Below, piece by piece: positions 1-64,000 of a stretch of 64,000 nt of DNA. The first letter of the stretch is position 1. Each line of letters begins with the position of its first letter. The notes beneath the pieces are model-generated. The model saw nothing but the letters and a program-made list of their open reading frames with translations, did not search any database and was not told the origin of the DNA. The stretch is taken from assembly GCA_965113315.1 (NCBI GenBank), contig OZ220368.1; one strand, given 5' to 3'. The stretch is from Podarcis vaucheri (taxonomy: Eukaryota). The translations under genes were made by a program, and so were the position numbers.

Positions 1-1862
1 TCAGAATAACTACTTTTGATGTCCTTTCCTATTGCTAAATAATTATAATTACTTTTAGGTCTCTAGTGACCTGTCAATATTTTGTTTTAATAGAAAAGGT
101 AATGCAGGAAAAGATTTATATATTATATTTCCTTTGCCATTCAAGCCAGCAAATTTGAATTTCAACGTCCTGTGCAATTAGAAGAAACCCTGAGAAGTAT
201 GTGTTAGGGGGCTTATGATACTGCGACGAAATAGCTGTGGAAATTTAAAACGAGGGGAAAATCTTGTTTAGCTATAATAGAAATACATGCAAATCATCTT
301 TCCTGTTTAGCTAAATTTGATCAGCATGCATTGTGTATGATTTGAGTCATCTTTGTGTGTAGAAGCACACCAGTAGGGGATGTTGCCTGCACAGGGCACA
401 TTGACCAGCGGATTATACTAATGTGCCTGTTATGGGCTCCTGATTGATATGGTGAACAATGAAAAGTCACGTATCTTTGCAAGGAGTTTTCAGCTTTTAG
501 AAAAGTTCTTTCCAGGGCAAATGTTTTCCCACTGTTGCTTTAGAAGAGAGGGAGAGAAGAAGCCTGATCCCTTTTTCCTGTTGCAATGTCCTGCCTTTTT
601 AAGAACTTACTTCTGTGCTTGAGCACATATTTATTTCTTTATTATTATTACTCAGCACTCTACTGTGTTCTTCAAGCATGTGTTATTATGCATCTTCTCT
701 CTGTAATAATTGCAGCTGGGAAACTGAGTCTGCAATCCTCCCCAAAAAAGCTCAACAACTCTGGGCAATCCACCCACCCCACACACACTCCTTCTCCCTC
801 CAATGACAATGGGTAGATCACTGCCAGTTTTTTTATACTGGGAGTAGATCACAGTGGGGGGAGAGAGAGTGTGTTAAAATTCATGCAGGCAACATGCAGA
901 GGAGGGGGGTACATTTCATTCCTTTAAAAAGCAATCTACCTCTACCAAAATAAAAAAGACATATGCAACCCAAACCTATGAATCGCTTGCCCATGAGCAA
1001 GTAACACTCATTTAATGATGCTTACTCCCATGTATATATTTGCATAGATTTTAGTCCCACAGTGCAATCCTATTCATGTTTATTCAGAAGTGAGCCCCAT
1101 TCAGTTCAGCAGGACTTTCTCCCAGGTTAGTGTGCTTAAAGTTCCTCCCTCTCTACTAACCTCAGTTCTCTTTTAGATGTTCGTGCCAAGACTCCTCTGC
1201 TGCTTCTGTTTGATCTCTTGAAAGGAGAGCACAGCTGCTCTTTGGAGTCCAGGTCCCTCTCAAGTGCAGTATAACCCACCAACCCCCCTTTGCTGCATGA
1301 CCTGGCAGTTGACATCAGCAGAGATGGATCCACCTCTACCTTTTGTCTTCTACTCTCCCTCCTTAATGGATTCTGCTTCAGAAACAGTTGCCATGTCTAT
1401 TCCTCTTGCTTGCAGTATGGGGCAGCTTTACATTATTATTGTTTCCGCCTTCTTCACAATGGAGCCAGAGCTGTTGGTATAAATTGGTAATTCCAGAGAA
1501 TGAAATGCCTTCTCTTTCTTGCTCTGATTTAAACATGTTTTTTCCCCTCAAGCCTTCCTTTTAAAACATTTTTCTAAGTACCGGTATCTCTTCCACATTA
1601 TTCTCTCTCGCCCTCCTCTACACATGCCCAGCACTGGGTGTTGAAATTTTGCACCCCTAACAATTTTGTGCCCGGGGCAACTTAATCTGTGCCCCCCATG
1701 CCATGCTACTGTACAAGGCGGGGGGGGGCAGCAGCTGTACATATTATTTGGAGGGTACGTATCCGACATACAGAGGCCTTGTGCACAAGGTGGAGGTTGG
1801 GAAGAAAGATCACATAGCTCTCTGCTGAATAACCATCTCCATAGCTTTAGCCAAACTAAATA

Positions 1863-2093
1863 CAGTGGCACCTCTGGTTACGTACTTAATTCATTCCGGA
1901 GGTCCGTTCTTAACCTGAAACTGTTCTTAACCTGAAGACCACTTTACCTAATGGGGGCCTCACGCTGCCACCGCACAATTTCTGTTCTCATCCTGAAGCA
2001 AAGCTCTTAACTCGAGGTACTATTTCTGGGTTAGCGGAGTCTGTAACCTGAAGCATATGTAACCTGAAGCGTATGTAACCCAAGGTACCACTG
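1863..2093. mobile_element. Tc1/mariner-type MITE
   Basis: TA-CAGTGGCACCTC...AGGTACCACTG-TA. Confidence 0.85.
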
Positions 2094-2413
2094 TAAGATG
2101 GTTTGAGGTCCATGGTTGGCTCTCCCATGTTCTTTTTAAATGACAAAATGCAGCCACTGTTCCCTCATCAGTGGATTTACGGTAACTCCCCACCCTTGCT
2201 GTCTTTCCCAAATCAAGCGGTCTCCCTGTAGCTCCTATTTTCCCATCTGAGCAAAACAGACATGCACACACATGACATCTTGAGAAACATGATTTATTTT
2301 ATATCATTACAACATGTTTTATGTTTTGTTAAATAAAAAAATAGAAAATATGCGCATGGTGGAATCAAATAGCGTTCACGTTCTGTTAAATAGACATTGC
2401 TCCAAAGTACAGG

Positions 2414-2414
<1 letters not shown>

Positions 2415-2450
<36 letters not shown>
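2415..2450. repeat. (TG)n microsatellite; others near 17758-17783, 46058-46096, 51154-51177, 55435-55455
   Basis: Seen directly. Confidence 0.95.
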
Positions 2451-2454
<4 letters not shown>

Positions 2455-2693
2455 AACTGCAAGTTATTTTGCGAACTCATCCCCTCCCCCAACCATTTTC
2501 TTTACTGGGATTTTGAAATTGACAGAAAACTCAGAACAACACTTCTCCCCCTTATATTCATTTTCCTCCTTCCTATTGTTGAAATTTAGCTAGTGAGATA
2601 ACACAAATTGTTCAAGTGTCATAGTGTTCAAATTATGCCTCTCAACTTATGTGTTTTTAATCCCTTCAATTTCAAATTTCTGATCCATTATGG

Positions 2694-2829
2694 CAGACAT
2701 CCCCAAACTCGGCCCTCCAGCTGTTTTGGGACTACAACTCCCATCATCCCTGACCTCTGGTCCTGTTAGCTAGGGATGGTGGAAGTTGTAGTCCCAAAAC
2801 ACCTGGAGGGCTGAGTTTGGAGATGCCTG
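2694..2829. mobile_element. Palindromic hAT-type MITE; many decayed relatives (about 4967-5110, 5188-5310, 14560-14700, 18980-19085, 20430-20565, 21425-21558, 52335-52430, 55975-56075, 59012-59148)
   Basis: Fold-back GGACTACAACTCCCATC / GATGG..AGTTGTAGTCC; 8-bp TSD CATTATGG at 2686-2693 and 2830-2837. Confidence 0.85.
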
Positions 2830-4385
2830 CATTATGGCTTCTCACAAGGGATGAAAAGTATCAGTGGGTACGGCATGTCAACAAAACAAAAGAAACTGGG
2901 TACTTTGCTTACTCTACTGCAGCTGTTTGGAAGGTGAAGACCCCAAGGGATGTGTCTTCCTTGGAGCAATTTGACAAGTCCTAAATGTTGGTTTGTTGCT
3001 AAGAAATCTTGTTTACACGGATGTGCCCAGGTACTGATGCTCACTCAGCCATTGTCCATAGCCATTGTCTAGCTCCAGCATGATCATCTCTATGAACCAG
3101 CAGTTCAGTTGTGAGTGCTCTTGCAAACAGCACCTCCAGGCAATTCCTACTGGGATATGAACCTGCTAATAACCTTGCACACTCCTGCAGGTGATCACAC
3201 AGGGGTCTTCAAAGGTATGAACTGGGCAGGAGGTCTCAATGGCACATCGCTGTGAAAACAACACAGTAGTCTATAAAACAGGTCTATATGCTTGTAGGAG
3301 GGGAAGTTGCCTGTGGTTGGAAGCCACTTCTTCAGGCTATACCATAGAGGTGGTGTCTCCAAGTTTCTGGAACAGCTGCAACAAGAAGTCATTTGTAACC
3401 AATCACATTTCTCTGAAGCATTATATAATTCTACAATTCTATGATTCTATGATTTCCAGGCATGGGTTGTTGTTGTTGTTTTGGTCCCACCTCTTTCCCT
3501 GCGAAAACTCGCTGTTTACCACTGAATCAGAACAAACATCAACCTTCAGAAGACCTGACTGATGTTTGTTCCAGTTCAACAGTATACAGTGAGGTTTTGT
3601 TTTTGTTTTTTTTAACTCACAGACCTGTGCCTACAGATCATGGCACAAATGGAAGTGTGGATGAGTCCTATTGTTGGACTCCAGTTCCCATCAGCCCCCG
3701 CCACTCAGGGGACAATGGGAGTTGTGTGTTGTACCTGGAAGCCTTCAGGTTCCCCAACCCTGCTGTAAAGCTTAAGGGAACCAAACCAGCCAGATAGAAT
3801 CATGCTCCCCTGAGAGCACATGACACATGGAAATTTTTCTTACCTTGCTCAAAAATGGGATGTTCACCAATGATCCCAGAAACCCAAAGACAACTGGGAA
3901 AAAACTCCTGAGGACAAATAAGTCATTGTTAATAATGGCTGAAAATCAGCAGCCGGAACGAAACCCGAGAGTTAAACTAGATGTGACAGCAGCAATTCCC
4001 TGTGTTGAAAGCAAAGTAGAAAGATGGCTAAGGAGTGCTGACCCCCTCCTTTGTTCATAGCTTCTCTAGCCATGGCTCCTTCCTCCGCGCATCTTTCTCC
4101 CAGCCGAGGCTCCAATACCAGAAGTGATCCTGGCCGAGAGAAAAGTAGCTGGAGAGAGGTAATCTGTGGGTGAAGGAACAATCTGGTCTGGAGGGTCTCC
4201 AACCCTCTAGATCAGTTTTTGAGGATCATAAAGGATTGTATGGGAGAGCAGAAGGGAATATCCATTGTGCAAGTGGAAATCCATTATGTGAATGGAATGG
4301 CAGCACAGAATAAACAATGCAAGGAGGGAGATACAGTCCCAAAAATGAGGTGGTAAGGGAACCCATGGCTACTTTAAATTAATTC

Positions 4386-4534
4386 AGATCTCCAGGAGCT
4401 GATGAGCTGTACCCAAGGGTACTAAAGGAGCTTGTGGACATAATCTCAGAGCCTCCGTATATAATATTTGAGAATTCTTGAAGAACAGATGAGGTCCCTG
4501 CAAACTGGAGGAGGGCAAATGTTGTCCCCATCTT
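4386..4534 (+). mobile_element. CR1 LINE ORF2 fragment
   Basis: Translates SPGADELYPRVLKELVDIISEP...EVPANWRRANVVPIF, the typical CR1 pre-RT motif. Confidence 0.85.
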
Positions 4535-5869
4535 CTTCTTGTTAGAACTGGTAAGGTTGTAGCCCATGAGGCTCCAACTTAGAGCACCAATTTCAGAAAC
4601 TGTAAACTTATAGAGTTCAGGTCTGGCATCACGTGCAGCTATCAACAACCCTGGACTTACCCAGACTTGCCTACATACAGTAGTTTCCCTAGAAAGCTTT
4701 GTGGCTTTGGTATGAATAATCACCTGAAGAGGTTAATGAAGCCATAGGTCTCCAGAAGCATGCCTAGGACAGGCCACCGAAGCAGGACGATAATTATGCC
4801 CCCCAAAAAGAAACTGGTTCCCTTAAGCTTCTGCCTCTGGAAGAAGAAACCAAAGGTTCTTCTTAGTCCAATGATAATGGCCAGGCCAGACAGGAACAGG
4901 ATCTAAAGAGAAGAAGATCAAAACCCAGGGATTATTGGAGTGTATTATAGCTAGTAGACGCTTTATCAGGGATGGGGAGCATGCGGCCTTTCAGATGCTG
5001 TTGGACTCTGACTCCCACCATCCCTGACTGTTCGTCATTGTCAGCCCTAGTTTTGGCTGATGGGAGTTGTAGTCCAACAATATCTAGAGGGCTCCTGATT
5101 TCTTGCCCCTGATTTTCATGTTTATGTATATACTGCTTTTCTTTTTTTTACATCACAAAACACTTTATATAGTGATCATTTATAATTCAGGAGTAGGCAA
5201 CACAATACCCTCTGGATGTTTTGGACCAAGCCCCACCCCATCCCTGACCACTGGGCATGCTGGTTGGGGCTGATGGGAACGGCAGTGCACAACATCAGGA
5301 GTAACCACATTGGCTATCACTGGTATTCTCTCTTAGGGGTGCTGGGCGTAAAGGCCGAATCCGTCCTACAGGCTTGATGAACTTCTTATCCTCTTCAGTA
5401 ATTCTCTCTGTTTTGTCTTTGGAGGGAAAGGAGAACATTGGTCCTGTTGCCTCTCTTTTCTTTGTCTTGTGGGGATCCTTTAGCCAGTGGCATTGTGTAG
5501 GGGACCCCCTAGGGGTGGTTGCCCCAGGCGCAAAATTGTTAGGGGGCATAGAATTTCAACACCCAGTGCTGCCTGAATACAGCTACACGCTGGGCTCCGT
5601 TGAAAACAGCTTATCCCTGCAAACAAGGACAGCACAATAACTCTTGACTGTGCATGCACAGGTGGAATTAACAGCCCCCCAACCACCTTGTGAGGGAAAG
5701 AGGGATTGACAGCCAACAGGCCAGCATAAGGTTGCCCTTCTAACCTGGAATGTGGTCGGATGGGCAGCATCTATCAGGAACAACTGTTTCACTGATTTTC
5801 TATCACAACATCACATCTTACTGATACAGGAAACCTGGACTAGGGATGACATATATTAAATGGATACTA

Positions 5870-6230
5870 CTTGCTCAGACTACATAAATTCCCAGGTCAC
5901 ACAGAACAAGTTCATGCCTCCCTGCTACTTCAAGATGAAAACCCAGATGTTACATACTCAGTTGCTAGATTCTGCGCTGCCATGATGGATATTTGTCAAA
6001 AGATGGTTTGCACCACAAACTAGGCCCAAAATACAAGACCTGTGCTCCTCCACACTCCCTCCCACATAGTCGTTTGTCCCTGTTTCTATCTTTTTAAGTA
6101 GGTATGATATATAATCACCTTTTAATTACCAGTTTTTACTCATTACCTGTTTTCATCTTATGTGTTCAGTTTCCGTATGTTTTATCTTATGCTGGTCTGT
6201 GACCGAAATAAAGTTTGATACTGATACTGA
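5870..6230 (+). mobile_element. Second, diverged 3' fragment of the same RTE-X-like family
   Basis: Similar to 10020-10410 (GCGCTGCCATGAT; TTATGCTGGTCTGTGACCG..ATAAA). Confidence 0.6.
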
Positions 6231-6889
6231 ATGTGGATGTGTACTCTGCCTGTTTCGCTCCCTTCTACTTACCCCCTCCACACTGCCCCATGCCACACCA
6301 TTGCCTTCAGCCACTTCATTGTTGACACAGGAACAAGGGTATTGTGTTGCTGGAGGAACATCACCTTCCTCAGTTCATGAAGTATCACTTACACCCATAC
6401 CTTTGCAGCATGTGCTGTGTATAGTGGTTGGTACACAATACAAAAGCTTCAATTCTGTAATGGGCTGCCAGTCCTGATCATGCAATAAGAAATGTCTGCT
6501 GGATCAGGCCAAAGGCCCATGCAGTCTGGCATCCTGTTCTTACCTTGAACAATCATTTGCCTATAGGAAGCATGAAAGCAGGATTTGAGCACAACAGCGC
6601 TCTCCCCTCCTGTGGCTTCCAGTGACTGATACATATGTCTTCTGACAGAGGAGGTGGAACGCAGCCATCGTGGCTGGTAGTCATTCCTTAAAACCTTAGA
6701 CTAGACAACTCTGCTTGGAAGCAAGTCTCCCGGTTGATGCCAATGGAACTACCTTCCACAACAGTGTCTGTAAACTGGGCTTAGTGATCCTTATGATTCA
6801 TCAAAGCTTTGAAGGCAAACTGGCTGATATATGTGATGACAAAAGCAACATCTGGAAGGAAACATCTGGAGCTTGAGAAAGAAACTTAC

Positions 6890-6981
6890 ATTTCCGAAGG
6901 CCAGAAGCACCGAATCCATGTACAATAGCATACCGAAAAGGAGGAAAAACATCCCAAAGCCCACAAGTCCCACACCAATCC
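6890..6981 (-). CDS. GOLT1A: GOLT1A second coding exon, 92 nt (RIGVGLVGFGMFFLLFGMLLYMDSVLLAFGN), Got1/Sft2-family vesicle transport protein
   Basis: ttacag| and AAT|gtaagt; DSVLLAFGN is GOLT1A-like; position downstream of PLEKHA6 fits recalled synteny; later exons not found in the window. Confidence 0.93.
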
Positions 6982-7489
6982 CTGTAACAGATGAAATGAA
7001 TGTAATCAAACACACAGCATTCTGAAGATCAGGGGGAGGAAGGCCCACTTATAACTCAATAGTGGGAAAATATGTTTCTGGTGTCTGCAGTTTGGGCTCA
7101 GAATACCTGTTCTTGCATGGTCCTGCTTTTCTTTTGAGATCTGTATGGGTTAGGGTGTCTATCATAGTCAAATGTCAGTGCTGGACAGCTGTGTTAATTC
7201 TCCTGCTCTTCATTATCATGTGCTGTGTTCCTTTGCAGGATGATAGTTGGCAGTCTTGGAAAGATCCCTCTGCGTGATACATTGGCAGACAGCAAACAGG
7301 TCCCTGACACAGACTCTGCTGGTGATCTGCAACTCACTGTCCCATCACAGTCTAGCTGAGAGATGGCAAACCTTCTTCAGTCCAAGGGCTGCATTCCCTT
7401 CTGGGAGCTGTGTGTCAATGGTGAATGGGGCCAAAGGCAAAAGTGGGCATAGCAATAAATGTAAAATTTGTGGGAAATTGCAGCCTGGA

Positions 7490-7950
7490 TAGCTCCGTTG
7501 GCTAGCCGCTAGAGCATGGTGATGATAATGCAAAGGTTGCAGGTTTAATCCTTGTATGCGGCAGCTGCATATTCCTGCATTGCAGGAGATTGGATTAGAT
7601 TATTCTTGGAGACCCTTCCAACTCTAAGATTCTAAAATTCTATGATTCTATGATAATTATGCATGAATTCTAGTTTGTGCATGAAAAGGGCTAGAACCAG
7701 AGAGGTCTGTTCCTAAACTCAGCTAAGTCATACCCCCTTACCTCCAAAAAAGGAGGAATTGAAGCTGCATGTGTCCCTCCATCCCAGTCCCCCCATTGCT
7801 GCTTGGATATGATAGCACAGTCAGCAGAGCATGCGACTCTAACTCTCAGGGCCGTGGTTTGAGCCCCACATTAGGTGAAAGGTTCCTGCATTGCAGGGGG
7901 TTGGACTAGATGACCCTTGTAGTCCATTGCAACTCTATGATTCTGTGAAA
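7490..7950 (+). mobile_element. Two tRNA-headed, CR1-tailed SINEs (about 7490-7655 and 7810-7950)
   Basis: TTCCTGCATTGCAGG core, CCTTCCAACTCTA and (ATTCTATG)n tail; second head is tRNA-Lys(CTT)-like. Confidence 0.7.
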
Positions 7951-8091
7951 TGCATGAATCTGATCTCTGGAATGTTTTGTAAGTAAAGAATTTTAAACTT
8001 CCTTAACAGTGTGTGGCCTGTTCATCACAAGAGGGGTTGGAAAGAAAGGAGTGCTGTTTGCAAGCAGACTAAATGGGTCCAACAACCTATA

Positions 8092-8339
8092 CAGTGGTAC
8101 CTCTACTTATGGACACGATCCATTCCGCGGTGCCATTTGCACCCCGAAAAGTCCATAAGTAGAGCGCCGCTTCTGCACTTGCGCGTGATGTGATAGATCG
8201 CTCCTGCGCATGTGTGAAGCATGCAGATCACTCCTGCACATGCATGAAGCAGTGAACCCGGAAGTAAACACTTCCAGGTTTGCCGTGTTTGTAACCAGAA
8301 AAAAGCAACATGAAGCAAACACAACTCGAGGTATGACTG
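8092..8339. mobile_element. Tc1/mariner-type MITE
   Basis: TA-CAGTGGTACCTC...GAGGTATGACTG-TA. Confidence 0.8.
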
Positions 8340-8668
8340 TATTCCTAAAGCTATACTTCTGCTTGACTTTTGTGAGTTTAAACTCTGCTACTGGGGCCTC
8401 TCTCTTGCTGGAGAGAGTTTAGCCTTGCATTTTAAATCTATTTGAGTCGATTCTTTTGTTATTTACTCCACACACGTGGGTCACAGGGATTCTATTTTCC
8501 TCCCACAGATTGTATTTTTGTTAAAGATTATACTGAAACTCTTGTGCCCTGGGAACAGAGGCAAAGATACTAATTTACTTCCTTTTCCAACAGCGCGTTC
8601 TCTGATCTTTTAAAAAACCAAACCAAGGAAGTGCCTGTGAAACAGTCAACAGAGTAACACTGGAACTA

Positions 8669-8870
8669 GAGAGCCAGTGTGGTGCAGTGGTTAGAGCACT
8701 GGACTATAAGACCAGGGAGGTGCAGATTCAAATCCCCACTCGGTCACAAAGCTTGCTGGGCCACTCAGTCACAGTCCACCTGATCTACTTCCCAGGTTTG
8801 TTATTAAAATGAGGGGAGGGAGAGCATTATGTTTGCTGCCTTGAACTTGCTAGTGAAAAGGCAAGTATTC
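8669..8870 (+). mobile_element. Old MIR-like tRNA-derived SINE (related copy at 49590-49810)
   Basis: GAGAGCCAGTGTGGTGCAGTGGTTAGAGC A box, TTCAAATCCC B box. Confidence 0.65.
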
Positions 8871-9072
8871 AAGTAAAGAAGTAAATAGGAGAGGTCAGGG
8901 TGACATTCTCTAAAAGCTGAGCTGGCAAAAGGAAGCCTTGATTAGATCCAATCATTCTTTCTTAGCTAACCTGACTACACTGTTACAGATAGGTAGCCGT
9001 GTTGGTCTGCCATAGTCAAAATAAAAAAATTCCTTCCAGTAGCACCTTAAAGACCAACTAAGTTAGTTCTTG

Positions 9073-9110
9073 GTATGAGCTTTCGTGTGCATGCACACTT
9101 CTTCAGATAC
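9073..9110 (-). ncRNA. Minimal type-I hammerhead ribozyme motif, sense to GOLT1A pre-mRNA
   Basis: GUAU-CUGAAGA-A-GUGUGCAUGCACAC-GAAA-GC-UC-AUAC: core CUGANGA/GAAA/UH, 4-bp helix I, palindromic helix II. Confidence 0.6.
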
Positions 9111-9192
9111 ACTGAAACAGAAGTTGCCAGATCCTTCTATATAGTGAGAAGGTGGGGAGGGGTATTACTTAGAAGGGTGGAGGGAATAGGAA

Positions 9193-9228
9193 TATCTGAA
9201 GAAGTGTGCATGCACACGAAAGCTCATA
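9193..9228 (+). ncRNA. Second copy of the minimal hammerhead motif, in the inverted arm
   Basis: UAU-CUGAAGA-A-GUGUGCAUGCACAC-GAAAGCUC-AUA; helix I only 3 bp. Confidence 0.5.
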
Positions 9229-9348
9229 CCAAGAACTAACTTAGTTGGTCTTTAAGGTGCTACTGGAAGGAATTTTTTTATTCTGACTACACTGGTATAA
9301 GAAGAAGTAACTTCTTCCTTTCAGGCTGTAAGATATGGTCATACTTAC

Positions 9349-9373
9349 TCTGGATTTCTGTGATCTCTATCAT
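9349..9373 (-). CDS. GOLT1A: GOLT1A first coding exon, 25 coding nt (MIEITEIQ-R)
   Basis: gaagATG with A at -3; A|gtaagt donor; joins the next exon in frame; cf. human MISITEWQK. Confidence 0.88.
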
Positions 9374-9509
9374 CTTCGCTGCTGTAGGCCTAGAAGGGCT
9401 CTGGATATTCAGGTGCAGATGCAAATGTCACGGAAGGGGGGGTGAGGTGCAGGAGGATGCTGTCACTTCCACATATTCCGCAGCCAGTGAACCTTGGAAA
9501 GGCCTTTAG

Positions 9510-9620
9510 CCCTTCCTGCGTCACCTTGCAAATCATTAACCTCTCAGCAGTGAAGACACCTCTTAAAGTTCACCGGGCTGTCACTCTGGAGTTTCCAAGC
9601 GGGTGGGGCGGAGAAGCGCC
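9510..9620 (-). promoter_or_regulatory. Possible GOLT1A proximal promoter (GC box GGGGCGGAG at 9605-9613; TGCGTCA near 9517)
   Basis: Motifs 150-240 bp upstream of the ATG; position only, no transcript evidence. Confidence 0.3.
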
Positions 9621-9774
9621 ATCACAAATGCTCAGCTTGTGCTTCTCCTGGACTTGTGAGGGGAAGCTAATAGCAGATTTCTCTGAGGCTTGAATTATGG
9701 CAAAAACTGCTGGCAAAAATGAATGAAAAGAAGCAAGCCACACAAATTATGGCATTGTTCATGTGTGTGTTTGG

Positions 9775-10418
9775 TCCCAAATGCCATACATCACTAATCT
9801 TGAAATACCAAAACAACGAAGAGCTTTCACCTTGACTCGTTGTCAGGCCCCCCCTTCAGCAGTTCAGGAAAGCAGTTATAGGAAGATACCATATGAGGAG
9901 AGGAGAGGAGAGGAGAGGAAATGCTCTTGTGGCTCTGGGGAGCAGGAAACAACAGAGCATGCCCTTCTTTATTGCCAGTATTACATAGATATTCAAGCTA
10001 GGTTTATCCAGCCCATCCTATGTAAGTTCCCTGGGTGTTCAGAACAACACTACACCTCCCTATTACAATAGGACGAAAGTCCAGAAGTCACAGATTTTGC
10101 GCTGCCATGATATCTATTCGTCGAAGGATGGTCTATGCTACAAATCAGTCCTAAATAGAAGGCCCATATTGTTAGATCCGCACTTTTGAAGCCCCACCCC
10201 ATACAGCTGTTCTTTTTAAACTGATCTCCTTTAAATTTTCCTTATCAGTTTTATTCATCCATTACCTATGCTTAATCAAGTATTCTATGTATATGTTTTA
10301 ATCTACGTTTGATTCTTGTTCCCAATTAATTTAATAATTATCCACTTAGAGATATTGTTATGCTATTTATTTAGATGTTTTGCTTATGCTGGTCTGTGAC
10401 CGTAATAAAGTAAATTCA
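9775..10418 (+). mobile_element. 5'-truncated non-LTR retrotransposon 3' end (RTE-X-like)
   Basis: Degenerate ORF with a CxC...E..EH.LL.C motif; ends GGTCTGTGACCGTAATAAA; 17-bp TSD TTCATGTGTKTGTTTGG (1 mismatch) at 9758-9774 and 10419-10435. Confidence 0.75.
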
Positions 10419-10824
10419 TTCATGTGTTTGTTTGGCTTCTAGGAGTTAATGCACAGTAGCCTTGAGGGCTGTTTTCCTTTCCACGTTTCCTATTTGCAAT
10501 CGGGAAGTATATGTCGAGGAGGGGGTACCTGCTTTCACATGAACCTGCCCATCAATTGCAGTCATCATGGGCAGACGCTCCTCTCTGCTAACAAGGGAGA
10601 TTAGTTTGCTGGCTGTTTTCCCCATGATCACTTGAAAAATCCTGAGCATCTTAACAGACCGCTTAATGGTTTTTCTGCCAGTTGTAGCCATTGCAACTCC
10701 ATAGAATACAATAACATCCAATGTTAGAATTAAAAGAAGCAACAAAATACAATTAATAACCAACATGGATATTTTATGCAATGGATATGCTGTCTCCCAT
10801 CTTCAACCACAAATCCACAGATTA

Positions 10825-10945
10825 AGAGACTCTTAATCTCAGGGTTGTGGGTTCAAGCCCCACGTTGGGCAAAAGATTATTGCATTGCAGGGTTGGACTA
10901 GATGATCCTAGTGGTCTCTTCCAACTCTACAGTTCTGTGATTCCA
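10825..10945 (+). mobile_element. tRNA-Lys(CTT)-derived, CR1-tailed SINE fragment
   Basis: GAGACTCTTAATCTCAGGGTTGTGGGTTCAAGCCCCACGTTGGGC followed by the SINE body. Confidence 0.75.
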
Positions 10946-11858
10946 AAATGATGTTGACCACCTGAATGAATCTTATGGACTCCTGGTGGCCCACGGGCCA
11001 GTTTGGGAATCCCTAGCTTAGAGGGCAGGGTGGAAAGATGTGAAGGCCAAAAAAGAATCTGGAAGGTTTATCAGCTAGATATAGGGTCCAGCCACTGGAC
11101 CATTGGTATATTGCATAGCATCTTGCCAACTATTTTGTTTCATGCAAACATCTTCTATTAGCCTCAAGAAATAATAATAATAATAAAAATCCCTCTGACG
11201 CAGTCTTGGAGCATTTCCTTTTCTATTGCATGGAAAATAGAATACATGTCCCATTCTCATACAAGCAGCGAGCAAAGAAATACCACAATAAAAAGCTAAT
11301 TAACTGGCCAGGGACAGCTGTATTATCTATATCTGCGTCACTAAGGCACAAGATCTATATGTTCTCTTTTGGTGCTTGACAAATAACTAAGGACACAAGA
11401 AGAGAATCTATTTCCAATAAGTGAATCATTCAGCACATTTTGAAATAGGAAATGTCTTTTCATGCTCATGATATAACCCAACTATCCTTGCTGCTTCTAT
11501 TGAAATTCTTGCAATCATTTTATAAGTTGATCTCTCAAAGGTTTGGCAAAAATGGAACCGCCGTACAAATAACTATTGTGATGCACTACCTTGCCCATTA
11601 ACATAACATCTAAGTCTCCTTTCTCTGAGTACAATCCTCTCCCCCCTTACCTGGAATGAACTGCTATTGAATTCAGTGGAATTTAGTTCTCAGAAGATCT
11701 GTACAGAGTTGTGCTGAACCTCTGTAATCCTGTACAGACTTACATGGGAATAAGTCCCATTGTACTTGGTGGGATTCTCTTCCTATGCACAGAATTGCAG
11801 GGCCATCAACTGGTCTGATGCACAAGGCTGGTGGTGAAGAGCATTTAGTATTGAGATA

Positions 11859-11872
11859 CTTATTTATTATTA

Positions 11873-11903
<31 letters not shown>

Positions 11904-12147
11904 GAAGGGTTTGGATTTGATATCCCGCTTTATCACTACCCGAAGGAGTCTCAAAGCGGCCAACATTCTCCTTTCCCTTCCTCCCCCACAACAAACACTC
12001 TGTGAAGTGAATGGGGCTGAGAGACTTCAGAGGAGTGTGACTAGCCCAAGGTCACCCAGCAGCTGCATGTGGAGGAGCAGAAACGCGAACCCGGTTCACC
12101 AGATTATGAGTCTACTGCTCTTAACCACTACACCAAGCTGGCTCCCC
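11859..12147 (-). mobile_element. tRNA-derived SINE with (TAA)n tail
   Basis: Head GGAGCCAGCTTGGTGTAGTGGTTAAGAGC on minus; TSD GTATTGAGATA at 11848-11858 and 12148-12158. Confidence 0.85.
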
Positions 12148-13769
12148 GTATTGAGATAGTGATTGTCAGGAACTAATCTTACCAGCAGGCTGCTTCTTTG
12201 TCATTCCTTCTTTCATTTCCCAACTCTTTGACATGCACACTGAGAAGAATGGGAGAAGCACACCGTCCATTTACAAACCATCAATTTTTATTTATTTGCT
12301 TTATACAAACTTGCAAGGTACAAATGCATTTATTTGTTTTGTTTTGTTTTCCTTGTGTGAGATTTTGACCTTTTTAAGTAGCTACATCTAGAACAAATGC
12401 TGCTGGGAGGGGAATATTAAGCAAGCTGCTGCAGATTTAATTACTGGAAAGATTATTCCATGGTTTGGTGTGAAGAACCCCAAGCCACTGACATACTGTT
12501 TTTTAAAATCACAGACTGCTAATTTTTAAAATTGTCATCATCTAAGGTCACTTTTATACAAAAGAAAGACATCAACATCACATTGCTTTTTTGATAGTTT
12601 TTTTAAACCTAACACAAGCAAATAAAAATAAAAATTGCTTCAAATAATGTGCATAAATAATGTAGTTCCTCTTGGTTACAGGTGTTGCTGGCATATGAAA
12701 GTGTTGTTAGAAGAGAAGGGAAAACATGTAAAATAAAACCATTTAAAAACATGTTCCACAATACTGTAAAACTGTGATGCGAAACGCATTCTGTTGAGAG
12801 CTCACAGCTTGTAACCTCAAAACACTTAAAGTGACATGAGCAATAATTGGTCACAGACTCCACCTAGCTATTAACTGAGCAGAGGGCTGGTGAGGGGTGA
12901 TGGAGAACATTCCTTGACATCCTTCGTGCCATTTTTAAAGCCTTTCTCAATTGCAAGAAAAGAAGGGGGAAGGGTAATTGGACCTAGGATCCAAAACTTC
13001 CTTGACAGAAAAATAGGCAAGAGGCTGCAAAAGGGGGCACAGTCCTTGCTTCATTCCTTTCTTATGTGAACACTGGTTGAATGGTTTCACTGACACCTGT
13101 ACCCTTTTGAGGTGACCTCCACATCTCTCAAACAGATACACAGGTAGAACCACTACCTCAAGAGGTGGAATAAGGAGGCCTACTTTGATGTCAAGGGAAG
13201 GTCAATCCCAAGCCGACAAGCTTTCAAGAGGCTAATTTAGGCCTCTCTTTGACTCTTGCTTATCTAATGAGCTGCCACCATTTAGAAAATGTCAAGGATT
13301 CCTTCACAACAAGGGAAAATGCAGGTCACATCTGAAGGATGTCTCTCTCCCCAACAATATTAAGGGGAAGGGTAGTAGGGAAGGGTAGTAGCTGGGAGAG
13401 TGATCATGATGGAGAGAGACAGGATGAAATCCAGCTGCTTTGCCACACAAAAACACATTCACGTGAACAAAAAGTATAAAAGAAGAAGTAGCATTGACAC
13501 AAAGTAGGGGGAAAGCCACCTATATTGCAAGAATCCCCATGGGATAGCTGCGTACCAGCAAGACAATCTTTGCGGTCCCTGATATGCTACAGTCCTACTC
13601 ATCTTCCTATAATGTACCTCCTGGGCCAGAGCCTCTATGGGCTTAAGTCAACAAATGAGCCATTGCCAAACAGCATCAGCTGAGGACTGGTCCCTGACAT
13701 ACAAAAGCAACTGCCGTACCCCACAAACAAGGAAATAAATGCATCATTCCTCTAAATTGACAGCTTACA

Positions 13770-13855
13770 TTTATTTTTAAATAAATTTGCTTTCAATAAA
13801 AGCAGAAAATATATATATTTATTTAAATATGTCTTCTTTTATTTTTTTATTTTCT
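13770..13855 (-). terminator. Cluster of AATAAA polyadenylation signals, probable PLEKHA6 3' end
   Basis: tttatt on + at 13770, 13818 and about 13838-13851 in AU-rich context; further candidates near 12287-12335. Confidence 0.5.
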
Positions 13856-16762
13856 TAATTATTCTGATAAAACTGCCCAAAGTGACTCCATTTCAGTAAC
13901 TCAGTGGCAGGGCTGGCTTCAGTGGCCCTGTGCACTGAGAGAGAACATAAGCTTGAAACAAAACAGTTTAGTGAGAAGAGGGGAAAAACAAAGATATAGA
14001 TATTTAGCACACATCACTGTATAATTTCCATAAAACATATATTAAGGCATGTAGAGGATAATGAAGGGACAGTTTTTAATGAGCTAACATGGGTGCTACT
14101 GCAGGAGCAGAACCAATAATTTTTAACATCATCATCCTGGAATGTTGAAGGAGAAAGAAAGGAACAAAAACTCTGATTCCCTGGAGTGTTCTACATATTG
14201 CCAAAAGGATCATTTAAATAACAAAACAGACTTCATCATTTCATTGGACAGGGAGGTGGAAAACATTTCTGATTTAGGGATAGCCTGCCAAGAGTTTTCC
14301 ATTGCGTTATATGACAAAGATCTTGTTACTTGCCAAAAACTTATCATTCTGGTCAATATCAGTTGAGGTGGATTTTCAGAAGCGTCAAGGAGGAAGCTAA
14401 CCCCAAGGTGGGAGATTACGAGGTGGAAGCTTGTTAAAATGAACGTGTGAAATGGACACTAATAAAATTCACAGTGCAATTTTATCTATGTATACTCAGA
14501 AGCAATCCCCCACTGGGGTGGGGAGACAGTTTCTGTAACTGTCCCTTTTCATTTCATGAACAGGGCTCCTATCTCCTGGATCTGTGGTCCTTTAGTGTTT
14601 TTGGACTACAACTTCCAGCTTCCCTAACCATTGGCCATGCTGTCTGGGGTCAAAAGGAGTTGGGAGTCTAACAGCACCTAGAGCCCCCCCCCAATCCCTG
14701 CCTCAGGAACAAACTGGACTTGATGGTGGTAGGCCTGTTTCTTGAAATTTAGGACTTCCCAATCGTGTATACACAGATTCCAATTTAGCGCACTAAATAG
14801 TGCATGTGGAGTGGAAAACCGAATACTCTGCTCCACTTCAGTTTATCTTCCCTGCAGTCTGCCTCCCAGCATCACTTTTCGTCTCACTAGAAATAAGTCA
14901 GCCCAGTAGAGGGAAAAGGGCTATGGGGAAGGTCTGGGAAGAGCTCTCAGCTCCTCTCACCTGTGCAAGACTTTTAAAACTGGGACTTCTCACTCAGCCA
15001 GGTTTTAAAGGAGATTAAGGCAGACCCACATTATAAGAGATGGGTCTGTCACTTTCACATTTAGTTTAGTTCTGTACACTGACCTGTCATCTGCTGATTT
15101 AACCACATACATTGGATACTGAACTTACTCCTAATTGACCCAAGGTAAGGAAAGCCTCTTAGTATCTAGAGCATTGTACTGGGAGGAAAGTTCAAAACCA
15201 TTCTTTTCTGTCAAGCCAACCTTTTCATAGAACTACAACACTGCAAAGAGCATCACTTAAATAAGATTATTTGAGACAGTATTCAAATTATGGTGGATAA
15301 CATAGGTAGGGCTTGGTAAAATTCAGAGATTCTGCTTCTACTTCTCTCTCTCTCTCTTTGGTCAAATCATCCTTCCTGCCCCCAAACCTTCTAGAAACAA
15401 TATCTAAGAGCGCCATGACCTAAGGGGTGGGAGATCAGCCCACCTTGTAGCTTGAGCAGTATCTTAGAAAACTAACTCATGTTCAGTCTCCATCAGCCTT
15501 GATTATATGGTTTTAGAATGGCAGATTTTAGAAGCCACAGCAGTATTGCTCCAATAAATATAGAAAAAAGATCCCCCAGTTTTGATGCACGTTTGACTAA
15601 AACTCATAAATACATTTATGGACATGCTTATGATAAAGCCAGGTCCAGAATGAAGTTGCTAACTTTTTTGGTGAATGTATAAGCATTTCAAATCAACCAA
15701 ATTGCCACCTAGAAGTTGAATCTCAATTTAAAGTGTCAACCCTTCAAGGAAACAATCAAACAAAACATTGAATGAATGGGAATCCAGCTTTTTAAAAACA
15801 AAATAACCAAGACCCCATCTGAAAATCCAGCTCAAGGGAATTAAAAAAAGAAAAGCCAGCTGCATTTTTGTGTTCTAAGCTAGAGTTAGAACAATCTGAG
15901 TTTCTTTCAGAAAGATTTGAGACAGAATGAAGGAACCAGCTTGGGAAGACTTTGTCCAGCTTGACCTTATTTTTGGTATGAAGCAATTTCATGTGCCTCA
16001 TGATGGCCCAACAATATTTTGAGTGTAAAAACTTTGGCCCACAGGGTCCAAGTAGAAGTAAAATTCTTTCCAAAAGGTGTGGTGTGAGGCAGCCCATGCT
16101 TTAATGTTACATCTCTCTGGGTTTGCTGTGCAATGCCCTATCCACGCCTGAGTGCTATGCTGCAGAACTGCAAAGCCCTTATTGCAAGTTGGTGCCAGCT
16201 TTAATGCAGAGCTTGACTACTGTTAAAAAGGTCTAGGTTGTCTGGTGAAATATATATGTCCAGCCCATGGATCACTAGAGAAGAAAGCATCCTCCGAGAG
16301 CATGGAAGTTGACTATCATGGCCCTAAATGATATTCAGATAAGCCTTACCAGGTATAAGTCCCCTTTCAGAAGACAACTGCAGGGCGAAAGAAGGTCCAA
16401 ATTAGACCCTCATTCTGGTAAGTTTCCTGGCTAGGTATGAATCAGCACTGTTTGAATACGTTTCAAGAGAGGTTTGGTTGGTATTTCTTGAGGTCTGCTA
16501 AGTCCTCTCTCTTTGCCTGCACCTCTGGCCAATCTCTATTCTGAGCTGGTTCTGCTCTCAAACTACTGAGAAACTAATGAGGGCTCATTTGAGGTGGTCT
16601 GAGCTTGGAGCAGGTGCATCACTAGTCCTATGCTCTTAATATACGAGCTCAATTGCTCTGAAAGGTCACGGCAATGATTACTGCACCCTTCAGAGAGGAG
16701 ATTGATGAAGGCTGCAGGCGTCTGTGTTTGAGAGAGAACTCTACTTCCAAATCACCTACAAG

Positions 16763-16914
16763 CAGTGCTTTTCTTCTGGGGGGGATGCAGGGGGACAGAT
16801 ACCCCTAAACAGTTTGTGAATCTAAGTTTGGCCTCATTGAGGGGCAGAATTTCAATATGAGTAGGAAAATGAGAGTACTCCTAAACATTTTTTTTTTTTA
16901 GAAAAAAAGCACTG
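16763..16914. mobile_element. hAT-type MITE inside the PLEKHA6 3' UTR
   Basis: TIR CAGTGCTTTT / AAAAGCACTG; 8-bp TSD CCTACAAG at 16755-16762 and 16915-16922. Confidence 0.85.
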
Positions 16915-18317
16915 CCTACAAGCTGTTGTGGTGGGGAATAAAGCAAGAGGATACATGATGAACATCAGGGGTCTTGCTTCAGTCCCCCCTCCTCCCCTCC
17001 TCCAGTAGCCAGGAGAGTTTTGCTTCACACATTCCATGGAGGCTGATTCATGGCCCATCCAGTCTAGTTCAGATCTATATTCCATCTAGTCCCCTATCAG
17101 TTTTCATCAGCAGTACCTGATGGTGCAAGCGACAAGTGCTTGGTGAACACAGTGATCTATCCAGCACACAGTTTTGATCCTATTACTTGAAGCCCTGGAG
17201 AAGCCAGGAGGAAAATGCTCAGTGGCACTCTCCCGAGTTGGCTGCGATGTGAGAAGAAATATCACCCATCCAGACCCAGTTTTGTTTTTTCTTCCCCTAC
17301 AGATAAAAGACAACCTCTCTGGGTTGCAGAAAGCATTAAAGCTTCACCTAGTGGCGAATCACAGCCAACTAAGCTTTTCTAACCTCTTCCCTCCCCCATT
17401 ATATCTTCCGCCCGCACCCCTAAAACATGTCCACATACATTGCCCGCACCTTCCATTCCATCCACCCAACCCCTAAGCTCAGGAAAGAAGAAAACGCCGG
17501 CCCATCCCAGCCACAGCAACATCCTCACAACCCTAGCAAGATTCCAAAGCCACTTGGGGTCCCCACACGGTCAACCTTCTGTCTTCTGCCACATCCACAA
17601 AGTTCTGTCCATCCATTTGTGCTTCCTTGCTGTCTTTCCTTTTCCTGTGAAAGGCTGTGAGCATAAGCAGGGAAGCGTGGCCGTGCACGGGTTGCTTAGC
17701 TCCACAGGCGAAAGATGCTAAAAGCCATTCTGGTTGGCAGAGGAGAGACCAAAGGGCTGTGTGTGTGTGTGTGTGTGTGTGTGTAAGGAGGGAGAAGGAA
17801 GAGGAGAAGAAACATCTAGTGCTCACTTCAGTAGAGGGTTATGAATTCCCTGGCTGCAGATACAAAGTCATTCTTCACACAACCTTCCTTCCCTGCTGCC
17901 GGCACTTGCAGGCTATAGAGCTCCAGGAGATGAGCTACATCACCTCCCAGTCTTGCTGCCAGCATCCCTTTTCTGGCTCAGTGCTGCCTCTTTGCCGAGA
18001 CACAGCTGTTCTTTTGCTGCTGGTCCTTAGCCTTGGGAGTCTGCTGCACCTGATACAGAGGACCTGTCTGGCAAGAATGGAAACGGCTCCTGCACTATAG
18101 CCTGCTGAACTGTGGGCAGTTGGTACAGGCCATATCAGCAGCAGCAGTGGGGCAGGAAGAAATGGGACAAAGGCAAATGCCATCCCTGCTCTCCCTTGAT
18201 GGCAGCTATTCTTTCCCGAAAAGTTTCCACAGCTTGACTGAAGGAGATGGGTGTGCCAAGAGAACCCTAACAATGACCACGCGCGTTGTTCAGCGGTTGG
18301 GGTGCAGACGCCGTGGG

Positions 18318-18370
18318 TTAAAACGTGGCTCCGTGGAACTTCACAGCATTCACAGCAGCCAGGGCCTGTG
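18318..18370 (-). CDS. PLEKHA6: PLEKHA6 alternative C-terminus at the start of the last exon (AQALAAVNAVKFHGATF*), used if exon 20233-20353 is skipped
   Basis: CTGAC branch point, long pyrimidine tract and ttccag|; open in phase 1 for 17 codons to TAA. Confidence 0.72.
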
Positions 18371-20240
18371 CTGGAAGAATAGGAGAGAAGAGAAGAGAGT
18401 CAGTGACAGTTGTTAGAACCTAAAGTTGTGGGCCTGTTGCGCAGGCCTTTGACATTTCCCTCACAGCAGGCTTGAGGGATTTGCAGAGGCTGTGAATTTG
18501 CTAGATGCGCCTTGAAGGAATGTCATAGTGAGAGGTTTCAATGACATTAACAGCTTTATCTTTCTCTCTGGGAGCTCTCTCAAAGCCTTAAAGGTCTTCA
18601 CCAAGAAAGGTTGGGTCAAACACATGTCAGTCAGAGTTCTAGCACACAGTTCAGAAGCACACTCTAAAGTAACCTTTCCCAACCTCAAGATGTTTTGGAC
18701 TACAGCTCCCATCAGCCTCAGTCAGCACAGCCAACCTGGAGAGCATCAGGTTGAGGAATACCACTGTAAGAATTTTTGGTCTGTCATTTTGGTCTGTCAA
18801 CCACAGATGATGACTAGACTAACAGCACAATCTTATATGTGTATAGTGGGAGGAAAGTCCTACTTTATCAAATGGGGCCAATGCCCAGGCCATTGTCCAG
18901 CCTAAAAGATGGAGTTGTGGCTTATCATAGATGCCCATCTCCATCTTTGGGTTCAGTTCACAGAAGCAACCTAATGTGTTATAGCCACAGAACCTGTGGC
19001 CTTCCAGATGCTGATGGACAACAACTCCTGTCATCTCCAACCTTTGACCAGGCTGGCTGGAGCTGATGGAAGACTAAATCCAACAAAAAAATAATATTTC
19101 CATAGCTTTGTCCAAATTTTGGATGTTCTGTACCAGTTGGTTTGTGAAAGGAGCAGCTATGGTGTCCCTAATGGTGGCACATAGCAGTTCAGCTTAACAT
19201 CAACCATTCCTTTAGTTATGAAGTGGCACATTGGGTGGGTGGGTGGGAAAACTGTTATGCTAGCTTTCCAGCAGGTTGGTGGCTGTTGCTTTCTGGGAGG
19301 GAGAGGGATGAAGTGGTGGGGTGGTCAGTGTGGTGCAAAAGCACTGGCAGAATCAACCGAGTGCTCCTGATGGTGCATTTGCATCATGCTAACCTTCCCG
19401 CGGCATTGTCCTTCCTCTCCCAGTAAGCAACAGCAACCTACCTGCTAGGAAACCAGCAGCCCTGACCTTGCTGCTGCCCTGCCCCACAGAAACACCACCC
19501 TAGTAAGCTGTAGTGACACTGGCGTTGGGATGGTGGCTCTGCCGCTACTGCTTTTGATTTCCCTGATTAAGCTTATGGCCTTTTAAGAATAGAAGTTGCT
19601 GGGAACTGCAAGTGAGCAGAGAGCTGAAGTGTTCATGCCCAGCTTGCAGGCTTCCCACAGGTCAGCCACTGTGAGAATGGACTGTTGGACTAGATGGGCC
19701 ATTGCTCTGACCCAGCAGGTTCTGCTTATGTTCTTAACTTAAGTATGTTGTCTGATTTCAATACACCCAGTGTACTGAGAAAATACACCCAGTGGCATGT
19801 TCGGGCCCAGGCTATCTACTGTGTTCATGACATGACCAAGCAGGGTCTCCTGGGTCCATACTATGAGCTACAACAATGTGCTCATTCAAGAATATTCTCC
19901 TGGTTTAATTGGCACGGGGAATCATTGCTCATTGAAATAAGGTCACTTTGCCCCAGGGACTCCAGAACAAAGCATGGCACCTTGATTCACCACAGAAGCA
20001 TCTTGCCCTTAACTCTGCAGAAGGAGACTGAACTTACACAGCACAGAAGAAAGGGTTACCTTAGTGGATCTCAGTGAATGGATGGATTGGTGAGGAGAGG
20101 AGATGAAACTCTTGGAAAAGAAGCTTACCACTTCTTTTCTCCAAGAGACCAAGGCATATAGAGATATGAAATGAACATAGTAAAAAAAGAAAAGAAAAGA
20201 AAAGTAAAAGTAAAAAAAAAAGAAGTGCTTACTTTATGGC

Positions 20241-20353
20241 TCAGACACGCATAAAATGGCTGTCGCCGCCCTGGGATGAATCAGACGAGAGGGACTTGGT
20301 CGGTGGAGTCGGGGAGGCTGGGGAGGTGGGAGGGCTCGGGGTGGCACACTGAG
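20241..20353 (-). CDS. PLEKHA6: PLEKHA6 stop-containing exon (AQCATPSPPTSPASPTPPTKSLSSDSSQGGDSHFMRV*); exon continues 8 nt past the stop to a donor at 20233|20232
   Basis: ttccag| acceptor; resembles human C-terminus VQCATPSPPTSPASP...YTMRV; TGA gccataaa|gtaagc. Confidence 0.94.
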
Positions 20354-22724
20354 CTGGAAACAAGAAATGGAGACAGGGTCTGAAGAGCATACAGAAATGG
20401 GAAGCAAAGGCAAGGAAACACATTTCATAGAGCAGCCTTTGACAACCTGGTGCCTTTCAGAAGTTGCGAAACTACATCTCCCATCAGTCCCAGCTAGTGC
20501 TGGCTGTGGCTGGTGGGGGTTGCAGTCCAATAACATTTGGAGGGCACCAGGTTGGTGAAAGCTGCCATACAGCAAAGAGGGGTTAGAGGAAAGGGAATAG
20601 GAAGCATGATCAGAAATCACAGAGTGGCACAAAATAGCTCCCTCCTTGTGTTATGCGTGTGTGATTTCCACTAGCACTGCACAGAGACAACCACACAGTA
20701 AGGCAATGATGGGAGCAGCACACCATTCATCCTGTAGGGAGGTAGACACACCACCTTGTAGGAAGATGGGCACCCTACCCTGCCATGTGATTAAAGGAAG
20801 GCTGAATTATAATTTTTTTGCTTGGTGTCTCATCAGAAAATAGCGCTAAGCATTAATATTCATGTGAATGGAATGCCTTCATAGCAGCCCCGGAAGGTGC
20901 AGCTATTCATGATAGATTCTTTAGACCAGACGTGGCTTGAATAATAATAATCTCCCTCCAGCCTCCTGCACAAGCCTGGCCACAAAGCAAATAAGTCAGC
21001 ATTACACAGCAGCTTCTTCAGCAGCCAGAGGTAGCTGGGTAGTAGAGTGCAGGTGGTGGGAAATCCATCAAATGCAATGATAAACACACAGCTAGCAGGT
21101 CCCCAAGCCATTTTCATCAGGCCATGAACCCCATTGCCAGCTGCCGTGTTTGCCGTTCCCACAGCAAAATTGCATTCCTGCATTTGAACAGGGAGGTCTC
21201 ATAGGTTGGCGCTGCACTGTGTGAAGAAACACTGTGTTTTGTTTGTCGTGAATCTCCCGCCATTTGGCATGACCCCGGTCTCTTACTCTTTTCCCAGGGT
21301 TGAACTGATAGAAATCGAAAACGCTCAGAAAGGGAAGCAGCGTTACACATGGTATCTTGGACTCCTCTGGTATTCCCCTAATGGAAACCAGTGGGAACTG
21401 CCCCCTGCCATGCATGCACTAGCCTAGGACAGCAAACACATTGCTCTCCAGATGTTGTTGGGCTCCAGCTTCCATCAGCACCAGCCAGCATAGCCAATGG
21501 CCAGGAGTAATGGGAGTCATAATCCAACATCTGGAAGACACCATGTTGGCTGTCCCTGTACTGAACAGTAACACTACACCTCCAGGGAAAACATTCCATG
21601 CATCCTCTTGTGTGGGAAAAAGCCCCCAGGTCTTTTTTCTTGCTTAGGCAGCCACTGCAGCAGCAGCAGCAGCAGAGGAAGAAAATGTGCAGGCCAAGGA
21701 GAACCTTATTTTCTCCTCTTGTTAGCCATCTGGTTGCCCCTGCAGCCATGCACAAGCTCATCTAATGCCATCATTATAGGGAAAATTGGAAGCTGTGCCC
21801 ATCAGCACCAACAGCAGCAGCTGGTAATAGCATGAAGAGCTAACTACTTCATCTTACTCAAGACCTAGGTTTAGGAAGAGAACTGGACCTCTTTGCACTT
21901 GGCTCACTGGGCAGGTATGTGGTCTTCCTGCCTAAGCTTTAAGCTAAGGCTTCCGCCACTCAAGATATGCTGAATTATTCCCGAGTCCCTCTAAATGGAT
22001 GGCGACCTCTCAGTACTTTGGGCCACGGAAACTGGGCTGCCTTTGTTGGAGGGCCCTGCGTTGCATTAGCTAGTTACCTGAGGTTTTTGAAAAAATGGGA
22101 AGCAACTGGTTATTTTAAGACCAGCTAAAAGAATGGGCCAGCTTTTACATAATATAGATATGCATGGTATATATTTAATTTGCTAGAATTGATGTTTCCA
22201 CACATCACTTCAGGACCCGTAAGTTTATGCCAATTGCCAGGCATTGCTCCTTAAGGGCTGCAAATTAAAGGAGTAAAAAAAGAGGACAGCAAAGTTCAAT
22301 GTAATGCATGTCACTGCACAAGCAACTTGACAGCCGAGACCAATTAATATATGTCTGACATTATGTGGCACTTGGCAGCAATGATGCAAATATGCCCCTT
22401 TTGATACATCGCCACTAGTATAAAAGCAAAGCACTGCAGCAGCACGTCTGGCATTGCAAGACAATTCTCTGGCCTTTATAAATCACTATAACTAATTTAA
22501 AGCAGTGGTTCTAATTTACACCGGCTAGCATGCCAGCTGTCAAATCCATCTTATTTTGAAAACCTTGCCTGCACAAGGGAATTACGTAGTCATCTGTAAT
22601 TCATTTCTACCATGACTTATATATCCCACACTTAAATGCAGAACTTGCAGAGGGAGGAAAAGCCTTTTGTTTCTTTGCGGCTGTATTGCTCCACTGCCTA
22701 ATCTTCCTTGCACCAGTACCTTAC

Positions 22725-22867
22725 CTGAAAGCATGCGGCCCCGTCGGGAGGCTTCTGCAGCCAAGGCGCAGGAGATCTCTATTCGCTTCTCCTGTTCCTG
22801 CAACTGGGTTTCTGGGTCCTGGGTCACGTCCACTTCTCCCTCGTTGAGGGGGACCACATTCTGCATG
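22725..22867 (-). CDS. PLEKHA6: PLEKHA6 exon, 143 nt (SMQNVVPLNEGEVDVTQDPETQLQEQEKRIEISCALAAEASRRGRMLS)
   Basis: ttgcag| and G|gtaagg; phase 2/1. Confidence 0.96.
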
Positions 22868-23693
22868 CTGCAAGAGAGGGAATTTGGGGTTATTACCTGC
22901 AGCTGGCTGCCCCAGGACATGTTTTGGCTACAAGGGAGTTAGCACTCAAAGAGGCAGATCAGTGGGATAGGAGAAGCATTGATAGATGGTACACACATAC
23001 AAACATCACTATTCCCTGAAGAGGGGCCACTGCAAAAACAGCCCCATGAGAATTAAGCATGTTCAGTAGCCACAGAATAGTGACTGGTTAGAGGGGAGGA
23101 ATGGAAAATAGGTGGAAATGGAATGGAGTATCCTCAGAGAAGAACAGCTGAGTGATAGGAAGGAATTCTGACAAATATGGAAAGGGAAACAAAAATTGCA
23201 GCAGTTCGAGTGCTCGTCTGTACTCAAGAATGGAAATCAGTCAAGCAAATTCAATCAGTATTTGTTCACATAGTTCCACAAATGATACGTATTTTATTAT
23301 TTTGTTTTACATTGTTTTGACATTTCCTTTACAATGACATGAATGTATCTTATGTAAATAGCTATGTGATTTATGGAAATTGCCAGCTTCTTACATCCCT
23401 TGTCGTAGGTTATCTACAACTGGCTAAGCTGTACAGCTTTTCTATTGTATTCAAAAAATCTGGGCTTGTAGGTGGGGGAGAAATAGAAGCTAAGCAGGGA
23501 AAGCATGGGAGCCGGATGTTTTGTTTACAATGTCATGCAGATGCCCTGTTAAAAGTGAGTGAACAGAGCATGGCTATTCCTCAGTAAATGCCCATGGAAA
23601 AGCAGGCATAGATTGATGATCAGTGACTGGATGGCATAATGAGAAAGCAAAACATGTGATGTGGGCGAAAGAAGGTTCTGGTCTGCAATGCAC

Positions 23694-23827
23694 CTGGATT
23701 TGGCAATCAGCGTCTTTATCCTCTCCACTTTCTTTTGCTTCTCCTTCATCTCCTCTGGGCTCAGTGGAGTATCAGGTTCCAGCTCAATGTACCTTTCTGG
23801 GATGAGGACTTTGTCTGGGGTGGAAAG
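23694..23827 (-). CDS. PLEKHA6: PLEKHA6 exon, 134 nt (LSTPDKVLIPERYIELEPDTPLSPEEMKEKQKKVERIKTLIAKS)
   Basis: cttcag| and AG|gtgcat; phase 0/2. Confidence 0.96.
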
Positions 23828-24047
23828 CTGAAGAGCAGAACGAGACAGACTGTGAGCTGAAAAGGTGGCAATGAAGATTAACTGACATAATAACCTTTCT
23901 TGAGCATCCAACCCTTGGCCATGATACTATCCACATCTATTTCTAATAGAAGTTCTAGATCAGATCTCACACAAAACACCCTAACTCTGAATTGGGCTAC
24001 ATAATTCTCTCCAGATTGTCCCCTTGTCTGTCCTGGCATCTTGACAT

Positions 24048-24129
24048 GAAGAAGAAGAAGAAGAAGAAGAAGAAGAAGAAGAAGAAGAAGAAGAAGAAGA
24101 GTAGTAGTAGTAGTAGTAGTAGCAGTAGT
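24048..24129. repeat. (GAA)n followed by (GTA)n microsatellite
   Basis: Seen directly. Confidence 0.95.
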
Positions 24130-24366
24130 TTGGATTTGTTATCCCGCTTTATCACTACCCGCAGGAGTCTCAAAGCCACTAACATTCTCCTTTCCCTTCC
24201 TCCCCCACAACAAACACTCTGTGAGGGGAGTGGGGCTGAGAGACTTCAAAGAACTGTGACTAGCCCAAGGTCACCCAGCAGCTGCATGTGGAGGAGCGGA
24301 GACACGAACCTGGTTCACCAGATTACGAGTCTACCACTCTTAACCACTACACCACACTGGCTCTCA
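24053..24366 (-). mobile_element. Same tRNA-derived SINE family, with compound (GAA)n(GTA)n tail
   Basis: High similarity to 11909-12145; ATGAAGA direct repeat at 24046-24052 and 24367-24373. Confidence 0.85.
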
Positions 24367-25081
24367 ATGAAGACAGCATTCTTCATCCCCTCCACCCCTG
24401 CAAACATACAGCATAATCATTTAGCCAGGGTGCACACCCCATACAAAGTGGTAACCCTCAGGGACCATCTTTTTTATCTTACTTATTTAGTACACTAATA
24501 TTCTGCCTTTCCCCCATTATAGAACCCAAGGTAGTCTCACACCCAAGCACCAGTCAGACCCAAATCTACCTAGCTTCAGCAAGGTGGCTGCATCGTGTGC
24601 CACAGTGACAGCTGGTAGGGCAGAAGGCAGAGAGACCAACAGCAGGTGGAGTCAGAGCCAATGACAGACAGAGCCAACTTAAGTCTGCTTTTGTCCCCAT
24701 CCTTCTGCCTGCTGAGTTCTGTAAGTGAAATACTGAGACTAAGGAGGAGGAAGCTGACAAGGCAGCACCCCCTGCCTGGACTGGCTGTAAGCAGGAAGAC
24801 AGGTGGGGGTTGACTGAGGTCAGACTAAGATGGATGGAGCAATGCCCCATTCATCCTAAGGGAAAAGACTCCATTGCCCTCAGACCATGCCCTGAGATCT
24901 TGCTCCACCTTTACATGTACTTCTGTGAATTTCAAACCAGGCACCTAAACCACACTGTAAATTCGTATGAGGGAGAAGGATCCTATTTTTTGTAGCGGCT
25001 GGGGAAACAGAATATAAATAATAAATTTATTATGATGATGATGATTTGTAGGCCAAGGCACAGAGGAAGCATGGACTTCAC

Positions 25082-25246
25082 CTCCTTGCTGATGTCCACA
25101 TTATAATGCTCTGGCTCCAGCTCCATTTTGCGCAGACGTGCAATCTCCTCCCGAGGAGTCTCATACATCCTTCCAGAGTCCTCAGAGCGTAATGCTGCTT
25201 CCAGATCAGATATGTCCACCTCATGGATGCTGCGATGTCTGCGCAC
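25082..25246 (-). CDS. PLEKHA6: PLEKHA6 exon, 165 nt (VRRHRSIHEVDISDLEAALR...NVDISKE)
   Basis: ttctag| and GAG|gtgaag. Confidence 0.96.
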
Positions 25247-25806
25247 CTAGAACATATCATGCCCCCACCAACACACACATTAGAGTTGGGACGTGATAGA
25301 AATGCAGATCACTCTCCATAAGCACTTGCTGGTATTTTATATTTCATTCCTTGCCCGTTGCCTCCATCGTTTTCTCACCTGCCACACTCTAAGGCAGCCT
25401 TCCTTTGGTCATGCTGGCTGGGTCCAATGGGAATGGTCACTCAAAAGGTCAGTCAGAAGGCCGCTATGCTGGGAAAGGGCAGCTCTGTGGTCTTGCTCTC
25501 AAAGGTGGCAACTTTGTATTGTGGGCTGCCTTATACCAGGTGGGCAGACTCACATGGCTGAATCATCTCTACCATTGTGCAATTTTAGGTGCCAAGCCAA
25601 AACATTTTCATTTACCCAGGTCTTGGGAGAGTAGTTCGTTATGTCAGTGGGCTTTTTTTTTGTTTTTTTTGTAAGTGGAGGTGGGGGTAGGATTTGCTGC
25701 ATATCTGCTTTTAATGTCTTCGTAATTTATACAGTACTTGTGCAAGTCACTTTGTGACACCTTAGTGCAAAAATATAACTAATAAACAACAACAGGGATA
25801 CATTAC

Positions 25807-25992
25807 CACTTTGTAAGAGGCAGGTGCTTTAGAGAGAAGGCTGTCTGCCTGTTGCTGATTGGCTGGAAGCTGCAAGCTCCGCCTCTTCTCCTTCATAGAA
25901 CCACTTTGGTGGCGCTTCATGCGATCAATCTGCTCCTCTACGCTCATCTTTGCCTTCATTTCATTCGAAAATACTGCACTCTTTGGCCTGTC
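25807..25992 (-). CDS. PLEKHA6: PLEKHA6 exon, 186 nt (DRPKSAVFSNEMKAKMSVEEQIDRMKRHQSGS...SYKV)
   Basis: ccccag| and GTG|gtaatg. Confidence 0.96.
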
Positions 25993-26894
25993 CTGGGGAG
26001 ACACACACACACACACGAGCCTCGTGGGTATATATAGTGATGGGAAGAAGCTGGTTTATCTTGAGTAGGAAAATGCCCTGCTCAAAAATCTCCCCTGAAT
26101 TTCCCAATGTTATTATTCATAGACCTATACGTAACCTTTTTGGTTTCTGTTGTGAGGAGAAGAAGGGGCTCACTTGAGATATCAGGAGAGAAATACACAA
26201 ACATAGAAAGCTGCCTTACGCAGAGTCAGGCCTGCATACACACCATAAGCTTGCAGAACATGACTTCCCACAAAGGATCCTGGGAGCTGTAGTAAGTTAT
26301 GGGTGCTGGGAATAGTGGTGCTATGAGGGGTCTAGAATACCCAGAGTTGTTTGGAGGAAGCAATGTGTTTTAAATGTATGGTGCATATGCAACCCTAGCT
26401 GAATATTATCTATACATTCATTGGCAGTGACTCTCCAGGATTTCATACAGGGATCTCTCTCCATCCTACTGTACCACTGAGCTATTATGGCCCTTCAAGA
26501 TGGAGAGCCAAGGGATGGACAGCCACTAGGCAAAACAGTTTGGGGGAGGCAGGACGGGCAAAGTGAGTCTGAGAGATTGTGATTCTGAAAGGGGTGACAG
26601 ATTTGGGAGGAGAAAAGAGGAAGCAATTTAACAATCCATTGGCTGCGCTCTGCAGCTGCGGCTTTATTGCTGCTTGTGCATTTTTTGGGAACAGAACGGC
26701 AGTTACTGAGTGAAAAGAAAGGATGAGGAGAAAAGACAGATGTTGACTGACTTCAGCACCCTAGGGGAGAGTTTCCAGAGCACTGCAAGTGAAAGTTAAA
26801 TGCTAATCTAGTTAAGCCCCAGTGCTCTTTCCTGGCGACACTATCTTCGGAACAAAAGAGGAGAGTTGGTGTAATTCAGTGGCCAAGGGCAGAA

Positions 26895-27075
26895 GGGCTG
26901 TGGCTCAGTGGTGCAGAATGTGCTTTGCATGAAGAAGGTCCCAGGTTCGATTCCCAGCACTCTCAGGTACTACTGGGAGAGAACCCCACCTCAAATCCTG
27001 GAGAGCTGCTGCCAGCCAGTGTAGACAGCACTGAGCTAGATGGTGCAAATCAGTATAAAGCAGCTTCCAATGCTT
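26895..27075 (+). mobile_element. tRNA-derived SINE; related copies near 33875-34040(-), 36210-36400(+), 45675-45790(+), 56720-56830(-), 57505-57670(-)
   Basis: GGGCTGTGGCTCAGTGG...TTTGCATG..GAAGGTCCCAGGTTCGATTCCC. Confidence 0.7.
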
Positions 27076-27460
27076 CTAACTAGATATACAGTAGTGAGAA
27101 ACAAAAACAGCAGACTTGTCTCCCCACCTCTTCTCTACCTATTAAGGCCTCATAAAAAGGAAAGGAGGAGAGATGGGATGTCACTGCATTCTTTCAAGCA
27201 GCAGCCAAGGGAGTGCACCACCGTTTGAGCAGCAGCCATGTCTTGCCTCTTCCTAAGAGCCTGGGATAGGAAGATCCCTGTTCAAACCTTAACTCTAAAG
27301 CCATCAATTGACTTAGCTCTAAGGAAGCCATATTCTCTCTGCCCTCTAGCCCTTATTTGCAATAAGGGGGATCATAGCAACACTGACCTACCTCATAGGG
27401 TTGTCATAAAGATCGTAGGAATTGTGTATACAAACTCCTTTCAATGCTCAAAAAGCAACA

Positions 27461-27701
27461 CAGTAGAACTTTGATTGTCAAATGCTCCGGAAGTCAAACA
27501 TTTCAGTTTTCGAATGCCAACAACCCAGAAGTGAATGCTTCCATTTTCAAACATGCCTCGGAAGTCGAATGGCTTCCAAGGCATGTTTCTCCATTTTTTC
27601 AATGGATTTTGCTAACCAGAAATTGTGCCTCAGTTGTCAAATGTTTTGGAAGTCAAACGGTCTTCCGGAACTGATTGCATTCAACAACCAAGGTTCCACT
27701 G
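27461..27701. mobile_element. Tc1/mariner-type MITE (older)
   Basis: CAGTAGAACTTTGATTGTC...ACAACCAAGGTTCCACTG-TA. Confidence 0.7.
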
Positions 27702-28601
27702 TATATCCTTGACTGGTATTCCTCCCCTCTGAATATTAAAGTTCTCTTGCCATCTATGCAGAGGAGGGGTGGTTTGCTTTGTGGGCTCAGTGCCCAATGC
27801 CGCATGCCCACTGGCTCTGCTTATGCCCTCCTTGCATTAGGCAAGCTTCTGAGGCAGATGCCAGCTGTGCTTGCGAAGTCTCCTCCTCACAATCAGAAGA
27901 CCTGTGTGATCATACAGAGGAACGGACACAATGACATCTAGCTTACCTTTAGAGCTTTGCTCATAGTGCAAAGGTGGGGCAGGGAGATCTTTTCCAGTCT
28001 CTGGGGTCCATTTTATGTTGGTTTTTAAAAAACATTTACTTGGTTGTTCTTGTGCTGCTTTTAAAAATTATTCTAGCTGCTTTTAAGGATATGTCAGTAA
28101 ATTGTCTTGGGACATATATGTGGAAGGCAATTCACAAGTGAATAGATAATACCAATCTTTTTATGAGCTTTTTGCTGCTGTTTCTAAACTTTTGCAACTT
28201 TTCCAAAACATGAGAAGAGGTGAAAGAGCTGTGATTAGGATCTCCTCTCCAGCTACTAACAGGAACAGCACCAGGACTTGTCTAGTACGTGTCTCTTCCC
28301 CCAGGGTGTGTCTATGCGTGCGCAAGTGTTCGAGATTTACATCAAGGAAAAGGCATGGGGTGTGTGGAGAGAAAGGCTAAACACCCTATCTAAAATTGCC
28401 ATGCCCCTTCAAAGCAGCCCCAAGGTGTTCTAACTAGTAAATCAAAACAAAAAAGGAGACTATAACCTGAGATCTTCTTAAATTCCTCTCCCACCCTCCT
28501 GCTCCTTTCCCATCTTAGCAAGCTGCATAACCCTCTCTGTATGGCCTCAATCCCTCTGATGGTAATTATAATTAGGAAAAGACAGCAGAATTTGATCTTA
28601 C

Positions 28602-28711
28602 CCGGGCATTCAGCCCATTGGCTAAGTTGCTGGCACCCCTCCGCACCACACCTGACATGGGGATGGCGTCATCATCCATGGGTGATTTGGTCCTTGGGGG
28701 AACAATGCCAA
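28602..28711 (-). CDS. PLEKHA6: PLEKHA6 exon, 110 nt (VGIVPPRTKSPMDDDAIPMSGVVRRGASNLANGLNAR)
   Basis: taccag| and CGG|gtaaga; phase 1/0. Confidence 0.95.
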
Positions 28712-29742
28712 CTGGTAGAATGCAGAGGAGAGGGAAAGGTGTTTCATCAGCAAGAAGCAAAAAGTCAAGTTTCTAGCAATGGCAATAGGTATGGAAAGAC
28801 ATAACCATGTTTTCTTTATTTGGGACACCATGGCCCTTTGATTGCAAGGAGAGATGGCTTCCCACATCCACCCAAAGATTAAAAAACCTACATTATTTTC
28901 AGATACCAAGAGGCTGGAACAGCAGGATTTGACAGCCACAACTTTCACTGAAAATGCTGCTTCTAAGTATTTTTTATGCCACATTTTTCAGTTGCATACA
29001 GCTACACACAAGGCTGTTTATATCAGAACACTGTAATATCATACTACACAACAACTAGTTATATTGAAATTAAACAGAAGTGTAAGAGACTTGTATCTAG
29101 AGATGAAGCAAGCTCATAGGCCCATTACATCTTTAATAGTTTTGTAGATATGGAAGTTTGGATGGGTGCAGCTTGTCATATCATAGGACCAGTGGGGTGA
29201 GCCAAGCTGCACCTGTCAAAATTCCTTCTTCCAAACATCCGAAGATGCAGGAGCCTTGTCCCACACTGCACCTGGTCATCTCCGTGGGAAAGAGCAGAAG
29301 AGTGCTAATGGTGTTGACCACACATCTGTGTCCTTCCAGATTTCAACAGCAGCCTGCACTAGAAATGTACTGTTGTAGTGAAGCTGCTTTTGCATCTATT
29401 AACACTAAATTGCCATCATTCCTAAGCCCATCTTAATGGACCATAATGGAAATGGAAGCTTTATTCTTTGAATATACTTCCTCCTTGAGTCCCATTAAAA
29501 ACAAAAGAGGAGTCTTGCTGGGTCAGACCAAAAGTCCACCCACAACTGCTTCCCACAGTTGACAACCAAATGCCCACAAGGAAGTCCACAAGCAGGCCAT
29601 AAGGGCAACAATATGGAGCAGATCTATCCATACAATCTATCTGCCAGTCAGGAGGACTACTCAATAGACAGGTTGTCTGGAGGAGTCCTAATCAGTAAGC
29701 CAAATCAGGTCCCCTCCCAGGATGCACATTGTTTGCCAGTAC

Positions 29743-29872
29743 CTTTGTTGAGAGCAACTTGCTTATCAGCATCCGGGTCTTGCCTTGTCTGCAAGAGACC
29801 AGCCTCTACAGCAGAATTTGAGGCTGACGTCCGGTGATGGTCCTTCTTGTTCTGCTCAAAGCTGGACTTGGA
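29743..29872 (-). CDS. PLEKHA6: PLEKHA6 exon, 130 nt (SKSSFEQNKKDHHR...DKQVALNK)
   Basis: ccacag| and G|gtactg; similar to human PKANYEQSKKD...EKQAALNK. Confidence 0.92.
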
Positions 29873-32596
29873 CTGTGGGGGCAAATACAATTCCCTGTGA
29901 GGAACTGCAAGGGAAGCTGAAGAGAGGTCCTGTCTCCAAACAGCTGCCACTTTCCTTAACTACACAGGATTTCAGACACAGACAAACACACATGCCAAAA
30001 ATGAACAGAAATGCCCACACAGAAACAGTGAAAGGAAGCAGTAATCAGAAGAAGCACCTTTGCCCCCTGCCCATCATCCAAAAATGACCCCAAGGAGTGT
30101 CCAATGCCCAAGAACCAATCAGCTGGAGAAATTGGGGCAAATTCATGCTCAACTCAAATTTGAAGAACCAAAAGCAAATCAAAGGTGTGGTGGTTCAGCG
30201 CACACTGTATCCAAAGCACTGGCATTTGGGAACAAAGATCAGTGGATTTTTTGTGCTTCTATCTCAAAATAGTGGTGCTTAACACAGTCCCAGCCTTCCA
30301 GAGTTTTTCTTATCTGTGGATAAGATTTCCACTGTTGTTGTTGTTTTGTTCAATTGACAGGCAAGCCTATATGAGCCAACAGTCCAAGTAGAAATGGTAC
30401 CAACAGCTTAGGTACAAGGTTTGTCTCCATCCCATCTACTCCTATTGCTAGCAGGATGCAGACATTTAGGGTATAAGTATTGGTGAAGGAAGCTAATTAC
30501 ATAAGCTGCCGTCACCACTCCACTGAATTGGAGACTCAAAACCATACAAGAGCAACAGAGCTTTGGAAAATCATTGCCCCCTTGATCAGAAAATATGCAA
30601 CAGCTTGAAGAAGTGTTTCCCCACCCCCACCCCTTCCTCTGGGAAAGATGGGCATTTTAACATTGGTGACGAAACCTCCCCAAGTCCCTCTCCTTCTGCT
30701 TCATCTCAAGAGCATCTCTGTGGGCAATCTCTGCTATTAACACAGATGACTATCACAGGGGATGAATGCAGGGAAGGGAAAGGACAATAGAAGTAAAACC
30801 ACAGCGAGGAATGGCAGAATGAGCCAGAGCAGTTGCAACCATTATATTGGTCCCTTGCACCAAACAGCCTTTCTGTCAGCCTGGGCATTTTATGTACATC
30901 ATAATGAACTCTGTATGTGGGCCTCTGTTACAACATAAACACCCAGAATAAAAGGTATGAGTCTCTGTGCATTTTGTGCTGAACTTCTAGGCAGTAAAAT
31001 GTTTGAGGGTTCTATTTTAATCTGGTCCAGAGTGAACATTTGACTCACTTCTCTCTTGTATCACAATAGCATCCAATTCTTGATAAGTTCATAGGAATGA
31101 CTTAATCCTATAATGGCAACTTTATCCATGGTCACCAGTAGGCCATGTTTTAAAACTTGAGGTTAGTTTTATTACTATGATTGGGGGGAAAATGCTTTGG
31201 GTTTGAGGAAAAAAAGCACCCGCCTTTTAGAAAATACAACAACCACCTTAATTCCTCATTTTAATTTCTTAATTCTTTATATGGCCTTGCCCTAAACTTT
31301 GCTGCCGCTGTCTGACTTTTGGGATGCGCAGAACCTGTGAAATTCCACTTGGGGAAAAGCAAAGGCGGCTTTGAAGCGAGAGCAGCAGGAGGCTTGGAGG
31401 TTTTCTTCCCCCACCTACTTTGCAACTGACCTATAATGGTTGCTTCCCCCCCAACCAGCTCTTATGAGATCCCAATGGCATGATATCCCCTCTCAACATG
31501 GGAGATGAAAAACCAGCTCAGCAGCTTTAAAACATTTCCACTACCTTCCTGGGGTTTAACACGGATCAGATTCTGCTTGGTGGAGATGTGAAACCTTTGC
31601 AGATATTAATCCAAGGTTATCTTACAAACTAAGTAGAGAGTTACTCTCTGAGGAACGTGTCATTGTTCATGATATTCTTGTGGACTGATGTATTTTGTAT
31701 ATCATTTTCCCACTGGGCAAAGAGGCCCACAAGCCACAGGATACTTGGCTATCAGTATAAATATAGGCCACAATCAATTGCGGCCACAGAATTGCAATCT
31801 AAGGCTGGAGGCAGACAGTAATTTTTGAGAGAGATGAAGGGAGTCTGACAGAGGCATTGCTTTGCATGTACATTTAATAGTTCTTTTGTCTCATTATTGC
31901 CACTGGTCAAAAAGGTTTCACAGGTTTTTGAGTTGTTTAAAAAACCCGCAAAACCACTTCACCAAAAGCAAACACCAGTTAAGGAAGCACACCAAGCAGC
32001 AATTTCTCTTTCAAGATGGCTTCAGCTCTCTGAAGGAAAGAAAAGAAAAAATATTGTGTGTCTCCAGCCTAAGTCTCTGATTTGAAATCTGTGTCCCACT
32101 CTTGTCTTCTGTTCTCATCCATCATTAGGGTATATCACAACCTGCCATTGAGAGGATGTAGCTCCTGACATTCTCAAAAAGGCAAATTGCCCCAAAGGCT
32201 GTTTGGCAGATGACATTTTTCATACCTAGGCAAAATCTACACGTAGGAAAAATATCATGTAATGGGCTTCAGGGAGCATAGGTTGCTTGAGAAAGATGAC
32301 TGGTTAACCATCCGGCTAGGAGCAGCTGGTGGGGAGAGGTGGTAGTGCTGTGGTCCTGGTCTCCGGGCACCAGTCCCATTACCATGTACCAGGATGGTGA
32401 AAGGGTTGGGCAGTGTGGGTTCACCTGTACTGCACTGCCTAACCCTAGCCCTGCGCTGTTGCAGGACACGACAATGACACAGCATGGCTCCTCCCCACAA
32501 GCTGCTCCCGCACCTGGCTCCACATCCCTCCCCAGTTCCAGGTGAGTGTGGCAAAGGATAGAGCATGCCTCCAGCTCTCAAACTCCATTTTGATAC

Positions 32597-32746
32597 CTGT
32601 CCCCTCTTCGCCTCGCTGCTTTGCTGCCAGGAAGGGGAGTTAGGATACGGCCAGAGGCGGCTTTCGGTAGGGAGCGGAGGGACAGTCGGAGGAGATTCCA
32701 AGGGCACATATGATTTGGGGAGGGGAGGTCGAGGTGGACCGGGCTC
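32597..32746 (-). CDS. PLEKHA6: PLEKHA6 proline-rich cassette exon, 150 nt (EPGPPRPPLPKSYVPLESPPTVPPLPTESRLWPYPNSPSWQQSSEAKRGQ)
   Basis: cttcag| and CAG|gtatca, phase 0/0; absent from the canonical human isoform as I recall it. Confidence 0.88.
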
Positions 32747-35265
32747 CTGAAGTGGAGAGGAAGCCGAGAAGTGTTAGGAGTAAGAGCAGAGAAACTGTGA
32801 GAAGGGGAAGGAAAAGAGAATTAGTGAGACAAAGACTCCAACAGAGACAGGTGTTACACCCAGGACAGGGCACAGCTGCAACCGAGCACCCAGGAGCCCC
32901 GATGCCAAATGGCCGGCCTCTCTCTTCATGCTGGGCAACCCAACATCAAGCCACGCAAGCCTGGGATGAGCCTGGTGTTACTGGACCAAAGGCGCAAACT
33001 GCGAGGGAACTTTCAGCCGCTTCCAAAATATCTGCCATTTCAAAAAATAAGAATGCACATTGTCCAAAATGCAGATATTTTATGATCCTTGCAGTCTGCT
33101 GCTTGCCCCACAATGTGAACTTATATCTATAGACACAACTGCTGTAGGTTTGAATGACCCAATGGTGATTGCATACGTGCTGAAATCCCAAGGTTTCGGG
33201 AACACAGAAAATGATACCCCCCAAAACATGCATGGGGGTGGAACATGAGTGGGTCTGGGGTTGATGGTTGATTTGGGGCTGAAATTTAGGTTCAATGACA
33301 GATGGTGCCAGAGCGACCAAAAAATAAAGATACCCATCCATTGGCTATTTCCCTCATTGCATTTGGTCATTTGTACAAGTTGGAATACGATATGCCAGTA
33401 TCTGCAATGCCTTTTATAGGCATGGAAGTAGCATAGGAAGTACCATATATAATTGTCCAATGCCTTTTGACTCAATTTATTGGATCAGACTTCTATTTAG
33501 GATGGCCAGAGGTTGTAGCAGTAAAAGAAGTTGCTAATCTCCCACCGACTCATAACTACTGAAACTGAATCATTCCAAAGTTTTAGGATGCTTGAAGTAT
33601 CCCAGCCTAAGGTGCGTGTCAGCTGCTGTCATATCTGAGCACCTTGCCATTTTTATGTGCATCACGTGAAGACCAATTCACATTGCATCTTAAGGCAGCT
33701 ATCACTACATGGAGAGTTGCTTGTGTAGCAGCTTTTCTCTGTGCTATCAATCTTCTTCTTTAAAATAGTTGCTGATGTGGCATTGAGATGAATGGCTCAC
33801 AAAGGCTGTGCCCACATTATTTCCCCCCACCCGAAAAAACACACACAATAGGAGCAATTTCACCAGGAAAATATAATGCTGCTCGATACCGAATCAGACC
33901 ATCGGTCATTCTAGCTCAATATTGGTAGCAGTTTTCGAGGGTTTCAGACAGGCGTTCTTGCCAGCCCTTCCTGGTGATGCCAGGGCTTGAACCTGGGACT
34001 TTGTGAATGCCAAGCAGATTCTCTATCAATGAGCTATGGCCCTTGCCTAATGCTCTGCAATGATACCAGCAATGATTCAGGATTAGTAACTCGATAAGTG
34101 AGCAGACATAATGGAAGAAGGGAGGGAGTCTTGTTGCAGAGTAAAAAGCCTTCAAATAATTATCCTAATTGCTCATTGCCACAGTTTCCCAAATAAAAGC
34201 CAGCGGAGCAGTGAAAGTGGCTATATCATCTATCACATAATTCAGTCTACTTGAGGGGTTGTCTTACCCCTATGTGTCCACCTGACTGCTTTGATCTGCA
34301 TAAAGGCCACTTTTATAAGTGTCACATAACAGGTATTTTGCTCTTGCAAAGAACTGGTCCTTTAGAGCAGCAGTGCCTACTCTCTGTAGTGGGCAAGAAC
34401 GCCTGTGGTACTGTATTCAGCACCAGCTTAAACCTTTTTTTGTTTAGGCAAGTCTGCCTCGAAGTGCGCACACTGCATTGTGCACATTTGTTTCAACACT
34501 ACTGATTTTATCTATATTTTGATCTATTTTACGTCAGTTAATTTTACAGTTTGGTTTTAGTAGTATTTTCTTATGTATATTTTAAATTGTGTTATGTAAA
34601 CCGCTTAGAGATTTTTGTTGATTAATCAATATACAAATCCTGTTAAATAAATAAGTATAATGATCAGCTTTGGGTCTTTTGATTCTAAATGATTTTTTTT
34701 AAAAAGGTGAGCACAAGCACAAATTGTGTTAAATTTTAATGGGTGCTGCAGGTGATTGGCCTGCTGTATCAGAGTGCCAGTTACCTGGAATCTATACTTC
34801 AAGTTGCCAATCCCTTTGCTGAATACTTATAGTCTTGAAACTAGAAGGATCAACACAGCTACAAGAATATCAAATGAGTAAGGTTAGCGCTACCCTGCTC
34901 TACCAACCTTTTCTTTATCTCCCCTCCTATTGCATATCTTCGTTTAGAACTACTATTCCAACTGGGAGCAGGGGGACTGGAAGTCTGGAAGCACCCAGAG
35001 TTTCAAGGTGTTTAAGCCAATATTACGATCTTTAAATGGTTGGGTCTATTGCCAGGGTCCCTTCGACTTTCCTCTGAAAAAAATGTATTGCAGCCTCCAT
35101 CACCCACGCCAGAGCAAGGCCTGGGTTGCCACCTACTGGTGGAACGATAATCCTGGAAACAGAAGTGTTACGAGAGCATCTTGGCCACGACTGGGAACAC
35201 TTCCCCCTCTCCCATTTTGCTGCATCTTCATTCAGGCTGCCCTGGGCAATGATAAATTTGCTCAC

Positions 35266-35405
35266 CTCGTTGCTGCCTTGCTTAGTAGGGGAGCTCTGGG
35301 ATCCCGACACAAGAGAGAAAGGGCTCAGGGGGCTGGTGAGGCTGGCTGAGCTCAAAGGGCTGGCTGGGCTGTTGGAGCTGTAGGTTCCTGATGGGCCAAG
35401 GGATA
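35266..35405 (-). CDS. PLEKHA6: PLEKHA6 exon, 140 nt (VSLGPSGTYSSNSPASPLSSASLTSPLSPFSLVSGSQSSPTKQGSNE)
   Basis: ccgcag| and GAG|gtgagc; phase 1/0. Confidence 0.96.
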
Positions 35406-36023
35406 CTGCGGAAAAATAACACGGAAAAGGTAAGCCATTCATGCAAACCAACTGATGGATGGATCAGCAGGAAAGGGACCACCTAGAGAGGCCAATGGAA
35501 AGTGTGTGTGTGGTGGAGGGAGGAATTGAACCTTCCTTGACAGATCTGTAAAGAAAGGAAAGTACCCTTTAAAAAGTTATGATGGTATTGGTCCTGATAT
35601 AGGACCAATGACTACTTGTGCCAACTCCAGACTGATGCAGAGACTGTCCTGCCCTCCTGCACCTATGTCCTGGTTGTCATGCTACTGGCACATGGACTGG
35701 TGTGGTTTATGGCAAAGGGAGCTGTAGGGTCCCTTCCAACTCTATGATTCTACAAAACTCTTGCTGATGCACAGCCAATTACACAGCAATCTACCATTAG
35801 TTCCTGATCTATCTTCTGCTTACCCCTGGTCTAAATGACAGTGCCACTCTTCAAATAGATTGCAATAAATGACACTCCTATCCTGGTTGCAAAACATTTC
35901 CAGGTGGCAGATAGCAAATTTTGGGTGTACGCATTGTGGAAGGAGTGGCAGATATTGAGATAAGAAGCCAATACTTCTGCCTGCGACTCCAAAGAGCCTG
36001 CAAATAAAAGGCGTTGCACTTAC

Positions 36024-36135
36024 CCCTATGCTTTGCTGTGTCTGTGCCCCGGGATGGGTTGTTCTTCCTCAGCCCCTCCATCACATCCTGGATCCGCCAG
36101 ATCTCCTTCTGGATTTGCCGGTTGAGCATTTCATT
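36024..36135 (-). CDS. PLEKHA6: PLEKHA6 exon, 112 nt (NEMLNRQIQKEIWRIQDVMEGLRKNNPSRGTDTAKHR)
   Basis: tttcag| and G|gtaagt; phase 0/1. Confidence 0.96.
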
Positions 36136-39100
36136 CTGAAAGGGCCAAGGCACCCAAAATAATAGTAAGTAAGCTAGCACTGCTTCCTGAACGCGATCCT
36201 TGTGGGGGGAGGGCTGTAGCTTATCGGTAGAGCATCTGCTTTGCATGCAAGAAGGTTCCAAATTCAATCCTTGCAGTCTTCAGGATGGGCTGGGAACTAC
36301 CCCTGTCTGAAAACCTGGATTGCTGCTTCCAGTCACTGCAAGCAACTCCGAGGTAGCTGGAGTCATGATCTGTCTTGGTACAAGGCAGTTTCCTATGTTT
36401 CTATTTCTTTTAGGTAAAAACTGTGCGTTCCCCTTTATATAAGTGGTGGTTAACATTATGTTCTTGGACTAGAACTCCCATCATCCCTAACCACTGGCTA
36501 TGCTGTCTGGGGCTGATGAGTCCTGGAGTCCCACAACCAGGGGCAAATCTACTATGAAACGAATGAAACTTAGGCTTCAGGGCCCCTAATTCTGGAAGGG
36601 CCCCAGCAGCAATTTAGTCCACATTGCTTAAAATTTGTGAGGCACATTGATCTGAGTCAAATTGATTACTTTTTTGTTGTATATATTTCCCCCCAGATTT
36701 AGGTCCGCCACTGCCAACAACAGGAGGAGGGCCACAGATTAGCTATCCCTGATTGACACTTCTACGTATACAGCTAGAACTCTGCAATGGGAAAAGCAGC
36801 TGGAGGAAGGGGGATTTAAGCACCCACTCAATTTCTCTTGGCAAAAATTGCCACTTTTACAAGCTTCCGTAATCCCAAAGAGATCTTTTTCTCCAAGCTT
36901 AGCCTAGCTTCTGCAGAAGGCACACTTTGCTATGGCAACCCTGGGCAACTGCTCCTCTTATCAAGGAAGCCGATGAGCAGCCTATAATCAGAAGTTTGTA
37001 CAGTTTCAAACAAGAGTGCAAATTGAAAAATCACTGTGAAGAAACAAGCTATCAGAACACTGATATAATCATCCAGGCAGTTGTGAATGTTTATATCTGA
37101 GTTTGAGGAGTGCTCCAAGACCTGGCCCCCTAATTGTCCCTGATTGCGGAACTGCATAGAGAACTATAACATGTGAAGCAGCAATAATGCATTACATATA
37201 TTCTGCTCTGGTTTCTACAAGTGAAACAACACGTTTTGGAACAGCTGCAATCACAGCAGAGTGTATCCATGTAGCTCCAGGTCACTGCCTGCTCACACAT
37301 TACATTTCCCCAGGCCCAGGGACAACTGAGATGCAGAAAAAGAAAGCAGCCAGCTGGCATGCAAGGATCAGCCCAGAGTGCTTTAGAAATCAGTTGTGAG
37401 GTTTATGAAAACAATGCAACTGGCCCAGAATCCCTATTTCCCACCCCTTAAAAAATTGGGATGTTGCTTGGCATCCCAGGGAAAGAAGTTACATACTGAA
37501 GACTGTTGTCTTGTGAGTGCAAAAACTGGTTCAAAATGTTGATTGTTGGAAATTGGCTGTTTTCTTTTTTCCTTCTTAAAGCAAACAAGTTTCAAGCTCA
37601 GGATGTGGAAATGGCTCAGACCTATGCATTTGCATGTACAACCAGTATCAGTGCTGAGAGTGCATGTCTCGCAAGAATACCTTGCCACTCCACCATGCAT
37701 TTCTAGTCTCATATATTCACCTGCCTATATCTGTTTTCCTGCCACATCACAATTTCTGCCCCAACACGACAAATTTTCCATAAACTCACAGACTCAAGTA
37801 GTAAAGTTTGAGCAAACTATGCTAAATTGCTACGAGTGTGCAAGTAGTTTTAAAAACAGCGTTTGCGGTCCTTCCTCTTTTTAGCACAGCACAATCCATA
37901 ACACAGAGGTTACACACAGGCATTTTGGCTTTCCTGTTCCACTTTTCATGAGAATCTGTACAGATGTAGCTTTTGCACACACCTGGGAGATGTCCTGCTC
38001 ACCCAACTCTCAGCCACAAATATTCTGATCTTATTATTCCATTGAAACACAGAGATTACAGTTCAAATCAGGATGATGAATCAGATCAGATTGGAAATGT
38101 GTGTGCGGACAAACCAGAAACGAAATGGTTACCACAGGAGTTTAAAACCCATTGTAATTACTCAGTGAACAAGGCTGCATACAAGCACAGGCTTATCACT
38201 TAAAACATGAGAACAGGCCGAGCACATCATCCTTCCAGCTAAAGCACAGACATCGCCTGCTCTTTCTACCATTACAATCAATTAGTTCCATCAGGAGCTA
38301 GCAGAGCTCTTGCTTCCCTTTGAAAGAGCCACTCACAAACATCCTGGCCTGGATATTTATGCCACTTTGGAACAGATGTTGGATGTTCTCCAGCTGTGGA
38401 GGGCTGCAGACTCCAGGACTGCAAGCAGGGCATACTGCGAGAGCCACCCCCTGCTCTATCACAACATCTCTCCCTCCCTCTGGAGCTGTTCCAGAATTAA
38501 TTACTCTCAGGCAGGACACAAACAGCAATAAATTGCTAGGCACACAACAGACCCTCTTCAATGAAGAGTGATCTGTTTTATAACACTCTGGGATGCAAAC
38601 TTCTGGAATAAATGAAGTGAAAGAAGTTCCGCATCCAATCAGGTTGTTACATAGTGGAGAACAGATGTGATTTCATGCTATGATTATGTTTTAGTGTTTT
38701 AATATGGTTAGTTGTAACTTATTTGTTCAAACCTGCTTTGAGTTCTTTTTTCGGATGGGGGGGAAGGATTCAGGATATAATTTAGGAGAGGGTGGAAGGA
38801 GGGTGGGTGGGGGAACAGTCACAGGTGATCCAGTAATGGATTCCTCCACCATCTTGTCTAGTTTGCCCTTAAGCTTGCAATCGCAAGCATTTTTTAGAAG
38901 TCTCACTAAACTAAATGGGACTTACTTCAGAGTATATGGGATCCTTAAAAGTGGGTCATTCGCCAAATGTAATGGTGAGCAGTCTTTACTTGCCTGTTGT
39001 ACTTCAGATATGCATGTGGCTAGCTGCAGATCAGGGAGAAGACTTCTAGCCTAGCTGTCTACTCTAGTGGAATTACTAATTTTGCATGTGGAAGGAAATT

Positions 39101-40572
39101 TTGATGCATGCATAAGTTTCAAAGAAGCCATTTGCTCTGCGCACACCTGTGTGCAGCCTGTACCACATGCTCAACTCAGTGTTTGAATTCACCCTGATGG
39201 TAGTGTCTTCCACACATGATTCTGTGGTGAGGCTTCCTAGGGTCAAGGAAAGCATCCTCTTCCCCAAAGCACTCCTGCAATTAAGTAAACTCTGGCCACA
39301 TCTGCCAGAGCAGGAACACTGAACCCTTTGCTTTTTAGACAAGGACCAAAAGAAGGCCTGTCGACTCAACTCCCACATTCCTCATATCATTTGAGTGTGT
39401 GCTGGGGGATGGCAACAGGGGGTTAAGAACTGTTTGTTTCCACTTCCGCACCTTTGCAAATAAATACTAAGAACAGAAGGTTTTCTATTTGCACTGAGTG
39501 TGTGCACACACAGAGACAGAGTTTCACAGAAATCTGGTAGGTGCTTAAATGTGTGGAGTCTGGAGGCTAAGCGGACCTCAGAGCAAGGAAGGAAAACAAT
39601 GCCTTCATTCAGTGTGGCAGCGAGAAGGTCAAGTGTCGTTTACATCGGAAGGGAAGCAAGGATTAGACATCATTACTCTATCTGGTGTCAGTGACATGGA
39701 CAACATCAGCAAGCCAACCTCTGTGCCTGCTTTCTGCTTCAGCGTCTCCCATATCTCACCATCTGCCTTTTCAGAATGACAGCAGAGGGACTTGCATGGC
39801 AAGAGGGGTGGGAAGCTGGATTGGGCAACATTGGCCCCCTGTTTACAAAGCTTCTAAGGATAATTAAGCACTACTGTGAAGCTGCTTCTGGCAGGTCATC
39901 AGTGAGATGCATTCCAGCACCAGCAATTTTCTTTCCAGGTAATTCCAAACAAAGAGGTAATGGAGCCCATATTGGAACTGAAGAACAGACTACAACCACA
40001 TCATATGTCTACGTAATTTCTTGGCTGTTTTAAAATGTGTAATTAATGAAGAAAGGGTCAGAGATGCCTAGCAGAAGTTGCATAAATCCAGGGTTGGTAG
40101 GGTATAGTTAAGAAGATGGACCCTAGTTTGGGGAAATATAAGGCTCTACGTTAGGAAAACCCAATCAAAAATTTCCCAAAGCATACACTGGGAGCAATGA
40201 CAACTAAATGCAAATGTGGGGCTTCTGTATTAACAACTACTGTAGGAGAGATCAAAATTGTCTGCACTGGAGTCTCTCCTAACGTATTTCCACATAGGAT
40301 TAGCACACCAGTAGTTATATGAAAGTTTGCACATGGGTCCATTAAATATCACATGCCAGCTCTTCACATAATTGTTTTGTGCATGCACAATAGGTGTGAC
40401 TGGCCACGGTAGTAGTGCACAGTATTTTAGGTGCACATACATGAATAATGCTTAAAATCTGGCTCTGATGTTTTTACTTGCATCTAGGAAAAGCAGCCCA
40501 GTCCAATAGTCAGTATTCCTTATGGATGGATGTGTGAGAATGATGGCTTAATTATGTGAAATGATAACTGTA

Positions 40573-40813
40573 CAGTGGTACCTCGGTTTACGAACTTAAT
40601 CCGTTCCAGAAGTCCGTTCTTAAACCGAAACCATTCTTAAACCGAGGCGCGCTGTCCCTAAAGAGGCCTCCCGCTGCCGGTGCCCTTCCACTGTTCAGAT
40701 TCCGTTCTTAGACCGAGGTAAACTTCGCAACCTGGGACATTACTTCCAGTTTTGCGGTGTTCGTAAACAGGATCGTTCTTAAACAGGACCGTTCTTAAAC
40801 CGAGGTACCACTG
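40573..40813. mobile_element. Tc1/mariner-type MITE
   Basis: TIR CAGTGGTACCTCGGTTTA / TAAACCGAGGTACCACTG. Confidence 0.85.
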
Positions 40814-40987
40814 AACTGAATACAGGTGGTTTTACTCTTTCGTTTACAACTTTATAAGAAGAGATCCAGAATCAAATCTGTCTATCAACAAATGCTTAGA
40901 CATCCCCACAGGTCTGTGCCCAGTTTTGCTCTGGGTTCTCTAGCATTTTCCTTAAATGCAGGTGGTCTGGAGGTTTCGTTCTCTCAC

Positions 40988-41083
40988 CTGGATGTCCAAG
41001 TTCAGTTGTTCCCACAGGTCATCATGCAAGGCTGACACCTCACCCTCCAGGTTCTCATATTCTATGGTGCTGTTGGCCAAAGC
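40988..41083 (-). CDS. PLEKHA6: PLEKHA6 exon, 96 nt (ALANSTIEYENLEGEVSALHDDLWEQLNLDIQ)
   Basis: ccacag| and CAG|gtgaga; not in the ORF track, translated by hand. Confidence 0.95.
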
Positions 41084-42129
41084 CTGTGGGGATTTGCAAA
41101 CAGTCCCATCAAGATACCAACACACTCACTCGCAATCTCTTCTCCATGTCCCTGGAGCGCAGAGGAACTAACTAATATTAAAAACGCTAACTAACTACCG
41201 AGCCATCCATTTGGATGCCAGCCCAGCCTGGCTGTGCACCACCGTACAGAGTAAATCTTCACCTAGGAGGTGGTAGCTGCATTGGTAGAAACTGTTGTCT
41301 TCCAAATAGCTTCTTTGGAGGACAAAGATCACCCTTGTATGCTTCCCATGCTAGCATTTAATTGCTGCATTCTGGAAGACACAAACTGGCATGATATTTG
41401 TGCGCTGGGGGAAGCTAATGGACATACAATGAGAACAGAAAAGAGGACTTCAAATGAACAGGAGGTTTTTCCCCAGTTCTCCCCATGTGTTTTGCACAGA
41501 GCAAACTCACAGCATGCACTCATGAACCAGAGGGGTTCAATTTGGGTGCTATTGCACCTTCTCATTGGGTTGAAAGAAGCTTTCTTCTCTCTCACTCTCT
41601 CTTCCTTTTTTAAAAAGAGAAAAAGGAAATGAAACAGAGAGACAAAAGAAAGATTTATTGTGCAATGCCAAGCCCACAAAGCATTCCTCTCTTCATCCCC
41701 AGGTTTCCCCTGACACATGCAGCACCCGCGTTGGCAATGCAGCAAGAGCAGGCAGCCCTTGCAGGCTCAGCTCAGCTGGAGACACAGGCTCCACTGCCGC
41801 AGCTCGTGCTGCTGCAGAAGCATCAAATACTGTAGGGCAAAGCCCATGTAGAGCCAGAAGAGAGGGCCGTCTTTGCACTATTCTGCCATGCAGGCTGCAC
41901 ACAAACCATAGGCTGGGCTGGGCTCTCTGCTCCATTTAACAGCAAGCTTATTGGGCACAGCTGAGCATGGTAGTGGCAGTGCATGTTTGGATAGGTCAAA
42001 TATACTTGATCAAGAGGGACCAAGTATGTATTTTCCCTCCACCACCTCCACCACCATTGTTCTTGATCCCTGGAGGCTCCTGAGTGTCTGGGATTTCTGC
42101 AAGAATAAACAGGGCATTTTCTTTATTAC

Positions 42130-42279
42130 CGTGCTGGCTTGGGACAGCTCCACCCGAATATTGATCAACTGGTTCTGGAGGGATTCCTTCTTGTGCAGCA
42201 GTTTTTCGGGGTAGGCTGGTTGGCTCCCAAACATCTCTAGCTCCTGGTGTGTCCCCATCAATGCACTCTCCAGACTTTC
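42130..42279 (-). CDS. PLEKHA6: PLEKHA6 exon, 150 nt (ESLESALMGTHQELEMFGSQPAYPEK...ELSQAST)
   Basis: cttag| and |gtaata; near-identical to recalled human sequence. Confidence 0.96.
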
Positions 42280-43043
42280 CTAAGTGAAGAGAAGAGTAAG
42301 GGGGGGGGGAATTTAAGCTGATGGTTAGGAAGCAATCTGGAACTCAGCAGCCTAGGGTATAGTTAAAATTCTTTTTCTGGCCTCAGGCACTCAGCCTTTC
42401 TGGGTCTTATTTCTAAAACCATCACTTGTTCTGTAGGACAAAGCATTATTGCAACTGAACTGGGTTGAAGGCTATAAAGTTCAGGTGCAAGCTGAGTTGG
42501 ACTTGCTCATCTGTCTGAATATCTAGACATGCCTTCTTCCACAGCATTCAGAGATGTAGGTCACTTGGTCACCCCCCCCTCCATAACCTCCACCACACAT
42601 ACAGTCTTGGAAAGAAGGAACCTGGTGTTGCATGAAGAGATTTTCCTGAAATTTCTTTCTGCCTGTAATAGGACTTCCTCTCCCACTTCTCTCCTCATGT
42701 GCCTGCTCCCAGACCTGCTCTGCAGGGTTGGGGGGAAAGCAGATTTGGGGAGGCAGACAGGGAGAAGAGAGGTACAGCAGAAGTCTTTGCACCAACAGGA
42801 TGACCTTGTTGGATACAGCCCTCTATGAGCAATACTCCTGCTACAAAGGCCACTTTTAGCATCTCTGCCTCCTATTTTGGGGAAACTGGAAACATTTGCC
42901 ACAAAAATAACAACCTCTTGATGATGCCCACAGCCTAGCAAATGCAATAAGGTTCCAGCCTCAAAAAGTCTCTGGAAAGTTGGCCAAAAATCAGAAAGCA
43001 GCTTGCCTATGGCATTAAGTGTGCTATGGTACACGCCCCTTAC

Positions 43044-43124
43044 CTTCTCTGCACGAAGTTGCTGCACCAGCCTCTCCTGTTCCCTCATCACCTTGTTTTG
43101 CTCACAGAGCTTTCCCAGGAGCTT
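43044..43124 (-). CDS. PLEKHA6: PLEKHA6 exon, 81 nt (KLLGKLCEQNKVMREQERLVQQLRAEK), coiled coil
   Basis: gaaag| acceptor, AAG|gtaagg donor; matches recalled human sequence. Confidence 0.95.
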
Positions 43125-43904
43125 CTTTCATGGAGGACAGAGAGAAAAGAAAGGCGAAATATAAGATTCATAGCAGAGTCTGGGGTGGGGAAGTGAATGT
43201 AGCCCTCTAAGTCTCTCTTGGGCTCTTCCCAGGTCTCATCCCCTCCTCATCCACACCCCTTCTGGCCCTGCCTTGCACTCTTCTTGTGTGTCCAACCCCC
43301 CCCCCCCCGAATGTGTCATTGCACTCTGATAAAGATTCTTGCAAGTGTGAATGGAAAAGAGAGAAAGATGCAAGTGTGTAGGAACTAGCCTGCTGTCCAA
43401 AGATGTGCATTCATTGCTCCACCCACCCATTGCCTTTGTTCTCACCCAGCACTGGCATGTGGCCCCCAGAAGGTTGCTCAGGAGCAAAAGTGGCCCTCGA
43501 GCTAGATAAAGGTCCTCCACCCTGGTTCACATAGCAGAAGGCATTCATCTGCTTTGAACAGATCTCAACCTGGCCTCTGGGTATTAGAGCCCCGGTGCTG
43601 GGGCTGCACAATCCGAGCAGGGCAGACTCACAAACAAGGATGCCAGCATGAAAACACAAACCCAGAGTACAATGGGTGAGGATGGGGCAGGAAAGGCGAC
43701 AGCCCGGGGTTGGTGAACGATGGCGACCACAAGTGCTTGGGACCTTGCAGCTCCCCTAGCAGAATAGATGCCTGTTTAATGATGTCAAGAGAAATGGAGA
43801 GGGAAGGCACAGCCTGCAAGGGGTGGAGGATGGAGAGGTGGCAGCGGAAGAGGGGATGGAAGGGGCAGACAGGCAAAAGGGAGGGAGGGAGGAGGTGCTC
43901 TTAC

Positions 43905-43973
43905 ATCTGTATCTTGCTCGCTTATCTTGTAGGTGTGCAGCGACTCTCTATAGGATTCAGGGAAATGAGACAC
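43905..43973 (-). CDS. PLEKHA6: PLEKHA6 exon, 69 nt (VSHFPESYRESLHTYKISEQDTD)
   Basis: tttgcag| and |gtaaga; similar to human VPPYPEVFRDSLHTYKLNEQDTD. Confidence 0.95.
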
Positions 43974-44645
43974 CTGCAAAAACAGGAACAAATCATTCCT
44001 GCTCTCTCCGCCTTTGAAGTTGACATGTCATGACAAGCCCCTGGGGAAATCCAAGGCTGCTTCTGCTTAGTGCGTAGGGGTGGGAAGCCCTCCATGTTTT
44101 CAGGTCCTGCAGCTCAAGCCCCAACCTTCTTTCACCAAGTCTTTTTTAATTAAGCAACATTTACTGGGTAGAATAACCGAAGGGAAAGGCACACACTGTC
44201 TAGCATTTCCATAACTGTGGTCTGGGGGTTTCTGCTTCTCGGTTCCCATGGATCTATCCAGCTTAGACTGCAGACTCCTCACTATCTTTCAAAATCAGCT
44301 GTCTTTCATCTCATCAAGGGAGGCAGCTCTTGCATACAATGTAGTGAGAGAATTGCTCTTTTCCTAACTGCATAGAATTGCTCTTTCTCCTATCCCCACA
44401 GATGTCAAGTTTATAACAAATATATATATAATGGCAGTTGCTCAGATTATGAGCAAATCAGCTATTCTACTATGCATGCATGTTAGACATGCAACCTCCA
44501 TTACATTACAGATCACCAAGCAATTACACATGGCCAGTCATACCATAAACAGCAGCTCACCTTCACAATCGCAGCAACTGCAATTGTGAATAGATTTAAA
44601 TATGTGACCTCTCCTCCCCCTCCCCCTGGCCTGCCCGGCACTCAC

Positions 44646-44675
44646 AGAATTCAGGATGATGATGGGGGAGTTCCC
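44646..44675 (-). CDS. PLEKHA6: Candidate PLEKHA6 30-nt microexon (GNSPIIILNS)
   Basis: catttag| acceptor, TCT|gtgagt donor, in frame in a phase-0 intron; CTAAC branch point upstream and two TGCATG downstream. Confidence 0.6.
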
Positions 44676-46058
44676 CTAAATGTGATAATTGCTATGGGCA
44701 AATGTTAGCTGCTCCATGTTATCTACTAACACAAACTTAGTTAATAGATATATGCAGAGCTGGTATATAGCACACAAGGAAGACCAGAAAGAATTTTTGC
44801 TGGGGTTTGTAGGCCTAAAAGCAGTGTTGGCTATCCATGTGCAGTGCAGATCTTTACATGCCAAACAGGGGCCAATGTCTAGGATGTTGCTATAAAAGGG
44901 TGGCTGATGAACAGGTAACCAGAGTCCTGTCCTCAGGAAACAGAGAGGCCAGGATAAGTGGGAGGCTGGATTAAAGAGAAACTTCAAGAAGAGCACGGAA
45001 GGATCCTGTATTTTTTTCAACTTGAGACTTTGCATTGATCCAGAATTAGAGTCAGATGCCACCACCCTCTGGTTTTATTCCCAGTTTATTTTCTGCTTTG
45101 AATTTCAAAGCTGCACGAGCCCAGGGTAATAGATTTCACAAGATGCAGCCCTGTAGTGTTGTGATTTGAGGTTCTTCACACAATGTCCAGCTCCCCTGCT
45201 TGTGAGCAACCACTATATTACAGACGGGCCAACTAATGCAGAGAGAAAGCCAGGTCAAAGGTGGCCGTTTTAGAGCATTGGCCTTTGGTGTGAATTCATA
45301 AAACCAAGACTCAGCTTTGCATCGTTTCCCTCTGGAACAGTGATATATCCAGCAGTACTTACCCAGAAGGGGTGTACGAGTATCACAGGAGGGCACTGAT
45401 TAGAATTGATGCAATCCAGCACAGAAGAAAAGCATCACGTCAGAACCAGAGTTTTATTATTATCAAGCAAGCTACCATGTTACAATAATACATCAAGAGA
45501 AAATAAGTTCTTAACTGCTAGTTGGCGGAACCTGATCAACAGGAACTCCTCTAACACAGAGAGTGGCGATATGAGAAAAATCTCTTCTGTGAGCATGATG
45601 TACCATGCTACAGATGTCACTCTCCATTTAAGTAGCACCTGTAACACTGTTATCACCTTCATTGTTAGGCAAAAGAGCTGTAGCTCAGTGGCAAGGCACA
45701 TGATTCTATGATTCTATATTTTGCCTGCAGAAGGTCCCAGGTTCATATGTGGTATCTCATATAGGACCGGGAAAGATCTTTGTCTGAGGCCCCTTCTGAA
45801 TCTTGTTGTTTCCAGATGGGATCAAATCTAAATGCTGACTCAAATCCTGCCCTATTTGAAATGTAACGGACAATGTTTTGGATTGCATCGTTTTCCTCAA
45901 AAATAATAATTGAGCAATAACTGCTGAGTTCATTAAATCACTAGCCATACCTTTTCCCCTATAAAGTAGAAAGTGGTTGCTGTTTTCTGTGTGTGTAGCT
46001 AAAAGCAATGGAAAGATGCCTGTTCAGAATCTAATTTGCCAGATGTCACGTGACCATA

Positions 46059-46097
<39 letters not shown>

Positions 46098-46418
46098 GGG
46101 GGGCTTGGTTTTGCTAGGCTACACAGCCTGCAAGAAAGTAGAATGGTAATTGTATCTGAGTATCTTCAGTGCCTGATTTTATAATTTTAAGATCACTGTT
46201 TTGCCCTGGGTGGTGCTAAAGCTCTGCCCAGTAAGTGACCACTTTTTATTACTTGGCACAATGCTGTAAGGACACAATTTTCCTGAGGAGAGGAACGGTA
46301 AGACTGAACAGATTCTATGAAACAACAAAGGGAAGCATAGATTTCATGTCAGTTCCAGCTAGCCCTTATCTGTGCTAATCACATATTTACATGTACCCTG
46401 ATAATCAGTATGTAAAGA

Positions 46419-46633
46419 CAGCGGTGCCAACTTGAATAAAATATTGGGAGCAGAGGTGGGTAAGCCCCGCCACACTTAATTGATCACCAGGTTTGGCACT
46501 CGCACACCACTTGAATGGCAATGCCCATCAACTGGAGGGGTGAGCGGACCCCTCAAATATTTTATTGGGTAAAAAAAAATATTATTGGGTGAGGGGCCGA
46601 AGGGACCTCGGTCCCTAGGAGTTGGCTCCTATG
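46419..46633. mobile_element. Probable non-autonomous DNA transposon
   Basis: Imperfect TIR CAGCGGTGCCAACT / AGTTGGCTCCTATG; near-TSD TGTAAAGA / TGTAAGAA. Confidence 0.5.
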
Positions 46634-48479
46634 TGTAAGAAGTGCAGGCCACTACTCTTCACGAGGCACCAATGTGAAACAGTGTTGGAACGTTCTCTCA
46701 GGGGGTGAAAACCATCCCCAGGTGGAGCTGGAGTTCGACAAATTCTAGCTATGTGGCACTTTTCTGTCAGAATATCCTTACTCTCTGGGGCAATTTGGCA
46801 CAGTGCTGTGAACAAAGCAGGAAATAGGAGGTACAATGTCTCATCAAACATGCCATTCTGTTTTCAGATTCAGGTAATTGCAATGCTGAACCTATCCCCA
46901 AACTTAGTCAAGGATCTCATCTAAGCAGTGATTATTAGCCTGTTCTGCTACAGTCTGCCTGGACAATATAAAGAGTAGCAAATGCATCAGAAAGTACATT
47001 TTGGTGATAAAGGTGACCAAATGATGACTGAAGCTTTAGAGATATAAATGGATGGTGGTTGGCTTGTTGCAACGGCAATGAGATACAGCTTTTATGATGA
47101 TATCACCGACTGTATTGCTTAATAGGCCAAATGAAGAAGCCCAATCCTGCCAGGAAGACCAAGTTTCTGAACACTGATAATCCTGACTACATGCAATTGA
47201 ACTGGTCCCAGTGGCGCTCACCACATGGCTCAGAGACATTATCTTCTCTTGCCAACATGGAGATCCTACAAAAATAGACACACCTAGCACTTGATATGGA
47301 AGGCTTTGACTGTTATTATTATTATCATTATTTATTTTATACCCCACCTTTATCCCTGACAGGACTCAAGGTGGCTTACAGATAAAAACAAGAATTGCTA
47401 AAAGTTAGAGGGGGGGGAACAATAATTAAAAAAACAGTTAGATAATTAATAGAATTAAAACTATATACATATATAAACTCTGTTTAAAACATACAAATAA
47501 TTACAAGTGGGTTCTGAAGCTCAATACTGATTTCTGAATTAAATTCCAGGGCTCAGTACTGATGACCCTTTAATAAAATTAAGCACAGAAGCTGATCATT
47601 CTGCTTCCCAGTGGACGTTCCCACTGTGGAGGGAGCATCCCCCTAGATCTGATGCACGGATATGTTCCTTGGGTAGGAGCCTAGATAGATCCTATTCTAT
47701 ATCCTAGAATATCCACATAGATTTTTATAGTAAACTATTTTGGGGCAAGGGTGTGGGCAAAAAGTAGAGGACTCTCTACCCTTAGCAAGAGATACCAATG
47801 CAAACTTAAGTGCCCCACTTCACAAATTCCAATGCTAAGCATCAGCGCTAAAAACAAGGTTTCCTTCAGCGTCTTGGCTCACATATGCCAATATTATGCT
47901 CACATATGCTATATTAAGCATATATTATGCTCACATATGCTAATATTAATACCTAACCATTTTCCAGGGGTGCACTACATTTTGCAAAAGTAATACCGGA
48001 AAGGAAAGAGGAAAATTTGTCTTCCCCCGCAAACCATTGATAGCCAGCCCCAAAAGCCATGACAAGCAGTTCGTAACTGAAAGTTTTAGGTTTTAACCTA
48101 AGCCATATATGCATTTATTATCTTATCTACAGAGAACAGAGAGAGAGAAAGGTTGGCATAAGGTGGCACAGAGCTGCTGATGCAGCTGAGATTAAGATCC
48201 ACAGATGTTGAGGGTCCCATCTACCTCCAACCTGTGGGTTAAGATGTGGATTCTGAGTGACTTAAAATGCTTCAGGGAATTAGGATCACTGTCAGGCAGG
48301 GGCAGAGGTGCCTTACTGGGCTCCATGTATAAATGCCGTTTGTAGAATGAGATGTTGAATGGGCATCTCACAAATGGATGTGGATGTGAGGTGCAGAAGG
48401 GTGACACTAGGGAATGGTTCTGCCATGCAAAAGCAGCTGGAATGGCATGGTTGATGGCAGAGCTGCTGTGATGTCTTAC

Positions 48480-48560
48480 TTGCATGTACAGTTGAGCCCT
48501 AGGGGAAGAGCTCTCCACCATTCTGTTCACCATACTGATCAAAGTCTCGCTCTCGCTCAT
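48480..48560 (-). CDS. PLEKHA6: PLEKHA6 cassette exon, 81 nt (MSESETLISMVNRMVESSSPRAQLYMQ)
   Basis: gccgcag| acceptor, CAA|gtaaga donor, phase 0/0. Confidence 0.9.
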
Positions 48561-49589
48561 CTGCGGCAGACAAGGAAGGAAAAACATCAAGATGCTAGCG
48601 GAGGCACAGCCACTGCAGCTCAGCCTTGAACACGTGTGACCGCTAACATATAAATCTGAAAAGACCTAAGACCTAGACCGGTGCCTCAGAACAGATGTCA
48701 CAAGGCAAAGACACACCTAAAGGAAGTCCACAGGACTGAAAAGCACATCAATGTTCAGAGTGATTACTGGGCTAAACAAGATGTGATGCTAGTTGCATGG
48801 CTGCATTTAATGTGCACTTGGTGGATCATGAAGAAAGGAAGCCTGAGTACCACTCCAGGGGTGCAAGGAGGAAGAATTGAGTCCTCCTCCTTCTTCCCTC
48901 CTAAGTTCCAAACAAAACATGGTTTTGATACACTCTCACAAACACTCATCTAACTACCATTTGCATTTGGAGGAATTCCTCCATGTACTTTTCTGGAGTT
49001 GCTCCTTTCCCAATGAAACTTTAAAAAGAAATGATTGGGGCAAAACATCACCCTACAGTTCCCAAAGAGGCATATCACATGGGTGTATCATATATAACAC
49101 CCTCTGCTTAGCCCATTCACATCACAGGGGAGTAGCAGTGCTGGGGAAATTATGTTTCATCCCAACCCCCATGCAATTTCCCTAATCACACACCCATCCA
49201 AAACTGTATTTTGGGACATAGTAATAACAGCTTGGTGGGGGGATTTAGATCAAAAGTTTAAACACCCCCTCCCTCAGTACTACTGCTCCTACCAAACAGC
49301 CACCCACAAATGATTTAAAGGGAGATATTTTATATATAGATCAGGAAATCTGATCATGGATCTCCCACGTCATATCAGTTTCAGCCTTTAACAATAGGAT
49401 GACGGATGGGGTGGAGCTGTACTTACAAGATTTACCTTGTTGATACAAAAGACAGACTTTGAGTGAAGATATGTTTGGACCTCCCTCTGCCTGCTTTGAA
49501 ATCCCAATGAGGCTTAGTACCTCACTTCAGGTCCCACCAGACATACATACTGCACATTCATGATGATTTGCGCTCCTAAGAGCACAAAT

Positions 49590-49810
49590 GAGAGCCAGTG
49601 TGGCGTGGTGGTTAAGGTGTTGGACCAGGACCTGGGAGAACAGGGTTCAAATCCCCCTGGCCATGAAGCTCACTGGGAGACCTTGGGCCAGTTACTCATT
49701 CTCAGCCTCATCTACCTTGCAGGGTGCTGTGAGGATAAAAGGAAGAGGAGTACTATATACACCACCTTGAGTTTCTTGGAGGAAAGGCGGGATGCAAATG
49801 TAATGAATAA
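49590..49810 (+). mobile_element. Old MIR-like tRNA-derived SINE
   Basis: GAGAGCCAGTGTGGCGTGGTGGTTAAG...GGTTCAAATCCCC. Confidence 0.65.
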
Positions 49811-50080
49811 GCAAAATCATAATGATACCAGGGCTGTCCCACTTTCAACACTGTTTGTGCCTGCAGAAGTGTTGTGGCCGTCCACCTGCATCATTTCTGA
49901 TCAGTGCATATGCTGTAATTTCCCACTGAAATCCTGCGACTTGTTATACAACAAACACCCCGGTTCATTTTCCTTCTGCTTTTGTTGCCCTATAGCTCTT
50001 CCAGATAGCAATTAAGTGGTAGCACGGGGGCAGCGTCAAAGAACAAATGAAAGCAGAATAAATTCATCGCTAATGCACTA

Positions 50081-50432
50081 GGGACGCAGGTGGCACTGTG
50101 GGTTAAACCACAGAGCCTAGGACTTGCCAATCAGAAGGTTGGCGGTTTGAATCCCCGCGATGGGGTGAGCTCCCGTTGCTCGGTCCCAGCTCCTGCCAAC
50201 CTAGCAGTTCGAAAGCACGTCAAAGGCGCAAGTAGATAAATAGGTACCGCTCCGGCGGGAAGGTAAACGGCATTTCCGTGCGCTGCTCTGGTTTGCCAGA
50301 AGCGGCTTAGTCATGCTGGCCACATGACCCGGAAGCTGTACGCCGGCTCCCTTGGCCAAAAAAGCGAGATGAGCACCGCAACCCCAGAGTCGGTCACGAC
50401 TGGACCTAATGGTCAGGGATCCCTTTACCTTT
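50081..50432 (+). mobile_element. Full-length Sauria SINE
   Basis: tRNA-like head GGGACGCAGGTGGC, core GTCATGCTGGCCACATGACC, ACCTTT tail; TSD TAATGCACTA at 50071-50080 and 50433-50442. Confidence 0.9.
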
Positions 50433-52570
50433 TAATGCACTATTATTGTGTTGAGAACGCTTTGCAGAATGCACCTACAAAAAGACCACCAGCTTGGGGG
50501 GGGGGGGGGCTTACTCAGCAAACTGCTACTTCTGCTTATTAAACAGGAGCACTTTCTTTGATGACCAGAGGCCCCTCCTCTTCTTTCTTCCCCAGACATG
50601 CGGGGCTAGTTGAGCCAGTCTCTATAAGCCCCTCTAGCTCCTGGTGGGAATCTGCTTTGCTCCCTTTTTCAGGATTTTAGGACTGGCAGAGGAGGATTCA
50701 TAGTTTCCTTATTAGGATACACTTGAAGTGGAGGGATGGGTTTTATCCAATGGAGGCTGGTGCCCATTAGGACTAGACAAGGAGACCAACAGTAGGTGCA
50801 GCCAGAGCCACCAGCAGGCAGAGCCAGCTAATTGGTGATGCTCAAGCTAAGGAGGAGGCAGCTGATCCAATGGACCGGCCTTCGCCTGAGATTTGGTCCA
50901 TGCACAAAATCTCACTGGTTGTCGTATCTGGGCTTGATAATAAATCCCTCCCTTCAGGGCTACTACACATTAGCTAATGATCCAGGGTTTGTTTGGTTTT
51001 CGTGCCTTTGTTTGCTTGAATCATCTGGAGCTGTTTGATTTGAAGAGTTCCTTCCACTGTGCATCCCCTTCATGCTCAGAGCACACTGTAGCCTAGGTTA
51101 CACAGATTGATTCTGGAAGAAGGGGGGAAGAAGCAATGTGTGCCTGGAACTACTGTGTGTGTGTGTGTGTGTGTGTGATCTTGTAATTCCTTCCAACTCC
51201 ATAAGGTTTTATGGAATGGAGTAATAATAATAAAACAGTTGCTTAAACAAAAATCCCAAGAGTCAGATGATATTTGGCTGACATACTTCTCCATTAGTCA
51301 AGTGAAGCTGATGGTGCTATATCTCTCTCTAAACACACGCACACAAAATGCACTTTCAAACAGAAGGCACCAGGGCATAACAAACAAATAGGGCTCTGAT
51401 GTTGCATTTCATTGTGCTGTTTTAAATCGGTCTTTCTCTGTGGGTCAGAAGGGGAACAGAAAGAAATGGAAAGCCTTGAAGAATCCCTTTTTATAGGGAG
51501 AAAAGCCTACTATCAACAACGGCTGCCCAACCCAGAGCACTTTTAAGTGCCGCCTCCTCGTCAGTGGCTTCAGTCCAACACAGACACAAGCACATCTTCA
51601 TGATTACTCTACTGATGGGGGAATTACTGACTCCAAAGCTGTAATGAGATTGTCTCTGGAGCAGGCTTGCTTATTGAAATGCAGACTTTTTCAGGCCAGC
51701 ATCAGACATCCATCAGCACTTGCAATGAGATTTCAGTTTTTTTATATAAAAAAAATCCAGCTTAATCTCCTCTGTTGATGTTTTCCCAAAAGGGGTTTCT
51801 TTCCCTGTTTCTCTAGGTCAGCAAGTGTCCCTTAACATGACAAAATGGGCATGAAAGATTGTTTCAGCTTAAGGCAAAGCTTGTGGGAAAGGCTGTTTGG
51901 GTTAGTTGCATTTGAATTATCACAGTATACTGAGCTGCTTTATATTCATGGGTTTGTTGTTTTTTAACAAAACAATTATGGTAAAAACTGGTTTTATATT
52001 ATTGATTTCTGCCCCCGCCGCACACATTTCATATGCACACTGAACCATTCTCTCTGGTTAGCACACCTTTACATTCTTAAACATTCTTACACTCAAAATA
52101 CATATATGTTGGATATCTGATGCTTAGTTATTCAATACCTCATATTAATCATCTGTTTTGTCCCTGTTTTTTAAACATGAAGAAGTACCTGACCTGAATG
52201 ATTTTATTTTTATTTTTTTAAAAAACACCCTGGTCTGTTCTTTCCCAAACTGTAACCCAATTTTGACTATCCAAAAGTTGGATAAGGTTAAATGAGTCAG
52301 ATAGCTGAGTTTGTACGCAATGCCATATACCAGATTTCCCCAACCTGCTGCTCTTCAGCTGGTTTGGACTACAACTCCCATTCAGCCCCAGCCAAAACAT
52401 CTGCAGAGCACCCGGTTGGGAAGGCTCCATATGCAAACTTGATATATTCACAGACCCATACAAATGATCTCATATTCCAACAAGTGAAATTTCACAAAAA
52501 CTCATGGGCTCACTTCCACTCATGGACAAACTTTTATCAGTCTCCCAAACTGTTTCATAGGCAAAAGGTA

Positions 52571-52573
52571 ATT

Positions 52574-52604
<31 letters not shown>

Positions 52605-52922
52605 CCTGCCCACTCTGGGCGGCTTCCAACCGAATATTAGCATCAGACATTTAAAATTTTCCTAAACAGGGCCACCTTCAGTTGTCTTTTAAAAGTAAAA
52701 TAGTTGTTTATTGCCTTGACATCTGTTGGGAGGGCGTTCCACAGGGCAGGCGCCACTATCGAGAAGGCCCTCTGCCTGGTTCCCGGTAACCTCAATTCTC
52801 GCAGCGAAGGAATCACCAGAAGGCCCTTGGCACTGGACCTCAGTGTCCAGGCTGGAAGATGGGGGTGGAGACGCTCCCTCAGGTATACAGGACCAAGGCT
52901 GTTTAGGGCTTCAAAGGTCATC
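52571..52922 (-). mobile_element. L2 LINE 3' end with (TAAA)n tail
   Basis: ALNSLGPVYLRERL...TLRSS...RAFSIVAPALWNALP...FKRQLK; (ATTT)n at 52575-52604. Confidence 0.85.
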
Positions 52923-53362
52923 ACCTTTAAAGGTTTCATGTGGACCTTCACTTGCCTTACTCCCAAGGAACCCATGGAATCTGAAAGCACCAGGGTCACA
53001 TCCTCCCCCCCCCAGTCTGTGCCATCTGCACCTTTTCACCTGATCAGCCAGACTCTTGTTGGGAACAGACATGAAGAAAAGATCAGATAGTTTGCCTCCC
53101 TCCCCTTCTACCTTCTTTATCTAATCCTATGATCCTGCAACAAGTATGCAGGTAGAAAGCCAGCAGGGATGTTCAGAATGTCATACATGCAACTATGTGC
53201 ATGTTGGACAGAGATCATGGGTGTGCGCTCAGTGCAAGGACTTCCTGGTCCTCAGGGAACAAGTATGTTCCCTTTAGGTCCCAGTATCTGACCTGAGAGA
53301 GCCAGAGTGGTTGGTAGACGTAATAATGGCATTCCACTCACACAGTGCCATCTCTTCCATTA

Positions 53363-53698
53363 CAGTGGTGCCCCGCAAGACGAATGCCTCGCAAGACGGA
53401 AAACCCGCTAGACGAAAGGGTTTTCTGTTTTTGAGCTGCTTCGCAAGACGATTTTCCCTATGGGCTTGCTTTGCAAGACGAAACGTCTTGCAAGTGTTCC
53501 GATTTTTTTTCGCTTCCCCCCCTTTTTCTAAGCCGCTAATAGCCTTTTAGCCGCTAATCTGCTAAGCCTTTAATAGCCGCTAAACTGCTAATAGCGCTAA
53601 TCTGCTAAGCCGCTAATAGGGTTGCTTCGCAAGACGAAGAAACCGCTAGATGAAGAGACTCGCGGAACGGATTAATTTCGTCTTGCGAGGCACCACTG
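53363..53698. mobile_element. Young Tc1/mariner-type MITE with internal AGCCGCTAA and GCAAGACGA repeats
   Basis: 22-bp TIR CAGTGGTGCCYCGCAAGACGAA, TA on both sides, CpGs retained. Confidence 0.88.
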
Positions 53699-54059
53699 TA
53701 TAATGGAGAATCATGGTCTTGGGGAAGAAAAGCTTCAATCTGAGGAAGAGGCAAATGATCGTTGAAGAGGGACACATTCTTTGTGGGACTAACAGTCATC
53801 CTATCATATGGAGGACACTTTTCTGGGGGTCTCTTGTTAGTGGCAGTTTTTATCACTGGCCTCATAGGCAATTGAGTTTGTGATGGGCATGTGGACCACA
53901 CAGTAACTTGTCTGCCTGTCACACGTAATCTGGATGCTGGATATACACTAAGGAGAAATGTTATTATGTGATCCTGGAAGAGAAATTTGGGTTGCTAGGT
54001 GAGAGGCCAGGACTTACAAGGAAGCTTTCTCTGAAATGCTGCCCATTCCATTTTGGTGC

Positions 54060-54350
54060 TGGAAAAAACTCTCCTATGAGGAAAAGTTACATAATTGGAG
54101 GATTTTTTAGTTTAGAAAAAAAAAATTGAGTAACAGGAAGAGACAGAAGAGTATAAAACTTAATAGTGTGGACAGAGAGAAGGCTTTTTTTTGCTGCCTC
54201 TCTCATCATTCTTGAACCTGGGAAAGGTCAATGAAGCAGAATGCTAGAAGATCCAGGACACACCAAAGTACTTCTTCACACAGCTCACAGTTAAACTATG
54301 GGGTTTACTGCCACAATATGTTGTAATGGACTGACTTAGATGGCTTAGGC
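54060..54350 (+). mobile_element. Decayed CR1 3' fragment
   Basis: CCTATGAGGAAA..TTTAGTTTAGAAAA..TACTTCTTCACACAG..GTTAAACTATGG motifs. Confidence 0.65.
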
Positions 54351-55696
54351 AAAGTCTAATGCCCCATATGCACCATACACTTAAAGCCACATCAATCACT
54401 TTAAACAGCCATGGGGGTCCCCATAGGAGACTCCAATTTCCCTCGTGGATCTACAGTTCTCAGAGTGGCTTCACAGTCATCCAGTGGCACACCTTGACAA
54501 TGCACACTTAACAATGACCAATGAACCAAATACAAAAAGAAATATCTACTGCTCAACAGTAATGCAGGCATTTTTCTGTCATTATCAATTTCTTTGATTG
54601 ATACTCATCTTCCCATATCCACATTTATAAAAATCATACCTGATAGTAAAGAAAAATATTCTGTATTGTCTCGGATTCTCATTACTTTCAAAGGGTGAGT
54701 TTAATATTCTGTAGATGCCACAAAGCATAATTTTCAATACCATTTTTCTAAGGTTACTCCTTCAGTATTTATCCAATACTAAGAAATATTTAGTCTTCTG
54801 CCACCAACATGAAATGCATTAGCTCTTTGGATACAAGATCCATATTTGAATGAAAGCCACCTGCTGCTTTTATTTCCCATGAAGCCCTAGGGCCATACGC
54901 TACATCAGGCACTCCATGTCACTTTAGGAAATTTGCACACACACACACAGGCAACTTCCCAGATCAAGCCACTGTCACCAGATAAGCCAGCAGCTGGGGG
55001 AACATGAAGGCAAGATGGCCAGAGTGAGAGGGAACGAAGCAGGCATTGGTGCCAATGGGTCTTGCCAGCAACTGCACGAGAGCATTGGGTACTGATGTGA
55101 CAGCGCTGAGTGTTGTATTTAAAATAACCCTGCTTGGGATGGAATGAATCAGTGGGCAGAGTGCAAACTAAATTTAAAATACAGTTCACATTAAAGAAAA
55201 CCAAACCCACACATAGGTTGCCACCCAGAGTTCTAGGGTCATGATTACTCTCTTATCAACAGAGTTTATTCCTGCCCTAAATCTTGCTTACATCCTGCAG
55301 ACTAGTGTGGAACATTGCACAGAAATCCAACAACAATCACCAAATACGGCAGTAATAACAGCTGCAATTGCAGCACAGCAGAATCCATAGATGTCCAAGC
55401 AAGCAAAGCAGCTGTCCCTCCCCAATTCACCCCTACACACACACACACACACACACGAACAAGTGTGTCACTGTCCACAAGAAAGATGAAAGGAACAAAC
55501 CACATCGGCCCGCTAGTGCTGCCGCAATGCCAAGAGAAGGAGAGGGACAGATGTTGGGGAGGAGGAAGGGTAAAGGGGAGAGGGAAAGGCAACACTGACC
55601 TGACAGCACGGCTGGGGAGGGGGCAGCGGGGGGTTGCAGGACAAGAGGCAAAAATGTGGTGGGAGCAGTGAGAGGGAGACAGCCAGCTTGGCCTAC

Positions 55697-55750
55697 CTGC
55701 TGATCCAAATACTCTAGGTTTCTTTGCAACTGAAGGTCTAAAAGTTCATC
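55697..55750 (-). CDS. PLEKHA6: PLEKHA6 cassette exon, 54 nt (DELLDLQLQRNLEYLDQQ)
   Basis: ctgatag| acceptor, CAG|gtaggc donor, phase 0/0. Confidence 0.9.
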
Positions 55751-57967
55751 CTATCAGGAGCCATTAGGCATGCGGCAAAATGGAAACACAAAAACAAACA
55801 AAAACAAAGAAGAAGCAAAAGCAGTTAGGTGCGACTTAGCTCGAGAGAGGCACAGAGCTCCCCAGACAGGAAAGGGAACAGTCAGCCTCACAAGCGTTTT
55901 TTTCCAGGTAGGTGGGTGGGGTGAGTGATGGCTGCTCAGCGGTCCTTTTAGCCCAGGACATATTCCCTAGAGGAGCTTTCCCCAGTCAGGTGCCCTCCAG
56001 AGGTTTCAGACTGCAACAACAGGGAGTTGTAATCCACAACATCTGCAAGGGCACCCAGTTGGGGAAGGCTGCCTTAGAGGGACTCTCAATGGGAGATCCT
56101 GGCAGTTTCTCATATAGACAGTGCTCTGTCCCCATACCATGTGTCGCCTTCTGCTGGACAGGTGTGGATTAACAAGAGGGCCATGCTACCTTCCTCCAGG
56201 CCACTGGAGTAGGCCACCAAGCTGGTAAAATATATTAATGCTCTCCCCCAACAGTAAGGAATGCAATCCAACAGTCCCACGTGTGCCGGCTTCACTGCAG
56301 ACCTTCCCACATGCAGCGTGAAGGAGGATCCTCAGCATGTTCAACCGAACGCACTCAGAGTTCCTCCTCAGACCTTCCAGATGAGGAAGCCGCCTTCTGC
56401 TGAGTCAGGCTGCAGGGCTTATACACACCTTTTCTCCGCTCTTTCCAGGCACGGTCCACGATTTAAAGCTCTGTGTCCCAGTGCCTTCTCGTTCCTGCTC
56501 CAGAACTTTCCCTGCAAAAACCTGCTCTTTGAAAAGCTCAGTCAGAGAAAACGCCAATCCGCAGAAAACCCGAAGTGGTGTTTGCTCTGATTCAGTTTTA
56601 AGGAGCAGGGTTTTGAGGGGAAAGCTTGAGACAGAAATAATAACAAAATGCTGGGCCCTGGAGTGCTAAAGTGAGCACCTGTGCCTGGCAAAAGGTAAGT
56701 GTGGGTAAGCCCTCTGTCCTATCTGCACAGCTCTGCAGGGTTTCAGACAGTCCTACCTGAAAAGGCTGGGGACTGAACCTGAGACCTTCCACATGCAAAG
56801 CTGATGCTTTGTCACTGAGCTATAGTCCTCCTGCCAACATGGGAAGGTCTGAAATGGAGCTGGTGCACAAGCCCCCTCTGACCTGAAGCCCACACACATT
56901 TGCTCCAAATAGGGCTCACTTTTCATTGCAATGTAGCACCTGTAATACCCATTAAGCCATTATTATTATAATCTGTTTTATTGGTGGCATAGGCCTCTAA
57001 GAATTGTTAATTCACTCCTGCTGCAGAGGCAAAGTTTGCTACCAAGAAGTTTGTCCCCACAGTTAGCACTCCCACATTTTTCTCAGCAAGGCACCTGGCT
57101 TTGAAAGCCTAGGATTAGGTGGAAATTCTCTCAACCACAGTGACTGCTCTACAGTCTTTATGCCAAGGCTGGCATGTTGAGAACGTGGGCTCAGCACATC
57201 CATTCAGAGCTCTGCAGGGAAAGAAGGGATTGTGCTATTGGCTCCACACATATGGCCTCTTCCAAAAGCTCAGCATCCCTTTCAATGGCTTTGCAACTGT
57301 GCAGTAAAAAACTGGCTGAGCTGGAAGAGTGCTGAAACAAACAGCGGATTCTGCACACGTCAAACTCTGCACAGATTTACTCAGTCTACATTCCTGGGGC
57401 ATCACTTTGGGTCATGCAAATTGGCTTTTACTCAGTCTCTATCCAGCCTCTATGTGGATGTCAGTTGGAAAAACGGGATGGTCTACCTATTCTAGATACA
57501 GGCATACAGGAAGCTGCCGTATACCAAGCCAGACCATTAGTCCATCTATGCTAATTGGAAATGGCTCTGCAGGATTTCAGACATGGTCCCTCACAGACCA
57601 ACCTGGAGATGTCAGGGATTGGACCTACGACTTTCTGCATGCAAAGCAGATGCTCTATGACTGAGCTATCACCCGAGACAGCAAGCATAGCTACAGCTTC
57701 TCCCTACAGCTTCTTCACCTGGCAAGAAAGTTAGGAGCAGCATACAAAGGGACCCTTACAAAAATGGTGCTCCTGTGCATTATTCTCTGCAAGCATGACA
57801 CCAACAGTGTGCTTTTTGACCCAGGTAAACTACTTCTCAGATATAGACAAAAATTATTTTGATCTGTTTTGGAAATGATTTGTCTCTTTCTAAACACACA
57901 GAACCTTTACTATCAGGCCTGGGCAGCCTGAGCTCTGTGTCTGTAATTAACAGATATGTGTCCAGAT

Positions 57968-58215
57968 TGCTGGAACGCTCCAATTGGAGAACAGCCTTTA
58001 CCAAAGGCATCGTGGACTTTGAAAAAGCACGGACTCAGAACGAAGGGAAGAAACGAGCTAAGAGGAAGGCACATTTGGCAAATCCTCACCATGATCAACT
58101 CCCACCCAGAAACCTATGTCCCCACTGTGGAAGGATGTGTGGATCCAGAACTGGCCTTCACAATCACCTATGTTCATGGTAGACAATCTTGCTCAGCAAT
58201 GAGCGATCGCCAAAG
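57968..58215 (+). mobile_element. RTE-clade LINE 3' end
   Basis: ERSNWRTA...CPHCGRMCGSRTGLHNHL C2H2-like terminal motif. Confidence 0.8.
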
Positions 58216-59840
58216 AGTCCAGACTGCTAGCGCTGCTTTTTCAAAGGAGCTATCCTGCGCCGACATCCGCATCTATTCCTGCCACCAGACATTCGCCCCA
58301 CCCCCCAAAACAGCTGGAGATGGGGACAGAGCACCTGCTATGAGAGAGACTGTCCATGATGTGCTCAGTGATACCAGGATCATCTCAGTGCACTCCTGGT
58401 TCAGCCACATGCATCCGCTTTGTGTGCATAGCTGGTGAGAAGGCAGGGGGAGTGAGGGGAGAAGCTGCGTGCAACAGTCCGTGCAACTAGAATCTGTTCC
58501 GCAGGGCACCTTAATCCAGTCCAGGAATTACTGGTTGCTCTCATAGGTGAAAGGTGTCAGGCAGGGTCAAGAACCTTGGCATGGAGCAAATGGAAGTTGG
58601 CAGTTTCACTTGGCAGAGTCCCACTCACAGTGGTTTCTGCCCCCACCACATGGATCCGCCCCCGCAGTGAAATAACCAAACAAAAGAGAGAAGCAAGAAG
58701 GAGTGAGGAAAATACAGCATTGAAAGAAATGACAGCCAACAACAGGGAACAGGGCTTTCTGCATGTCCTTTTCAAGCTCACCCAATTTTGCACTGTCCCA
58801 GAAACTACACTGGAGGATTGCAAGCTCTGGCAGTGCTTGCCAGTATTGCTGCCCTGGCTTTTGCTCTCTTCATTTCTTCTTTATGGGCTGCCAAAGCAAT
58901 ACATACTTGGAATAGGGGAGGAATCCCAGAGGGAAAATGTGCTCTTCCAACAAGCCCTTTTCTGCATTATGGTTGCCACTGTAGCAATGGGCAAGGTGCT
59001 GCTCATTTAAGGACAGGGATTGGGAACCTGTGGTCCTCCAGAAGTTGTTTGGACTCAAGCTCCCATCAACCCTGGACCATTGGCTACAATGGCCGAGGTT
59101 CATGTGAGTCTCACAACATTGGGAAGGCCACAGGTTCCCCACCCCTGATTTAGGGGAGCAAAATGGTATCGAGTTCAAATCACATGTCAGATCAAAACTC
59201 TGAACAGCAGCTCATGATCAAGCTTGCAGCAGCAATGAGCACTGTGCCTCAGTTTATATTCCACAGTGGCCTGGTGGGCAAGCCAGGATGGAGGCTTCCC
59301 TTCTGCTATGCAGATGTAGCTTGTAATGTGAAATGAAGCCTCTGCTTTAACTCCTGATTGCACCTTTTTATTTATTAATTGTGGAAAAAGGAGAATCACA
59401 TGGGTGATGCTTCTGGACAACTGTGGGTGGACCCATTTTACATTACATGCTACTCCTCTTGCAGGATGCTAATGAAGCACCAAATGTAAAAACTGGGGGC
59501 TGAATGTGTGAACAGGAGCTGTTTCACTATCTCTATAAATCACATGTCTATTTCCCTCCTTGCTCTGCCAAAATAGGGCAGCGCTGTCTTCAACAGAATT
59601 ATCTGTCCGTTTGCATAGTCACGGTGTATTACATATCCAGACTGGTCTCACACTGCTGAAGAATATCCCTGTAGACTGAAACACTAGAGAATATGACTGT
59701 TACAGGACAGTGGTTTCATGTCCAGGAAGAAATTGCCCATTGCATAATAACATCCTTCACCCCACCTCTGAATTAGATCCCAACCTTGGGAAGGAAACCC
59801 AGCATCCCTAGTGGAATGCTGGGATGCCAATGGGACATAC

Positions 59841-59927
59841 CATTTTGTCGTGGACCGTAGGGGATGCTGGATAGTTGAAGGGGAACATTCCTGCAGGGAC
59901 AGGCCTCCTGTCACCCAGATAATCATA
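59841..59927 (-). CDS. PLEKHA6: PLEKHA6 cassette exon, 87 nt (YDYLGDRRPVPAGMFPFNYPASPTVHDKM)
   Basis: ttcctcag| acceptor, ATG|gtatgt donor, phase 0/0; resembles the insert of long PLEKHA6 isoforms (from memory). Confidence 0.9.
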
Positions 59928-61019
59928 CTGAGGAAAGAGAAGAAACCACACACATGCATGAAGAAGGCTCATATCACTGTAGGGTGACCATAGTCCACGC
60001 TACCTTTCCCCACAATATGGAACAGTTGGCACAGCTCACAATGGAGACAACAGGCAAGGCAAAGGAATTGCCCAGGGTTATTCAGTCAGGGTGAGGGACA
60101 GGTCAATGGTAGGAGGGCCAAGGTGTTGTGGCCTAGACATAAGAACAACTAAGATGCTCTTGGAAAAGAGGAGTTGGTTCTACAAGCTGGGAGTACAGTT
60201 CTGTTAGGAGAAGAGGAAAAGAAGGGGCAGGTTTTTCCCCAGGCTCCTACCCTTGGAACCTCCAATGCCACTCAGTTCCTGGGCTGCTCTCACCCTCAGT
60301 TCTGCCTGATATTCACTAATATTTGTCTGCACAATGAAAAATGTTCTAAAGTTTCACCAGCAACCTTTTCAGCATGTCTCCTGGCACAGTTAACGTGCCA
60401 GTTCTGTTTAGCCTGAACATGCGACTCCAGTACCTCAATTCAGTTGGGAGTTCTGAATCCCCTATACCTCATGTTTCAACTGAGTCTCGCCCAGACCCTT
60501 ATTTTTTTATTTCTGGGACAAGTGAAATAAAAACAGACTGTGACTGAGCATTTACGGACTGCTGAGTGGCCAGAAGAAGCCCTGACATGTCAGAGTGGCC
60601 AGAAGAAGAAGAATAAAGGTTTTATTCTAGCTCACAGGTGAGCAACCTGTGGCCTTAGGAAAACATGCAACCTGTGACTTCCTATTATGTGCCCCTCTGT
60701 TGACTTCTGAAGCTGCCCCATTCTTCCATCCATGCTTTTTATCCATTTTCCCCCTTTTTCAGGCATTTGTGTTTTGCTCTCTTTCTGTGTTGTTTCAGAA
60801 CACAGAACTGGAAGATGTGGTATTTTCTTTCATATGTGTATGTTTTAAAAACTTCTCCTCTGGTTGTATGGCTTGGGGGAAAGACTTTTCTCCTCCCTAT
60901 ACCATCGAATAATATATCGGTAAGAATTACTCTTACTTTCTTTCCGGAGCAGTGGCTGCATTGGTCTTTGGTACTAAAAAAAAGTTCTCTGTTTATTTGA
61001 AAGTAACCACATCACTGCA

Positions 61020-61259
61020 AACCTAGCAGTTCAAAAGCACATCAAAGTGCAAGTAGATAAATAGGTACCACTCTGGTGGGAAGGTAAACGGCGTTTCCGT
61101 GTGCTGCTCTGGTTCGCCAGAAGCGACTTAGTCATGCTGGCCACATGACCCGGAAGCTGTACGCCGGCTCCCTCGGCCAATAAAGTGAGATGAGCGCCAC
61201 AATCCCAGAGTCGGCCACGACTGGACCAAATGGTCAGGGGTCCCTTTACCTTTACCTTT
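61020..61259 (+). mobile_element. 5'-truncated Sauria SINE
   Basis: Aligns by eye to 50199-50432; (ACCTTT)2 tail. Confidence 0.9.
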
Positions 61260-61728
61260 GCCTAACCCCATCACACTCAGTGGGGCTTGCTTCTAACTAA
61301 ATATACATTGAACTGGGAATTCTAAACCTTGAGGAAGCAGGGTGGTCTCCATTCCAGATCAGTTAATCCAGAATAGTTTTGTCTCTGGCTCCAGCCATCA
61401 TCAGTTCTGGCTCTGCCCAACACTGGCACGTGAGCCACAACAAGTAATCCATTGAGGAAATGCAGCCCTCAACAGAAAAAACCGATGTTGCCCATGACTG
61501 CCTCTCCTCACCTTCATCAAAGCTAGTGTACCTTCCCACTCCTGCCGTGGTAATTTCCCCTCACCCTTCCTAATACTCCTCAGTCTCAGTACACAGCATA
61601 TACAAACACAGATAACGATTAGGTTACTAAGACTGTGCTAATGTTCCCTCAGTGCACAGCTTCAGTACTCCCCCAAAGAGTGGCAGGAAGCCCCGAGGGT
61701 AGGAGCGGAGACCGCGAGGGAGGGTTAC

Positions 61729-62239
61729 CTTTGGTGAACTGACCGATCGCCTCATCATGTATGTCGTCGGCTCTGCATAAATCTCCTCACTCCGGGGAGG
61801 CACTCTTTCAAAGCGGGCGCTCGGAGACCTGACAGGGGAGTACACTCTGGCTCGGGTGTAGGAGCCTTGGCTCGGCGAGCGGGGGACCGACCGGGAGCGA
61901 GGCTGGAGGGACATCCTGCGCAAGGAGCCTGAGGCGGCATCCATTTCGTCATAGTACACGGGTGGCCGGGTCGGGCCTGACATCCAGATGGGAACGTCCT
62001 GCCTGCCGTAGCCTGGCTGCTCTTTCCAGTCCCGCAGCTGGTAGGAGCCGCTGTTGCGGAAGGAGTGGCGCTTGTCGTCGACAGTCCACTGAGGGCTCAC
62101 ACGCTCAAAGGCAGGCATAGAGCAGATGCTGTCAGGACGCACCCCAGGAGGGTAGTATTGGTAATCTTCAGAGTACTGAGGTGAGTAGGGGGGATAGTAG
62201 TCAGGGACTCTTCGGGACATCGGGTAGAACCTGGTGGGG
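61729..62239 (-). CDS. PLEKHA6: PLEKHA6 coding exon, 511 nt (PTRFYPMSRRVPDYY...YMMRRSVSSPK); upstream exons lie outside the window
   Basis: Translation closely matches recalled human PLEKHA6 (YQYYPPGVRP.SICSMP, SLQPRS.SVPRSPSQGSY); acceptor catctag| and donor AAG|gtaacc. Confidence 0.96.
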
Positions 62240-62386
62240 CTAGATGGCCAGAAGGAAAGAATGAGGACGACGAATGTAAACCCTGAGTTTGCAAAGCAAT
62301 TTTAGCATCATCTGCCCTACCTTACCCATCTGTCTATCTCTGTACCAAAATCCACAGAGGATATAAATCTAGTGCAGATCTTATTT

Positions 62387-62787
62387 CTCTCTTTTTTCTC
62401 TGTTTTTCTATTGGTTTTCACATATTGCATCACAATACAGATGTGCCAAAGCCAACACCATTTCCTCCCCATCCCCCCATACCTTTACATTTCAATTTCC
62501 TCAATCCATCATATTATTCTTTTCTCCTTCCTCCCACTTCCCTCCACCCCCACTCGATTTCCTCCACATTATACAATTTACAATAATCTTTGCATTCTAC
62601 AATCTTCTCAAATCATCTATATTTTATTATTATCTTTCCTTACTAATTTTTCTTCCATCCAGTACTTCACATTTTAATCTAGGCATATTAGCGTATCTTT
62701 TTTTGAGCAATATTTTGCCATATATTCATCAAAACATTTCCACTCCTTTTTTAATTTTTGATTCGACTGATTTCTTATTATAGCAGT
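62387..62787 (-). mobile_element. L1-like LINE 3' end flanked by a 28-bp direct repeat
   Basis: Minus strand reads ...QKLKKEWKCFDEYMAKYC..*; GGATATAAATCTAGTGCAGATCTTATTT at 62359-62386 and 62788-62815. Confidence 0.75.
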
Positions 62788-63748
62788 GGATATAAATCTA
62801 GTGCAGATCTTATTTTTCATACTTACATCCTAGTGGTTCCCTCTTACCCTCCAACTATACTGCAGATTAAACAGCAGAGATGGCACAATATCTTCTCACT
62901 ATTATTGCTGTTTGCTGGTGTGTCATGAATTATTATCCTTATTAATGATTAAGGCTGCACATATTTTCTTTGCAAATGAGCTGCCTGCTTGAGTAACATA
63001 GTATTAAGTGTGTATCTTTTTCTTTTCAAAAAAGAAATCAAAAGCATACTGAGGATTAAGGGGTTCAATTCTGATGAAAGCCATGATGCCTGCTGTGTTA
63101 AAACTCTGGTTCTTTGTCAGGGGAGATTCAAATGTTGCAGCCTCCATGTGGAGGTCATAAGAAACACTTCCCAATGGAAGCAGTTATACAAGAGGGCTCT
63201 GTAACTGTGTGTCATGTGAGCCACCCATGCTAGCACAGCAGATTCGTAGCGCTGTGATGAACAGCCTCCTCCACACAACTGGGCCAATCCGTTTCACAAA
63301 TCTTACAACTCTCATGTGGAATTGCCACATGGTTTGGGACAGTTAAAAACGAAATGTCCTCAGCACTTACAGTCCTCCTAGGACTCTCTGGTTGGGAGAA
63401 GAGGGGAGAATCACAATAACTATATTGATTTAAACCTGAAGTGTACACATCACTTTCTCACCTTCTCTCAGATTATATCCACACCATACATTTAAAACCA
63501 CCTCTTTCCCCACAAAAGCCCGTGCTTTACTGCTGAATCAGAGCAAATGGTAGTCTGTGGAAAACTGAAATTGCCATTTGTTCTGATTCAGTGTTAAAGA
63601 ATGGGATTTCATAGGGAAAGCGATGTGGCAAAAAAAGGGGGCGGAAGTGTTTGGACATGGAGCTTTAAAGCGCAGACCTGCACCTAGAAAACAAGGGGTA
63701 AAAGGTATAAGTGTGGATGAGCCCTCAGAGTCATGGGTTCCCCTAAAG

Positions 63749-64000
63749 CAGGGGTCTGCAACCCGCGGCTCCGGAGCCGCATGTGGCTCTTTTACACCTT
63801 TGCCGTGGCTCCGGGGCGGATACTAGCGAGGGGAGGAGGCGCATTGTGCGCCCCGACACTCCCCACTGTGGCAGGCGCTGTACTGGCTGTGACGCCGCAT
63901 GGGGGCGGTGCGTGCGTTAGTCCCGACGTCACCTTCCCGCCCGCTGTCAGATCGCGGCTCTGGAGATATATTTGTTTTAAAGGTCGCAATGGTTTTGCGG
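63749..64000. mobile_element. Left end of a young hAT (Charlie-like) element, runs off the window
   Basis: CAGGGGTCTGCAACCCGCGGCTCCGGAGCCGCATGTGGCTCTTT terminus; abruptly CpG-rich. Confidence 0.7.

Follow-up and report, generated by a model that had tools for sequence, protein, structure and literature searches.

Candidate paired in-frame microexons in a single intron of PLEKHA6 in the lizard Podarcis vaucheri

Does the intron between two optional exons of PLEKHA6 in Podarcis vaucheri hold a microexon, and if so, which stretch of the intron is it? The question was raised by a sequence-only reading of a 64,000-nt piece of contig OZ220368.1 (assembly GCA_965113315.1; hereafter the window), which had proposed a 30-nt microexon encoding GNSPIIILNS under neural or muscle-type control. 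PLEKHA6 runs along the minus strand, and its 3' half falls within the window; homologous proteins place its exons down to about position 20244. The product of the exon at 61729-62229 is 99 to 100% identical to PLEKHA6-named proteins of Podarcis, Lacerta, and Zootoca. Between this large exon and the coiled-coil domain lie phase-0 cassettes of 87, 54, and 81 nt, which are combined in many ways. Two cassettes of human PLEKHA6 are given as confirmed in the available part of PMC1904267 (Table 3). Table 1 lists the features of the intron and its flanking exons. The proposal that a 30-nt exon would keep the frame between these two flanking exons is borne out by the homologous proteins, which support both exons and their phase.

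Table 1. Features in and around the PLEKHA6 intron (positions in the window)
Feature	Position	Strand	Details
81-nt cassette exon, upstream neighbour	48480-48560	-	Phase 0; supported by homologous proteins
33-nt exon acceptor region	45396-45443	-	CTGAC at 45439-45443 (-48); pyrimidine run at 45423-45432; TGC at -39, -26, and -18; putative function
33-nt in-frame microexon	45363-45395	-	CAG, CPPVILVHPFW, GTAAGT; probably orthologous to the 11-residue insert of Anolis
30-nt candidate acceptor region	44676-44708	-	CTAAC at 44704-44708; TGC at 44698-44700; competing AG at 44692-44693; no pyrimidine tract
30-nt candidate microexon	44646-44675	-	TAG, GNSPIIILNS, GTGAGT; in frame
G-runs past the weak donor of the 30-nt candidate	44616-44636	-	13 G in runs of at least 3; may act as an intronic enhancer or pair with the exon C-run
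TGCATG-CTAAC-TGCATG cluster	44475-44493	-	RBFOX motif pair flanking a QKI-like half site; between +153 and +171 relative to the donor of the 30-nt candidate
69-nt exon, downstream neighbour	43905-43973	-	Phase 0; supported by homologous proteins; leads into the TBCA coiled-coil domain (PF25541)

To look for microexons at this junction, we fetched 434 proteins, of which 151 include the 81-nt exon together with the 69-nt exon. The two exons are joined directly in 148 of these isoforms, and the other three carry an insert. The three are the Anolis carolinensis RefSeq isoforms X6, X7, and X11 of PLEKHA6 (XP_062834589.1, XP_062834590.1, and XP_062834595.1), in which the peptide SSPVIFIHPSW stands exactly between the two exons. 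When this insert was compared with all 127,936 six-frame positions of the window, the best match was the 33-nt stretch at 45363-45395, with a score of 42 against 32 for the next position, and none of 20,000 random peptides reached that score. The two share the same junction, and 6 of 9 aligned residues are identical. At the protein level, at which alone they were compared, the Anolis insert thus corresponds to the 33-nt exon and not to the 30-nt candidate. A microexon at this junction is therefore supported, but the best-supported one is a 33-nt exon 717 nt upstream of the 30-nt candidate that the earlier proposal had missed.

The sequence around the 33-nt exon also has the order of elements expected of SRRM3/4-type microexons: a branch point, a pyrimidine tract set back from the acceptor (13 of 15 pyrimidines at -37), UGC, and AG, with no other AG for 74 nt. 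We consider it very probable that the 33-nt exon is a real microexon, a judgment that draws on one other species and 3 of 151 isoforms. If it is the sole real one, it adds routine annotation to a gene in which cassettes are already known.

We then examined the splice sites of the 30-nt candidate. The stretch is preceded by TTTAG, followed by GTGAGT, and free of stop codons, as had been proposed, and it has the basic properties of a cassette microexon in being short and in frame with both AG and GT present. The branch-point motif CTAAC at 44704-44708 and the two TGCATG motifs at 44488-44493 and 44475-44480 are likewise where they had been placed. The TGC that was said to lie just upstream of the acceptor is present, but it is the sole one and stands 25 nt before the exon, 3 nt past the branch-point motif. 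The acceptor has no polypyrimidine tract (53% pyrimidine), and the best pyrimidine window is found at -115, beyond the branch-point motif. Use of the competing AG between branch point and acceptor would give an exon of 46 nt that is out of frame. On a splice-site matrix built from the 17 protein-supported exons of PLEKHA6, the donor scores -1.9 and the acceptor -2.5, each lower than in all 17 exons, and 541 of 1,597 in-frame AG..GT stretches of 9-51 nt equal or beat the candidate at both sites. On the other hand, the candidate's full layout (YAG, GTRAG, branch point, TGC, and two TGCATG) is present at a single place along 42.5 kb of sense strand and nowhere on the antisense strand; 25 Markov simulations gave an expectation of 0.04 per 42.5 kb, a figure that is optimistic because the criteria were drawn around the candidate itself.

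The regulatory part of the proposal fared unevenly. Its RBFOX half fits the layout. The TGCATG motifs stand at +153 and +166 from the donor, with the CTAAC half site at +160, so that the weak donor has UGCAUG within 300 nt downstream; and the pair is one of 2 within 30 nt among 30 sense-strand TGCATG sites in 42.5 kb. A full QKI motif, ACUAA(C), was not found downstream of the candidate, and the sole ACTAA lies upstream at -66. The SRRM3/4 half fits poorly. Although UGC between the branch point and AG is present (TGC at -25), the donor is not strong and there is no strong pyrimidine tract at a distance from the AG, and the 33-nt exon is a better fit to the SRRM3/4-type layout than the 30-nt candidate. 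No TGCATG was found within 350 nt of the 33-nt exon. The TGCATG cluster could instead serve one of its other neighbours: the 33-nt exon, which lies 870 nt upstream of it, or the 69-nt exon, which lies 502 nt downstream.

Intronic G-runs are known to help weak donors. Past the donor of the 30-nt candidate, the count of G in such runs exceeds that of all 17 annotated donors (maximum, 11), and 1.2% of 20,000 random positions have as many. The C-run of the exon is predicted to pair with these G-runs, and folding of 44400-44760 gave z-scores of -3.0 and -3.4, to which we give little weight because a z-score of -3 was also attained in 2 of 47 control windows and because the folded segment was chosen after the fact. 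A 13-bp hairpin is also predicted at 44563-44597 (minus strand), 50-80 nt past the donor. Rfam returned no match to a known RNA family. Of the intron's 23 inverted repeats, none links the splice sites of one exon to those of the other.

To further explore the relation between the two stretches, we compared their peptides and codons. When 152 AG..GT candidates in the intron are ranked as distinct exons by their match to the Anolis insert, the 30-nt candidate comes second. The score of its peptide against that insert (22) is reached by 0.46% of 20,000 random window peptides, and its score against the peptide of the 33-nt exon (18) is reached by 2.8% of random peptides. In the codon alignment of the two exons, 8 of 9 second positions are shared, whereas the first and the third positions agree at only 2 of 9 each; 8 shared second positions were reached by 105 of 50,000 random stretches (p about 0.002). 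Such a pattern is as expected for old homologues that would have been under selection at the protein level. The likeness counts because the 30-nt candidate had been picked from regulatory motifs alone, when its neighbour was not known. These peptide and codon tests overlap and are not independent, and the ATC-ATC-ATC repeat inflates the scores. The DNA flanking the two exons shows no more similarity than random stretches do: at best, 67 of 600 such stretches scored as high, and a separate comparison gave p 0.27. A duplication visible in the DNA was considered and rejected, as the 15-nt repeat found at matching spacing fails the alignment nulls. An origin of either exon from a repeat finds no support: the 30-nt region and the 33-nt region each have a single match in the genome.

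The peptide of the 30-nt candidate was found neither in the 151 isoforms with both flanks nor in any of the 434 fetched proteins, and neither microexon occurs in 32 lacertid proteins. The clusters are represented by 15 listed members of 113 (main lacertid cluster) and 15 of 77 (iguanian cluster), and absence from the isoforms is weak evidence because the members listed were few. When the Anolis insert with its flanks was used as a query, none of 171 full-length candidates proved to be a further insert-bearing protein, nor did any of the 24 shorter matches inspected, out of 27. The ESM Atlas held no usable match for the insert-bearing isoforms. In a metagenome scan with a conserved exon, 587 stretches matched, and none was confirmed as the PLEKHA6 locus.

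In addition, four raw RNA runs from another organism were aligned over 43000-55600. Since depth was 0 on the bins of both the 81-nt and the 69-nt exon, these runs are no evidence on inclusion either way. Reads in the bin 44263-44683 were rejected as junctions, as 70 and 51 reads match only about 22 nt near 44484 with their remainder on a repeat. Two intronic stretches, at about 49736-50577 and at 52683-53945, attracted hundreds to thousands of divergent reads on both strands, as expected of interspersed repeats.

The possibility that the 30-nt stretch is a real, RBFOX-type twin of the 33-nt exon is, in our judgment, evenly balanced. According to this model, an old duplication probably gave rise to a pair of optional microexons in one PLEKHA6 intron, each of which would add a similar short hydrophobic peptide. 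SRRM3/4 would activate the 33-nt exon by way of the TGC-rich acceptor of that exon. In the 30-nt exon, splice sites too weak for default use would confine inclusion to a few tissues, in which RBFOX bound downstream, helped by QKI or hnRNP H/F, would turn the exon on. Alternatively, the 30-nt stretch may be a pseudo-exon that arose by chance, with the 33-nt exon alone being real and the TGCATG cluster either regulating that exon or repressing the 69-nt exon. The splice sites, the weakest in the gene and equalled by so many other stretches, speak for this alternative, as does the failure to find the peptide in the fetched proteins. Moreover, the 69-nt exon is skipped in 4 fetched isoforms, and RBFOX bound upstream of an exon represses it, according to the available text of PMC12064062. 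The alternative does not account for the resemblance of a blindly picked candidate to the peptide of its neighbour (p about 0.002-0.03), nor for a motif cluster and G-runs placed where they would serve the donor of the candidate, and we regard it as somewhat unlikely.

A decayed duplicate of the 33-nt exon, formerly spliced and now silent or used at noise level, would combine peptide likeness with very weak splice sites and no annotation. However, a dead copy should lose its second codon positions as fast as its third positions, which is at odds with the 8 of 9 and 2 of 9 observed, and the frame, the AG, and the GT are all intact; we find this explanation distinctly unlikely. The neural reading in the original proposal, if taken to mean that SRRM3/4 drives the 30-nt exon on its own and that the neighbouring 33-nt exon bears no relation to it, appears highly improbable. 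The TGC between the branch-point motif and the AG agrees with it, and mouse Plekha6 is an Srrm4 target in the available part of PMC3464207. The dependent mouse exon, however, is one of 150 nt (Table S2 row in that source), which by eye matches the cassette at 32597-32746 and not the 30-nt candidate, so that PMC3464207, as far as it was available, covers neither microexon. The candidate also has neither the strong donor nor the displaced pyrimidine tract of such microexons as described in the available part of 10.1101/2024.09.17.613571.

We next considered what the peptides might do. All three, through PIIILN in the 30-nt candidate, PVILVH in the 33-nt exon, and PVIFIH in Anolis, fit the loose PxIxIT pattern of calcineurin-docking motifs, P[^PG][ILVF][^PG][ILVF][^PG], which in the accessible part of its source (10.1101/632547) has 21,791 human matches, nearly all of them non-binders; a fit to this pattern therefore counts for little as evidence. 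Among 35 in-frame YAG/GTRAG candidates in the 42.5 kb of sense strand, the two microexons are the only ones that fit, and none of 22 fits on the antisense strand. The count alone is not striking, since about 0.55 fitting candidates are expected per 42.5 kb, and the pattern was noticed after both peptides were known; the presence of both in one 4.5-kb intron, for which 0.058 are expected, is more so. In 6 PLEKHA6 proteins, the only PxIxIT match outside the inserts falls inside the PH domain.

The insertion point lies at residues 451-473, between a helix and the coiled coil, where pLDDT is below 50 in a model of the insert-free isoform that is weak as a whole (mean pLDDT, 48.7). A flexible linker is tentatively predicted at this site; calcineurin PxIxIT motifs lie in accessible disordered regions. 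The peptides differ from those motifs at position 6, which is H or N here and not T, and N at this position lowers calcineurin binding in PVIVIN (PMC6728138, available in part). The proposed model would have the added peptide, in the linker before the TBCA coiled coil, act as a protein-docking motif with calcineurin as its best-guess partner. Given real exons, calcineurin docking by the added peptide is a guess that seems doubtful to us. A fuller version, in which each twin is solely a calcineurin PxIxIT site, with SRRM3/4 controlling one and RBFOX/QKI the other, so that different docking strengths would set the calcium coupling of a junctional scaffold in neurons and in muscle, is in our estimate quite improbable.

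Several known systems offer comparisons. The 33-nt muscle microexon of Snap23 has been shown experimentally to be regulated by RBFOX2, QKI, and MBNL (PMC12064062, available in part), and like the 30-nt candidate it is in frame and has a weak donor followed within 300 nt by a pair of RBFOX motifs. It differs in having two full QKI motifs on the downstream side, where the candidate has the CTAAC half site only. Among SRRM3/4-dependent microexons, the available text of 10.1101/2024.09.17.613571 describes the order branch point, pyrimidine tract, UGC, and AG; the 33-nt exon has this full layout, and the 30-nt candidate has UGC only. Tandem duplicated exon substitutions, as treated in the parts of PMC9741552 available, also involve consecutive exons with similar peptides of at least 7 residues. 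The homology in the present case is weak and seen at the protein level only, and mutual exclusion is not forced, as both exons keep the frame and are separated by about 650 nt.

If both exons are real, they would be tandem microexons whose peptide pattern was kept as their regulatory layouts drifted apart, and a compact case of splicing programmes recruiting duplicated exons. If the peptides dock calcineurin, a single microexon would switch in a whole docking motif, and PLEKHA6 would gain a testable link to calcium signalling. In the available portions of the literature searched, we found no report of a PLEKHA6 microexon, of a link between PLEKHA6 and calcineurin, or of such an alternatively spliced PxIxIT exon. 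The name Plekha6 was not found in the accessible supplements of PMC7821500, PMC12868881, and PMC12626424 or in the searched supplement files of PMC4317164, PMC9303857, and PMC9741552, and no PLEKHA gene is named in the available text and one supplement of PMC9741552. Since tables keyed by coordinates escape a search by name, existing catalogues may already contain a counterpart from human or mouse. The mentions of PLEKHA6 in the available parts of PMC12143990 and PMC4222953 concern other types of event.

Other observations were made along the PLEKHA6 locus. The lizard 150-nt cassette (32597-32746, minus strand) has its nearest TGC at -42. An alternative donor, GTCAGT, lies 15 nt inside the large exon (61729-61743, minus strand) and would account for isoforms missing five residues at the end of that exon. 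At about 50850-50930 (minus strand), adjoining a repeat, there is a weak match (score 39, containing a stop) to a 30-residue cassette that, among the fetched proteins, was seen only in turtle isoforms; the match may be due to chance or to a repeat-derived exon. Finally, a paralogue, which we take to be PLEKHA5-like, carries an optional 12-residue insert at the homologous junction in a comparison of two of its proteins (P0297 and P0311). The insert is unrelated in sequence and has no PxIxIT pattern, and its position suggests that the junction is an old hotspot for short cassettes.
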